Origin: a candidate division FCPU426 bacterium
GTDB taxonomy: Bacteria > Oederibacteriota > Muellerivitia > Muellerivitales > Muellerivitaceae
NCBI GenBank assembly: GCA_963796105.1
Contig: CAWCKJ010000008.1
Location: 32,001 to 96,000 of the forward strand
Length of the DNA stretch: 64,000 nt
Direction of reading: 5' to 3'
The position numbers were made by a program, and so were the translations under genes. Each line of letters begins with the position of its first letter. Within the stretch, counting starts at the first letter, position 1. Below, one piece after another: positions 1 to 64,000 of this stretch. The notes beneath the pieces are model-generated. The model ran no database searches. It was not told where the DNA came from and saw only the letters and a list, made by a program, of their open reading frames with translations.

Positions 1-1
1 A

Positions 2-1066
2 TTCTTTCAGACTGGGGGCCTTGAGCGAAAACGCGGAGTAATGACCCTTATTTTGGCCATCCTCTTTATGTTGATCGTGTTGGGGATGGGGGTTTTCCGT
101 TACGCACGGGCAAGGCAAACGGATTATTGTTATACTTACGATTATGTCCTAAATGAGTGGAAGTCCCTCCCGAAAAACTCTCTTTTTTATTGCCGTGGAG
201 ATAGCGTAGTATTCCCATCGTGGTATTTTCAATGGGTGGAGGGAAAAAGACCGGACCTATCAGTGGTTGGGGTGGATGGGCTACCCATGGAATGGATCCG
301 CCAAAATCTGGCATTATTCCACCCGGGTCTACAAGTGCCTTTCACAAAAAATCCCGTGGGAAATGAGGCGATTTCGGGAATGGCGAATTGGATGGCTGAG
401 AAAAACTCGGAACTGGAGCTTTATTTCAGTTTTAATCAGCCTGATGAGGGTCTCATGCCTGGAACAAAACTGGTTCCCTATGGTCTCGCGGCCAAGGTTT
501 TTTGGAAGGACCAGAAACCCTTTCTGAATTATTCCCGGGCTGAATACCTCTGGAATGTTTTACGATTACGGTATTTACATGATCCCGCGTTCCCCTTCGA
601 TAAGCGGACCCGTGAGCAGCTTATCGTCAATTACGGAATAAGCCGGAACAGTCTAGGTGTTTATTATGAGGACCTCGGGGATGACGCGAAGGAAAAGCTT
701 TCATCACACCCGAAAATGCAAGATCTATTGACTATACAGAGTGCTTATGAGAAATCTGCAGATCATTTTTCTTGGGTTCGAAATTGGGACCCGTCCGATT
801 CGAAATATGCCTATAACCTAGGAAATTCTTTTTTTCACCTTGGACGGCTTAATGACGCTATGGAGTGTTACCGTACGGCTACAACCTTGGAGTCCGATTA
901 TCCCGAGGCCTACTACAATTGGGCGGTTGCTGCGATGGATAACGGCGATTATCCCCTGGCGGGAAAATTGTTCCAAAAAGCCTTGGAATTAAACCCTGGA
1001 TATGCCGAGGCTAAACGCGGATTGGACTTCGTGGTCCGGAAAACAAGAATAAGCCAGGGCCAATGA
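2..1066 (+). CDS. DUF2723/TMEM260-like membrane glycosyltransferase, C-terminal part with TPRs (5'-partial)
   Basis: Frame is open to the left edge upstream of ATG 41. LPKNSLFYCRGDSVVFPSWYFQWVEGKRPDLSVV resembles the DUF2723 family motif; TPR-like helices YAYNLGNSFFHLGRLNDA and AYYNWAVAAMDNGDYPLA. Confidence 0.7.
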   Translation, partial: FFQTGGLERKRGVMTLILAILFMLIVLGMGVFRYARARQTDYCYTYDYVLNEWKSLPKNSLFYCRGDSVVFPSWYFQWVEGKRPDLSVVGVDGLPMEWIRQNLALFHPGLQVPFTKNPVGNEAISGMANWMAEKNSELELYFSFNQPDEGLMPGTKLVPYGLAAKVFWKDQKPFLNYSRAEYLWNVLRLRYLHDPAFPFDKRTREQLIVNYGISRNSLGVYYEDLGDDAKEKLSSHPKMQDLLTIQSAYEKSADHFSWVRNWDPSDSKYAYNLGNSFFHLGRLNDAMECYRTATTLESDYPEAYYNWAVAAMDNGDYPLAGKLFQKALELNPGYAEAKRGLDFVVRKTRISQGQ

Positions 1067-1224
1067 TCCCTTGATAAAGGTATGTTGGCAAGTATTCAAT
1101 TAAAAAAATCAAATTCCAGGTAATCAAGCCCAGCACTTAAGTGATAGTTTATAAAAATACACCTACATGGGCTTGTTATGGAAGTTTTAAAAATAGCAGG
1201 CATCTTTGGCGAATGTGAATTTCA

Positions 1225-3420
1225 TTATCCGTTGTCGCCAACACCCCACCAACGTGTCAAACGAGGGAATGTTTTGCGCATAATGTAATACTCGTTAAAG
1301 GGGGTGTCATCCGTAAGGAAAATCCGTTTATTCGGGTTAGGCATATTGTAATAATCCCCATCCTTGAAAACCGACGCGGCATAATTCTCGATACTCATGC
1401 CGGCCGGAGCCCACTCCATCATGTCAGCCTTGGCAGTAGGTGGCATTTTCGCGAGCATTTCATTCACCGGAAGTACATTAATAGGTTCCATCGAGGCCAC
1501 AAAATAGTGGCCGAAGAGATAACCTGTAGGAGGTGGAAAAATCTTAATATAGGGAAATGTTGTACAAATGGCGCGCGCAAAAGCATCATTGGTTGCAACA
1601 TCATCACCCAAATACCAAAACTGAAGAAGGCCACCTTTTTTCAAACGGCTTTTCACCGTCTCCAAGAACTCCTTGGTATGCAGAAGGCTTGAACCCGCAG
1701 CTTGCGGGGGAGGAGGGGGATCAAGGGTGATTAAATCGTATTTATCCTCGGTTCTTTTGAGGTATCTTCGACCGTCATCCACTACAATATTGGCATTGGG
1801 CCTTTTCAGTAGCGCTTCCGCGTCATCCCAGTAATACCCAAAGGCATCCCGGACGCTAGGAACTAGTTCTACCGCCGTTGTTGAAACGTTCCAACTCAGC
1901 AGTGAGCGGAAGGTCGTGCCCATCCCAAAACAAATGACCAACGCTTTTTCAGGCTTGTGATTCATTAGGCAAAAGGGCAAGTGGGCCATAAACTTGGTAA
2001 CGGCACAGAGAGAAGTAATGCCAACCCCATTCACCAATAAACCACGATTCATTCCCGATTCATACGAGATGACGGTCGCCGCATAATCCCTGCGAGTCAC
2101 ACCCTTCTGAATCGTCTCGTAACTTTCACTGTACCCAATTGATATGATCATCAACACTATGGCCAGGGCTTGCAACCCCAGTCTTGGGAATGTTATCGAT
2201 TTTAAATAGGTTAGTCCCAGGATGATAAATGGAGCCGCCAACACCACCAGCGCCATTTTTGCCCCCAGCCAAGGTAGAAGAATGTATGAAGCCAACAAAG
2301 GCCCCAAAATACAACCAATCACATTAACCGCATATGCTTTGCCAGCGCTTTTGGGATTCCCACCTGAAAGGTCGTCCACCAGTTTGGGCGTTAAGTAACC
2401 CAAAATCGCGCAAAAAGGCAAGATCGTCAACAGCACTCCCGGTATGGATTTGTTCAATCGCGGATCGCTTAAAACAACCGGGAAAAATGAGGAAACCGCC
2501 AAAAACGCAAGAAGGATTTGATTCGTGAAGCTTTTCCCGACAGCCAAACCTTTTCTGTAAACCATCGACCCCAACCATGTGGCCAGGAGATAGGTGAAGA
2601 GGATCGCCCCAAAAGAATAAACCTGGGTTTGAAGGATGGTAGTGAATGCCCTCGTCCAAATGACCTCCATCGCCATGGACAAGAAACCCGTCAAGAATAG
2701 AATGATTACCATGAAATAAGTCTCCGGCCTCCAGAGGGGCTGGGTTTCAGGAGCGGTTTCCGGTTTCTTTGCGGCTTTGGGAATAATTTGGGGAGGAGGG
2801 GCTTGTTTCCCTAATCCCAAACCAAGGTTGGCCACGATGAAATTCAAGACAGCCCCGACGGTGAGAGTGCCCGTAAAACCGAAAAGTTCAATCAGCGCTA
2901 TAACGGTGATAAAAGTTCCTGTCAGCGCGCCTAGGACATTGGCTAAATATAAAAAGCTAAAACTGGTGGTATGGGCTTGGGAGGTTTCCTTTACGTAAGC
3001 CATCATGAATGGAAAGGTGGCTCCCATACAAATACACCAGGGAAGGATGGATACTACAATGCAGACGGCCGAGGCTAAAAGGTAACTCCAGGAATCCATC
3101 TCCCCCAGTTTTAAAAGCGAAGTAGAACTAGCGTTAAAGAGAAAGGGAACCGCAAAAGCCCCCACACCAATGAGAAACTCAATGAGTGCATAGAGATAGA
3201 TGGGGGAAAGTTGATACTTTCGGGCAATCCGGGATACTAAAATCCCGGCAAACCAAGACCCCAATGCTAGTCCCAGCATAAAAACTGAGATGACCACCGA
3301 GAGTACGGGCGTATTGACGCCAAAAGACGCGAATGCAAGCCGGACCCACACAATTTGGTACAACAATCCGCAGAATCCAGAACAGAAAAACATGAAGAAA
3401 AGCGTCTTATTTTTAAACAT
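1225..3420 (-). CDS. Membrane-fused spermidine-synthase-like / class I SAM-fold protein, copy 1
   Basis: Polytopic N-terminus (FFCSGFCGLLYQIVWVR, GATFP, LYLANVLG) then ICFGMGTT, VELVP, DDGRRYL, YDLITLDPPPP, LTDDTPFNEY. Start set at ATG 3420 behind an AAAGGA RBS. Confidence 0.85.
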   Translation of the reverse strand: MFKNKTLFFMFFCSGFCGLLYQIVWVRLAFASFGVNTPVLSVVISVFMLGLALGSWFAGILVSRIARKYQLSPIYLYALIEFLIGVGAFAVPFLFNASSTSLLKLGEMDSWSYLLASAVCIVVSILPWCICMGATFPFMMAYVKETSQAHTTSFSFLYLANVLGALTGTFITVIALIELFGFTGTLTVGAVLNFIVANLGLGLGKQAPPPQIIPKAAKKPETAPETQPLWRPETYFMVIILFLTGFLSMAMEVIWTRAFTTILQTQVYSFGAILFTYLLATWLGSMVYRKGLAVGKSFTNQILLAFLAVSSFFPVVLSDPRLNKSIPGVLLTILPFCAILGYLTPKLVDDLSGGNPKSAGKAYAVNVIGCILGPLLASYILLPWLGAKMALVVLAAPFIILGLTYLKSITFPRLGLQALAIVLMIISIGYSESYETIQKGVTRRDYAATVISYESGMNRGLLVNGVGITSLCAVTKFMAHLPFCLMNHKPEKALVICFGMGTTFRSLLSWNVSTTAVELVPSVRDAFGYYWDDAEALLKRPNANIVVDDGRRYLKRTEDKYDLITLDPPPPPQAAGSSLLHTKEFLETVKSRLKKGGLLQFWYLGDDVATNDAFARAICTTFPYIKIFPPPTGYLFGHYFVASMEPINVLPVNEMLAKMPPTAKADMMEWAPAGMSIENYAASVFKDGDYYNMPNPNKRIFLTDDTPFNEYYIMRKTFPRLTRWWGVGDNG

Positions 3421-3560
3421 GCAAAGTCCTTTCTTGCTATAGCCTATTGGCATCTCTAGGTTTTGAATTCTCGACGAAAAGTACCAAAGGGTTGCTGCCT
3501 GTTCTACGAATAAAAAATCCTTAATATATTACCCTAAATTTCCTTTCTGAATGGAAGAAA
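1225..3560. repeat. 2.3-kb direct repeat, copy 1 (pairs with 7837..10172)
   Basis: Constant offset of 6612 nt; appears identical over 2082..3560, including 140 nt upstream of the gene; diverged over 1513..2081 and near the stop codon. Confidence 0.95.
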
Positions 3561-4096
3561 TCAGAAAAATAATACATTTTTTTATGTCAAAATATCGTTA
3601 AGAAAGGATGTATAAAAGAATTAATAACAAAATATTAGTAATTGATCTCAAATTAAACATCTCAAACAAATGCTCAAGATCTGGTCATGGTTTAATGATT
3701 TCAAATATGAACTTTAGAACGGGCGGAGTGAGAAATTGAATTTTGAAAAATTAATAAAAGGCCAACATTAATATCAAGGTGCTTGCATTTTAAAAAAAGA
3801 ATGAAAACACATAAAGATTAAACAGGAAACTTTAACTTTCATTTTCTGATCAAGTTTATGCATTAACGCTAAAAGCGAATTAGTTGAATTGTAAAAGTAA
3901 GATTCAATATTGGATATAAATTAAAATTCCAATCATTCTTCTGGTTTACAACTGGGAAGAGACAAATTATGCTATCCAAAAATTAATTTTAACAAATTGA
4001 AATTCGCAACATATTTATCTAAGTATTTTGAGAGAGATCTAAATATCGGAAGGAAATGGCATAAGTTTGTATATTGATTTTAATTAAGGAGAGTTC

Positions 4097-6571
4097 ATGC
4101 GTTCCAAACGTAGAACTAAAATTATTAAGAAAAATAATGTGAGTATTAAAAAAAGGACGAACGTTCTTCCGCCGGAACCACTGAAACCGGAAGTCATAAT
4201 TCCAAAGAATGATTCGTTAAGGAAAATATTTTATAAGATTATAATTTCATTATTGCTTTTTGGGGGAATAAGGTTGATTTATTTCCCAATTTCCTTGAAT
4301 TTGACATTATCGGGAATTGGATTGTTGATTATTTCCATTTTCGCCTTATCAAAACACATGCCCGATGGACAAGGCGCACCGCTCATATCCCGATTTCTTT
4401 CCGAAAATGAAGTTGCGGGGCTTAATTCGTCGAGATTTATTACCGCCTTTTGTGTTTTATTATCAATTTTTTTCTTCATCGTGGCTAATCGAAAATTGCA
4501 AACATTAAATCCAGAACAAACAGTTTATGGCGGCTATTGGTTCATTTGGGTTGCGTTACTTTTTCTTGCGTTTCTTCCTCTGAAGTACCTGGATAGAAAA
4601 ATTCGTAATGAAGAAAGAGAAGATCCCTCCCAATGGAAAAAATGGCATGTCTTTATTCTTTTAGGCGTAGGGGCTTTTTTCCTTTTTTACCACTTGGACC
4701 GTTGGCCCAATTTAATGACCATAGATGGCGTTCAATATATGGCCGATGAAATTAATTTTTACAGCGGGCATCACATTACCCCTTTTAGAACTTATGGAAT
4801 GATCATTACGGGTTTACCCACCATGTTAACCGGTTTGTTCTTCAAGATTGCAGGGGTATCCTATTTTTCCGTTATTCTTTTTCCTGTCCTGATAACATTA
4901 ATTTGCTTACCTTTTTTGTATGGTTTTTATCGGTATTTTCTTCCAGGCGAGTTTGCTTTTTTAGGCGCTCTATTAACGGTGATGTCCCGCTGGGTCCTTT
5001 TCCAAGTGAGGAATGCTCATGTGGCAAATTTAGTTGTCGGAGTGGAAGCGGCATGCCTTTATTTTTTTATCAGTGCCATTGAAACCGGAAAGAAAAAATA
5101 TTTTATTTGGTTCGGCCTATCTTTGGCACTTTTTTTCCATCTTTATCTTGCAGCCCAATTGATGACGGTGTTTTTAATAACGTTCTTTCTTTGCGTTTCA
5201 TTATTTTCTTATAAGAATATTCTTCGAAATAAATATCAATGGTTGTTCGCTTGGAGTATTTTTGTTTTGTTTGTTTTGCCCTTATGTATATGGTATTTGC
5301 AAAATCCCAATGAAATAACCTCGCGTCCTGCAGAAGTCAATATTTTCAACCATCTGAGTTTAAAGACTGAGCATGGGATGGATTTACTTTGGAACAATTT
5401 TCGGGACGCAATGGCGATGTTTAATGTTTTTGGTACAGGCCTTCCGAATTTTAATCTACCTTGGGTTCCCATGTTAGATCCCCTTACTGGATTCTGTTTA
5501 TGGGTAGGATTAGCTTGGTGTTTATTCCAATTAAATAAATGGCCCTATTTTTTCGCAATATTAGGGTTTTCTTTTAGCTTTATAGGAGTTGTCCTTGCGA
5601 CGCCTTGGCCAGCCAGCCCTATGAGAGGGATCACAAACGTTTCATTTTGTCTTTTATTCGCAATGATTGGTGCTGATCGATTAATACGTTTTATTTGTTT
5701 AGCTTTTTATGAAATTAGAAATCAGTTGCGAATACTTTTATTGGTATGCATTGCTGGAATTGCGGCTTTCTGGAATTACGATGTTTATTTTCAAAAGACC
5801 TCTAAATCGCCAGCTATTTTAGAAGCGGGTGCACATTTGGGCCTTTTAGCAGGTCAAACTCTCGGAAAATATCCCTCGGGTTGGGACTTGTATTTCACCA
5901 CCCAAGGAGAACTGGTGGATGATTTGAGATATAAACAAGATATGACTTATAAAAAAGGAACCCTTCATAGTTTCAGGCCAATACCTCCATACATGCCGAT
6001 TCAAGATATCCCCGAAAAGGGAGCAGTTATTATGACTAGTCCCGATGGTTTGGTTTTTTCGGATTGGTTCGAATATTTCTACCCGCGCGTTAAAAGATAT
6101 TTAGTAAATGATGCCTTAGATAGGCTCGCCTATTGTGTTTGGGAAATGACCCCGGATGATATAAGGGAAAGCTTGAAATTGTCAAAATCCAATCCTCCTG
6201 GCGGAGTGCATGTCATGGCGTATTTGCCCAACGGCCGCCGATCGCCCAAGGAAAAATGGCCAACACTCTTTGATCTTCAAGAGTGGGTAAACCCCTGGAC
6301 GGATTTAGATAAATGTGTTGTTGAAGGATATTTAAAGTTAACCAATAGACCCCTATGGTTAAAAGCCCAAGGACGAGCCGTAATATATATTAATAACATT
6401 AAGATAGGTGAAATTCCAGCAGCTGGACCTTCGGATTTTTATTTCCCCAAATTGACTAAAAAGTCCCACTTGAGGGTTGAGTACACCCCAAATAATCATC
6501 AATTTTCTTTTAAAGGCCTCTTTTATAATGACGGGGATTGGAAACCAGTGCCTTCAAGCGCTTGGGAGTAA
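4097..6571 (+). CDS. ArnT/PMT-like (GT-C fold, GT39/GT83-type) membrane glycosyltransferase
   Basis: 824 aa, many TM segments, PMLDPLTG motif shared in position with the 14389 and 17460 genes, soluble C-terminal domain; AGGAG RBS. Confidence 0.7.
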   Translation: MRSKRRTKIIKKNNVSIKKRTNVLPPEPLKPEVIIPKNDSLRKIFYKIIISLLLFGGIRLIYFPISLNLTLSGIGLLIISIFALSKHMPDGQGAPLISRFLSENEVAGLNSSRFITAFCVLLSIFFFIVANRKLQTLNPEQTVYGGYWFIWVALLFLAFLPLKYLDRKIRNEEREDPSQWKKWHVFILLGVGAFFLFYHLDRWPNLMTIDGVQYMADEINFYSGHHITPFRTYGMIITGLPTMLTGLFFKIAGVSYFSVILFPVLITLICLPFLYGFYRYFLPGEFAFLGALLTVMSRWVLFQVRNAHVANLVVGVEAACLYFFISAIETGKKKYFIWFGLSLALFFHLYLAAQLMTVFLITFFLCVSLFSYKNILRNKYQWLFAWSIFVLFVLPLCIWYLQNPNEITSRPAEVNIFNHLSLKTEHGMDLLWNNFRDAMAMFNVFGTGLPNFNLPWVPMLDPLTGFCLWVGLAWCLFQLNKWPYFFAILGFSFSFIGVVLATPWPASPMRGITNVSFCLLFAMIGADRLIRFICLAFYEIRNQLRILLLVCIAGIAAFWNYDVYFQKTSKSPAILEAGAHLGLLAGQTLGKYPSGWDLYFTTQGELVDDLRYKQDMTYKKGTLHSFRPIPPYMPIQDIPEKGAVIMTSPDGLVFSDWFEYFYPRVKRYLVNDALDRLAYCVWEMTPDDIRESLKLSKSNPPGGVHVMAYLPNGRRSPKEKWPTLFDLQEWVNPWTDLDKCVVEGYLKLTNRPLWLKAQGRAVIYINNIKIGEIPAAGPSDFYFPKLTKKSHLRVEYTPNNHQFSFKGLFYNDGDWKPVPSSAWE

Positions 6572-6610
6572 AGTCTGAAAAGCATTCACGAATATTATCT
6601 TGATTTATAA

Positions 6611-7664
6611 GTTAGGCTCAAGTTTCTAGTGCAACACCATTATCCTCAGAGGAGGGGGTGCTTGCACAATGGAAAAGTACCGTCGTTACAGTTTTGAAGA
6701 ACGGGAAGAATTGAGTCGTGGTCTTTCCCGGGGTGAGAGTCTGTGTCAAATAGCACGTCTATTAGGACGGCATACATCGACTTTATGCCGCGAAATCCGA
6801 CGAAATACCTGTAATCCTAATCTTTATCGAGCGGTTTTGGTGCACGGTGAAGCCCAAATCCGCAGGGCTGTCCGAAAAAGGAAGTTGAACCAGCATCCCC
6901 GTTTGAGAGAATATGTGTTCACGAAGCTTGCGCTACGGTGGTCACCAGAGCAGATCTCCCAGGCGCTTCGGCGAGAATTCCTACGGGATGAAAACATGCA
7001 TATCTCACACGAGGCTATCTACACCTATTTGTATGTGTTGCCCAGGGGAGAGCTGAAAAAAACACTGGTTGGGTATTTGAGACGGAAACGCAAAGCCCGT
7101 CGAAAAAGGACCGGACTAAAAGAGCAACGGGGCCAAATCCCTGAAATAATCAGCATTGAGGAGCGTCCCGCCGAGGTAGCAGATCGAAGTATTCCCGGTC
7201 ATTGGGAAGGCGATCTTCTAATGGGAAAAGACCATCGGTCGGCGCTTGGAACACTTGTGGAAAGAAAGATCCGGTGGGTGTATCTCGTGCCGCTCAAAGA
7301 CAAGGATGCGGAGAGTGTTCGCAAGTCCTTCAGTAAGGCCATTTTGAGGCTGCCCAAGAGCCTGCGCAAGAGCATGACGTACGATCAGGGTAAGGAGATG
7401 GCGGAGCACAAACTGTTTACGAAAAAAAAGAAAGTAAAAGTATATTTCGCCCATCCGGGTTGTCCATGGGAACGAGGCACCTGCGAGAACACGAATGGAT
7501 TGATACGACAGTTCTTTCCAAAGGGGACGGATTTCAACAAGTTTTCATTAAAAGAGATTCGGTGGGTCGAGAAGCTACTAAACGAAAGGCCGAGAAAAGT
7601 TTTGGGGTTTAGAACACCCCAAGAAGTCATTGCAGGGATGTTGCGCTAGAAGATTGAATCCGCC
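6611..7664 (+). mobile_element. IS30-family insertion sequence
   Basis: Imperfect 26-bp IRs (GTTAGGCTCAAGTTTCTAGTGCAACA / TGTTGCGCTAGAAGATTGAATCCGCC) flanked by TAA at 6608-6610 and 7665-7667. Confidence 0.9.
6669..7649 (+). CDS. IS30-family transposase
   Basis: N-terminal HTH (IARLLGRHTSTLCREIRRN), WSPEQIS, DDE motifs GHWEGD, TYDQGKEM, ENTNGLIRQFFPKG. Confidence 0.95.
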   Translation: MEKYRRYSFEEREELSRGLSRGESLCQIARLLGRHTSTLCREIRRNTCNPNLYRAVLVHGEAQIRRAVRKRKLNQHPRLREYVFTKLALRWSPEQISQALRREFLRDENMHISHEAIYTYLYVLPRGELKKTLVGYLRRKRKARRKRTGLKEQRGQIPEIISIEERPAEVADRSIPGHWEGDLLMGKDHRSALGTLVERKIRWVYLVPLKDKDAESVRKSFSKAILRLPKSLRKSMTYDQGKEMAEHKLFTKKKKVKVYFAHPGCPWERGTCENTNGLIRQFFPKGTDFNKFSLKEIRWVEKLLNERPRKVLGFRTPQEVIAGMLR

Positions 7665-7836
7665 TAATGAAAAACTCATCGAGGAAAAATTGGTTGAATC
7701 ATTATTCTATTTCTTTTGGTTCAAATATAGGGCTGAAGAATTTGGCGAATTAATAAGCAATTAATTTAAAAAATCTATAATTGTGTTTAAATTTAATAGG
7801 CAATTGGTGGATTATCTCCGTAAATGGTTTGCGAAG

Positions 7837-10032
7837 TTATCCGTTGTCGCCAACACCCCACCACCGAGTAAAATGGGGAAATGTGTGCCGCATAATGTAA
7901 TACTCGTTAAAGGGGGTGTCATCCGTAAGGAAAATCCGTTTATTCGGGTTAGGCATATTGTAATAATCCCCATCCTTGAAAACCGACGCGGCATAATTCT
8001 CGATACTCATGCCGGCCGGAGCCCACTCCATCATGTCAGCCTTGGCAGTAGGTGGCATTTTCGCGAGCATTTCATTCACCGGAAGTACATTAATAGGTTC
8101 CATCGAGGCCACAAAATAGTGGCCATAAGGACCAGGAGGAGGAGCTGCGAAAATCTTAATGTACGGAAAAGTCATGCAGATAGCTCGTGCAAAAGCGTCA
8201 TTGGTTGCAACATCAGAGCCCAAATACCAAAACTGGAGGATTCCGCCTTTTTTCAAACGGCTTTTCACCGTCTCCAAGAACTCCTTGGAGTGCAATAAGC
8301 TAGAACCCGCTGTTTCCGGGGGAGGAGGGGGATCAATCGTAATCAAGTCGTATTGTTCCTCGGTTCTTTTGAGGTATCTTCGACCGTCATCGATGACAAT
8401 CTTGGCATTGGGCCTTTTCAATAACGCTTCTGCGTCGTCGCAATAATATCCAAAGGCATCCCGGACGCTAGGAACTAGTTCTACCGCCGTTGTGGAAATG
8501 TTCCAACTCAGCAGTGAGCGGAAGGTCGTGCCCATCCCAAAACAAATGACCAACGCTTTTTCAGGCTTGTGATTCATTAGGCATAAAGGCAAGTGGGCCA
8601 TGTATTTGGTAACGGGGGTCAAATTGGTAATTCCAACTCCGTTTACCAACAATCCCCGGCTCATACCCGACTCATACGATATGACGGTCGCCACATAATC
8701 CCTGCGAGTCACACCCTTCTGAATCGTCTCGTAACTTTCACTGTACCCAATTGATATGATCATCAACACTATGGCCAGGGCTTGCAACCCCAGTCTTGGG
8801 AATGTTATCGATTTTAAATAGGTTAGTCCCAGGATGATAAATGGAGCCGCCAACACCACCAGCGCCATTTTTGCCCCCAGCCAAGGTAGAAGAATGTATG
8901 AAGCCAACAAAGGCCCCAAAATACAACCAATCACATTAACCGCATATGCTTTGCCAGCGCTTTTGGGATTCCCACCTGAAAGGTCGTCCACCAGTTTGGG
9001 CGTTAAGTAACCCAAAATCGCGCAAAAAGGCAAGATCGTCAACAGCACTCCCGGTATGGATTTGTTCAATCGCGGATCGCTTAAAACAACCGGGAAAAAT
9101 GAGGAAACCGCCAAAAACGCAAGAAGGATTTGATTCGTGAAGCTTTTCCCGACAGCCAAACCTTTTCTGTAAACCATCGACCCCAACCATGTGGCCAGGA
9201 GATAGGTGAAGAGGATCGCCCCAAAAGAATAAACCTGGGTTTGAAGGATGGTAGTGAATGCCCTCGTCCAAATGACCTCCATCGCCATGGACAAGAAACC
9301 CGTCAAGAATAGAATGATTACCATGAAATAAGTCTCCGGCCTCCAGAGGGGCTGGGTTTCAGGAGCGGTTTCCGGTTTCTTTGCGGCTTTGGGAATAATT
9401 TGGGGAGGAGGGGCTTGTTTCCCTAATCCCAAACCAAGGTTGGCCACGATGAAATTCAAGACAGCCCCGACGGTGAGAGTGCCCGTAAAACCGAAAAGTT
9501 CAATCAGCGCTATAACGGTGATAAAAGTTCCTGTCAGCGCGCCTAGGACATTGGCTAAATATAAAAAGCTAAAACTGGTGGTATGGGCTTGGGAGGTTTC
9601 CTTTACGTAAGCCATCATGAATGGAAAGGTGGCTCCCATACAAATACACCAGGGAAGGATGGATACTACAATGCAGACGGCCGAGGCTAAAAGGTAACTC
9701 CAGGAATCCATCTCCCCCAGTTTTAAAAGCGAAGTAGAACTAGCGTTAAAGAGAAAGGGAACCGCAAAAGCCCCCACACCAATGAGAAACTCAATGAGTG
9801 CATAGAGATAGATGGGGGAAAGTTGATACTTTCGGGCAATCCGGGATACTAAAATCCCGGCAAACCAAGACCCCAATGCTAGTCCCAGCATAAAAACTGA
9901 GATGACCACCGAGAGTACGGGCGTATTGACGCCAAAAGACGCGAATGCAAGCCGGACCCACACAATTTGGTACAACAATCCGCAGAATCCAGAACAGAAA
10001 AACATGAAGAAAAGCGTCTTATTTTTAAACAT
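7837..10032 (-). CDS. Membrane-fused spermidine-synthase-like / class I SAM-fold protein, copy 2
   Basis: Same length and motifs as copy 1; about 30 amino-acid differences by eye, all in the soluble domain. Confidence 0.85.
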   Translation of the reverse strand: MFKNKTLFFMFFCSGFCGLLYQIVWVRLAFASFGVNTPVLSVVISVFMLGLALGSWFAGILVSRIARKYQLSPIYLYALIEFLIGVGAFAVPFLFNASSTSLLKLGEMDSWSYLLASAVCIVVSILPWCICMGATFPFMMAYVKETSQAHTTSFSFLYLANVLGALTGTFITVIALIELFGFTGTLTVGAVLNFIVANLGLGLGKQAPPPQIIPKAAKKPETAPETQPLWRPETYFMVIILFLTGFLSMAMEVIWTRAFTTILQTQVYSFGAILFTYLLATWLGSMVYRKGLAVGKSFTNQILLAFLAVSSFFPVVLSDPRLNKSIPGVLLTILPFCAILGYLTPKLVDDLSGGNPKSAGKAYAVNVIGCILGPLLASYILLPWLGAKMALVVLAAPFIILGLTYLKSITFPRLGLQALAIVLMIISIGYSESYETIQKGVTRRDYVATVISYESGMSRGLLVNGVGITNLTPVTKYMAHLPLCLMNHKPEKALVICFGMGTTFRSLLSWNISTTAVELVPSVRDAFGYYCDDAEALLKRPNAKIVIDDGRRYLKRTEEQYDLITIDPPPPPETAGSSLLHSKEFLETVKSRLKKGGILQFWYLGSDVATNDAFARAICMTFPYIKIFAAPPPGPYGHYFVASMEPINVLPVNEMLAKMPPTAKADMMEWAPAGMSIENYAASVFKDGDYYNMPNPNKRIFLTDDTPFNEYYIMRHTFPHFTRWWGVGDNG

Positions 10033-10172
10033 GCAAAGTCCTTTCTTGCTATAGCCTATTGGCATCTCTAGGTTTTGAATTCTCGACGAAAAGTACCAAA
10101 GGGTTGCTGCCTGTTCTACGAATAAAAAATCCTTAATATATTACCCTAAATTTCCTTTCTGAATGGAAGAAA
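7837..10172. repeat. 2.3-kb direct repeat, copy 2
   Basis: Matches 1225..3560; identity stops abruptly after GAATGGAAGAAA at 10172. Confidence 0.95.
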
Positions 10173-10304
10173 ACCTTATAATTAGTTCTCATAATATGGT
10201 TTGGTGCATAAATTCGCATTTCCAGGTGGTGGAAATCGCCCTCAAAATAATAGCCATTTTATTCTGCCGATCAAATTATTCATTGCCGTAAAAAAGAGGT
10301 TTTA

Positions 10305-11090
10305 ATGAAAAATCATCTATTTGAATTTAATAAATCTTCAAAAGACCCGCGAAAGGAAACGTGGGATACTCAAAGAGAGACTTTGGATGATTTAGCGAAT
10401 GCTATTCATTATAACCGGTGGATTTACCATTTAATGGAACCCTACTTGGGGCGGAGAATTCTGGAGGTAGGGTGCGGAATTGGGAATATGACGTCCTATT
10501 TTTCAGATCGCGGAGATGTCTTAGCGATGGATTTTCATCAAGATTATTTAGATACAGCTCGAAGCGCATTAAAGTACAAAAAAAATGTACACTTTAAAAA
10601 AATGGATATATCAAGTAGTTTAAATCAAGTTCGATCATTCAAAGCTGATACGGTCGTTTGCGTCAATGTACTTGAACATATCCAAAATGATTTCCAGTTC
10701 CTAAAAGAATGTAATCAGTTATTACTCGATGGAGGAAGATTCCTGCTTTTTGTTCCGGCGCTTCAATTCATTTATGGTTCAATGGATAGAAGTTACGGAC
10801 ATTTTCGGAGGTATTATAAAAACAGGTTAGAAAAACTTTTTGAAAAGGCGGAATTTCATGTTTCCTTTTGCAGATATTTGAATCTCTTGGGGATTTTTGG
10901 TTGGTGGTTCAATGGACAAGTTCTTTGCAGGCCGATTGTTCCTCGGTCTCAAATGCTGGTTTATGACCAAATTGTTCGTTGGACTGGGAAGATTGAGAAT
11001 TGGCTTCCACGCCCCATTGGATTATCTTTATTCTGTGTTGGAGAAAAAAAAGGGGGAGGGCAAAGGGAACAAAAGGCTAAAATTTTTTAA
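10305..11090 (+). CDS. Class I SAM-dependent methyltransferase
   Basis: ILEVGCGIG, VCVNVLEHI, LLFVPA, GHFRRY motifs. Confidence 0.85.
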   Translation: MKNHLFEFNKSSKDPRKETWDTQRETLDDLANAIHYNRWIYHLMEPYLGRRILEVGCGIGNMTSYFSDRGDVLAMDFHQDYLDTARSALKYKKNVHFKKMDISSSLNQVRSFKADTVVCVNVLEHIQNDFQFLKECNQLLLDGGRFLLFVPALQFIYGSMDRSYGHFRRYYKNRLEKLFEKAEFHVSFCRYLNLLGIFGWWFNGQVLCRPIVPRSQMLVYDQIVRWTGKIENWLPRPIGLSLFCVGEKKGGGQREQKAKIF

Positions 11091-11485
11091 TAACTTAAAC
11101 GGAGATGCTTTTAGATTTATTTCGGTTTTTTATAAACTAAAGCTGGTTTTTAATACGCCGAAAATAAAAATGGATTTATTATTAGCATGGTTTATCCCTC
11201 TTTATATAAGGAAACTGGATTTATTAGTGAATTAGCCTATAACTTGTTTATATACTTAAGCTCTGGGGTGATTTTGAGAGTTCTTTCCAACCGCTTCGGA
11301 AAAAATGATACCATTTGAGCCGTATTAAAGGTTTTTGAACAAGTTGAGGATGACAACTAAAAAATCAAGATTGGTTTCAAATTGAAAATCTTTAAGAAGA
11401 ACAGTTTATCAGTAAATAACAAAGCATGAATTTAACAAAAACCGTTATAATTCCTGCTAATCATTATTAAATTAAGGAGTGCTTT

Positions 11486-12274
11486 ATGCCCAAGAAAATT
11501 GTTCGTAAAAAACGGCCTACCAGGACTCCCAAAAAAACAGTTCAAAGAAAAAGGCCGGCAAGGACTGCGAAAACAACGTTCGATAGTGTTGGAGCGGGTG
11601 TTGCAACTATGCCCCAAATGACAGAACCTAAAGCAGCGATAAATATCTCGAAATTTGTCCGGCGGGGAATAGTTGTGGTCTTTTTTATTTGGTTGGCCCA
11701 GTATTATTTGGAAAAGAAGAAGTTTGATTCCCCCGTTCCAGCTCGTGATGTTGCTGCGGCTTCCGCCGTACCAACTGCAGTGCCCGCCCCAGGTTCCGAA
11801 AAAAAACATGAGGCTGTGCATAAACAAAAACCCTCTGAAATGTCGACCACTTTGGATATTGATGGCTTTAAATCCAAGTCGGGTTATGTTGGTTGGTCAA
11901 AGGATGGAAACGGTAATCCCAATGTTGATAAAAATATAGGTGGTGAACCCTTTAAGGTCGCCGATAAGGTTTTCGAACACGGAATTGGAACATGCGCACC
12001 TTCTGATATCGTGTTCTCGTTAAACGGAAAGATAAAGCATTTCACTTGTAAAGTTGGGGCGGACAATGGGGGCGGCGATATTGACGCTGTGATTTTCTCA
12101 GTTTTAGTCGACGGAAAAAAACTTTTTAAAAGTCATATCATGAATCCCACTATGAAACCTGTTTATGTCGATGTTCCAACAAAGGGAGCCAAAGAGCTTT
12201 CGCTTCAAGTGAAATATGCTCATGGACATACTGAAAAAGGTTGGGCGGATTGGCTTGAACCCAAACTTCAATAA
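11486..12274 (+). CDS. Membrane-anchored NPCBM/NEW2 carbohydrate-binding protein
   Basis: Basic N-terminus, one TM helix, then FEHGIGTCAPSDIVFSL..FTCKVGAD..FSVLVDGKKLF..ADWLEPKL. Confidence 0.75.
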   Translation: MPKKIVRKKRPTRTPKKTVQRKRPARTAKTTFDSVGAGVATMPQMTEPKAAINISKFVRRGIVVVFFIWLAQYYLEKKKFDSPVPARDVAAASAVPTAVPAPGSEKKHEAVHKQKPSEMSTTLDIDGFKSKSGYVGWSKDGNGNPNVDKNIGGEPFKVADKVFEHGIGTCAPSDIVFSLNGKIKHFTCKVGADNGGGDIDAVIFSVLVDGKKLFKSHIMNPTMKPVYVDVPTKGAKELSLQVKYAHGHTEKGWADWLEPKLQ

Positions 12275-12372
12275 GTCCTTTGCGAAGGAATTATCTAAAG
12301 AATGATGCCAGTTAGTCCTTCGCTAAACCCTAAATTTTAAATATTTTTTTAAATTAACGAAGGCGGGGTTTA

Positions 12373-13500
12373 ATGCTTTTTTTTCATGCCGACTGCCGGC
12401 ATTTCACCGGAGAAAAACCCTGTTCCCCTCATAAAACCCAAGGAGTCGTTTGCAGGGAATGTCCGCGTTACGATCCGGTGCAAGAACGTATTCTGATCAT
12501 CAAACTAGACGCAGCTGGCGATGTATTAAGATCCACCTCTATTCTTCCCGCGTTTAAAAAAGACAATTCGGGATTATCAATTTGGTGGATTACAGAGAAA
12601 TCCTCTAAACCCCTTTTGGAAAACAATCCTCATATCGACGTAGTTTTGGAAATGGGGCCTGATTTAACGGGTCTTTTGTCCAAAACCGAATTTGGACGAG
12701 TCTTTAATTTTGATATGAGCCGACGGGCCTCAGCGATCCTCCAGGTTTGTCGTTCGCCAATCAAGAAGGGCTTTGGTCTTTCATTAGAAGGTGTTGTGGT
12801 CCCCCTGGAACCTTCCTCGGAAACATGGTTTGAGATGGGTATCTTTGATTCCGCGAAACGAGCCAATCGGAGAACATATCAATCTCATCTTTTTCAAATC
12901 GGTGGATTGAAATATTCAGGCGAAGAACCTCAGTTGGCCCTTTCAGATTCGGAAAAAGAGTGGGCCTTGAAATTCTTTGAAAGAAACAAATTATCCCATT
13001 TTAAAAGAATCATTGGCTTAAATATTGGTTCGGGTGGCCGCTGGCCGCTGAAACGCTGGCGCATGGATGGCTTTTGTTGGCTCGCAAAGCAAATAAAAAA
13101 AATGAACAAACGTTATGGGGTTTTACTTTATGGAGGGCCAGAGGAAAGGGAATTGATGAAGTCCATGAACCGGAAATTAAAAGGGATTTCCATTTCCACG
13201 GGCACTGAAAATTCTCTGAGACAATTCGCCTCATTGGTTAATTTGACGGATGTGTTAGTTTCCGGGGATACTTTGGCCCTTCATGTTGGAATAGCCTTAC
13301 GGAAACGTTTGGTTGCCTATTTTGGCCCCACCTCCGATTCTGAGATTGATCTCTATGGCCGGGGAATCAAAGTGCTCCCGTCCATTCCATGCGAATGTTT
13401 TTACCAGAATAAATGCAATAAAAAAGTCACTTGTATGGATCATTTGAAGGAATCTGAAATGTTATTGGGGGTTAAGAAACAGATTGAAGCTTTGGATTGA
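12373..13500 (+). CDS. GT9 (heptosyltransferase-like) glycosyltransferase
   Basis: ILIIKLDAAGDVLRST, LLENNPHID, KRW, VSGDTLALHVGIAL, FGPT. Confidence 0.9.
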   Translation: MLFFHADCRHFTGEKPCSPHKTQGVVCRECPRYDPVQERILIIKLDAAGDVLRSTSILPAFKKDNSGLSIWWITEKSSKPLLENNPHIDVVLEMGPDLTGLLSKTEFGRVFNFDMSRRASAILQVCRSPIKKGFGLSLEGVVVPLEPSSETWFEMGIFDSAKRANRRTYQSHLFQIGGLKYSGEEPQLALSDSEKEWALKFFERNKLSHFKRIIGLNIGSGGRWPLKRWRMDGFCWLAKQIKKMNKRYGVLLYGGPEERELMKSMNRKLKGISISTGTENSLRQFASLVNLTDVLVSGDTLALHVGIALRKRLVAYFGPTSDSEIDLYGRGIKVLPSIPCECFYQNKCNKKVTCMDHLKESEMLLGVKKQIEALD

Positions 13501-13591
13501 TGCGATCACTTCAAGGATGTATTCGGATTTAATTAAACGAATTAACCATATTTTTAACACAATACTCATTTTAAATTTAATTGAGAATTGA

Positions 13592-14311
13592 ATGAAAACA
13601 ATCGTCATGGTTCCCACTTACAATGAAAGGCAGAACATTGGCGAGCTTATCCGGCTTCTTCATGAGAGAGCTCAAGAAGCGGAAATACTCGTTGTTGATG
13701 ATTCTTCTCCGGATGGAACTTTTGAAGAGGTGAAAGTGTTGCAAGGAAATGACAATAAACTTCATCTGTTACTACGCGATAGGTCTGTCAAGGGCAGGGG
13801 CTGGGCTGGGAGAGATGGTTTTAGAAAAGCTTTATTTATGGGCGCGGATTTTGTAGTTGAAATGGATTCTGATTTATCCCACCAGCCTAAATTTGTGCCC
13901 GATTTATTGGAGCCGCTCCTTTCCAAGGATGCCGATGTAGTAATCGGAAGCCGTTATATTAAGGGCGGAAGGGACTTGGACCGGCCCTTTTACCGGCAAA
14001 TGACGAGTAACTTCGCCAAGCTTTATTTAAGATGGGTATTGGGTTTAAAGGTAAAGGACCCGACTTCGGGCTTCCGGGCCTTTACAAGTGAAGCCCTTCA
14101 AAAAATAAAAGTCGATACACTTAAAGCGAGAGATCCCTTTACAATTTCCGAGATTTTATTTAGATGTTTTCAGGCTAATTTGAGAATAGTTGAAGTGCCA
14201 ATTGAATTTATCGATCGCTCCAAAGGGATATCGAAGCTCCATGCATGGACCTTGATCCAGTATTTGGCAAGGGCTTTGATTTTAAGATTTAGGCCGCAAT
14301 TTCACGTATAA
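13592..14311 (+). CDS. GT2 polyprenol-monophosphate-sugar synthase (Dpm1/Ppm1-like)
   Basis: VPTYNERQNI, VVDDSSPDGT, MDSDLSH, IGSRY, DPTSGFRAF, EVPIEFIDR. Confidence 0.9.
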   Translation: MKTIVMVPTYNERQNIGELIRLLHERAQEAEILVVDDSSPDGTFEEVKVLQGNDNKLHLLLRDRSVKGRGWAGRDGFRKALFMGADFVVEMDSDLSHQPKFVPDLLEPLLSKDADVVIGSRYIKGGRDLDRPFYRQMTSNFAKLYLRWVLGLKVKDPTSGFRAFTSEALQKIKVDTLKARDPFTISEILFRCFQANLRIVEVPIEFIDRSKGISKLHAWTLIQYLARALILRFRPQFHV

Positions 14312-14388
14312 TTTTATATCGTCTGGCGGGGATTCATAATCATTTTGTTTCTAACAGTCCACCACCCTTTTAAATAAGGAAAAAAATC

Positions 14389-17187
14389 ATGACTTTAGGA
14401 AAATCCAAGTTAATAAAACCAATCACTTCAGAGAAAATTCTCGGCTATTTCTGGGCAAATCAAAAAAACATTTTGATAATGCTATTTTCTTTAGTTTTTA
14501 TAACAGGACAAGTTTTAATTCTATTCAAAGGGAATTTGAGTTTGGGCGTGATTGTTTCATTTTTTTCGGTTTTGGGAGGCTTTTGTTCTTATTTTTATGG
14601 GGACAGGTGGCTATTTCCTCTATTGAAAAGCAACAAAACTAAAACGCGGTCATATATGAAACCTGACGCCGTGGCCAAAAATACTTATCTAAAAACAATT
14701 CAGCCAGGGAAAAAAATGAAAGGTATTCCTAATAAGCGGATTCTTATCCTGCGAGGGATCGAGTTGTTAGCAGCATTCATTTTAGGAGGAGTCGGCCAAT
14801 GGTTTTGGATTCAATCCGGGAATTCCTCAACCTTGGGCAAAGGCGCGATTGCTTTTTTCGTGGCGGCACTTCTTTTGATTCACGGCTTAAGTCCTTGGTT
14901 TCGCGAAGGGCTTCAAAGACTATCATTGTCGATCAAGTGGGAATTAATAATCTTGGGGATAATCCTTGCTATCGCTGTTTTCTTCAGGGTTTATCGGATT
15001 GACACAATCCCGTCCGGGTTATTTATCGACCAAGGATTTGAAGGTTATTCTGCCCTCCGCATTCTTCATGAGGGGTGGAGACCTTTTTATGTGGAAGATA
15101 TATTTCATGCCTATGCCTTGGCTTTATATATGCTTGCCGCTTGGTTTAAGGCTTTTGGGTCTTCTGAAATAACTCTTAAACTTTTTTACGCTAGTCTTGC
15201 CATTATCGCTATGCCCCTTATTTATTGGACTTTCCGACAACTTGCGGGTCCGCGAATGGCGCTCCTCACTATTTTTATTTTGGCAGTGATGCGTTGGAAT
15301 GTTAATTTCAGCCGGAATGGATTTCCTACAGTTCAATTAACCCTCTATATTTTCGGGACACTTGCTTTCCTGCTTTATGGATTGAAAAATGGAAAACGCT
15401 GGGCATTTTTGGTCGCTGCATTCTTTTTTGCCGCTGGATTTTATACTTATCAAGCTTTTAAAATATTCCCTCTTTTGCTTCTGATTTATGCTTCGTATGA
15501 ATGGTTCGTAAATAAAAAAATGGTAAAGAAATACCATAAGTTTATCCTTGGCTTTGTTGTTCTAGCTTTAATCCTTACAGCACCATTGCTTTTCCACATG
15601 GTTAAAACCGGAACATGGGGGACCCGAGAAGGGGAGTTAATGTCCCGGAACTTTAAGCAGTTTATAAATGTCCTTTTTCGAACCGCGCTCATGTTCAACC
15701 GGCAAGGGGATCCAAATCCACGCCATAATTTACAAGATTACAGGATGCTGGACGATGTCTCGGGCGTTTTGTTAGTTTTAGGTTTGGCTTATGCCGTAAT
15801 GCGTTGTAAACGGCGTAAATATTTCTACTCCTTAGCCGGTTTTTTTGTCATGAGCCTTCCTTGCATTCTTTCCATCGATCCGGCTCATGCGAATCGCATG
15901 TTTGGCATGACTCCATATATGGCTTTCTTAATTGCCACGCCATTAGGGGCACTTTGGGGAAGGGTGGCGGATTATTTAGGCATGATGAGCGAGAAAATAT
16001 TTCTAAGTTTGCTCTTGGTTCCGCTTGGCTTTATGTCTTACCAAAATTTCGATGTTTATTTCAACAAACAGGCGAATAATTTCGGTTCCTGGGCAGAATA
16101 TTCATGCGTGGAGTCGGCGATTGGCAGGGCCATTTCCCAAAGGGGCCCCTCATATGAGTATTTTATTTCCCCAAATTATTTCAACCATTTCACCATTTCA
16201 TTTTTGGGTTATTCAAGCCTTTCACAGATTCACAGTTTTGATATACCAGGTTCTTTAATTCCCCTCCAAGTTCCAACGAACCGCGGTCTCTTTTTCGCGC
16301 TTCAAGAAGGAAGAACGGGCATTCTGAATTTGCTCCAGTCCATTTATCCTCAAGGGAAAGCCATCTATTCTAAAAATATCTTGGGAAAGGATTATGTTTA
16401 CTTTTTTGAGGTGCCCCCTTCCGTTTGGGCGAAATTCAGGGGTTTGACTGCAGATATTTCGACAGATTCCGGCTCCCTTCAAGTACCTGAATTTCCCAAT
16501 GGGCTGCCAACAGGGCCGTATCATGCGTCTTTTTCAGGTAGCGTTTATTTCAGGCAAATGGGCCGCTATAGGTTTTTAAATCTTGGAGAAGGGAATGCCC
16601 GTTTATATGTAAAAGGAATTCCTGTTTTGGGCTCTATTTACTTGTGTAAGGGATACAGGCCCATTCGGATTGATTGGGATGCCCCCCCTGGAGTTTCAAA
16701 ACCTGATTTCGCTTTGAAACCCGAATCTGGAGTGAATTTACCCTTAAATAGCACCTGTTTAACGACCACCCAAATCTCGGGCGGCCTCAACGCTGAATAT
16801 TTCCCCACTACCAATTGGAAAGGGAAAACAACTTTGAGCGAATGGGAACCCACTCCCAATTTTGCCAATGGAAATGATTTTCCCTTAAGATTAGGTTCAA
16901 TTTTGTGGGCAGGCAAGCTTCGAATTGATAAAACCGGTGTTTATGAATTTTACACCCTCACGGATGGGCAAGCTCGCTTATTGATCGACAGCAATGAAAT
17001 TATTCCAATCGGCATGAGCCGAGCCGGAAAAGTTGAGTTAACCCGCGGAAAGCACCGACTTGAACTTTTTTATAATTCGCCAACCGGGTTCTCGAATTTG
17101 TCGTTAAAGTGGCGAAAACCCGGTATGAAAGATATTGAGGTTATTCCCGAGACGGAATTTGACTCCCCGGGAGTCGCTTCAAAATAA
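14389..17187 (+). CDS. ArnT/PMT-like GT-C glycosyltransferase with C-terminal PA14-like domain(s)
   Basis: FRVYRIDTIPSGLFIDQ loop, many TMs, GDPNPRHN, then GLNAEYF..WAGKLRIDKTGVYEFYTLTDGQARLLID..GKHRLELFY. Confidence 0.8.
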   Translation: MTLGKSKLIKPITSEKILGYFWANQKNILIMLFSLVFITGQVLILFKGNLSLGVIVSFFSVLGGFCSYFYGDRWLFPLLKSNKTKTRSYMKPDAVAKNTYLKTIQPGKKMKGIPNKRILILRGIELLAAFILGGVGQWFWIQSGNSSTLGKGAIAFFVAALLLIHGLSPWFREGLQRLSLSIKWELIILGIILAIAVFFRVYRIDTIPSGLFIDQGFEGYSALRILHEGWRPFYVEDIFHAYALALYMLAAWFKAFGSSEITLKLFYASLAIIAMPLIYWTFRQLAGPRMALLTIFILAVMRWNVNFSRNGFPTVQLTLYIFGTLAFLLYGLKNGKRWAFLVAAFFFAAGFYTYQAFKIFPLLLLIYASYEWFVNKKMVKKYHKFILGFVVLALILTAPLLFHMVKTGTWGTREGELMSRNFKQFINVLFRTALMFNRQGDPNPRHNLQDYRMLDDVSGVLLVLGLAYAVMRCKRRKYFYSLAGFFVMSLPCILSIDPAHANRMFGMTPYMAFLIATPLGALWGRVADYLGMMSEKIFLSLLLVPLGFMSYQNFDVYFNKQANNFGSWAEYSCVESAIGRAISQRGPSYEYFISPNYFNHFTISFLGYSSLSQIHSFDIPGSLIPLQVPTNRGLFFALQEGRTGILNLLQSIYPQGKAIYSKNILGKDYVYFFEVPPSVWAKFRGLTADISTDSGSLQVPEFPNGLPTGPYHASFSGSVYFRQMGRYRFLNLGEGNARLYVKGIPVLGSIYLCKGYRPIRIDWDAPPGVSKPDFALKPESGVNLPLNSTCLTTTQISGGLNAEYFPTTNWKGKTTLSEWEPTPNFANGNDFPLRLGSILWAGKLRIDKTGVYEFYTLTDGQARLLIDSNEIIPIGMSRAGKVELTRGKHRLELFYNSPTGFSNLSLKWRKPGMKDIEVIPETEFDSPGVASK

Positions 17188-17459
17188 GAGGTTTTAGACT
17201 GCGGCTATCTCTTCGCAATTCAATGACTGCATTAAGCCCATTTAGGAAGGCGTTGAAAATACAGGCACCTGGCATATCCATTAAGGATTCACAAAGCATT
17301 CGATGGGGAAACTTCTTTTTTTTTCTATAGTATGATAATCTTTCCGGTCACTAAATATTCTATTATTTCAATCCTGCCGGACTAAGAAATTTTTTAATTT
17401 TAATTCTTATATCGGGGGAAAGTTTAGCTTTTTAAACATTAATAGCGGGAGTAAATCTT

Positions 17460-19934
17460 TTGCCTCGGAAAAGGAAAAGCAAGACTACAAAAACTATAAA
17501 CGAGCTTCAAAACCCGCCAGCGGTTGCTTCGAAATCCCATCATGCATTAACCTTGTTGCTCATCCTAGGATGGATTTTAATTTCTCTGTATTTTCTGGGT
17601 CTTCAAAATTTCCATCCTGTTTTCAATGTGCCACCAAACATACCCCCAAGGCTCATGAAACTATTGGGATTCCAGTTTTTCCTCGGTGCGGGTTTTATCG
17701 CATTAATGTTTCTCAATAAACCCGAATCTAATTTAACGGGTGATATCGGAAGAAACCATTCCCGTATGTTGCTTTTAGGGATCATGGCTTTGACGGCATT
17801 TATGAGACTTTATCAAGCTGATTCCATTCCCGGCCATTACTGGGATGACTTTTTCTTGCCGATCGAAGACGGCTGTCAAATTGCCGATTATCATAAATTT
17901 TCTGTTTTCGGAACGTTTCAAGATGGCGAACCCCTTTATGGCTATGTTCTTGGTGCGGTTTTATACCTTTTTCCCAAATGGGATGGCCTACTCATCCAAC
18001 GCTTAGTCGCAACCGGGTTCGATCTTTTCGCTGTTTGGATTTTTTACTTACTCGGAAAAGAATTTGGAAAACGCCGAATCGGTATTTTAATGGCTTCCTT
18101 TGGCGCGATGAACAAACCCATGATCATGATGATTTTTAGCTATATGCGTTTCGTAACCATTCCTGCGTTTACAGCTCTCAGCCTCCTGTTTTCATTGCGC
18201 TTGTTTAAAAAACCAAACTTGTCCCATTTTATTCAATGGGGTGCCACAATCGCCGTGGGTTACTACACCTATACGGCTTACCGGCTCTTAGGACTTTTTA
18301 TTGTATTCGCGGTATTGGCTTGGGTTCTTTTTAGGAAGAAACTTACAACCATAACTATTCATGAAGGCCTTTTAGGTTCTGGATTAGCTGGGATCATTTT
18401 TTTGATTTTCATTTATCAAAATCGAACTTGCTTAAATCCACAATCCGGACTTAAAAACAGCGTGGTCTTTTTAGCGGAAAACGGGAAATTGGTTATTGTC
18501 TTATTGATGGGATGGATATTCTGGGAATACCTAATGAAAGTGCGCAAGGGCATTGGGGATAAAATCCTACTTTACTACACCATAAGTGTTCTTCTCATCA
18601 TGGCTTTGGTTTATCCTATTTTTTCAGGAGGGGAGAGAGTTTCCAGCCGTTTATATTCAATATTAAGTCTTTCCCCGGCCGATTCATCTTTTTTTCAAAT
18701 TGCTCGTATTCTTTTCAACCGCGTCCTTACTACTTTCAATACCTTATTTCATACCGGGCTGGACCGGGAAGATATCAATATATTCGGTGATCCCTATTTT
18801 GGAGTGGCGGACTTAATTTGCGTCTTTCCTGGCTTAATTTATGTTCTTTTTAAACCCTCTTGGAAAAAAACTTTTATTCTTTTAACGGCTTTTGCTGGAC
18901 TAAGTCCGCATATATTTGCTGATCCGGGGGGCAATAGGTTGGTGGGATGCATTGTTCCATTGCTTTTGATCGGAGCCCTGGGTTTTGATCAAATGTTTGA
19001 GGCGACAACCGCCTGCTCTGGGCGTCATTTGGGGTTTGGATTGGGAGTTCTGGCCTGGCTTGGCCTTTTAAGTTTCGGCTCCTATTCCACATTTGAAAAA
19101 GTATATTTTCATTTCAACACTAAAAAGCGCCATGAAGTCATCATGGCGGAGCAACTTAGGAAAGATTGCGAGAACAGCCGCGTATATGGTTATTATGAAG
19201 GCTCTGGTCCGACGAATGTTATGAACGAAAATTTCGTATCTTATTGGTTGTCCTTGGATTCAAATCCGGTTTATTTGGGCTCGGAAGAGAAAACCCCTAA
19301 TATAACTGTTTTGATCCAGAGTGATATTATTCCAAGACTTCCAGGGCTTATTGAAAAAATGAGAACTCAATTTCCGAATGGGAAGTGGGATAAGATTAGT
19401 TTTGATCCTAATAGCCCGCCTGGCAATTTCTGCATAGTCCGATTTTTTATTCCGGGCAGTCAGATATCAGCGGATAATTCTAAATTATTCTATGCCGCAA
19501 GGATTCCAAAGCCAAAATGGACAAGAAGATTTTTTATGGACCGCTACCGCATTGGCCGGGGAGTTGTCCTCGCGGAGGACCGCGTTGAAGACGTGAATGA
19601 GCCATTACCAATAGGAATACAAAAAAGATCTATTCTTTTTTCAAATCCCTCTGTGTCAATTCGTGTGGAGGGCGTTTTTCATGCAACTGAGGATGGCCAA
19701 TACAAATTTTCGACTGAAACAGATAATGCAACCGATCTTTGGCTTAACGATCATTTAATCCTTTATCTCAGGCCATGGGGTAAAACAAAATATTCAAAAA
19801 AGTTATTTCTTGCTAAGGGCGATTATGCCGTCCGTTTGATGACCCATTCCCCTGGTGCTGAGAAAATTCCTAACTTGACTGTTATTTATCCTTCTTCGGA
19901 AGAATCGAAAGATTTTTTCAAAACAGCTTCATGA
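17460..19934 (+). CDS. ArnT/PMT-like GT-C glycosyltransferase with PA14-like tail
   Basis: MRLYQADSIPGHYWDD loop, many TMs, tail EGVFHATEDGQYKFSTETDNATDLWLND..GDYAVRL; TTG start. Confidence 0.75.
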   Translation: MPRKRKSKTTKTINELQNPPAVASKSHHALTLLLILGWILISLYFLGLQNFHPVFNVPPNIPPRLMKLLGFQFFLGAGFIALMFLNKPESNLTGDIGRNHSRMLLLGIMALTAFMRLYQADSIPGHYWDDFFLPIEDGCQIADYHKFSVFGTFQDGEPLYGYVLGAVLYLFPKWDGLLIQRLVATGFDLFAVWIFYLLGKEFGKRRIGILMASFGAMNKPMIMMIFSYMRFVTIPAFTALSLLFSLRLFKKPNLSHFIQWGATIAVGYYTYTAYRLLGLFIVFAVLAWVLFRKKLTTITIHEGLLGSGLAGIIFLIFIYQNRTCLNPQSGLKNSVVFLAENGKLVIVLLMGWIFWEYLMKVRKGIGDKILLYYTISVLLIMALVYPIFSGGERVSSRLYSILSLSPADSSFFQIARILFNRVLTTFNTLFHTGLDREDINIFGDPYFGVADLICVFPGLIYVLFKPSWKKTFILLTAFAGLSPHIFADPGGNRLVGCIVPLLLIGALGFDQMFEATTACSGRHLGFGLGVLAWLGLLSFGSYSTFEKVYFHFNTKKRHEVIMAEQLRKDCENSRVYGYYEGSGPTNVMNENFVSYWLSLDSNPVYLGSEEKTPNITVLIQSDIIPRLPGLIEKMRTQFPNGKWDKISFDPNSPPGNFCIVRFFIPGSQISADNSKLFYAARIPKPKWTRRFFMDRYRIGRGVVLAEDRVEDVNEPLPIGIQKRSILFSNPSVSIRVEGVFHATEDGQYKFSTETDNATDLWLNDHLILYLRPWGKTKYSKKLFLAKGDYAVRLMTHSPGAEKIPNLTVIYPSSEESKDFFKTAS

Positions 19935-20008
19935 ATAAATTTAAGTTAAGAATTAGGGAAATATGGATGCGGTCCTCATAACGATCCTATTTTTAAAGGA
20001 ATGTTTTA

Positions 20009-22289
20009 TTATTTCACGGGCATGATTAAACTGAACCCGTCTTTCAACGTGTCATCTGCTGAATCCCTTGAAACCCACAGGTCGAACCAACCGGGTTCCA
20101 TCACGTATCTCCCTTTTTCGTTGTAAAAACCGAGATTTTTTCCTGGAAGGTTGAATTCCACCGTTTGGGTTTCGCCGGGATTTAAGTGGATATGCTTGAA
20201 ATCCACAAGTTTCTTGACTGGTTGGGTGATACTGGCGCCACTTGAGTTGTGGATATAGAGCTGAACGATTTCGTCCCCAGCCAATTTGCCATTGTTGGTT
20301 ATGTCGGCTTTCACGATGATCGTTTCTGAGGAAGTGAGGTTATTGGCGCTCAATTTCAACCGTGAATAATCAAACTGTGTGTAACTTAAACCGAACCCAA
20401 AGGGGTAGAGAGGGGTATTGGGGCAGTCGATGTATTTCGACTCCCATTTGTCCTTTCCAACCGCAGGTCTTCCAGTGTTTTTATGGGAATAATAAATAGG
20501 AATTTGACCGAGGTTGCGGGGAAATGTCACTGGTAGTTTGCCGGAAGGGTTGAAATCTCCGAAAAGAACGTCACTTACCGCAAGACCTTGTTGCGTTCCT
20601 AAAAACCAAGTTTCCAAAATGGCGGGGAGGTGTTCTGCCTCCCAGGGGATCGTTAAAGGACGGCCGTTCATTAATACCAACACCACTGGAATTTTTAAGG
20701 CTTGTATGGCCTTGATCATTTCCTCCTGCCGGCCTGGTAGATCCAAGGAGGTGCGGCTGGCGGCTTCCCCGCTCATGGATTGTCTCTCCCCTGCTACGAC
20801 TATCGCCACTTGGGCTTCTTTGGCGGTCCTGACCGCATTGTCAATCAAGGATTGGGGTGCATCCGTGGATTCTGGGTCGACGCCGGGCGAGTATAGGACC
20901 TTGGTTTCTGCGGAAACTTTAGCCTGAATGCCTTTCAGGATCGGAACAACTTTTTCTAAGGCATCTTCCCCACGGCAATGCCAAGACCCGAGTGGATCGA
21001 GGTTGGAAGCGGCCAGGGAGCCGATCACGGCAATTTTTTTTAGATTTTTCGGGAGGGGAAGCAGATTTTTTTCATTTTTTAATAACACGATGGATTGCCG
21101 TGCTTCTTGCAGGGCCAAGGACAAATTCTCAGCAGTCAACATGACTTCGTCCTCCTTTCCTTCGTCGGCATAGGGGTGATCGAACAAACCCAGTTCAAAC
21201 TTGACTCTTAAGATGCGTTTGACCGAATCGTTGATAAGCGAAACTGGAATTTTTTTTTCTTTGATCAGGTTGGCGAGATTCATGCCGTAGACGTTGGAAT
21301 GCATATCCATGTCAACGCCTGCCAATATACCCTTTTGGGCGGCGTCCTTATCATCGTGGGCGTAACCATGATGGACCAATTGTTTGATCGACGCCCAATC
21401 TGAGACCACGAAACCATTAAAGCCCCATTCTCCCTTGAGGATTTCCCTGATGGTATGCCGGTTTCCGGAAGCCGGGACTCCGTTTAAATCGTTAAAGGCG
21501 CTCATCAGGGTTAGGACGCCAGCTTCGACCGCGGCCTGGAAAGGAGGTAAATGGATTTCGCGAAGCGTTACTTCAGACATGTCAGTCGTGTTATATTCGC
21601 GCCCCGCTTCGGCGGCGCCATATCCCACATAATGCTTGGCGCATGCGGCGATGGAATCCAGATCGCTCAAGGATTGTCCTTGGAAACCTCGAACCCTAGC
21701 GGAGGCTAGGGCGGAACCCAAGGCCGGATCCTCGCCGGAACCCTCTGAGATTCGTCCCCAACGGGGTTCCCGGGTCACATCCACCATCGGAGCGAAAGTC
21801 CATTTCACGCCAGCCGCGGCGGCTTCCTTCGCAGCCACATGCGCGCATTTTTGAAGCAAGTTCCGGATTCCAACCGCTGTCTTCCGCCAGTGGAATTGGA
21901 AAAATGGTTTTATAACCGTGAATGACATCCAACCCGAATAGAAGGGGAATATGTAGTCTTGATCCTTCCATGGCGATCTTTTGATATTCGTTTGTATTTT
22001 TAGCTCCGAAAACGTTCAACAAAGAGCCGATCTTGCCTTGCCCCACCTGGGTTTTCATCGCCGCTTCTGTGTCTTTCCATGGGCTGAATTGAACCATTTG
22101 ACCAATTTTTTCGTCTAAATTCATTTTGGCGAGAAGAGATTTCACCTTATTCTCGATCAACGCATTTGCTAAGGGTGATTGCCTTGTAGGGCTTGGGGTA
22201 TTCGAATCACTCTTCGGTTCGCACTTGCCCGGCCCCGCTTTTATTGCCAGCACTAATATGGCCAAGCAAATTCCTGTGATTTTTTTCAT
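20009..22289 (-). pseudogene. bglX: GH3 beta-glucosidase split by a 1-nt frameshift (may be a sequencing error)
   Basis: N-part 22289..~21852 (signal peptide, IPLLFGLDVIHGYKTIFPIPLAE) joins C-part (WTFAPMVDV, ACAKHYVGYG, GFVVSDW) if one base is removed at the T5 run 21848-21852. Confidence 0.85.
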
Positions 22290-22384
22290 GATTATCCTTT
22301 GGGATTGGAATGCTGTGATTCTACCTAAAGTTTAAGAATGCTTTTCAAAAATTTAAGATGACAAGCAAAGCCGGGTTTTTCGCA

Positions 22385-22413
22385 TTGACGGTGCTTTTAG
22401 GCTATGACATACT
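22385..22413 (+). promoter_or_regulatory. Sigma70-type promoter of the sugar ABC operon
   Basis: TTGACG-17 nt-CATACT with TG extension. Confidence 0.55.
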
Positions 22414-22427
22414 GTAAAACGTTTTGG
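22414..22427. promoter_or_regulatory. Putative LacI-family operator
   Basis: Palindrome AAAACGTTTT with central CG directly after the -10 box, between divergent bglX and ABC genes. Confidence 0.45.
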
Positions 22428-22481
22428 GCCTTTTCTAATTCTCGAAAGTGTTTTTTTCATTAAAAATGCTGGGAGGTTCGT

Positions 22482-23774
22482 ATGAAGCGTCTTCGGGTTG
22501 GTCTGGGAGTTTTAGCCTGCCTTATCCTTATCAGCGCTTGGGGACTTTCGGGTTGTGGGACTAAACTCGGCGGGGTACAAATCAAAATTTCCGCCTGGGG
22601 AACCCCGCAAGAAAACAAAATCCTCACGGACCTCATAACGGATTATGAAAAACTCCACTCCGGAGTTCATGTTGATCTTCTCTATATTCCTTTTAACGAG
22701 TATGTCACGAAACTTCTCACCCAGGTGGCGGCAGGTATCGCTCCTGACGTGATTTTTGTGGAAGTCAATAACTTCGTGAATCTTTACTTGGGTGGAGCTC
22801 TGGAGCCTCTGGACCCCTATATCCAAGCCGATCATGTGAACTTGCAAGATTATTACCCTGAGGTTGTAGACCGATTCACCGTCGAAAACCAAACTTATGT
22901 TATTCCTAGGGACACGGCTCCAATATGTGTTGTCTATTACAACAAGAAAGCTTTTGATGAGGCTGGTGTCGCTTATCCGACCGACGAATGGAATTGGGAT
23001 GATTTTGTCGCTATTGGAAAGAAGGTCGAGAAGACCGACGCCACCGGCAAGGTGACCCGATGGGGTTTCGTGGAGGACTGGCCGATGTGGGACGAGTGGG
23101 TCTTGGATGCGGGAGGAAGTTTCGCGGACAGCGTCAAGCACCCCACGAAATGGACTTTTGCGACCGATCCTGACAGCCTCAAGGGAATTCAATTCCGAAC
23201 TGATTTGATGAATAAATACAAGGTTATGCCCCAGCCCTCAAGCCTGTCGGCCATGGGCGGGATGGGAACAGATGATTTATTCATGAACGGAACTGTGGCC
23301 ATGTTTCTTTCTGGCATCTGGAAAACACCCCGTTTCCGCGATATCAAAGATTTCAAATGGGATGTGGTTATGTTCCCCAAGGGCCCCAAAGGCCGGGCCT
23401 TTATGACAGGCGGTTCGGGTTACAGCATCCTGAAAAGTTCCAAGTATAAGAAAGAAGCTTGGGATTTGATCAAGTACATATCGGGCCCGGAAGGAGCGAA
23501 GAAGCTCGCCGCTACTGGTTTAGCGCAACCCGCCATCATGAGCGTAGCTAATTCTCCAATATTCCTCGACGGCAAAGATCCTCAAAACAAGAAAATGCTC
23601 CTGGAAGCCATGAAATACGTTAAATACAATACCATGTGCAAGAACTGGTTTGAGGCTCATGACAGTTTGATTGGACCGGAGTTGGACAAGGTCTGGAGCG
23701 GCACGGAGACGGCCGCGGAGGCCATGGAGAAATTGAAATCACTGCTTGATAAAAATCCGCCCCAATTGCAGTAA
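22482..23774 (+). CDS. Carbohydrate ABC transporter substrate-binding lipoprotein
   Basis: Lipobox LSGC, APDVIF, YYNKKAFDEAGV, WNWDDF; GGAGG RBS. Confidence 0.9.
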   Translation: MKRLRVGLGVLACLILISAWGLSGCGTKLGGVQIKISAWGTPQENKILTDLITDYEKLHSGVHVDLLYIPFNEYVTKLLTQVAAGIAPDVIFVEVNNFVNLYLGGALEPLDPYIQADHVNLQDYYPEVVDRFTVENQTYVIPRDTAPICVVYYNKKAFDEAGVAYPTDEWNWDDFVAIGKKVEKTDATGKVTRWGFVEDWPMWDEWVLDAGGSFADSVKHPTKWTFATDPDSLKGIQFRTDLMNKYKVMPQPSSLSAMGGMGTDDLFMNGTVAMFLSGIWKTPRFRDIKDFKWDVVMFPKGPKGRAFMTGGSGYSILKSSKYKKEAWDLIKYISGPEGAKKLAATGLAQPAIMSVANSPIFLDGKDPQNKKMLLEAMKYVKYNTMCKNWFEAHDSLIGPELDKVWSGTETAAEAMEKLKSLLDKNPPQLQ

Positions 23775-23801
23775 TTATTATAATCCCGGAGGAAACTGAA
23801 A

Positions 23802-24713
23802 ATGACATCGGCTGAACGCAAGGAAGCCATCAGCGCCTTCATATTCATTTCACCTTTTCTTTTTTGGATGGTGTTCCTGATGGGTGGGCCGATTATCGCC
23901 GCCTTTTTCCTTTCGTTCTGCAAGTGGGACATTTTGACAAAAATTCAGTTCGTTGGGTTGGATAATTACAAAGAAATGTTCTTTAACGACGCTCGTTTTT
24001 GGAAGGCCCTCTATAACACGGCATATTTCACCCTTCTTTCAGTGCCGATCGGAATGGTCCTTTCCATCATCGTTGCTCTTTTGATGAACCAGAAGATTAA
24101 GGGTATTGCGGCCTATCGGACCATTTATTACCTTCCGTCCGTTATGGCCACGAGCGTTGCGATGGCGGTATTGTGGAAGTGGATTTTCAACGCCGACTCG
24201 GGCCTTTTGAATTACTCCATCACGGCATTGACTGGACTTCCGATCGCGGACTGCCCTAAGTGGCTGGCGAGCGAGGCGTGGAGCAAGCCCGCCCTGGTCA
24301 TCATGAGTTTTTGGAATGTCGGCGGCGGGATGATCATTTACCTGGCTGGACTCCAGGGAATCCCCAACACCCTTTACGAGGCCGCGGAAATTGACGGGGC
24401 CAACCAATGGCAGCAGTTCTGGACCGTGACGATCCCTGGATTGTCGCCGGTCATTTTCTTCCAGCTTATCATTACTATTGTGGGGTCTTTCCAGATCTTC
24501 AACCAAGTTTATGTCATGACCGACGGGCTGGGCGGGCCAGCTGATTCCACCTTGGTCATGGTTCTCTACATTTATCAAAAAGCCTTTAAATACTACCAAA
24601 TGGGTTACGCGTCGGCATTGGCATGGGTCTTGTTCGTCGTGATCATGCTGGCGACTTGGCTGCAGTTCAAGTATTCCAAATGGGTATACTACGAAGGCGA
24701 ACTCCGCAAATAG
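23802..24713 (+). CDS. Carbohydrate ABC permease (MalF/UgpA-like)
   Basis: FVGLDNY, LAGLQGIP, EAA loop YEAAEIDGA. Confidence 0.92.
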   Translation: MTSAERKEAISAFIFISPFLFWMVFLMGGPIIAAFFLSFCKWDILTKIQFVGLDNYKEMFFNDARFWKALYNTAYFTLLSVPIGMVLSIIVALLMNQKIKGIAAYRTIYYLPSVMATSVAMAVLWKWIFNADSGLLNYSITALTGLPIADCPKWLASEAWSKPALVIMSFWNVGGGMIIYLAGLQGIPNTLYEAAEIDGANQWQQFWTVTIPGLSPVIFFQLIITIVGSFQIFNQVYVMTDGLGGPADSTLVMVLYIYQKAFKYYQMGYASALAWVLFVVIMLATWLQFKYSKWVYYEGELRK

Positions 24714-24723
24714 GAAAGGGAAT

Positions 24724-25659
24724 ATGGGCGAAACTACCATAGCGGTTCAAAAACCTGGCAAGCATTGGGCCAGCAAAAAGAAAAACGAGCGGATCACGAA
24801 AATAGTGGTTTCGATTATCCTGGGCTTGGGAGCCGTGACCATGATCGTTCCCATTTTCTGGATGATTTCGACGTCCTTTAAGAGCCCCACTGAAGTGTTC
24901 GCTATTCCCCCCGTGTGGATTCCCAGCCCCCTCCACTTGGAAAACTATCCCAAGGCCTGGACCATTTCCGGCATGTATTCCTCCGACACATGGAGTTTTT
25001 TGGGGATCCAGATTCAAGGAGTCACCTTCACGACGTATTTGATCAACACCCTGACCATCGCGATTTTAAGCTGTGTGGGTGTGACTTTTTCCTCCTCCAT
25101 GGTGGCTTTTGCGTTCGCGCGGCTTCGTTTTCCAGGACGCAATTTTTTATTCCTGCTTTGCCTGGCGACTTTAATGGTGCCGGGACAGGTCACCATGATT
25201 CCCTCGTTTATTCTTTTTAAAAGCATCGGCTGGTATGACACCTTCTATCCTCTCGTTGTTCCCGCGTTCTTAGGCGGAGGCGCCTGGAATATATTCCTCA
25301 TGCGGCAGTTTTTTATGACGATTCCCTATGAAATGGACGATGCGGCAAAGATCGACGGATGCACAGACATCGGGGTTTGGTGGCGAATCCTGATGCCCCT
25401 TTGCAAACCCGCTTTAACCACGGTCGCGGTATTCTCTTTCGTTTATAACTGGAACGACTTCATGAACCCCCTGATCTTCCTGGATTCCAACAGCAAAAAG
25501 ACCCTGGCCTTGGGATTGACCAATTTCGTCTCATTGTATGGGCAGGATTATCACTTGCTTATGGCGGCATCGCTCATTATCTCGATCCCCATCGCCTTGA
25601 TGTTCCTGGCGGGCCAGAGATACTTCATCCAAGGAATCGCCACGACCGGATTGAAATAA
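24724..25659 (+). CDS. Carbohydrate ABC permease (MalG/UgpE-like)
   Basis: FARLRFPGR, MRQFFMTIP, DDAAKIDGC, WNDF. Confidence 0.92.
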   Translation: MGETTIAVQKPGKHWASKKKNERITKIVVSIILGLGAVTMIVPIFWMISTSFKSPTEVFAIPPVWIPSPLHLENYPKAWTISGMYSSDTWSFLGIQIQGVTFTTYLINTLTIAILSCVGVTFSSSMVAFAFARLRFPGRNFLFLLCLATLMVPGQVTMIPSFILFKSIGWYDTFYPLVVPAFLGGGAWNIFLMRQFFMTIPYEMDDAAKIDGCTDIGVWWRILMPLCKPALTTVAVFSFVYNWNDFMNPLIFLDSNSKKTLALGLTNFVSLYGQDYHLLMAASLIISIPIALMFLAGQRYFIQGIATTGLK

Positions 25660-25681
25660 ATTACCGGCAGGATATGAACCG

Positions 25682-25719
25682 AGCCCTTGTTCCAGCCTTT
25701 GGGACAGGGGCTTTTGTTT
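25682..25719 (+). terminator. Intrinsic terminator after the ABC operon
   Basis: Stem AGCCCTTGTTCCA / TGGGACAGGGGCT followed by TTTGTTT. Confidence 0.65.
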
Positions 25720-25812
25720 AGCAGTACAAGGCGGTGCTGTAAGGTTTCCATTTTTTTAAAAAAGTCGGTAACTTTTTGAGGGCTGGATTTTAATACATGA
25801 AGGAGATTTGGA

Positions 25813-26982
25813 ATGAAGAGCAAGCTTTCCCCATTGGGCAAGGAGAGGTTTTTTTTCACTTCGGAGTCGGTTACGGAGGGACACCCGGATAAGGTCGCGG
25901 ACGCCGTATCGGATGGAATTTTAGACGCTTGCCTCGCTCAAGACCCCTACAGCCGAGTCGCCTGCGAGACACTATTGACTTGTAATTGGGTGGTCGTAGC
26001 CGGGGAAATCACTACCAAGGCCAATGTGAACTGGCCCCAGGTCATACGCGAAACGATCCGGAGGATCGGATATACCGATGCTAAGGCTGGGTTAGACGCT
26101 GACACCGCGGGCGTCTCCGTGGCCATCAACCGTCAATCCCCTGATATCGCCATGGGCGTTGATACGGGCGGAGCCGGGGACCAGGGCATGATGTTCGGTT
26201 TCGCTTGCCGGGAGACCCCCGAGTTGATGCCTTTGCCCATCATGCTGGCCCACCGTCTGGTTGAAAAACTGGCCCAGGTTCGCCGCGCCAAGAAAATCCT
26301 TTACCTCCGGCCGGACGGAAAAAGCCAGGTTTCGGTGGAGTATATCGGAGGCAAGCCGGTGCGTGTGGACGCGGTGGTTGTCTCCACACAGCACGCCCCA
26401 GTGAACCAGGGGAAGTTACGCCAGGATATCATCCGACACGTCATCCGCCCGGTCATTCCTTCAAGGATGATCGACTCGAAAACCAAGATTTTCGTGAATC
26501 CCACCGGCCGTTTTGAGATCGGCGGTCCCTTGGGCGACACGGGCTTGACAGGCCGAAAGATCATCGTGGACACCTACGGCGGTTATGGACGCCATGGCGG
26601 CGGGGCTTTCTCGGGAAAAGATCCCTCCAAGGTCGACCGTTCCGCGGCTTATGCCGCGCGCTGGGTGGCCAAAAATATCGTCGCGGCGGGCTTGGCGGAC
26701 AAGTGCGAGGTGCAGATTTCCTATGCCATCGGGGTCGCGGAGCCCACCAGCGTCCTGGTCGATACCTTTGGGACGGGTCGTTTGCCGGAAGAGCAGATTA
26801 CCCAGCTGGTCCGTCAATGCTTTGACCTGAAGCCCAGGGCCATTATCAAGGCACTCAATTTGCGCCGGCCTATTTACCAGAAGACCTCCGCGTACGGACA
26901 TTTCGGGCGCAAAGACAAGGATTTTACTTGGGAAAGGACCGACAAGGCCGCGGCTCTTCGTAAAGCGGCTAAATTACGTTAA
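25813..26982 (+). CDS. metK: S-adenosylmethionine synthetase
   Basis: [42 protein letters not shown]. Confidence 0.98.
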
Positions 26983-27008
26983 TTTTTTTATCGGGAAGAA
27001 AGCTTAAA

Positions 27009-27036
27009 CAAGGGACTGCGTCAACGCGGTCCCTTG
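27009..27036. other. Stable hairpin between metK and ahcY
   Basis: CAAGGGACTGCG-TCAA-CGCGGTCCCTTG; no U-tract on the + strand. Confidence 0.5.
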
Positions 27037-27071
27037 AAATTATAGTAATATCACAAAATAGGGGTGTCTGA

Positions 27072-28328
<1,257 letters not shown>

Positions 28329-28422
28329 TAACATTTCGGCTAAATACCTTTGCGGTCAATTGATTAGGAGTTAAGACAAGATCAAACGGGAGTTTCCGAG
28401 GTTAAGACGTTGAAATTTATTT

Positions 28423-28459
28423 AAAAGGCGTGAAATCTCCGGGTTTCACGCCTTTTTTT
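28423..28459 (+). terminator. Intrinsic terminator after ahcY
   Basis: AAAAGGCGTGAAATC-TCCG-GGTTTCACGCC followed by T7. Confidence 0.8.
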
Positions 28460-28543
28460 ATTTAACATGATAGATTCCTTTTTTTCCAAGTCTAAAAATT
28501 GCCGTATAATTAACCGGCTTTAAAAAATGTTTTGGAGGAAACC

Positions 28544-29551
28544 ATGGCCCGTAAAACCCTGATGCTCCTTTCCTTATTTCTCTTCTGCCTGGCGGGATGC
28601 GCCAAGACCGGCGGAAACGGGATCAAGATCGGACTCTCCCTGGATACCTTGAAAGAGGAGCGCTGGCAGCATGACCGGGATATGTTCGTGGCCAGGGCCA
28701 AGGAATTGGGGGTTGAGGTTCTGGTCCAGGCGGCCAATTCCAACGACGCCCTCCAGAACTCCCAGGCTGAGAATCTTTTAACCCAAGGGGTGAACGTCCT
28801 TGTCGTGGTGCCCCATAACGGAAAGAGCGCCGCCACCATCGTCCAGTCCGCCCACAAGGCCGGGGTGCCGGTCCTGGCCTATGACCGCCTCATCAATGAT
28901 TGTGATTTGGACCTCTACATCTCATTCGACAATGTCCGGGTCGGCGAGCTTCAGGCGGGCTACCTGACCGAGCGTAAACCCAAGGGAAAATACGTCCTCA
29001 TTGGAGGCGCTCCCACCGACAATAACGCCCTGCTTTTCAGGAAGGGTCAAATGAACATCCTGAAGCCCTTCATCGACCGAAAGGACATCCAGGTGGTGGC
29101 GGACCAATGGGCCAGCGATTGGCTTCCCGTGGAGGCCCTGAAGATCATGGAAAACGCCCTCACCCAGAACAACAACCAGGTGGACGCGGTGGTGGTCTCA
29201 AACGACGGCACGGCGGGAGGAGCGGTACAGGCCCTGGCCGAGCAGAATCTGGCGGGGAAAGTATTGGTTTCGGGCCAGGACGCCGACCTGGCGGGATGTC
29301 AGAGGATCGTGAAGGGAACCCAGAGCATGACGGTGTATAAGCCCATCAAGCAATTGGCCACCAAGGCCGCCGAGATCGCGGTGGCCATGGCTAAAAAGCA
29401 ACCCCTAACGGATAAGACCTCCCCCATCAATAACGGCCTCAAGGACGTGCCCAGTATCCTGCTTATGCCTATCCAGGTGGATAAAAGCAATCTGGATTCC
29501 ACTGTCATCGCGGACGGCTACCAGAAAAAAGAGGAAGTTTATAAGCCCTGA
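28544..29551 (+). CDS. xylF: D-xylose-type ABC substrate-binding lipoprotein
   Basis: Lipobox LAGC; EERWQHDRD, AYDRLI, ISFDN, SGQDADLAG, MTVYKPI; ATG 28544 behind GGAGG. Confidence 0.88.
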   Translation: MARKTLMLLSLFLFCLAGCAKTGGNGIKIGLSLDTLKEERWQHDRDMFVARAKELGVEVLVQAANSNDALQNSQAENLLTQGVNVLVVVPHNGKSAATIVQSAHKAGVPVLAYDRLINDCDLDLYISFDNVRVGELQAGYLTERKPKGKYVLIGGAPTDNNALLFRKGQMNILKPFIDRKDIQVVADQWASDWLPVEALKIMENALTQNNNQVDAVVVSNDGTAGGAVQALAEQNLAGKVLVSGQDADLAGCQRIVKGTQSMTVYKPIKQLATKAAEIAVAMAKKQPLTDKTSPINNGLKDVPSILLMPIQVDKSNLDSTVIADGYQKKEEVYKP

Positions 29552-29641
29552 TGGGGAGGGCTTTTTGCAGCCGAGCCAGCGAACAGAAATTCGCTACAAT
29601 GACGATCAACCGGACAATATTAAAAATTTAGGTGATTCAGA

Positions 29642-31153
29642 GTGCCCCTTCTTGAATTGAAAAGCATTACCAAGGATTTTCCGGGCGTCCGGGCTTTGGA
29701 TGGTGTTTCCTTCGACTTGGAACCGGGAGAGGTACACGCCCTTTGCGGGGAAAATGGGGCCGGAAAAAGCACCCTGATCAAGGTCCTCTGCGGGTACCAC
29801 CCTTACGGAAGCTATGGCGGCGAGGTTTTGCTGGAGGGCAAGCCTGTCCGTTTCAAGACGCTCAAGGATTCCGAGGAAAGGGGAATCGCTCTCATCGCCC
29901 AGGAACTGGCCCTGGTCCCGGAGCTGTCGGTGGCCGAGAATCTCACTCTGGGAAGGGAACCGGTGCGGGGTGGTTTCATCGATTGGAGAAGATCCGAGGA
30001 CGAGACCAGGAAGGCACTCGATCGGGTGGGACTCCAGGCGGGGCTCCAGACGCCCGTCCGGGAAATGGGTGTGGGCCAGCAGCAGTCGGTGGAAATCGCC
30101 AAGGCCCTTTCCAAGAACGCCCGGATCCTGGTGCTGGACGAGCCCACTGCCGCTCTTCCCGAGGAGGAAGTCCGCCGGCTTTTCGGGCTTTTGCGCTCCT
30201 TGCGTGACAAAGGCTTCTCCTGCGTTTATATCAGCCACCGGCTGGAAGAAGTGGGGCAAATCGCCGACCGTGTCACGGTTCTGCGGGACGGCAAATCCGT
30301 ATTGACCGAAATTTCCTCCCGCCTCGACCGCGACGCGATCATCGCGGCCATGGTGGGCCGGGAAGTGACAAACCTTTATCCCCGTCCCGAGACAAAGCCT
30401 GGAGAAATCCTTTTGGCGGCCGAGAATTTCAGCGTCGGGGATCCCGCCAATCCCGGCCGGTTCGTGGTGGAAGGCGTTTCTTTCGAGTTGAGGGCAGGTG
30501 AAATTCTCGGCGTGGCAGGCCTCATGGGAGCGGGCCGGACGGCTTTCCTAAGCTCCCTCTTCGGCGCGGCCCGGGGCAAGACCAGCGGAACCATCAAGGC
30601 CGGCGGGGTATCCTTGGCCCCTTTTAACTCCCCCGGGGAGGCGATTCAAGCCGGCCTGGCCCTCGTCAGCGAGGACCGCAAGAGATACGGCCTGGTTTTG
30701 GAATCCACCGTGGGCGAGAATCTGGTCCTTGCTTCCATGAGAAAACTGACCCGTCACGGCTTCCTGGACTCTCCTGCCTTGGAAAGCGAGTCGGAAGGCC
30801 AAGCCAGGTCCCTGCGCATCAAGGCCCCGTCCTTATCCGTCTGGGTGAACAAACTCTCGGGCGGAAACCAGCAGAAGGTGGTTTTGGGAAAATGGCTCAT
30901 GACGAACCCAAAAGTATTACTGCTGGATGAGCCGACCAGGGGAATTGACGTGGGAGCCAAGGCTGAGGTTTACGAGTTGATGGGACAGCTCGCGGCCAAG
31001 GGGATGGGAATCATCCTGGTCTCCTCCGACTTGCCGGAGCTTTTGGGTTTGAGCCATCGGGTGATGGTGCTCAGCCGAGGTAAGGTGACGGCGAATTTCG
31101 CCGGAACCGAGGCCCTGCCGGACAAGGTCATGGCGGCGGCGGTGGCGAATTGA
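29642..31153 (+). CDS. xylG: Sugar ABC ATPase, two-domain (XylG/RbsA-like)
   Basis: GENGAGKST, LDEPTA, EDRKRYGL, LSGGNQQKV, DEPTRGIDVGAK. Confidence 0.88.
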   Translation: MPLLELKSITKDFPGVRALDGVSFDLEPGEVHALCGENGAGKSTLIKVLCGYHPYGSYGGEVLLEGKPVRFKTLKDSEERGIALIAQELALVPELSVAENLTLGREPVRGGFIDWRRSEDETRKALDRVGLQAGLQTPVREMGVGQQQSVEIAKALSKNARILVLDEPTAALPEEEVRRLFGLLRSLRDKGFSCVYISHRLEEVGQIADRVTVLRDGKSVLTEISSRLDRDAIIAAMVGREVTNLYPRPETKPGEILLAAENFSVGDPANPGRFVVEGVSFELRAGEILGVAGLMGAGRTAFLSSLFGAARGKTSGTIKAGGVSLAPFNSPGEAIQAGLALVSEDRKRYGLVLESTVGENLVLASMRKLTRHGFLDSPALESESEGQARSLRIKAPSLSVWVNKLSGGNQQKVVLGKWLMTNPKVLLLDEPTRGIDVGAKAEVYELMGQLAAKGMGIILVSSDLPELLGLSHRVMVLSRGKVTANFAGTEALPDKVMAAAVAN

Positions 31154-32868
31154 CCGCGAACAATTTAAAAACAAGTCCGGCGATCATCGAGGCGTCATCC
31201 TGGCTCGTGTTCCTCCTTCTTGGGGTTTTGGGAATCTGGCATTTTCACAACACGGAATTTCTGACACGATTCAATCTGGTTCCGGGGGGCCGAGGTGACA
31301 ACAGGCTGGTCATGGCGCTTTTGGAGTACATGAACCAATCCTTCCACGGAGTGGGGGATTTTCTTTCGCCCGCCTTTTATTACCCGGCGCTGGGAACCAG
31401 GGGTTACTCGGAAGCTTTCCTCGCCCACGGGGTTTTTTACATTTGGCTCAGGAGCCTTCATCTGGACATCTTCACCTGTTTCCAGATTTGCGTCCTAGTC
31501 TTCAATTTTTTAAATTATCTCCTTTTCTTCGGTTTGCTCCGTTCGGCATTGGGTTTTTCAACCACCGCATCCGCATTCGGGGCATTCCTGGCTTCCTTCA
31601 ACGCCCCCAAATTCAATCAGATCGGCGAATCCCAGATGCAGTTTCTTTGGGGATTGATCCTGGCTTTTTGGGCGCTTGGGATGGTAGTTCGGAAAAGTCA
31701 AACCCTTAGCCAAAAGCGTGTTTTCCTTCTTCTTTCGGGGGCGGGACTCGCTTTAACCCTCCAGATATTGACCTGCTTTTACCTGGCCTGGTTTTTCTGT
31801 TTTTGGATGGGTTTGTTTATCTTGTTGGGCTTGCTCATTCGACCCAGCCGGGCATTCCTAATATCCCTAATCCGAAAATTTCAAAAGGCCATCTTAGGCG
31901 CAGGTTTGGTTTTTGGGATCAGCCTCATCCCTTTCGTTTGGATTTATTTGCCGGTATTGATGGAGATGGAGGGGAAGAATTATAACGAGGTCCAAATGTA
32001 CCTTCCCACTTGGGTGAGCTTTCTCTGGATGGGACCCCGCCAGGCTTGGTGGGGTTGGCTTTGGAACCAATTCTCCTCGATTCAGGCTTTTTCCTCGGAA
32101 GTGGGAGAGAGGTTGGGCCTGGGTTTGGCGGTTTTATTGGCATGGATGGTCTTGACGGTTTGGGCCGCTAGGAAGCTTTTTAGGTTACTCTCCGAGATGA
32201 AGAAAGAACCCATTGGTTTTTCAGAAACACTAAAATCTGACAGAATTTTATTTATTCTCGGACTCTTGGCCTTGCTGACATCCACTCTTTTTTGCTTGAT
32301 TGGGTTGGATTATGGGGGCGGGCATTCCCCCTGGTGGTTCGTGTTCAAATGCGTGCCTGGAGCTGGCAGTATCCGAGGGGTTTCCCGCTACATCGTCTTT
32401 ATCGTCCTTCCCGTCTCGGGGTTCCTGGCGTGGGCATGGCAAACCGCCTTGCGCAAGGCCTGGGAGTCGCGGAAAAACTGGATGAAATATTCCGCGTCGG
32501 CTGCGCTCATTCTCTGGGCGGGAGTCGCGGTTTACGAACAAGTGGACATGCCCCCCGCCCCCGCCATGGTCAAATCGCTGGAGTTGAACCGGCTGGAATA
32601 CCTCAGCGAGAAACTGCCGGCGGCCTGCAAACTCTTCTATGTCACGGTAGCGCCTGGAATTCCCTATAATGCCACGGACATTCAAGTGGACGCCATGCTC
32701 ATCTCCGCCGCCAGGGGCATCAAAACCTTCAATGGATACAGCGGGAACAGCCCCGAGAATTGGTGGCTGTACCGGGTGAGAAGCCCCCATTACGGCCAGT
32801 ACGTGAAAAACTGGATCAGCTTCCATAAAATCCAGGAACCGGCATGGGATCTGTTGATTGATCATTGA
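31150..32868 (+). CDS. Polytopic membrane protein, GT-C/YfhO-like, inside the xyl operon
   Basis: 572 aa, many TMs, GDNRL..LEY..FYYP..GYSE loop, C-terminal TFNGYSG; TTG start overlaps the xylG stop. Confidence 0.55.
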   Translation: MTANNLKTSPAIIEASSWLVFLLLGVLGIWHFHNTEFLTRFNLVPGGRGDNRLVMALLEYMNQSFHGVGDFLSPAFYYPALGTRGYSEAFLAHGVFYIWLRSLHLDIFTCFQICVLVFNFLNYLLFFGLLRSALGFSTTASAFGAFLASFNAPKFNQIGESQMQFLWGLILAFWALGMVVRKSQTLSQKRVFLLLSGAGLALTLQILTCFYLAWFFCFWMGLFILLGLLIRPSRAFLISLIRKFQKAILGAGLVFGISLIPFVWIYLPVLMEMEGKNYNEVQMYLPTWVSFLWMGPRQAWWGWLWNQFSSIQAFSSEVGERLGLGLAVLLAWMVLTVWAARKLFRLLSEMKKEPIGFSETLKSDRILFILGLLALLTSTLFCLIGLDYGGGHSPWWFVFKCVPGAGSIRGVSRYIVFIVLPVSGFLAWAWQTALRKAWESRKNWMKYSASAALILWAGVAVYEQVDMPPAPAMVKSLELNRLEYLSEKLPAACKLFYVTVAPGIPYNATDIQVDAMLISAARGIKTFNGYSGNSPENWWLYRVRSPHYGQYVKNWISFHKIQEPAWDLLIDH

Positions 32869-32951
32869 TAGTTGATGGCGGATCGTAAATGGGTGGGGTG
32901 AATGCCGGACTTTTTTCCGGAAATGGAAATTAGAAACTAGCGAGGGATATC

Positions 32952-34040
32952 ATGGAGCAAGTGAAACCGAAATTATCCATCTCCTTGCGGGCGCTCACCA
33001 TGGTGGGGGCACTGCTCTTGATCTGGATTCTCTTTTCCATCACGACCAACGGGACCTTCCTTCACCCCCGCAACTTGTCGCTGCTGATGCGGCAAATGTC
33101 GGTCACTTCCATCCTCTCGGTGGCCATGGTGTTGGTGATTGTGGCGGGCCAGATCGACCTTTCAGTCGGCGCCATGTCCGGTTTCCTGGGCGCGGTTTCT
33201 GCCCTGCTTTTCGTCACTCACGGCTGGCCCCTCTGGGTTTCCCTCCTGACAACCCTCCTGTTAGGGGCGTTATTCGGCCATATCCAGGGCAGGCTGGTCA
33301 CCTGGTTCAACATACCCCCCTTCATCGTCACGCTCGGGGGAATGCTGGTTTTCCAAGGGTCGTTGTTGGGCGCCACGGGCGGGGTGGCCATCAGTCCCAC
33401 CCCTGACTATCTTTTGATCGGCCAGGCTTACCTTCCCACAACCGCAGGCTGGGTGCTGGCTTCCTTGCTGGTCCTGTTCCTGGTTTTCAAGTCCCTAAGG
33501 GCCAAATCCCGGTGGAAATACCTGGGCCTGGCGGTCCTCGCCCTGGGTTTTACCTGGACCATGAATTCCTACCAGGGCATCCCCATTCCGGTATTGCTCA
33601 TGCTGGTGCTCGCCGCGGTTTTTTCAACCATCGGACAGCAGACCCCCTTCGGGCGCCATCTCTACGCCATCGGGGGAAACAGGGAAGCGGCTTTTTATTC
33701 AGGCATTAATATAGAACGCCATTTGGTGGTGGTTTTCACGCTCATGGGCCTGATGGCGGGAGTGGCGGGGATAGTCTTGACCGCCAGGGTTGGGGCCGCC
33801 ACATCCGACGCGGGACGGATGATGGAGCTGGACGCCATCGCCGCGGCGGTCATCGGCGGGACTTCGCTGATGGGAGGGCGTGGCTCCGTCTGGGGCGCGC
33901 TCTTGGGAGCGCTTGTCATGGCGTCGCTGGACAACGGAATGAGCCTCATGAATACCGAGGCCTTCTGGCAGCCCATCATCAAGGGCGGCATCCTCATCGC
34001 GGCGGTGGCTTTGGACATGATGGGACGGAAGGGGAAGTGA
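32952..34040 (+). CDS. xylH: Sugar ABC permease (XylH-like)
   Basis: GQIDLSVG, IPPFIVTLGGM, FGRHLYAIGGN, ELDAIAAAVIGGTS. Confidence 0.88.
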   Translation: MEQVKPKLSISLRALTMVGALLLIWILFSITTNGTFLHPRNLSLLMRQMSVTSILSVAMVLVIVAGQIDLSVGAMSGFLGAVSALLFVTHGWPLWVSLLTTLLLGALFGHIQGRLVTWFNIPPFIVTLGGMLVFQGSLLGATGGVAISPTPDYLLIGQAYLPTTAGWVLASLLVLFLVFKSLRAKSRWKYLGLAVLALGFTWTMNSYQGIPIPVLLMLVLAAVFSTIGQQTPFGRHLYAIGGNREAAFYSGINIERHLVVVFTLMGLMAGVAGIVLTARVGAATSDAGRMMELDAIAAAVIGGTSLMGGRGSVWGALLGALVMASLDNGMSLMNTEAFWQPIIKGGILIAAVALDMMGRKGK

Positions 34041-34101
34041 TGGCCCCGGGAAGTCCCTCATTTTCCTTGCGGCCAAGCCTTTCCTGCCTTAATTTACAAG
34101 C

Positions 34102-34797
34102 ATGATGATCCAGGCCTTCCATCTCACGAAAATCCATCCCTCGGGCGTCAAAGTCCTGGACGACGCTTTTTTCTCGGCCCCCGAGGGATCTTTCACCATC
34201 TTGGAGGGGGAAGGCCGGGCGGGGAAGAGCACTTTCCTGAAGATGCTGGGCGGGGAGGAAAAACCCACTTCCGGTGTTCTCCGGGTAAACCAACTGGATC
34301 TCTATGACCTTTCTGAGGACGAAAAAAGAAAATGGCTTTCCGAGGTGGGGATGATCCTCCCGGACCTCAAATTATTCCCCGAAAAAACCGTTGGGGAAAA
34401 CATGCTTTTCATCCTCAAGGTGAAGGGCGTCCACGCCAAAGGTCAGGAGGAATCTATCCGCAAACTTCTCGAGAACGCTGGGTTGGGCTCCAAACTGGGT
34501 GCGAAACCATCTGATCTTTCCTCCGGCGAACAGAGGATGGTATTGGCGCTCAGGGCCATGATTTTCCGCCCGCGATTATTGCTGGCTGATGACCCCTTCC
34601 AAGGCCTGTCCGGCAATGCGGCCTCGGTACTCCTCAAGTTTTTCCTCGAGCTGAACAAGACCGGGACCACCGTAGTCCTCTCCGCCCAAAAAACAGATCC
34701 CTTGGAAGAGGCGCGTCCCGGCGGGGGAAAAGCCCCCTTCCAATGGCTGAGCCTCCGGGAAGGAAAGTTTTATCCCCTGCAGGAGCAGACCCCATGA
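34102..34797 (+). CDS. ftsE: FtsE-like ABC ATPase with degenerate motifs
   Basis: Walker A GEGRAGKST, EKPTSG; first gene before ftsX and envC. Confidence 0.75.
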   Translation: MMIQAFHLTKIHPSGVKVLDDAFFSAPEGSFTILEGEGRAGKSTFLKMLGGEEKPTSGVLRVNQLDLYDLSEDEKRKWLSEVGMILPDLKLFPEKTVGENMLFILKVKGVHAKGQEESIRKLLENAGLGSKLGAKPSDLSSGEQRMVLALRAMIFRPRLLLADDPFQGLSGNAASVLLKFFLELNKTGTTVVLSAQKTDPLEEARPGGGKAPFQWLSLREGKFYPLQEQTP

Positions 34798-35693
34798 ACA
34801 ATCTCGGCCGCATGGTCTTTGTTGCCCGTGAGGGAATCTCCCGTTTGGTCCGGGCCAGGGGCCTATCCACCGCCGTCATCGTGACGGTGGCGGCCACCCT
34901 CCTTCAATTGTCTGTGTTCCTCGTTATTTCAAAAATACTCGATAACGCCCTCGCCTCGGTGCGCCAAAAGTTCGAGATGGCGGTATTCCTTTCGCCCGCC
35001 GCGGGCGATTCGGACCGCAAGCGCATCCTGGACCTCCTCTCCAAGGATTCCCGCGTGGCCTCGGTCAAGGTGGTGACGAAAGAGGAGGCCCTGCGGGACT
35101 TCCGCAAGGATCCCGAGATCGACCAAATGGTGAAGGCGCTGGGCGAGAACCCCCTTCCCGATTCCCTGAGCGTGGTCTTGAGGGAACAGGCCACCGAAAG
35201 ACTCGATGACCTCGTGGAACAGCTCCGGAAGGACCCCCAGATCGAGCAGGTGGATTACGGGAAAAACGAGTGGGAGACCGTCTCCAGCCTCAGCCGTACC
35301 GTGAAGTGGATTGGGCTTTTCCTGGGGGGATTCGTGTTCCTGACGGCGCTTTTCATCATCGCCAACGCCCTCACGCTTTCCCTATGGGTGAGGAGGGAGG
35401 AATTCCTGCTGTTGGCGCGAATGGGAGCCCCCGGATGGATGCGTTGGGGACCCAATCTCCTGGAGGGAACCCTCCAGGGGATTCTCGGCGCGGTTTTGGC
35501 GGTGGTGGTCCTGGAGGCGGCGCGCCTAGGCATCCAGTGGTTCCTCGCCTCGGAGAGTTCCGCCTCGTTTTTCAGGATGCCCGACGTGGATTGGTCTGGC
35601 CTTTACCTGACGCTGGCCATCCTGGGGGCTGTCCTAGGCGCGGCAGGCGCGTTATGGGCACTGCAAAAAAAATGGGTGAAGGAAATCCTGTGA
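34794..35693 (+). CDS. ftsX: Cell-division permease FtsX
   Basis: TKEEAL, ENPLPDS, IIANALTL..RREE, GAPGW..EG; ATG overlaps the ftsE stop (ATGA). Confidence 0.85.
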   Translation: MNNLGRMVFVAREGISRLVRARGLSTAVIVTVAATLLQLSVFLVISKILDNALASVRQKFEMAVFLSPAAGDSDRKRILDLLSKDSRVASVKVVTKEEALRDFRKDPEIDQMVKALGENPLPDSLSVVLREQATERLDDLVEQLRKDPQIEQVDYGKNEWETVSSLSRTVKWIGLFLGGFVFLTALFIIANALTLSLWVRREEFLLLARMGAPGWMRWGPNLLEGTLQGILGAVLAVVVLEAARLGIQWFLASESSASFFRMPDVDWSGLYLTLAILGAVLGAAGALWALQKKWVKEIL

Positions 35694-35756
35694 TAATCCC
35701 CAAAGCCGCTCATTTCTATTTATCCCCATGCGCAGGATGAGGGGGGTTTTCACGCG

Positions 35757-37019
35757 GTGAAAATTTCTACCCAACGGTATCACAGGAATGTCACCAGGCT
35801 TTTCCTCGCAGCAATTCTTTCCCTGACCGCCCTGGCTTACGCCCAGACCGTCCCGGAAACCCAGCCCGCTCCCGCCACGCCCCAGGCCAGCATCGGGCAA
35901 ATCAAGAAAAAAATCATCCTGAACAAAAAGGGCATCGCCGCCATCCAGAAGAAATTGAAGGAGGAAAAGAAAAAACAACAGCAGGTGAAGGTCAAGGAAC
36001 GAAGCGTCCTTTTGCAATTGCAAAAGGTGGACCAGGACCTGGCTAGGCTCCGGCGGCTGAAGGAAACCAACCAACAGTACCTGGGGGAGACCCGGGGCCA
36101 GATCAGCCGTCTTCAGACGAATATCAGCCAAAACCAATATGAGCTCGGCGTAAGCCGGAACCTCTTGAAGGAGAGGCTCAACGCCCTTTACCGAATGTCG
36201 TTTCATTCCCCCTACCTGGGCGGTTTGCTCAGCTCGGAAAGTTTCGGGGACCTGGCGCGAAAGCTGAAATTCGAGCTGCTCCTGGCCGAATCCAATGAAA
36301 AGCTGCTGGGCCAGACCCTGGGGCACGAGCAGGGGCTGGAAAGGGACTCGGAGGAATGGGAGCAGGAGGAAGGCCGGCGGAAAAAAATCATGGGAGCCTT
36401 GGTCAGGCAGGAAAAAAATTACTCCACAAAAAAAAGGAACCGGACCCAATTCCTGTCCTCCATCCAGAAACAAAAGGCCCTTCATGAGCAGGCCATCCGG
36501 GAATTGAGCGAGAGGTCCAAGGGACTGCAGGAGAAAGTCTCCTTGTTCCTCAAGGAGGCGAAAGAAGCCAGGAAACCCGTTGTTTTCACCCAGCCCGCGG
36601 GTGGGTTTACCGTCCACCGGGGCAGGATTCCCTGGCCCGTGGACGGGAGGATCCCGCCGGAGTACCGCTTCGGAAAAGTCAAGAATACCGAGTTCAAGCA
36701 GGTGGTGGACAATACGGGAGTCCAGATCATGGCGCCCATGGGCTCGCCCTTTCGGGCCGTGGCGGCGGGGTTGGTGCGCTACGCGGACTGGTTTAAAGGT
36801 TATGGAAAACTAGTGATTTTGGACCATGGCGGAGGGTATTATTCTCTTTACGGCCAGGCCTCGGAATTAAGCGTTTCGGAGGGCCAGGCGGTGGCGGCGG
36901 GCGAGGTCCTCGGCGCGGTCGGGGACACGGGTTCCCTGGTGGGAAGCAGCCTTTATTTTGAGATAAGGAAGGATGGAATCCCCCTGAACCCTGAACGATG
37001 GCTCAAACGCCACTTGTAA
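35757..37019 (+). CDS. envC: EnvC-like murein hydrolase activator (coiled coil + M23)
   Basis: Signal peptide, long coiled coil, PWPVDG, GYGKLVILDHG, LYFEIR lacking the Zn histidines. Confidence 0.85.
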   Translation: MKISTQRYHRNVTRLFLAAILSLTALAYAQTVPETQPAPATPQASIGQIKKKIILNKKGIAAIQKKLKEEKKKQQQVKVKERSVLLQLQKVDQDLARLRRLKETNQQYLGETRGQISRLQTNISQNQYELGVSRNLLKERLNALYRMSFHSPYLGGLLSSESFGDLARKLKFELLLAESNEKLLGQTLGHEQGLERDSEEWEQEEGRRKKIMGALVRQEKNYSTKKRNRTQFLSSIQKQKALHEQAIRELSERSKGLQEKVSLFLKEAKEARKPVVFTQPAGGFTVHRGRIPWPVDGRIPPEYRFGKVKNTEFKQVVDNTGVQIMAPMGSPFRAVAAGLVRYADWFKGYGKLVILDHGGGYYSLYGQASELSVSEGQAVAAGEVLGAVGDTGSLVGSSLYFEIRKDGIPLNPERWLKRHL

Positions 37020-37036
37020 TGGGCCGCGTTGGTCTT

Positions 37037-37180
37037 TAAATTTGAAACCTCTGAACAACTATTAAAAGGCGACCAACAGAGGTTTCGACCCCAAAGATTT
37101 CAGAAGGAAATCGTGGGGTTTCCATAAATGTTTTACTGAAAAAGGAGGTGATAGCCGACTTTTTCAGAGGTTAAAATTTA
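37037..37180. mobile_element. MITE-like element related to 48712..48842
   Basis: IRs TAAATTTGAAACCTCTGAA / TTCAGAGGTTAAAATTTA; core CGACCCCAAAGATT..AGGAA..TCGT.GGGTTTCC shared with 48765-48790. Confidence 0.6.
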
Positions 37181-37189
37181 GCGGTCACC

Positions 37190-37220
37190 CAGCCTCCCTG
37201 GGAGGAGGCTGTTTCATTTC
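37190..37220 (+). terminator. Terminator-like hairpin upstream of ctpA
   Basis: CAGCCTCC..GGAGGCTG followed by TTTCATTT. Confidence 0.4.
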
Positions 37221-37313
37221 CAGATCAGCTCGCCTTACCGGAAAAAATGGTTTTTCTAGTCTCAGGCAGCCTTGAGAGACTCAGGGCGCCTTAATTTTTA
37301 ATAGGAGGATTTC

Positions 37314-38870
37314 ATGAATCGCCGCCCATCCCTTTTAACCGTCGCCTTTCTCCTGCTCGCCCTGGCGGCGGTGAGTTTCACCGCAGGAGCCGTCACCCAG
37401 TTCTCAAACAATCCCAAGGAAAGCTCCGAGAAGGTTTACCAGTACCTCCAGCCCTTCACGGAAGCCCTGGAAATCATCCGCGAGAAATACGTGGACCAGA
37501 ACAAGACCATCCCAAAGGACCTCATTTACGGGGCCTTGCAGGGAATGGTGAACACCCTGGACCCCTTCAGCGAGTTCATGCCGCCTGACGCCTACAAGGA
37601 CATGCAGACCGAGACCTCCGGGAAGTTCGGGGGTTTGGGCATTGAGATCGCCATCAAGGACGAGCGCCTGACCGTCATTTCCCCGATCGAGGGGACCCCG
37701 GCCGACCGCGCCGGCATCAAGGCGGGGGACAAGATTATGAAGATCGACGGGGACAAGACCGACCTCATGAGCATCAATGACGCCGTCAAACGCCTCCGGG
37801 GCAAGATTGGAACCAAGGTGACCGTCAGCATCGGGCGCGAGGGCCTCAATGAGGCCTTTGACGTCACGCTGGTGCGGGAAGCCATCAAAATCGAGAGCAT
37901 CCACTCCTACGTCTTGTCGGGGGGGATCGGCTATGTCCGGATCAGCGAGTTCATCGACAACACCACCGAGGATTTCGTGAACGCCGTGAACGACTTGAAA
38001 AAGAAGGAGCCCCTGAAGGGCCTGATCGTGGATTTGCGCAACGACCCGGGGGGACTGCTCAACGAGGCCGTAGGCGTCGCGGACTACTTCGGCCAGGAGG
38101 GCGTGACCATCGTTTCCACCAAGGGCCGCAGCGAGAACCAGGACCAGGTCTTTACCGCCAGGGCCGGGGACAAGTTCGAGACCAAGAAACCCGTCGTGGT
38201 CATGGTGAACGAGGGAAGCGCCTCGGGAGCCGAGATCGTCGCGGGAGCCCTGAAGGATTGGAAAAGGGCTGTCTTGATAGGTTCCAAAACCTTCGGGAAA
38301 GGGTCGGTTCAAACTATCCTGCCCCTGGACAACAGCGACGGGGCGGCCTTGAGGCTGACCATGGCCAAGTACTATACCCCTTCGGGAGTCTGTATCCATG
38401 GGATCGGAATCGAGCCGGACTTGAACCTGAAGGACCACGATATTTCGGAGTCCGCCATCAAGGCCTACAGCAAGCAAATGCCGGAAAAGTACGCCAAGGA
38501 GCTCGTGAAAAAGGGGACCGACGTCACGGCCGAGACCGAAGTGACGCCTGAGATGATGGACGGCTTCTACGATTACTGCCTGGCGAACGTGAAAAAAATC
38601 GACAAGGACGAGTTGATCAAGGACGGGGATTACCTCAAAAACAGCCTGTTGGTGGAATTAATCCGGGAGAAACTGGGAGAGAAAGACGCCAGGGAATTGG
38701 CGGTCGTCCGCGACCCGCAGGTTCTCGTGGCTAAAAGCATCATCAATGACGGCGGGAAAATCAGCCCTGAGTTGTTCGCTAAATACCCGAAGAAAAAGGA
38801 CTCGACCGAGGCCGGAGAGAGGAAGCTCGAGGAAGAGCGGCTGAAAAAGAAGAAGGATACCGAGGAGTAA
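37314..38870 (+). CDS. ctpA: S41 carboxyl-terminal protease
   Basis: LDPFS, PDZ GLGIEI, DLRNDPGG, GSASGAEIVAG, TFGKGSVQ. Confidence 0.93.
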   Translation: MNRRPSLLTVAFLLLALAAVSFTAGAVTQFSNNPKESSEKVYQYLQPFTEALEIIREKYVDQNKTIPKDLIYGALQGMVNTLDPFSEFMPPDAYKDMQTETSGKFGGLGIEIAIKDERLTVISPIEGTPADRAGIKAGDKIMKIDGDKTDLMSINDAVKRLRGKIGTKVTVSIGREGLNEAFDVTLVREAIKIESIHSYVLSGGIGYVRISEFIDNTTEDFVNAVNDLKKKEPLKGLIVDLRNDPGGLLNEAVGVADYFGQEGVTIVSTKGRSENQDQVFTARAGDKFETKKPVVVMVNEGSASGAEIVAGALKDWKRAVLIGSKTFGKGSVQTILPLDNSDGAALRLTMAKYYTPSGVCIHGIGIEPDLNLKDHDISESAIKAYSKQMPEKYAKELVKKGTDVTAETEVTPEMMDGFYDYCLANVKKIDKDELIKDGDYLKNSLLVELIREKLGEKDARELAVVRDPQVLVAKSIINDGGKISPELFAKYPKKKDSTEAGERKLEEERLKKKKDTEE

Positions 38871-38891
38871 AGGCGCCGGAAAGGATTCTGC

Positions 38892-40055
38892 GTGGACCAG
38901 CAGGGAAGGACATGGGGTTTCCTGAGGACTCTGCTGGTCATTGTGCTCTTGGGGGCCGCCGCCGCCGCGGTGGTCCGATGGTACCTTTCCCCGAAACAGC
39001 GGGCGGTCCCGCCCCCTCCGATACCCACCCCCGTGGCTGGTTTTTCGGGCGACCCGGCTGAGGCCACCGAGAAACTCCGTAAAGCCTTGGATGACCGCCT
39101 CAGGGAAATGGGAATTTTGAAGCTCCTGGACAAGGAAGTCGATTCGATCCCAACCACCGTCCAAGGGAAAGTGATTAACACCTACAGGGAACGATTCCGC
39201 CTGCCGAGCCGTTACAGCCCCGACGAATTGACCTCCCTTTTGGAAGAAACAGCCAAGTCCCTGGGGGCTGGCCTAGTCGGCAAGACCTCCGGCTCCACTT
39301 CTGACAATACCGGTACCCTATACTCCGACACCTTCGCCTATAACGACCAATGGAGCCCCCTGAGAATCGAGTTCGTCGGAACCCATAAGCCCCGCGTTTG
39401 CGTCGTGATTGACGACGGGGGATACCAGAAAGGGGAAGCCCTTAGGCACCTCTACGGTTTCAAGGTGCCTGTGACTTTGGCTTTGATCCCCAGCACCGAG
39501 TTCTCCAAGGAATTGGCCGGGGACGCCCCCTCCCACGGGGTGGAAGTCATCTGCCACATGCCCATGGAGGGACTTGAGAAATTCCCGGCGGGGGCTTACC
39601 CGGAGCTTCTCAAAAGGGGATTGGACGAACCGGAAGTGGAGAAAAGAATCAACCGCGCCCTAGAGGTTCTTCCCGGCTGTGAGGGGATGAACAACCACAT
39701 GGGAAGCCTGGCCACGGCCGATGGGGGACTGATGTCCGAGGTCTGCGGGGTATTGAAAAGCCGGAAGTTATTCGTGCTGGATTCCCGAACGACGGTGGAA
39801 ACCCAGTTGGAGGGGGAAGCGGCCAAGATCCACCTCGCGCGGACCCGCAGGGATGTTTTCCTGGATAACGTCGAGACTCCGGAAGCCATTGAGAAGCAGA
39901 TGAGCAAGCTGGTAGCCCTTGCCAAGAAGCACGGGTCGGCTGTGGGTATCGGGCATTTCAAGTTGAAAAGCCTGAGGGTGCTTGAGGAAGCGGTCCATGA
40001 ATGGAGTGAAAAGGGCGTCCAATTCGTGTATCTTTCCGAGGTTGTGAAGGAATAA
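38892..40055 (+). CDS. Divergent polysaccharide deacetylase (YibQ-like)
   Basis: VVIDDGG, HMPME, NNHMGS, LDSRT, RDVFLD, IGH. Confidence 0.9.
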   Translation: MDQQGRTWGFLRTLLVIVLLGAAAAAVVRWYLSPKQRAVPPPPIPTPVAGFSGDPAEATEKLRKALDDRLREMGILKLLDKEVDSIPTTVQGKVINTYRERFRLPSRYSPDELTSLLEETAKSLGAGLVGKTSGSTSDNTGTLYSDTFAYNDQWSPLRIEFVGTHKPRVCVVIDDGGYQKGEALRHLYGFKVPVTLALIPSTEFSKELAGDAPSHGVEVICHMPMEGLEKFPAGAYPELLKRGLDEPEVEKRINRALEVLPGCEGMNNHMGSLATADGGLMSEVCGVLKSRKLFVLDSRTTVETQLEGEAAKIHLARTRRDVFLDNVETPEAIEKQMSKLVALAKKHGSAVGIGHFKLKSLRVLEEAVHEWSEKGVQFVYLSEVVKE

Positions 40056-40097
40056 GAAGTTTCTAGTAGCCGTCAAAATTAAACGAAATACAGGAAC

Positions 40098-40381
40098 AAA
40101 GATAAATAAAATCAGATTTTTTTAAAAAGCCGTTAAGCAAAACCCAATCTTTTGCCACGGATTCAGGGGATGCAGGGGATACACACAAATTAACAAAACT
40201 AATGATGAACGATGATAAATAGTTTTACGATCGGGTTATATGGTTTATGCTGACGGCCGATGGAAAAATTAATTTTTCCACGGTCCACAGGCAGGACCAT
40301 ATCGCCCGTAGGACGTAAATGAAAAGCTTTTGTCACGAATTAGTCTTGTTATATCCCATGAATCCCATGCATCCGTGGCTA
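40098..40381. repeat. Nested palindromic repeat R1
   Basis: Outer arms GCCACGGATTCAGGGGATGC (40154) and ATCCCATGCATCCGTGGC (to 40379); inner module 40239..40301 with the perfect palindrome TGGAAAAATTAATTTTTCCA; homologous to 44267..44605. Confidence 0.85.
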
Positions 40382-40425
40382 ATTATTCGTTTGAACATAG
40401 TTTGAAATTTAAGGATTTTTGAAAA

Positions 40426-41454
40426 ATGTCAAAAGACCTGGTATTGGGTATCGAGTCCTCCTGCGATGAGACTTCGGTCGCGGTTGTGGAGGACGCTTAC
40501 CGGGTCCTGTCCAACGAGACGGCCACCCAGATGGACCTCCATGAAAAGTACGGCGGGGTGGTGCCGGAAGTCGCGTCGCGAAGGCACCTGGAGAGCCTGC
40601 CTTTCCTTGTGAAGACGGCCCTGGAACGCGCCCAGGCGCGCTATGAGGATCTTTCCGGAATCGCGGTGACTTCCGCCCCCGGCCTCATTGGGGCCCTTTT
40701 GGTGGGATTCTCCGCCGCAAAGGGTCTGGCCTTGCGTTTGGGAATTCCATTCATTCCAGTTCACCATGTGGAGGCCCACCTTTATGCCGTCCGGTTGGAT
40801 TCCGATCCGATCGAATTCCCGGCGTTGGGGTTGGTCGTCTCAGGCGGCCATACTGAAATCTATCAAATCGAAAGTTGGGGAAATTATCAGCGGCTTGCCG
40901 CTACCAGGGATGACGCGGCGGGCGAGGCCTTTGACAAGGTAGCGAAGCTTTTGGGTTTGGCCTATCCCGGCGGACCCGCTTTGGAGAAACTGGCCAAGAA
41001 TTCGCCCCAGACTCCCGGCCTGTTTTCCTTGTCCAAAATGAAGGATGGGAGCCAGGATTTTTCCTTCAGCGGGGTGAAGACCGCCGTGGCTTTGGATATC
41101 CGGAAAAACCCCCCGAAAAACGACCAGGAAAAAGCAGCCCTCGCTTCCAAGTTCCAAAACACCGTCCTGGCGGAAATCCAGTTGAGGGTCCGCAGGGCAT
41201 TGGTCAGCCTCAGGCCCAAGAGCTTTCTTATGGGCGGGGGGGTGGCCTGCAACCAGGGTCTCAGGGATGTCTTGAAAAAGGAGGCCGAATCGGTCAAGGC
41301 TGTTTTCAGGGTTCCTCCCCTGAAATTCTGCTCGGATAACGCCGCCATGGTCGCGGGACTGGGGGCCTACCGGCTTTCCGAGGGCAAGTTCGCGGCATTA
41401 TCGGCCAACGCCTCAGCCTCTCCTTCCTGCGCATCCCCCTTCTTGTTACAATAA
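40426..41454 (+). CDS. tsaD: tRNA t6A37 threonylcarbamoyltransferase
   Basis: LGIESSCDETS, GGVVPEVASRRH, HHVEAH, VSGGHT, DDAAGEAFDK, DNAAM. Confidence 0.97.
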   Translation: MSKDLVLGIESSCDETSVAVVEDAYRVLSNETATQMDLHEKYGGVVPEVASRRHLESLPFLVKTALERAQARYEDLSGIAVTSAPGLIGALLVGFSAAKGLALRLGIPFIPVHHVEAHLYAVRLDSDPIEFPALGLVVSGGHTEIYQIESWGNYQRLAATRDDAAGEAFDKVAKLLGLAYPGGPALEKLAKNSPQTPGLFSLSKMKDGSQDFSFSGVKTAVALDIRKNPPKNDQEKAALASKFQNTVLAEIQLRVRRALVSLRPKSFLMGGGVACNQGLRDVLKKEAESVKAVFRVPPLKFCSDNAAMVAGLGAYRLSEGKFAALSANASASPSCASPFLLQ

Positions 41455-41458
41455 ATCC

Positions 41459-42139
41459 ATGGCGGATATCCCTTTCACCGATCATTTAGGCACGGTCCTG
41501 CTGCGTTTGGGGCTGGCGGTTCTTTTCTCGGGAATCATCGGCTGGGACCGGGAGCGTCTGCGCAAACCAGCCGGTCTTCGGACCCATGTGCTCGTCGGGG
41601 TCGGTTCGGCACTAATTATGATGGTCTCTGTTTCCATGGTGGACCTCTTCCCGGGGCTTCAAAGGGTGGATCCGGGGCGGATCGCGGCCCAAGTGGTCAC
41701 GGGCATCGGTTTTCTGGGCGCGGGGACCATCCTCCACTTGAAGGAGGGCGTCGTTTCAGGGCTCACCACTGCCGCCACCCTTTGGGTGGTGTCCGGAATC
41801 GGCCTGGCGGTGGGGTGCGGTTTCTACTCCGGCGCGGTCGCGACTACCCTGCTGGTCATGCTGGCCCTATTCCTCATGAACCGGCTGGATGATTACATCG
41901 AGAGCCGCTTGTACCACAACCTCACCATCCACGCGAAGACCAGCAGCCACCTTACCGAGGACGCAAAGCAGATCATGAGGGACAATGGCGTCAAGATCCA
42001 GCGCACTGAGGTCCACTCGCCGAACCCCTCCGAGAAATTCATCGTGATCCATTTCAAACCCATTCCAGTGGCTTCCGGGCAAGGTCTTGGCCGGAGGATC
42101 GAGAGGCTTCCGGGCGTCAAGGAAGTTTCGTTTAATTAA
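41459..42139 (+). CDS. MgtC/SapB family membrane protein
   Basis: AGLRTH, DPGRIAAQVVTGIGFLGAG, GLTTAATLW. Confidence 0.93.
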   Translation: MADIPFTDHLGTVLLRLGLAVLFSGIIGWDRERLRKPAGLRTHVLVGVGSALIMMVSVSMVDLFPGLQRVDPGRIAAQVVTGIGFLGAGTILHLKEGVVSGLTTAATLWVVSGIGLAVGCGFYSGAVATTLLVMLALFLMNRLDDYIESRLYHNLTIHAKTSSHLTEDAKQIMRDNGVKIQRTEVHSPNPSEKFIVIHFKPIPVASGQGLGRRIERLPGVKEVSFN

Positions 42140-42157
42140 AAACCATATAACATATTA

Positions 42158-42461
42158 ACCACAGGTTCCTTCGGAACCACAAAGGGCACTGTAAGGAAAG
42201 AAATTAATATTGACTCAACTTTGGCAAATTTTGAGGACGTTGATTCTTCCCCCTTTGAAAGAGGGGGATTGAGGGGAAGTTAGACTTGTTTTGGGATTTA
42301 GCAAAAACTAATACCCCCCTATCCAACAGCGCTCATAGGGAAAAACCCCTATGTTACCCACAAACCGAAATACCCCTTTTCAAAGGGGGGAATAGCTATC
42401 TAATGTTGAGTATTGAAATATATTAACTGTGTCTCTGTGTGGTGCGAAGCACCGCTGTGGT
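42158..42461. repeat. Nested repeat: ACCACAG/CTGTGGT arms enclosing a CCCCTTTGAAAGGGG-type inverted pair
   Basis: Right arm CTGTG.CTCTGTGTGGTGCGAAGCACC.CTGTGGT recurs at 44646..44680; left arm recurs at 44171 and 44381; inner IR 42247..42270 / 42373..42392. Confidence 0.8.
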
Positions 42462-42492
42462 GAATAAGAATTTTTTCAGGTTCGAGGAACCA

Positions 42493-43593
42493 ATGAGCGT
42501 ATTGCCAAGAACAAATTCATCCGATATTGAGTTGACTCCGGCTCCGGTGTTAACACGTGCGCCCTGGGAAGCCATGGGCGAAGGCGCCAAGGAACTCAAA
42601 CTTGGGAAACTTAGGCTGGATGGACGTGTTTTTCTCGCCCCCATGGCGGGCTATACCGACACGGCTTTCCGAAGGCTGGCCCGGCGGCATGGGGCCGCGC
42701 TGGTGGTGACTGAAATGGTCAGTTCCCGGGCTCTCATTGAGGGAAGCGATAAGACCGGGGACCTTATGGATTTCACGGAGCCGGAAAGGCCCGTGGGAGT
42801 CCAGCTTTTCGGCGGGGACCCCGCCATCATGGGCGAGGCCGCCAAGCGGGTGGTGGAGGAGGTGAATCCCGACCTCATAGACGTGAATTTCGGGTGTCCC
42901 GTGGGAAAAATCCTTAAAAGCGACGCGGGGGCGGCGGTATTGAAAGAGCCACAAAGGGCTGGCTGGATCGTGGCCGCCATGGTGAAGGCTACCGAGGGCA
43001 GGATTCCCATCACAGTGAAGACCCGGGCGGGATTTAATACCGTGGACCAATCGGTTTTCGAGGTGCTGGACGCGGTGGAGCAAGCTGGCGCTTCAGCTCT
43101 CACTGTGCATGCCAGGACCCGCAACCAGATGTTCGAGGGTAAGGCGGATTGGTCCGTTATTTCCCGTTTGAAGGAAAAAGCGAAAATTCCCATTATCGGC
43201 AACGGCGACGTGAGGTCTTCCGAGGACGCCTACCGCCTATTCAGGGAGACCCGATGTGACGGCATCATGATCGGCCGGGGAAGCATGGGATCGCCCTGGA
43301 TCTTCGAGGAAATCAACCATTACCTGGAAACGGGTCAACCCCTCCCAACGCCGTCCTTGAAATTCAGGGTCGGAATGGCGCTGGAACAGTTGAAATGTTC
43401 CCTGGAGGTAAGGGGCCCCCGCATGGGCCTTCTGGAAATGCGGAAACATCTCACCCAGTATTTGAAGGGTTTTCCGGGAGCCAAGGAAACACGCCAAAGG
43501 CTCCTGACTTCCGATGACGCGGATTGGGTGGTGAAATCCTTAACGGAATTCCACGAGTCTTTGCCGGATGAAGATCCGGCCCAACCGGTCTGA
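42493..43593 (+). CDS. dusB: tRNA dihydrouridine synthase
   Basis: LAPMAG, TEMVS, QLFG, NFGCP, HART, GNGDV, MIGRG, MRKH; ATG 42493 behind GAGG. Confidence 0.92.
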   Translation: MSVLPRTNSSDIELTPAPVLTRAPWEAMGEGAKELKLGKLRLDGRVFLAPMAGYTDTAFRRLARRHGAALVVTEMVSSRALIEGSDKTGDLMDFTEPERPVGVQLFGGDPAIMGEAAKRVVEEVNPDLIDVNFGCPVGKILKSDAGAAVLKEPQRAGWIVAAMVKATEGRIPITVKTRAGFNTVDQSVFEVLDAVEQAGASALTVHARTRNQMFEGKADWSVISRLKEKAKIPIIGNGDVRSSEDAYRLFRETRCDGIMIGRGSMGSPWIFEEINHYLETGQPLPTPSLKFRVGMALEQLKCSLEVRGPRMGLLEMRKHLTQYLKGFPGAKETRQRLLTSDDADWVVKSLTEFHESLPDEDPAQPV

Positions 43594-44149
43594 CCCCTTG
43601 GAATCCTTCCTCTACTCCCTCGATGTTTCGGTTTTCCGCTGGATCAACGCTGGCTGGTCCTGCCCCATCCTGGATTCATTTTTCGCGTTCATCACCGACA
43701 TGCGGCATTTTTATATCATCCTGATTCCTTGGGCGGTTTATCTTCTGATCTGGGGAAAAGCCAAGGGCCGCTGGTTGGTTTTAAGCCTGGCGGTAGCCAT
43801 ACTTCTTTCCGACCAGGGTTCCAGCCACTTCATCAAGTTCCTGGTGAAAAGGATCAGGCCTTGTAACGCCCTGCCGGGAGTCCTGACCCCCGCCGGGACC
43901 AGCTCGGCTTTCTCCTTTCCTTCCAGCCACGCTTCCAACATGGGGTCCGCTGGAATTTTATTATCCATGGCTTTCAAACCCTGGACCTGGTTGTTTGTCC
44001 TTATCGCCCTCCTCGTGGGCCTTTCCAGGATTTATTTGGGGCTCCATTATCCCTCGGATGTCCTGGGGGGGTATGTTTTTGGAATCCTGGTGGGTTTCTT
44101 GGTCAGGTGGGGAATCAACAAGTTGAAGATGAAGCTGGGAAAAGAATAA
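43568..44149 (+). CDS. PAP2 phosphatase (undecaprenyl-PP phosphatase-like)
   Basis: KFLVKRIRP, SFPSSH, SRIYLGLHYPSDV. Confidence 0.92.
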   Translation: MKIRPNRSDPLESFLYSLDVSVFRWINAGWSCPILDSFFAFITDMRHFYIILIPWAVYLLIWGKAKGRWLVLSLAVAILLSDQGSSHFIKFLVKRIRPCNALPGVLTPAGTSSAFSFPSSHASNMGSAGILLSMAFKPWTWLFVLIALLVGLSRIYLGLHYPSDVLGGYVFGILVGFLVRWGINKLKMKLGKE

Positions 44150-44170
44150 GAACTTCTAAAAAAAGGCTTT

Positions 44171-44680
44171 CACCACAGGCTGCCTTTGGCAGCGCACAGA
44201 GGCACAGCATTAATACCTTATAATACTAGGATCATAGACCTCCGAATTAAATAAAATCCAGTTTGTAAAGATAAGTAAAATCAGGATTCTAAAAGACGTT
44301 AAACAAAACCAAGTCTTTTGCCACGGATTCAGGGGATGCAGGGGGATAGCTACAAACAGATTCAACATAAACTACATTACACCACAGGTTTCTTTGAAAC
44401 CACAGTGTACACGGTTACAAAGCTAACAACTAAATTGGGGAATTAGCTTCAGATCATGACAAGGGCTAAGCCCTTGCGCCCGATGGGCGTTATGGTCAAG
44501 CCTGCGGACCGTGGAAAAATTAATTTTTCCATCGACCGTCAGTTGGACCATAGACCATGATCAAAATGCGTTTTAAATCCCATGAATCCCATGCATCTGT
44601 GGCTAGAGTCTATTTTGGAAAGATTTGTATTAGGATATTTCTTTACTGTGACTCTGTGTGGTGCGAAGCACCACTGTGGT
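44171..44680. repeat. Multiply nested palindromic repeat R2
   Basis: ACCACAG-type arms outside, GCCACGGAT-type arms 44320..44604 inside, inner module 44491..44552 matching the reverse complement of the R1 inner module. Confidence 0.85.
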
Positions 44681-44712
44681 TGAGTGAAGTTTTTTAAATT
44701 AAGGATTTAATT

Positions 44713-45627
44713 ATGCCTTCAAAAGATAACGAAAAAAACGCGGTTCAGCCTTCCACCCTTTATCTGGTAGGCACTCCCATCGGTAACTTGGAGGACATGA
44801 CCTTCCGGGCCCTGAAAACCCTCAAGGAAGTATCCCTTGTCGCGGCGGAAGATACCCGCAATAGCCTGAGGCTCATGACCCACTTCGGGATCAAACCCAA
44901 GAAGCTTATTTCCTGTTTTGAGCATAATGAGACGAAGCGGGTGGATGAGATTTTGAAGACCTTGGGGGAAGGGGGTTCGGTGGCCCTCGTGACGGACGCG
45001 GGAATGCCGGGAATCTCCGACCCGGGTTATTTGGTGGTGAAAGCCGTGTTGGGAAAGGGTTTTAGCGTCGTGCCAGTTCCAGGGGCATCGGCTCTTTTAG
45101 CGCTTTTGCCCGCTTCCGGTTTCCAGGCTTCTCCCTTCACTTTTATCGGGTTTTTACCTTCCAAGCCTGCTGAGCGTATGACGGCCCTGACCCAGATTCG
45201 TTCCGAGGAAAGAACACTCGTCTTTTTCGAGTCGCCCCACCGTTTGAGGGAAAGCCTGAAGGACATGATGAATGTTTTTGGCAACCGCCAAGCGGTCGTG
45301 GGAAGGGAACTCACCAAACTGCATGAGGAATTCATCCGGGGAACGCTTCAGGAACTTTGGAAGCATTTCAAGGCCAAGGCCCCAATAGGGGAATTTACCG
45401 TGGTTGTGGAGGGTGGTGAACGGATCGACCATTCCGACCAGGAAAAATGGGTGGGGGTTTCCATTGAGGACCAGCTCATCCAGTTTATGAACGAGGGGCA
45501 TTCCAAAACTGAGGCCGTCAAGGCCGTCTGCCGTATGCGCGATTTGCCCCGCGAGGTGGTTTATAAGATCGCAACGGAGATCAAATGGGAAGGGAAGGAA
45601 GAGCAACAGCCGGAAGCGCAAGAATGA
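44713..45627 (+). CDS. rsmI: 16S rRNA C1402 2'-O-methyltransferase
   Basis: LYLVGTPIGNLED, AEDTR, DAGMPGISDPG, FESPHRL, RELTKLHEE. Confidence 0.97.
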   Translation: MPSKDNEKNAVQPSTLYLVGTPIGNLEDMTFRALKTLKEVSLVAAEDTRNSLRLMTHFGIKPKKLISCFEHNETKRVDEILKTLGEGGSVALVTDAGMPGISDPGYLVVKAVLGKGFSVVPVPGASALLALLPASGFQASPFTFIGFLPSKPAERMTALTQIRSEERTLVFFESPHRLRESLKDMMNVFGNRQAVVGRELTKLHEEFIRGTLQELWKHFKAKAPIGEFTVVVEGGERIDHSDQEKWVGVSIEDQLIQFMNEGHSKTEAVKAVCRMRDLPREVVYKIATEIKWEGKEEQQPEAQE

Positions 45628-45741
45628 CTCGTCGGAAGGATTAGATTGGTATGAAAGAAAACCAAAATATCGAATGGAAAACATCATGGCGGGACGAGTT
45701 CCTGAAATGGATATGCGGTTTCGCCAACGCCGATGGCGGGA
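45481..45741 (+). repeat. rsmI 3'-end repeat, copy A (rsmI tail + start of next gene)
   Basis: Matches 47088..47348 (offset 1607) and, over the rsmI part, 48568..48689. Confidence 0.95.
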
Positions 45742-47063
45742 GGCTGATTATCGGCCGTGATGATCATGGCCGCGTCACCGGTGTTGAGGACGTTGAGAAA
45801 CTCCTGGTGGATATTCCCAACAAGGTTCGCGACATCATGGGCATCATGGTGATGGTGAACCACCGCAAAAAAGCCGGGAAAGATTATTTGGAAATCGTAG
45901 TGGAACCCCACCTCTATCCTGTGAATTACAAGGGTGAATACTTCACTCGGAGTGGGAGTACCCTTCAAACTCTAAAGGGTGCGGCATTGGACCGTTTTCT
46001 TCTCCGAAAGCAAGGGAAGCATTGGGATGCAATACCGGTGGTTCACGCCTGGGTTGGGGATTTGGCCCGCGTAACGATCAACGAATTCCGAAAACGCGCC
46101 CGCGAGAGCCGGCGCCTGGAACCGGCAATACTCAAGGAACCGGCGCAAGGCCTTATCGAAAAACTACACCTTCTGGATGGAAAACATCTCAAGAAGGCGG
46201 CTGTGCTGTTGTTCCACCCCGATCCGGAGAATTTCGTCACCGGAGCCTTCGTTAAAATCGGTTTTTTCCGCACCAACGACGATCTTCTTTACCATGACGA
46301 GATTCACGGTGACCTTTTCAGCCAGGTGGACAAGACCCTGGAACTGCTTACAACCAAATACTTAAAGGCAGGCATCAGCTATCGGGGCGTGCAGAGGGTG
46401 GAGACGCTGCCCGTACCCGATGCCGCCTTAAGGGAGGCGGTCCTCAACGCGGTTATCCACAAGGACTACGCGAGCGGCACTCCCATCCAGATCAGCGTTT
46501 ATGACGACAAGCTGATGATTTGGAATCCCGGCGAACTGCCCCCCGCTTGGACGGTAGCGAAACTCAAAAGTAAGCATTCTTCCAAGCCTTTCAACCCCGA
46601 TGTGGCCAACGCCTTTTTTCGGGCGGGAATGATCGAGGCCTGGGGCCGGGGCATCGAACGCATTTTGGGTGCCTGCCGGGACGCTGGGTTCAGTGAGCCC
46701 CGGTTCGAATATGAGCATACCGGCCTTTGGGTGGAATTCCGGTTCTCCAAGGAAATCGTTAAAAAGAGTTTCGAACACCAGCCAGGGTTGGGGCTAGAGT
46801 CGAGGCTAGAGTCGAGGCTAGAGTCGAGGCTAGAGTCGTTGGAACAACGCGCGCTTAAGGCATTGTGGAAAAATCCTTTGGGCAAAGGTGCCCTTGCGAA
46901 GGTATTGGGACAGAAACAGGCTTCAGGCGGACTTCATAACGCTATTCGGCGGCTTTTGGAAAAACATTTTATTGAGCGCACCATTCCCGGCAAGCCCAAC
47001 AGCCGTTTGCAGGAATACCGCGTCACTGAAGAAGGAAAGACCTATTTGTCATCGAAAAGCTAA
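45651..47063 (+). CDS. Schlafen/AlbA_2 + HATPase_c_4 + C-terminal HTH protein
   Basis: ENQNIEWK..ICGFANADGG, LREAVLNAVIHKDY, IWNPG, NPDVANAF, IEAWGRG, PNSRLQEY. Confidence 0.85.
   Translation: MKENQNIEWKTSWRDEFLKWICGFANADGGRLIIGRDDHGRVTGVEDVEKLLVDIPNKVRDIMGIMVMVNHRKKAGKDYLEIVVEPHLYPVNYKGEYFTRSGSTLQTLKGAALDRFLLRKQGKHWDAIPVVHAWVGDLARVTINEFRKRARESRRLEPAILKEPAQGLIEKLHLLDGKHLKKAAVLLFHPDPENFVTGAFVKIGFFRTNDDLLYHDEIHGDLFSQVDKTLELLTTKYLKAGISYRGVQRVETLPVPDAALREAVLNAVIHKDYASGTPIQISVYDDKLMIWNPGELPPAWTVAKLKSKHSSKPFNPDVANAFFRAGMIEAWGRGIERILGACRDAGFSEPRFEYEHTGLWVEFRFSKEIVKKSFEHQPGLGLESRLESRLESRLESLEQRALKALWKNPLGKGALAKVLGQKQASGGLHNAIRRLLEKHFIERTIPGKPNSRLQEYRVTEEGKTYLSSKS
46792..46838 (+). repeat. 12-bp in-frame tandem repeat, ~3.9 copies
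   Basis: (GGCTAGAGTCGA)n encoding LESR repeats. Confidence 0.95.
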
Positions 47064-47348
47064 GATGTTGGTTAGTGGACGCTGGTGCAGTTTATGAACG
47101 AGGGGCATTCCAAGACCGAGGCCGTCAAGGCTGTCTGCCGAATGCGCGGCTTGCCCCGCGAGGTGGTCTATAAGATCGCGACAGAGATTAAGTGGGAAGG
47201 GAAGGAAGAGCAACAGCCGGAAGCGCAAGAATGACTCGTCGGAAGGATTAGATTGGTATGAAAGAAAACCAAAATATCGAATGGAAAACATCATGGCGGG
47301 ACGAGTTCCTGAAATGGATATGCGGTTTCGCCAACGCCGATGGCGGGA
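47055..47348 (+). repeat. rsmI 3'-end repeat, copy B (mosaic)
   Basis: 5' part nearly identical to copy C, 3' part identical to copy A; switch within TGGGAAGGGAAGGAAGA. Confidence 0.95.
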
Positions 47349-47392
47349 AGCTTTTGATCGAATTGATGCTGAGCGGGAGTGGAACAGTATGA
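47258..47392 (+). pseudogene. 44-codon N-terminal fragment of the AlbA_2 gene
   Basis: MKENQNIEWKTSWRDEFLKWICGFANADGGKLLIELMLSGSGTV*; stop overlaps the next ATG. Confidence 0.75.
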
Positions 47393-48447
47393 GGAAAACG
47401 CGGAAAAATATTTTGAAAAATAACCAGCTTGCCGACGGGTACAAGACTTTGCTTGCGGAGGTGAAAAAGCGTGTTCGGGACGCCCAATACCAAGCCCTCA
47501 AGGCCGTCAACAAGGAATTAATCGGTCTTTATTGGGACATCGGTCAAATGATCCATGAACGCCAGAAAGGGAAGACTTGGGGTAAAGCCGTCGTCCCCCG
47601 GTTGGCGTCGGATCTTCAAAAGGAATTCCCCGGAATCAGCGGTTTTTCTTCCCAGAATTTATGGCGCATGCGGCAGTTTTACGAAACCTACCGGTTAAAG
47701 CCAAAACTCTCACCATTGGTGAGAGAAATTGGTTGGACGCACAATGTCATCATAATGATGCATTGCAAGGACGCGTTGGAGTGTGAGTTTTATATCCGCA
47801 TGACCCGAAAATACGGGTGGTCCAAGAACGTCCTGGCTTTGAAGATTGACGCAAAAACATACGAAAGCACCCTTTTGAATCAAACGAACTTCAATAAAAC
47901 CCTACCTGAGAAAATCCGGAACCAAGCTAAGCTGGCCGTGAAGGACGAATACACCTTCGATTTCCTGGAATTGGGGGAAGAACACGCTGAGCGTGAATTG
48001 GAGGCGGCGATCTTATCGAAAGTTGAAAAGTTCCTGGCCGAGATGGGCGGTAAATTCGCTTTTATGGGGAGTCAGTACCGGCTGGAAGTCGGGGAAAAAG
48101 AATATTTCATCGACTTGCTTCTTTACCACCGGGGCCTTAAATGCCTGGTGGCTTTGGAATTGAAAGTGGGCGAGTTCAAGCCCGAGTACGTTGGGAAGAT
48201 GCAGTTTTACCTGGCGGCCCTGGATGGTAAAACGCGTATTAAGGGGGAAAACCCTTCCATTGGCATGATCCTTTGCAGGACTAAGGACAGGGCCATCGTG
48301 GAATACGCTCTCAAGGAAAGCAGGAAGCCCATAGGGGTCGCTGCCTACCGCATAGTCCACAAACTACCGAAAAATCTGGCCGGCCATCTGCCCGATCCTG
48401 CCCAGGTCGAGAAAATGCTCATGAAGATAGACGATGGGGGCGGGTGA
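47389..48447 (+). CDS. YhcG/DUF1016 PD-(D/E)XK nuclease-family protein
   Basis: VNKELIGLYWDIG, GFSSQNLWRMRQFY, KDEYTFDFL, IDLLLYH, ELK, GKMQFYL. The ORF-track extension to 47281 is an alternative frame of the repeat. Confidence 0.9.
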   Translation: MRKTRKNILKNNQLADGYKTLLAEVKKRVRDAQYQALKAVNKELIGLYWDIGQMIHERQKGKTWGKAVVPRLASDLQKEFPGISGFSSQNLWRMRQFYETYRLKPKLSPLVREIGWTHNVIIMMHCKDALECEFYIRMTRKYGWSKNVLALKIDAKTYESTLLNQTNFNKTLPEKIRNQAKLAVKDEYTFDFLELGEEHAERELEAAILSKVEKFLAEMGGKFAFMGSQYRLEVGEKEYFIDLLLYHRGLKCLVALELKVGEFKPEYVGKMQFYLAALDGKTRIKGENPSIGMILCRTKDRAIVEYALKESRKPIGVAAYRIVHKLPKNLAGHLPDPAQVEKMLMKIDDGGG

Positions 48448-48534
48448 TTCCGTGAAACAGCGAGAGATGTTTTCGCAAGGGGAATAGTCAAAACCCATCG
48501 ACCCTTCGATAAACTCTGAACCATAAAGCTCTTT

Positions 48535-48711
48535 AAAAGCTAAGATATCGTTTAGTGGATGCTGGTCCAGTTCATAAAAGAGGGGCATTCCAAGACCGAG
48601 GCCGTCAAGGCTGTCTGCCGAATGCGCGGCTTGCCCCGCGAGGTGGTCTATAAGATCGCGACAGAGATTAAGTGGGAAGGGAAGGAAGAAAACCAGGCAG
48701 ACGTGGATTAG
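48535..48711 (+). pseudogene. rsmI 3'-end repeat, copy C (orphan C-terminus with its own tail and stop)
   Basis: Reads QFIKEGHSKTEAVKAVCRMRGLPREVVYKIATEIKWEGKEENQADVD*. Confidence 0.9.
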
Positions 48712-48842
48712 CAGGCTGCTGAAAAAGTAAAAAATAGGCCCACAAAGCAGCCTGCGACCCCAAAGATTCCGCAGGAATCGTAGGGTTTCCAAAAATGTCA
48801 TCAGCTGAAAAAGTCCGTTTTGGGGACTTTTTTAGCAACCTG
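48712..48842. mobile_element. 131-bp MITE with TTAG target duplication
   Basis: IRs CAGGCTGCTGAAAAAGT / ACTTTTTTAGCAACCTG; TTAG at 48708-48711 and 48843-48846. Confidence 0.8.
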
Positions 48843-48927
48843 TTAGGGCCAAGCCTTGAAAATGACGCAAGTGATGAAAAAAGATTTGAAGAAAAAACTG
48901 TGATGCCGATTTCAAGACCTGACCTTT

Positions 48928-49273
48928 GTGTCTGTTAAAGGGAAAATTAGGGGGAAGCATCACCATGAGGCGCACAGGGAACAACAGAAATTGGGCTTGC
49001 CGGATGCCGAGGAAACGCTGAAAAAGATCGGGAAAATGCATGGGATTATGGTGAAAGATATGGTGGTTCCGACCCGGCGGAAAAACGAAGGGCGGGAAGC
49101 GGCGGTATGGGCCTTGCGTCAGATATGCCGATTAAGTTTAGGGGAAGTGGCAAAGAAGATGGGGGTAAAATACTCTGCGGTAAGCCATGGGGTGGCAAGG
49201 ATGAAGAAACGCATTCGTGAGGAAAAGGGTCTTGAGGAAAAGATTCGTAATGCCGTTTTCAAGACCTGACCCT
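48928..49273 (+). pseudogene. C-terminal HTH remnant of a probable RAYT/IS200-like transposase
   Basis: REAAVWALRQICRLSLGEVAKKMGVKYSAVSHGV HTH; TTCAAGACCTGACC at the ORF end and again at ~48911-48924; no HUH domain visible. Confidence 0.55.
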
Positions 49274-49274
49274 A

Positions 49275-49514
49275 ATGTTTTACGACCCATCCGGCATTGA
49301 ATCCAGGATGGCCTCGAATGTGGAATTCCGGAAGGAGTGCAGGAAGGCGGGCCTTTGGACCGCGGCAGACCTGCAGAAGCTCATGGTTTTCAATGACATC
49401 GAGGGGAAGCACATGGCGGAAAAGGAAACCGCGCCCTTGAATACCGACGACCTGCCGGTGATCGAGTACCGTTTCCGCGAGTTCAACCACGATGTGTTTT
49501 TAAGCAAACTTTGA
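49275..49514 (+). pseudogene. C-terminal fragment of another spermidine-synthase-like gene
   Basis: APLNTDDLPVIEY resembles LTDDTPFNEY of the two full copies. Confidence 0.5.
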
Positions 49515-49524
49515 GGTTCTAAGA

Positions 49525-50697
49525 GTGAAAGAAACAAAGCACCTTCATAGTTTTTGGCTCATTTCGCTTTTGGTTCCGCCGGTCCTGCTGGCGGCGTACG
49601 GATGCGGAACGGTTCAGCGGAAAACCGAAGCGCCAGCGCCGCTTCCCACGCCCCCAACCGTGACCTTTTCATTCGTGGGGGACGTGCTCCTGGATCATTG
49701 GCCGATCTCGAGAATTTATGAGGGTCTCCGGGAGAAAAACGGATGGGAGGGGGTTTATTCCTATCCCTTCGCGAAGGTCAAACCTTGTTTTGAGGGGATC
49801 GTGTTTTGCAACCTCGAGGGGCCCTTGACGGACCGGGGACCCAGGAGGTTCGCGGACAAGAACGAAAAGTCCTATTTCTCGGTGGATTCCCGTTTCGCCG
49901 AAAGCCTGAAAAAAGGGGGCGTCAACGTCGTGTCGCTTTCCAACAACCACATCAAGGACTGCGGGGAGGAAGGTGTCCTGGACAGTATCCGCAACGTGAC
50001 CGCCGCTGGAATCGCGCCGGTGGGGGCTGGAGCCAACGCCAAGGAAGCCCGCAAACCGGTCATGCTGGAACAAAACGGGTTGAAAATAGCCTTTCTCTCC
50101 TACGATCTAGTCAAACCCAAAAGCGTATGGGCCGGTGGGAAAACCCCCGGCGCGGCCCACGCGGACGCGGCGGGGGTGGCGTCCGATGTCGCGGCAGCCC
50201 GCAAAACCGCCGACCTTGTCGTGGTGAATTTCCATTGGGGGATCGAGTACCGGTCCGACTGGATCGCGGCTCCCCCCAGCGAGGACCGCGTCAAGATAGC
50301 CCACGCCGCCATTGACGCTGGGGCGCAGATCGTGGTGGGGGAGCATTCCCATACCGTTGAGAAAATCGAGACCTACAAGCACGGCTTGATCGCCTATGGG
50401 TTGGGGAACTTCGTTTTCGCGGCGGCCACGCGCGAGGGCCACCCGGTAAGCATGATCCTGAAGGTGCGGGCTGGCACCAAGGGCGTGGTTTCCTGCCAGG
50501 CGGTTCCAGTCCTGATTTCACCGCGTAAAACCCGCTACCAGCCTGTCCCGCTGGAGGGGAAAGATCTGGAGGAATTCGCCGGAAAACTGGGAATGATTTC
50601 CGGGATCAAAACCACCGTCAAGACAAACCTTCAACAACAAGATTCGGCCGCATCCACTCAAACGCCCTCGGCTTTCTTGGAAAAAAATCCGGAATAA
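49525..50697 (+). CDS. CapA (PGA_cap) metallophosphoesterase-fold protein, probable lipoprotein
   Basis: VGDVLL, NLEGP, LSNNH, HWGIEY, HSH, YGLGNFVF. Confidence 0.88.
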   Translation: MKETKHLHSFWLISLLVPPVLLAAYGCGTVQRKTEAPAPLPTPPTVTFSFVGDVLLDHWPISRIYEGLREKNGWEGVYSYPFAKVKPCFEGIVFCNLEGPLTDRGPRRFADKNEKSYFSVDSRFAESLKKGGVNVVSLSNNHIKDCGEEGVLDSIRNVTAAGIAPVGAGANAKEARKPVMLEQNGLKIAFLSYDLVKPKSVWAGGKTPGAAHADAAGVASDVAAARKTADLVVVNFHWGIEYRSDWIAAPPSEDRVKIAHAAIDAGAQIVVGEHSHTVEKIETYKHGLIAYGLGNFVFAAATREGHPVSMILKVRAGTKGVVSCQAVPVLISPRKTRYQPVPLEGKDLEEFAGKLGMISGIKTTVKTNLQQQDSAASTQTPSAFLEKNPE

Positions 50698-50729
50698 TAA
50701 ATCTTACTAGCCTATCGATTACTAATTAG

Positions 50730-51866
50730 TCATCTTGGCGGAAAATAAAAATCCAGTATTTTTTCCCAGCTCCAGCCCATTTGGGCCAGCTTCAAGGCTC
50801 CGGATTGGCAAAGCCCGACGCCGTGGCCTAGACCCCTGCCGGAAAAATGGAAGGTATCGCCTTCGCGTTTGATCTCGAATAAATCGCTTGGGAAGACCCG
50901 CCAGCCGTATTGCTTGCCGAACTCGGATTCGAAATGGACGGCGTTTTCCCGGATTTCCTTGATCTCCCCATCCGGCAATTGGAATCGCGCCGAAAGAATC
51001 TTGTTGCGGCCATGATTGGTTTTTTCCCCAACCCTGAGGATTCTCAGGATGGCTCCGGAGGGGAGCCGCGCCATGCTTCTCAGGATTGTCTCGACGTTTT
51101 TCACATCCGTGGAGGATGTCCAATGGAACAAGGGGTCGTCCTGGCAGAGAATCCTTCCTTCCCACTCGTCCGGTTCAGTCCGGCTGGGGGAGGGTTCTCC
51201 TCCCCAGAGTTGATCGGACGACTCCAATACCCCGCCACAGCAGCGATGGAAATAAATGGATTTTAAATCCCATGCCGGTGGAAAACTGAATGACGCGCCC
51301 GCGTCCGCCATTCGCTTCCAAAAGCTGAAATGGTTTGGGAGTCCTTGGTAAACCTGGCAATGGGAAAGGTCGCAGAGATCGTAGGAGTCATGGCGGCGAC
51401 GGTGGGAAGAGGCGTAAGCGCGGATAATGACGGCCAGGGCCTTCAGGTATTCCGGCTGGGAAGAGTCGAAACCGGACTCGAATGCCGTGACGCATGCCGT
51501 GTAATCCCCGATGAAGACCTGGTTCAAGATGAGAAGTTCCGGGCCTTTTTCCCCGGCTTGGGCGGTGATGAGGATCGTTCCGGGATAACTCCTGGTCAGG
51601 TTAAAAGCCCTTATTTTAACGATGGAATCCGGCGATCCCCAGGAAGCCTCCTTTTGGGCTTTGCTGTTGACCGACAAATGACCCCGTGTTAATTTGATTT
51701 GGTTCCAAGTTCCCTTATCCTCGGGGGACTGCACTTCCAGTTCTTGAAGTTTTTGTTTTTCAAGGATACGCACCAATAGAAAGCCATTTTCTCCCTGGCC
51801 GGAATAAGCCGGAAAAGCCAGGAAAAGAAGAACGACGACTCCGCTGAAGAACCATTTTTGACTCAT
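50730..51866 (-). CDS. SpoIID/LytB-domain protein
   Basis: EYLKALAVIIRAY, LCDLSHCQVY, FHRCCGG, GRGLGHGVGLCQSGA, ILDFYFP. Confidence 0.88.
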   Translation of the reverse strand: MSQKWFFSGVVVLLFLAFPAYSGQGENGFLLVRILEKQKLQELEVQSPEDKGTWNQIKLTRGHLSVNSKAQKEASWGSPDSIVKIRAFNLTRSYPGTILITAQAGEKGPELLILNQVFIGDYTACVTAFESGFDSSQPEYLKALAVIIRAYASSHRRRHDSYDLCDLSHCQVYQGLPNHFSFWKRMADAGASFSFPPAWDLKSIYFHRCCGGVLESSDQLWGGEPSPSRTEPDEWEGRILCQDDPLFHWTSSTDVKNVETILRSMARLPSGAILRILRVGEKTNHGRNKILSARFQLPDGEIKEIRENAVHFESEFGKQYGWRVFPSDLFEIKREGDTFHFSGRGLGHGVGLCQSGALKLAQMGWSWEKILDFYFPPR

Positions 51867-51910
51867 TTCGCCATTATATAAGCCGGTTTGTCCGTTCCGC
51901 GAGGTGCTTT

Positions 51911-54900
51911 ATGGCTTCCAAGAAAATATTAAACGCCTGGGTTGGAATCACCGTTTTTTTGGTCCTCGCCGCCGGTCTCCCCAACTGGATGAACCATCCC
52001 AATCTTGTCCTTTTTCTCCAGAATAAAAATATCTGGTTGTTCCTGCCGATGTTCCTGACGGTGGGCCTCTTGCGCAGGTTTTACCTTCAATATTCTTTCC
52101 GTCTCGTGGAGGGATTTTTCTTCGCTGTCGTCCTTTCCTTCCTGACCCCGAAGTTTTTCGACAAGGTTCCAGCCAGTAATTCTCACTTGAAGATCGTCTG
52201 GTTGACAGCCCTGGCCTTGTTGGCTTATTCCACCATTCTTCTCGGATGGGAAATGGTTCGGGATGACCTGAAAAAATTCCCGTCGCTCGAAAAATTCCAC
52301 TCCAACGTTCTTCCGCCGGTATTCGCGGCCGCGGCCCTGGCGGTTTGCCCCATGGGACTTCCCCCCGTTTATTGGATTCCCCTCATTTTCTGGGGCGTCA
52401 CTCCCGTTCTGCGTCGGTTCTTATTGCGCCGGGACCCGGAAATCCTCAAGGCTTTTGTCCTGTATTACCTCACGGATTGGATCTACCGCAATTGGCCAGA
52501 GATACCAGTTCTTGAGACGGTCAACGGCGTCCAGCGGTTCTATAAAGGATGGGGTCCTGTGGTTCTCCTGCACCACTTCCTTCTTTCGGCCATGGTTTTT
52601 CTCTTGTGGGAGAAGCTGAAGGAAGCCAAGACCAACCGTGGAAGGATATACCTTTTGCTGTTCGCCCTGGTGCCGATGATCCCATACGATTACTTTTTTC
52701 ACGCAGATTACGGATGGCCCCTCCAGATCCTGGCTTTGGGGCTGTTGTGGGGATGGAATCCCTGGCTGAAGCCCCACGGGAAGGAAGTTTTCCTGGGTCT
52801 GGGAACCCTTGCCGGTTTTCTTTACATCCAAAGCCAGACCGGATCATTGATCATTCCCATGGTCATCCTGGTCTTGACCGCTTTAACGGCGCAAGTCCGT
52901 TCCCAATACCTGAAATTGCCCCAAGCCTTCATCCGCGCTCTCGTCCTCTACACCCTGGGCGGGTTGACGTTCCTCATGAACCCTTTTTATTCCCCGTATT
53001 TTTTCGCGAGAAACAATTGGCTCCTGGCGCTGCACCTTATCCTTTCCGGCCTGTTCCTGGTGTTCTGGGAAAAGACGCGGGAACAGAAGCACCGCAACCT
53101 CCGGGCTTGGATATGGATCTACGCCCTTCTCCCCATCCCATTCGCCCTTCTCAAGAAAAACCCGGCCTGGGCCCTTCAGGTTTTGATCATTTACCTGACG
53201 CGTCTCTATGAGGCTTACGGCATATCGGAAAAACTCGCGAATGGGGGGATGCCGAACCTGGACTGGCGGGCCAAGTGGAAAATCCTGCGTCAAAGCCCCC
53301 ATTTCCAGAAGACCGCCCGCTTCCTGAAACAGAAGGGAGTCAAGGGCGGGGAGGGCCTGGTGAAAATGGCCAAAAAACCCATGGCCCGGAGGACCGTGCT
53401 GGTCTTGGGCGGGTTGCTGGGGGTCTGGCTGATTTACCTTTTCGTTTACAACACATTCACCACCCACATCATCAGCTTCACTCCCAGGGGACTTGTCACT
53501 TCCGTCAATACGGTCATCCGGGTGAAATTCTCCGGCGACGTCCAGGTCACCAGCGCCTTGGACTCCGCCTTCCAGATCGATCCCCCCCTGCCGGGAACCA
53601 CCAGGCTGGAGGATTCCACCACCCTGGTTTTCACCCCCGCCGCCCCCCTGAAGCCCGCCACTACCTACCAGGTGCGCTTGAACGTCTCGGATAAACTTTC
53701 CTCGAAACAGTTTTTCCTCGAAAAACACGCCAATACGACCTTCTCAACCGAAGCCATGAAGGTAGTCTCCAGCAGGCTTTTCTATACCTACGACCTCGTC
53801 AAGGGGACGGAAAAGGAGCTGGTGGGCGAGATTGAGTTCAACTATCCAGTGGACATGAACCTGCTCAAGCAAAGCCTCGCGGTCTCTCGCGCGGGAAGCT
53901 CCTTGAACTATGAGCTGGAGCAGGGAACCCTCCCCACGAGGTTTTTCTTCAAGGCGGGGGGGCTGGTGCGGGAAACCGAGCCACAGGTCCTGACCGTGAC
54001 CGTGGCGGCCGGGCTTTCCTGCGTGGATTGCGGCAAACCCCTGGCCGAGAAGTACCAAAACACCATCAGTCTTCCCGCCAAGCCCAAGATGCTGGTGGAC
54101 GCCATCAAACTGCACCATGTGCCGGGAAACACCCTAATCTCCATCCTCTTCACGCTCCCGGCCTCCTCCGGCCAGGTGCGCAACAACGTGAGCATCGCCC
54201 CAGCGATCCCCTTCAAGGTGGACACGGAATACTGCTACGCGGTCTTGAAGGCGGATTTCCAGCCCAACATCGACTACACCATCCACGTGAATGCGGGGCT
54301 TCGCGCCATCTCCGGGGAAATCCTGGAGCATCCCAGCGACCAGAACATCCGGCTGGAGGACATCCAGCCTTACGTGCGTTTCGGCGACAACGGCCGGTTG
54401 ATCCCCCTGGAGGGAGGCAAGATCGTCTCGGTCAAGACCATGAACCTGGACAACTATTCGGTCAGTGTGGAGAAGGTGTTCCGCAACAACATCGTGGATT
54501 TCCTGAAAAACTGGCGGAGCTATCCGAATTATTCCTACCGCCATTCCTATCGCCGCATGGCCCAACGCCGCGCTTTTTTCCAGCGGCGGCAGCAGCAGGA
54601 TGAGGACGAGGATGAGGAAGGGGACGAGCCGGAAGAGAACAACTACCAGTCCGACTCCGGCTCAACCGCAGGGTTGGGCGCCCATGTCTGGGGCGGGAGC
54701 GTGAGGGTGAACGGGGGGCAGATCAACCAGGAAACCGAAACGGACTTGGATTTCAGCCAGTGGCACAGCCAGCCCTATAAGGGTCTTTTTGTGGTCTCCC
54801 TGAACGGGGCCAACGGCGGAGGGAGGGACTCCCGGTCCTTCCTTTGCACCGACCTGGGCATGATGCTGAAGCACTCGGGGGACGACCTTTTGGTTCAGGT

Positions 54901-57900
54901 GCTTTCCATCTCCAGGCTCACCCCGGCGGCCGGGGTGAAGTTACAGCTGATCTCTGACACCAACCAGGTTATCCAGGAGAAGGAAACGGACCTGGAGGGG
55001 AGGGTCTGGTTCAAGGATTGGAAGAACAATCCCTACCGTTTTAATCCCTTTGTGGTCGTGGCCCAGATGGGGGACGACTGGTCCTTCCTGCGCCTGGACC
55101 AGGCGCCCGTGAACCAGTCCCGGTTCGACGTGAGCGGGGATCCCTTCCAGTCCACGGGATGGGATGCCTTCCTGACTTCCGACCGGGGCCTTTACCGGCC
55201 CGGGGACAAGGCCAATTTCACGGCGGTGGTGAGGCGCGCGGACCTGGATATCCCCGAGGACCTTCCAGTGAACCTCGTCCTCAAGGATGAAAACGGGAAC
55301 CAGGTGGCCAAACTCACGGCCAAACTCAAGGATTACGGCATGGCGACTTTCAATTTCCCCATCAAGGAGGACATCACCACCGGCATGCTGAACGCCGAGC
55401 TGGGCCTGGAGAACGGGGTCCACCTGGCGAGCACCTCCATCAAGGTGGAGGAATTCATCCCCAACAAGATCAAGGTCGAGGTGCGTCCCGCCAAGAAAAC
55501 CGCCAATCCCGGGGAACAGCTCTCCTTCCGGGTAGCGGCGCGCCAGCTTTTCGGGGCGCCGGGAGTGAACCTGAAGGTTCGAACCGCCGTCCAATTGAGC
55601 CCCGTGGAATTCATCGACAAGAAGTGGAAAAGCTACCATTTCTCCGACCCCACCCGCCAGTTCACGGGGGAGAGCCTGAAGGTCCCGGACGGCTCGACCG
55701 ACGCGGCGGGCAACTTTGACGTGCAATTACCCGTGCCCATCTCCATGCTTCCGCCCTCCATGCTCCAAGCGGAGGTCTACGCCGAGGTCATGGACACGGG
55801 CGGAAGGCCTGTCGGGGCCAACGCCTCCATCCGGGTCCACCGCTATCCCTATTACCTGGGCCTCAAATGCGAGGAGGGAAAGGAAGTCGCGCCCAATAAA
55901 GAGGTCCACATCAAGTACGTGGCCATCACCCCCGACGGCGACCCGACCAAGGTGGAGAAAGCCGTCCTGCTCGTCAAGCGCAAGGTCTGGTATTCCATTT
56001 TCAGGCGTAGCGGATGGTCCGGACGGGGGTACGAGTCGGCTTATTACGAGCAGGTGGTGGACGGCAAGGAAATCGACGTGAACGGGAAAGGCTCCTACAA
56101 TTTCACGCCGGACAAGCCGGGCGAATACACCATCTACCTGGGCAACGAGGAGTCCATGCGCAGCTCCATCATGGTGGCGGTTTCCGGCCCGGAGGAAAAA
56201 GAGGAGAGCCAGCAGGAATCCGCCGACTTGGGCGAGCCGGACAAACTGTCCCTCAACTTCGACAAGACCCAGTACCAGGCGGGCGAGATCCCCAAATTGG
56301 AAGTGCGCGCGCCTTTCGCCGGGAGGCTGATCCTTTCCATCGAGCGGGAAAGGGTCTTTTACACCTCCACGGTGCCGGTCGCGGCGGGCCTTAACGTGCT
56401 GAGCCTGCCCCCGGTCGAGACCGCCTATATGCCCAACGCCTACGTGGTCGGCCTTCTAGTTCGCAAACCCACGGAGGAACTAAGGACCATGCCGATGGCC
56501 TCCTTCGGGATCGCGACCCTGGCGATGGACACCTCCAGCCATGAGATCGACTTCAAGTGGGAAGCCCCTGAGTCCGTGAAGTCCAGGGATGGAATCGATG
56601 TGGACCTGTCCACCGGCACGCCGGGGGCCAGCGTGGTCCTGGCCGCCGTGGACGAGGGAATCCTCCAGATCATCGCCTTCACCACGCCGGACCCCTTCAA
56701 GTATTTCTACCGCAAGCGGGGACTGACGACCTCCACCTTGAGCCTGTTTGATGAAATCCTTCCCGACCTGGACAGAAAGGACGCGGTGGGAGGGGACGAG
56801 GGAGAATCCTTCCAATTCCGGCACTTGAACCCAATCGAGGCCAAAAGGGTGGAGTCCTACGCGAAATTCTCGGGAATCCTCACGGCCGACAAAGAAGGAA
56901 AGGTCGCCTACCACTTCCCGACGGACAAGTTCCACGGGGAAGTAAGGGTCATGGCCCTGGGAGTCCAGGGGAATAAATTCGGCGCCTCCGCCTTCCACGT
57001 GAAGGTGGCTGACCCGGTGGTGGTGGAGCCCTCCTTGCCCAGGTTCCTCGCTCCGGGGGACCATATTGACGTGCCGGTCCTAGTCTATAACAACATGAAG
57101 AAGGCCCAGAAGATCAAGGTGAGCCTCTCCGCCAGCGGCCCGGTCGCAGTCGCCGGGGAGAAAGAACAGGATTTAAGCCTGGGCGAGGAGGGGCAGAAAC
57201 AGATCCTGTTCCACGCCAAGGCCCAAATGGACGCGGGCGTGGCCCATTTCAAGGTGACCGCCACAGATGAGGATGGGAACAATTTCGACGTGGAAACCGA
57301 GCTGGCTGTGAGGCCTGGCAACCCCTTGACGACCCAAATCAGCTTCGGCCGGCTGGGGGCAGGGGGCACCCAGCCCCTGTCGGTGCCAGGGGGTTTCATC
57401 AGCCAGGGACAGAAGGTCCGAATGACGGTTTCGTCCAGCCCCTTGCTGACCTTCCTGGGAAGCATGGATTACCTCATTCACTATCCCTACGGCTGCGCCG
57501 AGCAGAGGACCTCCCAGGCCTTCCCCCTGCTTTTCTTCAAGGATATGGGACTTTTGACCGGGCGCTTCAGCGGGAGGGCCAACGCGGTGGAAATATACGT
57601 GCAGGACGCCATCGACGACCTGGGCAAGATGCAGCTGTCCGACGGGGACTTCGCGCTCTGGCCAGGCCAGGAGGAAGCCGGCGGGGATTACCTTTCCAAT
57701 TACGTCTCGGAATTCCTGCTCACGGCGAAGAAGCTGGGCTACCAGGTCAACCAGGATGTCCTGGACAGGATCATGAACCGGCTGGGGGCCATCAAGGTCA
57801 CAGGCAAGGGCGAGGGACGGCTGGACCGGCGCAAGCAAAACGTGGAGATCGCGGACAGCGCCTACGTGCTTTACCTGAAGGTCCTGGCAGACCGGCCGGA

Positions 57901-58897
57901 CCCGGAATCCATGGCCGCCATGAAGGACCAGATGCAGGACCCGAAAGCACGCAGTTTGAGCGACCGCTGTTACCTCTCCCGGGCCTATTCCGCCCAGGGG
58001 GACCGCACGACCGCCCTATCCCTGCTTCCCGCGCATTACCTTCCCACCAGTTTGGCCCGGCTGATGAACGGGGATTGGTTCTCGCCCAACCGGGAAATGG
58101 CGCTTTACCTATTGGCCATGACCGAGGCGGACCCCCAGAACCCCGAGATCCCGAAACTCATCATCGAGTTCGGCAAGAAGCTGAAGGAATTCGGCCACGG
58201 CTGGTACGGCACGACCCAGGAGGACGCTTTCTGCTTCATGGCCATCGGTAAGGCGGTCAGGGCTACCACCCAGAGCTACCCCTTGAGCGCGCAATGGGCC
58301 GTGAAGGGGGAGGCCCCCGCCGAATTGACCGGGGAGACGGCGGTGGTGAAGGATGAAAAAATCTCGGGTAAGGAGGTGGACCTGAGGAATACCGGCGACC
58401 GGGACCTTTATTACCACCTCATGGCTGAGGGAACCAAGTTGAAATCGGAGAAGGAATCGGTGGCGAACGGCCTGACCGTCAGCCGCGAGTACCGGGACGA
58501 GAGCGGAAATACCCTGAACCTGGGTTCGATCTCCCAGGGACAATTGGTGGTGGTGACCCTGCGCGTGAAGTGCTCCAGGCCCCTGGACAACCTGGTGGTG
58601 GTGGACCTATTGCCGGCGGGGTTCGAGGTGGATAATCCGCGGCTTTCCTCGCGGGGCAACCTTTCTTTCGAACCGGAATGCAGTTTCGCGCCGGTCTTCC
58701 AGGATTTCAGGGACGACCGGGTGCTCCTCTTCTCGAAGGACGTGGAGGGGGACCAGAGTTTCTCCTATAGCGTCAGGGCGGTCACGCCCGGTTCCTTCCA
58801 GGTTCCCGGACTGGAGGCCGAGGCCATGTACGACCCCGAAGTCTACGGGCGCTCCAACGAGGGCCAAACGCTGAATATCGCCCCGGCAAAGTATTAA
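51911..58897 (+). CDS. Bacterial alpha-2-macroglobulin with polytopic membrane N-terminal extension
   Basis: DRGLYRPGD, VEEFIP, AAVDEGIL, LPRFLAPGD, thioester motif YPYGCAEQ, DLLPAGFE, DFRDDR, RAVTPG, EAMYDP. Confidence 0.93.
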   Translation: MASKKILNAWVGITVFLVLAAGLPNWMNHPNLVLFLQNKNIWLFLPMFLTVGLLRRFYLQYSFRLVEGFFFAVVLSFLTPKFFDKVPASNSHLKIVWLTALALLAYSTILLGWEMVRDDLKKFPSLEKFHSNVLPPVFAAAALAVCPMGLPPVYWIPLIFWGVTPVLRRFLLRRDPEILKAFVLYYLTDWIYRNWPEIPVLETVNGVQRFYKGWGPVVLLHHFLLSAMVFLLWEKLKEAKTNRGRIYLLLFALVPMIPYDYFFHADYGWPLQILALGLLWGWNPWLKPHGKEVFLGLGTLAGFLYIQSQTGSLIIPMVILVLTALTAQVRSQYLKLPQAFIRALVLYTLGGLTFLMNPFYSPYFFARNNWLLALHLILSGLFLVFWEKTREQKHRNLRAWIWIYALLPIPFALLKKNPAWALQVLIIYLTRLYEAYGISEKLANGGMPNLDWRAKWKILRQSPHFQKTARFLKQKGVKGGEGLVKMAKKPMARRTVLVLGGLLGVWLIYLFVYNTFTTHIISFTPRGLVTSVNTVIRVKFSGDVQVTSALDSAFQIDPPLPGTTRLEDSTTLVFTPAAPLKPATTYQVRLNVSDKLSSKQFFLEKHANTTFSTEAMKVVSSRLFYTYDLVKGTEKELVGEIEFNYPVDMNLLKQSLAVSRAGSSLNYELEQGTLPTRFFFKAGGLVRETEPQVLTVTVAAGLSCVDCGKPLAEKYQNTISLPAKPKMLVDAIKLHHVPGNTLISILFTLPASSGQVRNNVSIAPAIPFKVDTEYCYAVLKADFQPNIDYTIHVNAGLRAISGEILEHPSDQNIRLEDIQPYVRFGDNGRLIPLEGGKIVSVKTMNLDNYSVSVEKVFRNNIVDFLKNWRSYPNYSYRHSYRRMAQRRAFFQRRQQQDEDEDEEGDEPEENNYQSDSGSTAGLGAHVWGGSVRVNGGQINQETETDLDFSQWHSQPYKGLFVVSLNGANGGGRDSRSFLCTDLGMMLKHSGDDLLVQVLSISRLTPAAGVKLQLISDTNQVIQEKETDLEGRVWFKDWKNNPYRFNPFVVVAQMGDDWSFLRLDQAPVNQSRFDVSGDPFQSTGWDAFLTSDRGLYRPGDKANFTAVVRRADLDIPEDLPVNLVLKDENGNQVAKLTAKLKDYGMATFNFPIKEDITTGMLNAELGLENGVHLASTSIKVEEFIPNKIKVEVRPAKKTANPGEQLSFRVAARQLFGAPGVNLKVRTAVQLSPVEFIDKKWKSYHFSDPTRQFTGESLKVPDGSTDAAGNFDVQLPVPISMLPPSMLQAEVYAEVMDTGGRPVGANASIRVHRYPYYLGLKCEEGKEVAPNKEVHIKYVAITPDGDPTKVEKAVLLVKRKVWYSIFRRSGWSGRGYESAYYEQVVDGKEIDVNGKGSYNFTPDKPGEYTIYLGNEESMRSSIMVAVSGPEEKEESQQESADLGEPDKLSLNFDKTQYQAGEIPKLEVRAPFAGRLILSIERERVFYTSTVPVAAGLNVLSLPPVETAYMPNAYVVGLLVRKPTEELRTMPMASFGIATLAMDTSSHEIDFKWEAPESVKSRDGIDVDLSTGTPGASVVLAAVDEGILQIIAFTTPDPFKYFYRKRGLTTSTLSLFDEILPDLDRKDAVGGDEGESFQFRHLNPIEAKRVESYAKFSGILTADKEGKVAYHFPTDKFHGEVRVMALGVQGNKFGASAFHVKVADPVVVEPSLPRFLAPGDHIDVPVLVYNNMKKAQKIKVSLSASGPVAVAGEKEQDLSLGEEGQKQILFHAKAQMDAGVAHFKVTATDEDGNNFDVETELAVRPGNPLTTQISFGRLGAGGTQPLSVPGGFISQGQKVRMTVSSSPLLTFLGSMDYLIHYPYGCAEQRTSQAFPLLFFKDMGLLTGRFSGRANAVEIYVQDAIDDLGKMQLSDGDFALWPGQEEAGGDYLSNYVSEFLLTAKKLGYQVNQDVLDRIMNRLGAIKVTGKGEGRLDRRKQNVEIADSAYVLYLKVLADRPDPESMAAMKDQMQDPKARSLSDRCYLSRAYSAQGDRTTALSLLPAHYLPTSLARLMNGDWFSPNREMALYLLAMTEADPQNPEIPKLIIEFGKKLKEFGHGWYGTTQEDAFCFMAIGKAVRATTQSYPLSAQWAVKGEAPAELTGETAVVKDEKISGKEVDLRNTGDRDLYYHLMAEGTKLKSEKESVANGLTVSREYRDESGNTLNLGSISQGQLVVVTLRVKCSRPLDNLVVVDLLPAGFEVDNPRLSSRGNLSFEPECSFAPVFQDFRDDRVLLFSKDVEGDQSFSYSVRAVTPGSFQVPGLEAEAMYDPEVYGRSNEGQTLNIAPAKY

Positions 58898-59018
58898 TTC
58901 CGCATCGAAAACTCGAAGTGGAATGCGATTAACGAATAAATTGCGATTCCTTTGGAAAACCCTATGGGGTAAATCCCCGACTAAAAAAAGATAGCCTGCC
59001 CCTGGAAAAAACGCTGTA

Positions 59019-61388
59019 ATGAAAACCATGAAATGGCCCTTTAGCAATCACAAGCGGTTCGTCCTCTGGTTTTTACTTTGCCTGCTCGGGTTTTATGTCC
59101 TGCTCCGCGCCGCGCCTGTTCCGCTCAAAAAACTTCACGGCGACTATTCCACGGCCTACCTGGCTTCCGATGGAAGCCTTTTGCGTCTTACCCTTTCCAG
59201 AAGCGGCAAGTACCGCCTACCCTTGAGGCTCGATGAAATCTCGCCCCAAGTTGTCCGGGGCTTCACGGCCTACGAGGACCGGTGGTTTTTCTGGCATTAC
59301 GGTGTGAACCCCGTGGCTTTGCTCCGGGCCCTCATCTTGGATTTGACGCACCACAAGATCCTCTCGGGAGCTTCCACCATTACCATGCAGGTGGCCAAGC
59401 TGATGGACCGCAGGCCCAGGACTTTCTGGGCCAAGGGGATCGAGGCATTCCGGGCCATGCAGTTGGAGGCCCGCTATTCCAAGAAACAAATCCTCGAGTT
59501 CTACCTGAACAGCGTCCCCATGGGGGGGAACATCGAGGGAGTGGGGGCGGCGTCGCTTCTTTACTTCGGCAAGCCGGCCAAGCTGCTTTCCTGGGGCGAA
59601 ACTGCCCTTTTGATCAGTCTTCCCCGGTCGCCCGCGGCGAGGCGGCCTGACCGATTCCCGGAAAAGGCGAGGGAGGGAAGGGACAAGGTCCTTGGACAAA
59701 TCCTTCCTATTGTAAAGCCTCCCCAAAGCGAGGCGGAAGAGGCCTACCATTCCATCCTGCCAAAAGGCCGGTATTTAAATCCCAACCCCGCTCCCAACCT
59801 GGTTGAAAGGGCGGCCCAATTATCCAGCCATGCCCCTGGGGTGGTCCAGACGGCCTTGCGGCCCAATTTGCAGGGGTTGGCGATGAAAATGCTGGTGAGT
59901 GCCGTCGCTCCCATAAGAAATCAGGGGGTCCATAACGGAGCGGTCATTATGGTGGACAACCATACGATGAAAGTAGTGGCTTACGTGGGAAGCCCGGATT
60001 TTCACGACTCCCAGGGAGGACAGGTGAACGGGGCCAACATCCCCCGGTCGCCGGGATCGGCCTTAAAACCTTTCCTGTACGGATTGGCGATGGACCGCGG
60101 GTTGATCACGCCTAAGACCATGCTATTCGATATTCCGCGCGATTACGGCGGTTTTAAACCGGCCAATTATGAGGGCAAATACGGCGGGCTGGTTCCGGCG
60201 GAGGACGCCTTGGCCCGTTCCCTGAACATTCCCGCAGTGGGGTTGGAATCCAGCTTGGAATCCATGGGTAACGACGGTTTGGAATTCTGGATCAAGCAAG
60301 CCGGTTGTATCGGGCGGGATCGGGGCCAACTGGAACCTGGATTGTCAGTGGTGTTAGGGGCCTATCCCATGACGGTGGAGGAAATGGTCCGGATTTACGC
60401 GGCCCTGGCCAATGGAGGAAGAATGAGAAGCCTGAGGTTTTTTGAGGATGAGTCCCAAGTCCCGGAGAAGGGAAAGGAGGTTCTTTCCCGGGAAGCCAGC
60501 TACATGGTTTCCGAAATGCTGGCCAAGGTGGAGAGGACGGATATTCCCGCCTCCTGGGAATTTTCCCCCACCCGCGGCAAAGTGGCCTTTAAGACCGGCA
60601 CTTCTTTCGGCCATCGAGACGCCTGGTGCGTCGGATATAACCCGGATTACACCATCGGAGTCTGGCTCGGCAACACGGATAACCAGGGGTCGCCCGCCTT
60701 GATCGGCCATGATGCCGCGGCCCCGGTGGTCATCAATCTCTTCAACGCCCTGACCCGATCCAATGATTCCTGGTTCCAGAGGCCGCCGGGAGTCCAGAAC
60801 CGGAAAATTTGCGCCCTCTCGGGCCAGCCCACGGGCGAGGATTGCAAGGACGTGATCGAGGACATGTTCATACCGGGCGTCAGCGACAACCATCCCTGCC
60901 AGGTTCACCGGAAAGTTTGGATCAGGAAAAAGGACGGAAAAGAGGTTTGCCGCTATTGCATGACGGGCAAACCCGAGGAGTATTACTCCAAAATTTACGA
61001 GATTTGGCCTCCCGACGTGACGCGGTACCTCAGGAGCCACGGTAAAAAATTCGAGGCCATCCCCAGGCATAATCCCGATTGCGCGTATTTCTACTCCCGC
61101 TTCACGCCCCATATCCAATCGCCCAAATCCGATGGGAAATATGAGATTCAGCAGGGGATACCCCTGGAAGGCCAGAGGATGACGTTTTCGGTCCAAGCTG
61201 GCCCGGACGTGGACGAGGTTTATTGGTTCGTGAACGGACGGCTTGTGGGACAGGGAAAACCAGACAAGCTCTTTTTTTGGATCCCTGAACAGGGAAAGTG
61301 GGAGGTCTCGGTATTGGATTCCCAGGGCCGCGCAGACAAGGTGAATATCCTGGTTTTCGACAAGAAGCTGGAGGGTAAAAAGCAATAA
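59019..61388 (+). CDS. pbpC: Penicillin-binding protein 1C
   Basis: EDRWF, SGASTITMQ, SxxK (PGSALKP), SLN, KTGT; directly follows the macroglobulin gene. Confidence 0.95.
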   Translation: MKTMKWPFSNHKRFVLWFLLCLLGFYVLLRAAPVPLKKLHGDYSTAYLASDGSLLRLTLSRSGKYRLPLRLDEISPQVVRGFTAYEDRWFFWHYGVNPVALLRALILDLTHHKILSGASTITMQVAKLMDRRPRTFWAKGIEAFRAMQLEARYSKKQILEFYLNSVPMGGNIEGVGAASLLYFGKPAKLLSWGETALLISLPRSPAARRPDRFPEKAREGRDKVLGQILPIVKPPQSEAEEAYHSILPKGRYLNPNPAPNLVERAAQLSSHAPGVVQTALRPNLQGLAMKMLVSAVAPIRNQGVHNGAVIMVDNHTMKVVAYVGSPDFHDSQGGQVNGANIPRSPGSALKPFLYGLAMDRGLITPKTMLFDIPRDYGGFKPANYEGKYGGLVPAEDALARSLNIPAVGLESSLESMGNDGLEFWIKQAGCIGRDRGQLEPGLSVVLGAYPMTVEEMVRIYAALANGGRMRSLRFFEDESQVPEKGKEVLSREASYMVSEMLAKVERTDIPASWEFSPTRGKVAFKTGTSFGHRDAWCVGYNPDYTIGVWLGNTDNQGSPALIGHDAAAPVVINLFNALTRSNDSWFQRPPGVQNRKICALSGQPTGEDCKDVIEDMFIPGVSDNHPCQVHRKVWIRKKDGKEVCRYCMTGKPEEYYSKIYEIWPPDVTRYLRSHGKKFEAIPRHNPDCAYFYSRFTPHIQSPKSDGKYEIQQGIPLEGQRMTFSVQAGPDVDEVYWFVNGRLVGQGKPDKLFFWIPEQGKWEVSVLDSQGRADKVNILVFDKKLEGKKQ

Positions 61389-61428
61389 ACAGAGGGGGAA
61401 GATTAATAAAATCAATAGACCGCAGGTG

Positions 61429-62414
61429 TATGTTTATGCACAAAGTGACCGTGCTGTAATGGGTTTTGCTAAGGCACATGCGGTCAAAGCACGGTGAAAT
61501 AAGGAATCGGGATCATGACGACGGTTGAACCGATAGGCATATTCACTTAGATACCGGCCTAAATACTTAGCATCAACGCCATGATGAGTTCCAATGATCC
61601 AGGCCTTGGCGTTGGAAATGAACCGGTGTACCCAGGGCAACCAACTTTCCAACTCTTTCGGGTCATTGGCCATCACCCGGTAGTCTGCCTCCACTCCTTT
61701 GAGTTCACGCAAGGCTGGCGAAGCATCTGTGTTGAGGAAAGAGCCTTTTTCCATAGTCTGATTCACGAATTCCTGGCTCTCCCACTTGGTTTCCATAGCT
61801 ACCTTCACCTTGGCAAAACCCGCTTTTTCCTTCTTGCAACCATTCTCATCCACCCATTCCTTGCTTTCCACCGCCACCAAGACTTCCACTTGGTTTTCCT
61901 TGGCCTTTTTCCCAAAAACCGCCCCATCCAACTCAATGACGCCCTTTAGAGTATAGCTTTCGTCCTTTTGCCTAAGACCTTCCCGGATCTTATGCAATAG
62001 AAGCCATGCCGAATGATCCGAAAGATTTAAATGCCGCTTCAGTTCCAGGGCCGAAATACCCCGTTTGCCCTGCATCATCAAACTGATGGCCCTGACCCAG
62101 GTTAAAAGAGGCAGCTTGGAGCTTTCAAAAATCGTCCCGGCGCGAAGCCGAAGACGTTTCCGGCAATAGTCACATTCCCTCACTTCAGGCTTGGCCTGGT
62201 GTTGCCAGAAGCTTTCGCCCTCACATTGGGGACAAACAAAGTCTTTCCCGCCGAAACGGCATCTCCACACCCATTGGCGGGCTTCTTCTTCCGTGTGGAT
62301 TTTCCTCAGAATTTTAATGCTTTTCATCCGCTGGTAGCTCATGTACCACCTCCCGTAGCGGACAGTATACCTATGTATTCCTTTATTTCAAGGGTCACTT
62401 AATACAGAAGCATG
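61429..62414 (-). mobile_element. IS1595-family insertion sequence
   Basis: 8-bp direct repeat CGCAGGTG at 61421-61428 and 62415-62422; imperfect 22-bp IRs ending in AAGTGACC. Confidence 0.9.
61434..62342 (-). CDS. IS1595-family transposase
   Basis: Zn ribbon CPQC..CDYC, AGTIF, GISALEL, IELD, GTHHGV, YLSEYAYRFNRR. Confidence 0.95.
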   Translation of the reverse strand: MSYQRMKSIKILRKIHTEEEARQWVWRCRFGGKDFVCPQCEGESFWQHQAKPEVRECDYCRKRLRLRAGTIFESSKLPLLTWVRAISLMMQGKRGISALELKRHLNLSDHSAWLLLHKIREGLRQKDESYTLKGVIELDGAVFGKKAKENQVEVLVAVESKEWVDENGCKKEKAGFAKVKVAMETKWESQEFVNQTMEKGSFLNTDASPALRELKGVEADYRVMANDPKELESWLPWVHRFISNAKAWIIGTHHGVDAKYLGRYLSEYAYRFNRRHDPDSLFHRALTACALAKPITARSLCA

Positions 62415-62505
62415 CGCAGGTGCTTTGTACAAAGGCAAACAATTTTTATATGATATTTATCGGTAAAAAGAGTTGTTGTAACTTTTCCTCGAAAAGGCGG
62501 AAGAA

Positions 62506-63204
62506 TTGTCGATTAAGAAAAACCTGACCTCATTCCTGATAAAGCTGATCCTGGGTGTTCTTTTGCTTTGGCTGTGCGGCGGGATGGGGGTGGTCCTGGG
62601 AAAAGCCTACACGCGCCTGCCCTGGTCCGACAGGACCACCTGGGTCTTTTTCATCGGCTTCGGGTCTTACCTCATCCTGCACTTCGTCCTGTATAAACCC
62701 ATCCTGAGCCACGTGATGGCCCACGAATTGACCCACGCCCTGGCCGCCGTCCTCATGGGAGGAAAAGTCACGGCCATCCACGCCACCACGAGCGGCGGTT
62801 CCACCACCGTCAATAAGTCCAACATTCTCATCAGTTTGGCGCCTTACATATTCCCCCTTTACACGGTTGTAACCGTGGGGTTGTACTTGTTGGCGGCACA
62901 GCCGTTCAAGATTTACCTGATGGGGCTCATAGGTTTTACCTACGCATTCCACCTGGCGCTGACCGCTTATTCCCTGACTCACCCCCAGACCGACTTGAAG
63001 GAGGGTGGGATGGCGTTTTCCTTGATTTTCATTTTGGCGGGAAATATGATTGGTGCAATGCTACTGACCTCACTTGTTTGGCCGCAAGTATTGCCCCTTT
63101 CCAGCGCGTTTCCTGAAACGTTTCGATGGTCCTGGCGGCTGGCCCTTGGAACGTACCATTGGTTCAAGCCGCATCCCATCCCCCCGGAGGCCCATGTCCC
63201 ATGA
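62506..63204 (+). CDS. M50-type membrane metallopeptidase
   Basis: HELTH, LISLAPY, QTD motif, several TM helices. Confidence 0.75.
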   Translation: MSIKKNLTSFLIKLILGVLLLWLCGGMGVVLGKAYTRLPWSDRTTWVFFIGFGSYLILHFVLYKPILSHVMAHELTHALAAVLMGGKVTAIHATTSGGSTTVNKSNILISLAPYIFPLYTVVTVGLYLLAAQPFKIYLMGLIGFTYAFHLALTAYSLTHPQTDLKEGGMAFSLIFILAGNMIGAMLLTSLVWPQVLPLSSAFPETFRWSWRLALGTYHWFKPHPIPPEAHVP

Positions 63205-64000
63205 AAAAAACTTTTGTATTGGACACGAACGTATTGATCCACAATCCGAAGGCCATCGAGTCCTTCGCGGACAATATCGTGGTCATTCCTCTGGGGGTCA
63301 TCGAGGAGCTGGATACCTTCAAGAAATACCAGGATGAGCGGGGGAGGAACGCCCGTGAGGTGGCGCGCCTTTTGGATGATCTACGTTTAAAGGGCCATTT
63401 GCCGGAGGGGGTGCCGCTTCCCAACGGGGGCCTCTTGAAAGTGGATATAAGCACCCCCAACGGCCATTTGCCGGCGTCGCTTTCCGGAATGAAGATCGAT
63501 AACAACATTATTGGCATAGCTTTGGCCCTGAAACAAAAGGGCGAGAACGTCCATTTCGTCACCAAGGACATCAACGTCAGGGTCAAGGCGGACGCCTTGG
63601 GCGTGGAAGCCGAAGATTTCGAGACCAATAAGGTCAACATTGACGAGTTATACGCGGGATGGGCCACCCTGACAGTGGGGGACGCCCAAATCGACGAATT
63701 CTACAAGACTGGAAAGCTATCCATTCAGGACCGCTTGGCCGATAACGTCTTTTACGAGAACCAGTTCCTGCTATTGAAAAGCGATATCCATGAGACCAAG
63801 ACGGCCCGAGGTGTTTACCGCGAGGGCTTGAAGGAAGTCCAAGCCCTCTGGTTCAAGGACCCGGAGGCCTGGGGGATCAAGGCCCTGAACCTGGAGCAAA
63901 ATTTCGCCTTGAACCTGCTTTTAAACGACCGAATCACCATCGTGACCCTGGTGGGAACAGCCGGCACTGGAAAAACCCTCCTGGCCCTTGCGGCGGGACT
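63201..64000 (+). CDS. PIN-PhoH family protein (3'-partial; absent from the ORF track)
   Basis: ATG 63201 gives MKKTFVLDTNVLIH, VIEELD, DNNII, VTKDINVRVKA, Walker A GTAGTGKT at the window edge. Confidence 0.9.
   Translation, partial: MKKTFVLDTNVLIHNPKAIESFADNIVVIPLGVIEELDTFKKYQDERGRNAREVARLLDDLRLKGHLPEGVPLPNGGLLKVDISTPNGHLPASLSGMKIDNNIIGIALALKQKGENVHFVTKDINVRVKADALGVEAEDFETNKVNIDELYAGWATLTVGDAQIDEFYKTGKLSIQDRLADNVFYENQFLLLKSDIHETKTARGVYREGLKEVQALWFKDPEAWGIKALNLEQNFALNLLLNDRITIVTLVGTAGTGKTLLALAAG

Follow-up and report, generated by a model that had tools for sequence, protein, structure and literature searches.

An intact rsmI gene followed by two orphan rsmI tails with foreign genes between them, probably built by tail duplication and homologous recombination without an integrase

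In the window, the stretch of 64,000 nucleotides that was analyzed, an intact rsmI gene for the 16S rRNA cytidine-1402 2'-O-methyltransferase was identified at 44713..45627 on the forward strand, as are all features below except the miniature element, which is given without strand. The encoded protein of 304 aa is 91% identical to that of the same-genus relative G001 and passes the TIGR00096 cut-off (245 bits against 168), in line with the suggestion of an earlier note on this DNA that rsmI is restored. The 3' region of rsmI is present in three direct copies starting at 45479, 47088 and 48568 (spacing 1607 and 1480), referred to as tails A (45479..45627), the working end of the gene, B (47088..47234) and C (48568..48711), and no further copies were found elsewhere in the 4.98-Mb genome. 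Direct comparison confirmed both these tails and the mostly silent divergence of A from B and C that had been noted: in the shared block, 11 substitutions fall in 10 codons, of which nine are synonymous and one is a D/G change. Exact blocks of 110 nt are shared by B and C and of 156 nt by A and B, and the total A/B repeat is about 280 nt rather than 150 nt, with the start of the AlbA gene also repeated behind B.

Tail C is an orphan that matches the G001 rsmI through the stop (88% over 150 nt) and, judged from this match, carries the native rsmI end. G001 contains a single rsmI with a C-type end, directly followed by the flank found after tail C in the window; this ancestral flank (48843..48925) is 79% identical over 84 nt to a single place in G001, where the empty-site comparison covers only 1.07 kb of contig downstream. 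A multi-copy miniature inverted-repeat element with a 4-nt target duplication lies at the stop of C (48712..48842). It occurs at 13 places of at least 100 nt in the genome, itself included, is absent at the matching place of G001, and is not part of the array mechanism. Additionally, the last codons of tail A are unlike the G001 end, which suggests that its extreme end was likely imported. An out-of-frame stretch over the rsmI stop (45623..45649) reads ...EGLD and resembles the RsmI C-terminus of other genera of the family; EGLD, EGMD, EGLN or RGLD forms the C-terminal end of RsmI in 14 of 33 relatives, and the stretch is likely a remnant of a donor allele.

Tail B is C-type to 47192 and A-type from 47210, as expected from its earlier description as a C/A mosaic. 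The last stretch common to both types in B is 17 nt long, the 31-mer over the junction is unique, and the structure of B is that predicted for a crossover between A and C within these last shared 17 nt. Ahead of both B and C lie related 33-nt junctions that are not derived from rsmI, namely J1 (47055..47087), which overlaps the AlbA stop, and J2 (48535..48567). Together with the first tail codons, J1 and J2 differ at 8 of 45 nt and the next 110 nt are identical, so that an extra event, either gene conversion or a second donor, is needed. A genome scan with the 33-nt J, which contains a short inverted repeat, returned two exact sites and two more at two mismatches, against 13 for a backwards control, and no site elsewhere in the genome had fewer than two mismatches. 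J was also absent from 77 of the 78 loci checked and gave one match, at chance level, in viral contigs. With no recurrence beyond chance in any of these sets, J was rejected as a reused att arm. A decayed rsmI origin was likewise rejected, as no significant alignment with the matching rsmI region was obtained across 33 relatives (best p ~0.1).

The first cargo gene (45651..47063) encodes a 470-aa protein with the Pfam domains SLFN_AlbA_2, HATPase_c_4 and Fic-like_C. The second (47389..48447) encodes a YhcG/DUF1016 protein of the PD-(D/E)XK nuclease family with DUF1016_N and YhcG_C domains, which corresponds to the PADLOC candidate PDC-S02 and measures 352 aa from a likely start at 47389 chosen by inference, the longest open reading frame opening at 47281. 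Behind tail B, an AlbA stub (47258..47392) overlooked in the earlier note repeats the start of the first cargo gene over its first ~100 nt (47258-47360) and then continues into unrelated DNA, its 44-codon frame ending over the probable YhcG start. Because of this stub, the B-C interval is not one clean cassette gene; the AlbA_2/HATPase and YhcG identities given in the earlier note were confirmed. By family membership, the AlbA-ATPase and YhcG proteins may serve in defence. They are the only genes of the 3.1-kb insert, which lacks a methyltransferase and so does not hold a restriction and modification gene set. The insert is below 20 kb, and Pfam annotation of its open reading frames and integrase searches identified no mobility gene in or beside it; the duplicated rsmI target, at 124-155 nt and three copies only, shows the length above 30 bp and the low copy number that a long target duplication requires. 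The nearest relatives of the cargo show 64-75% protein and 73% DNA identity, and a 73%-identical AlbA gene in G006 sits between two large genes that presumably resemble restriction-modification subunits. The 23-nt gap from rsmI to the first cargo gene contains no terminator-like site, which fits the idea that cargo comes under host transcription at this locus; it does not fit several of the other loci described below, where the cargo is antisense.

In order to place the rsmI array in its genomic context, the whole genome was subjected to k-mer and segment scans. Among 2736 genes of at least 200 aa, orphan tails lie downstream of 17 and upstream of two, and mid-gene copies number four and one, whereas paralog controls on the same genes gave 10-16 in each class. 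The bias is weaker for genes of at least 100 aa, a set of mechanical open reading frames of which many are spurious (tail downstream 25, tail upstream 7, head upstream 20, head downstream 6, mid-gene 6 and 6). A tandem-repeat pseudo-ORF at C2:366179, an Rhs-like locus, a umuC locus, a weak match at C3:662790 and self-matches of recR and guaA were left off the locus list. About 15 genes in this genome and several in relatives bear such an orphan-tail scar, and the array is hence not special to rsmI. Duplicated lengths range from ~57 to 451 nt before the stop, and no common junction motif was seen by eye across the loci. Toxin-antitoxin or nuclease genes are present in 9 of 13 annotated loci, and most cargo at the other loci consists of RNase-type toxin-antitoxin pairs or a lipoprotein.

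Changes between proximal and orphan copies were polarized over 10 loci with an outgroup that is only 73-89% identical, so that some polarizations are wrong. The proximal branch showed 37 synonymous and 6 non-synonymous changes and the orphan branch 24 and 9, with 19 codons unresolved. The synonymous share of the orphan branch (24 of 33, 73%) exceeds the neutral expectation of 26% (p = 2e-8), which argues that both copies diverged as working alleles and agrees with the earlier suggestion that the tails come from functional alleles.

Of the 39 relatives' loci examined, several of them from the same organisms and with 1.1-18.7 kb of downstream sequence, one lacked rsmI and three lacked its 3' end. 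In the remaining 35, no second rsmI tail longer than 28 nt was found in direct orientation and no cargo variation was seen, and exchange at rsmI itself is therefore inferred from one genome. The same architecture is present in four other family genomes. G023, G013 and G002 carry triple arrays, and in G001 a unit of tail plus gene is repeated threefold. Triple arrays recur in two other genera, and one orthologous site carries different cargo. The anticipated gain or swap of cassettes at gene tails was accordingly met as stacking and cargo exchange in relatives at other genes, but not at rsmI (0/35). Empty sites are present at rsmI and recG in G001 and at an ABC operon in G016, G002 and G019. 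AlbA homologs in other phyla lie between gene tails, and their joints contain pieces of broken genes. A reading of the stubs at locus L224 as hsdS and hsdR pieces was not confirmed by an NCBIfam search. Genes are broken off at the joints of this and of homologous loci, which speaks against defined cassettes, and the cargo is best read as captured fragments.

On the basis of these features, we propose, with a probability of roughly 70%, that the intact rsmI and its two orphan tails with foreign genes between them result from a rare tail-duplicating insertion followed by host homologous recombination, without an integrase. Rather than a cassette system driven by an integrase, the array would then likely record ordinary recombination involving DNA from related cells. 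Initially, foreign DNA would have joined behind rsmI through homology on the gene side and through an illegitimate joint, J, on the other, and the old tail C would have moved downstream. Once flanked by two tails, cargo could loop out or cross over unequally, a process whose signature is seen in B; the product would consist of J, a C-type start and an A-type end, exactly as B does, and its re-entry would add a unit to the stack. YhcG would then have replaced the body of one AlbA copy, leaving the stub whose joint is visible behind B. Finally, since both arms lie inside a conserved gene, a unit could be taken up into that gene in a related cell regardless of the downstream sequence, and such entry would mix two working alleles and thereby account for the silent differences. 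The persistence of toxin-antitoxin and nuclease cargo would likely be due to resistance to loss or to defence against phage. Counting against this mechanism, no donor of the cargo was found, its nearest relatives standing at the identities given above, the divergence of J1 and J2 calls for the extra event, and most toxin modules lack the scar (present in HicA 3 of 10; PIN 0 of the 17 listed). A broader version, which we regard as tentative and rather doubtful, is a family-wide, recombinase-free capture platform in which circles of tail plus cargo loop out, move between species through DNA uptake and return to the same gene. Toxin-antitoxin and defence modules would then be stacked and exchanged in the way of integron cassettes, with RecA alone. 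The circle-type evidence here is the B junction type, in the chromosome only. comEC and dprA are present in this genome and in 10 and 11 of 14 control genomes, respectively, and their presence therefore does not show competence.

An unlikely alternative is an origin from integrative elements that insert at the rsmI 3' end and bring their own replacement tail; the tails would then be attL/attR-type scars and J an attP arm, with the integrase lost or acting in trans. J is conserved ahead of B and C and includes an inverted repeat, the genome holds 36 PF00589 (tyrosine integrase) and two large serine recombinase matches, and tandem integration of integrative elements also yields an attP-like middle junction. 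However, the nearest PF00589 match is 121 kb from the array, as the earlier description of an integrase-free array had implied, leaving no nearby integrase to make ordinary att-site scars; no cognate integrase lies in or next to the insert, and where the contig has a PF00589 match, as for 11 of 15 loci, none falls within 78 kb of the locus. J occurs nowhere else, about 15 unrelated target genes with variable repeat lengths share no reused att core, and no plasmid carries the unit (0/28 records cover 80%). Somewhat less probable still is a local duplication at a break, in which both copies come from the cell's own chromosome and the orphan decays slowly without an allele from another cell. This was the original reading of long target duplications, and it would suit the loci with nearly identical copies (tatD, 99%) and the two private non-synonymous changes of C adjoining J2. 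It is already largely disfavored by the synonymous excess of the orphan branch over that expected of a decaying copy and by the A end, which differs wholesale from the native end and bears the EGLD-like remnant.

We consider it very unlikely that a nuclease of the cargo cleaves rsmI alleles free of cargo and homes into them by gene conversion, in the manner of the yeast WHO elements at FBA1. The architecture is that described for WHO clusters in the part of PMC7282813 used here, YhcG has a PD-(D/E)XK domain, and silent differences could shield a replaced tail; against this, the cargo at other loci is mostly of the kinds listed above, the two YhcG genes in family members lack bracketing gene tails, and a flanking repeat of any kind was found at 8 of 47 YhcG/AlbA loci in the phylum. 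An assembly error joining strain variants via the repeats might be feared for a genome from a metagenome-like source with exact repeats of 110 and 156 nt and no read set seen to span the locus: a public run contained 7% of the words, and its contigs gave short scattered pieces, none bridging the junctions, of which two 151-nt pieces and one 115-nt piece were free of differences. The assembly consists of 16 contigs of up to 1.6 Mb with 0.3% contamination, the architecture recurs in the four family genomes, and the B junction, sharing only 17 nt with both parents and having a unique 31-mer, implies real molecules, which on indirect grounds makes this explanation highly improbable. Least credible is the capture of cargo by a RAYT/REP-type transposase that writes the duplication. 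A RAYT 3' fragment with its terminal motif does lie 130-570 nt downstream of C, but outside the insert; none of the 17 orphan junctions had that motif in any of three windows, even at up to two mismatches, and multi-copy repeats occur at 2 of 17 upstream junctions versus 359 of 2736 ordinary gene ends.

The principle of the proposed insertion and recombination is already published for restriction-modification genes and rhs tips. In the sections drawn on here, Furuta, Abe and Kobayashi (2010, PMC2853133; Nobusato 2000 is reference 37 therein) describe long target duplications by restriction-modification genes without a mobility gene, with direct repeats of 24-423 nt that are often imperfect (83/96, 195/208) and an empty site in a relative. 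Frequently a start or stop lies within the repeat, and the gene thereby stays whole; insertion sites are operon-like, amplification can proceed via the repeats, and experimental support for release and re-infection of long-repeat-flanked units is stated to be absent. The rsmI array shares with these insertions the lack of a mobility gene, the imperfect repeats, the empty site and the gene kept whole. It differs in cargo, as this genome carries toxin-antitoxin pairs, AlbA-ATPase and YhcG instead of complete restriction-modification systems, in the ~15 sites and triple stacks, and in the evidence for two working alleles, a point not addressed in those sections.

Similarly, stacks of orphan 3' ends that vary in length characterize rhs C-terminal displacement (Jackson et al. 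2009, PMC2935791), for which the portion consulted models repeat recombination into a circle that re-inserts by one crossover and pushes the old tip downstream. Stacked orphan ends behind an intact gene are common to both, and B is the junction which that model predicts. In rhs arrays, however, a polymorphic toxin with its immunity genes serves as host and the variable tip is the novelty, whereas the host here is the housekeeping gene rsmI, whose tail keeps its function and whose novelty is the cargo between tails. For T6SS effector-immunity displacement by homology-facilitated illegitimate recombination, the excerpted text of Kirchberger et al. (2017, PMC5361080) gives a homologous anchor, an illegitimate joint and integron-like stacking without an integrase, the arrays later moving by ordinary recombination. 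Anchor, joint and integrase-free stacking agree with our reading of rsmI, although there the old effector is deleted and here the target tail is duplicated. For the WHO elements (Coughlan et al. 2020, PMC7282813), the cited part reports that each integration replaces the host 3' end, with clusters behind; their driver is a dedicated allele-specific endonuclease at one gene, in contrast to the many genes and unrelated cargo here.

No literature combining toxin-antitoxin genes with direct repeats and 3' duplication without an integrase, or with genomic islets and partial duplication, was found. A standing question is the route by which small toxin-antitoxin and defence genes spread if they lack a recombinase of their own. 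Integrons hold stacks of such genes, and the array resembles them in this respect; unlike integrons, it has no integron integrase nearby and no apparent attC-flanked cassettes, its repeats are rsmI coding sequence and its cargo ends are broken genes. With the predicted junction B kept in the chromosome and about 15 parallel two-allele cases, the loop-out and re-entry model becomes testable, and short "pseudogene" tails behind housekeeping genes flag acquired defence-type cargo.

In the window, positions 32001-96000 of contig C8, two further direct copies of the rsmI 3' region follow rsmI (44713-45627, passing the TIGR00096 cut-off) at 47088 and 48568, with spacings of 1607 and 1480, and no other copy was found outside these three tails in the whole source genome. 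Tail A is the working end, and B and C are orphans. In the shared block, A differs from B and C at 11 positions in 10 codons, nine of them silent and one a D/G change. Tail B is a mosaic, C-type up to 47192 and A-type starting at 47210, with the switch inside a 17-nt block common to all tails. On these points an earlier note on this DNA was borne out. It had also proposed one cargo gene per pair of tails. The domain search agreed in placing an SLFN_AlbA_2/HATPase_c_4/Fic-like_C protein between A and B (cargo 1) and a DUF1016_N/YhcG_C protein, matching the PADLOC candidate PDC-S02, between B and C (cargo 2), but the A/B repeat also takes in roughly the first 100 nt of the AlbA gene, so that an AlbA stub lies ahead of YhcG. 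Besides this extension, the note overlooked a common 33-nt junction, J, which precedes B (J1) and C (J2), is not derived from rsmI and has exact copies in the genome at only these two places. Together with the first codons, J1 and J2 differ at 8 of 45 nt beside 110 identical nt (p = 3e-5), a divergence that requires either gene conversion or the input of a second donor. Schlafen-type defence has been reported for fusions other than cargo 1, and our literature search found no tested function for the AlbA-ATPase or YhcG cargo protein. The linker preceding the C-terminal HTH of the AlbA protein contains a 12-nt tandem repeat (46781-46840, ESRL units), and AlbA homologues carry different repeat units at the matching position.

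The only same-genus relative (G001) has a single rsmI with a C-like end, after which 84 nt match 48843-48925. Because this lone gene ends like C and continues into the matching flank, 45479-48567 is an insertion, with the native rsmI end carried by C. The miniature inverted-repeat element at C's stop codon (48712-48842, with a 4-nt target duplication), immediately before this matching flank, inserted there later; it is found at 13 places of at least 100 nt in the source genome and at many in G001. The last codons of A are unlike the native end, and the frame shifted by one over A's stop reads ...EGLD, the type of RsmI C-terminus found in 14 of 33 relatives, which is probably a remnant of a donor allele. 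Comparison of the rsmI interval across relatives, as the note had suggested, returned the empty state in G001 and a second tail in none of 35 loci with an rsmI 3' end; the variation in tail number or cargo seen at rsmI in these relatives goes no further than the empty state.

That the array is real and an integrase-free stack is well supported. Although the public-run material yielded no read spanning the array, its origin by misassembly is unlikely because the 31-mer at B's junction occurs in neither parent. The closest of 36 PF00589 matches in the genome lies 121 kb from rsmI, and both matches to large serine recombinases fall on contigs other than that of rsmI, consistent with the claim that no integrase is involved. 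No further copy of J was found in 77 of 78 loci, the single match being its own locus, and viral contigs gave one chance-level match only. Five small contigs (C1, C13, C14, C15 and C16, 55-103 kb) are rich in tyrosine recombinases, several of which stand in trios at contig starts, and the same trio opens both C1 and C16.

The tail scar is a genome-wide pattern and not special to rsmI. We scanned the last 200 nt of 2736 ORFs of at least 200 aa, with heads, mid-gene segments and paralogs for comparison. Orphan tail copies lay downstream in 17 cases and upstream in 2, mid-gene copies in 4 and 1, and head copies in 4 and 8, respectively, with paralog controls at 10-16 in each class. One tandem-repeat pseudo-ORF was counted in five of six orphan classes; without it, orphan tails numbered 16 downstream versus 1 upstream (p = 1e-4). 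Pruning and the addition of two shorter genes left about 15 loci, with about 57 to 451 nt duplicated before the stop. Toxin-antitoxin or nuclease genes lie between the copies at 9 of 13 annotated loci. The genes enclosed are AlbA-type and YhcG genes at rsmI, HicAB at a GH44 gene, RHH-PIN at a flavin reductase, HigBA with a lipoprotein-like gene at tatD, HTH and then BrnTA at a PMT/TPR membrane gene with three tail copies, AAA_14-DUF4143 at a GH42 gene, PIN at an ABC ATPase within its operon, HicA, two nucleotidyltransferases and HEPN at a periplasmic binding protein, and HicA at a quinone-reductase-like gene. The recG site is clearly empty in G001, as is the ABC-operon site in G016, G002 and G019. 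Tail scars accompanied 3 of 10 HicA modules, none of the 17 PIN matches listed (of 23) and 2 of 150 random genes, one being an IS pair. No junction motif common to the loci was seen by eye, and the RAYT terminal motif was present at 0 of 17 orphan junctions.

Codon changes at 10 loci were polarised with G001, or G002 for the ABC gene, as an outgroup whose distance (73-89%) makes single calls uncertain. The gene-side branch carried 37 synonymous and 6 non-synonymous changes and the orphan branch 24 and 9, with 19 codons left without polarisation. A decaying copy would be expected to show about 26% synonymous changes (p = 2e-8 for the orphan branch), and the unpolarised total is likewise synonymous-rich (70/95). 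This excess, the outcome of a check put forward in the note, indicates that the orphan tails were still coding when they acquired the bulk of their differences, in line with its view that the copies come from functional alleles.

Similar arrays were present in relatives. In G023, a gene is followed by a RelE/HTH pair, a tail, an addiction-module pair and a shorter tail. The orthologue in its congener G013 also has three tails, around other cargo (a LysM protein and a PIN module), so that cargo differs at one orthologous site. G002 carries a pseudouridine synthase gene with a triple tail enclosing a PIN_3 gene and HicAB; 4 kb away (L322, 3264-4298), the end of a fatty-acid desaturase gene is followed by an RHH-MazF pair and a second copy (114 nt, 87%). 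A flanking direct repeat was found at 8 of 41 PIN/HicA loci of relatives, two of the eight being among the triples just described, and, among 80 loci of AlbA homologues, at 8 of the 51 with sufficient flank. At L160, L223 and L224 the AlbA-flanking repeat is the tail of the upstream gene. Given the triple array in L224 (Ignavibacteriota) and the N6-methylase fragment at the L223 joint, the cargo resembles fragments broken out of restriction-modification (R-M) regions rather than cassettes with defined ends. Of the idea that cassettes are gained or swapped at gene tails, the swap finds support at the G023/G013 gene, but defined cassettes and, beyond the empty state, variation at rsmI do not. 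In G001, a GH67 tail and a 2.9-kb gene (880 aa, antisense, non-defence cargo) recur threefold at about 90% identity (L252, 3363-14397), by either tandem amplification or accretion. A mirror case in G023 (L245, 9166-12022) has two orphan copies of the first 99 nt of a methyltransferase gene upstream of it.

For the insertion with its native end at C, the mosaic junction, the stub and the two-allele signature, observed with no local recombinase, we propose the following route. In the first insertion, one joint would have been homologous and the other illegitimate. A and C would then have recombined, through a circle or unequal crossover, to yield B and add a unit, and one AlbA body would have been swapped for YhcG. 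Spread among relatives would be possible because both arms sit in a conserved gene, and the cargo may be kept through addiction or phage defence. Both comEC and dprA are present in the source genome, but also in most control genomes.

The array is a variant of published mechanisms. Furuta et al. (2010, PMC2853133) describe R-M genes inserted without a mobility gene and with 24-423-nt target duplications, often spanning a start or stop and mostly in competent species. The rsmI locus matches these long target duplications structurally but carries no R-M pair. For rhs tips, Jackson et al. (2009, PMC2935791) put forward a model with a circle, and for T6SS arrays Kirchberger et al. (2017, PMC5361080) propose an illegitimate joint with a homologous anchor; yeast WHO elements assemble similar clusters through homing (PMC7282813). 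Among openly accessible papers, our searches found none on toxin-antitoxin genes in a tail-duplication arrangement.

Downstream of the array, 48935-49279 is a 345-nt 3' fragment of a Y1_Tnp and DnaA-like HTH element, which we take to be RAYT-type, 97-98% identical to the ends of five other genomic copies. The orphan 3' gene piece at 49275-49514 has no full copy in the source genome. In G001, where capA does not adjoin rsmI, a comparable remnant lies ahead of capA as well, placing a rearrangement break between 48925 and 49275. The capA-like gene (49525-50697) encodes 390 aa versus 802 aa in G001 (L060, 16229-18637), where the protein is fused with a Thr/Pro stalk and a repeat domain. The intergenic regions 40099-40400, 42158-42476 and 44100-44700 are made of multi-copy palindromic repeat families, with up to about 50 hits per 50 nt across the genome. 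Near-identical 742-aa membrane-protein paralogs (1225-3453 and 7837-10065, last 288 nt 97% identical) enclose a low-GC gene of 824 aa together with a transposase-like ORF.
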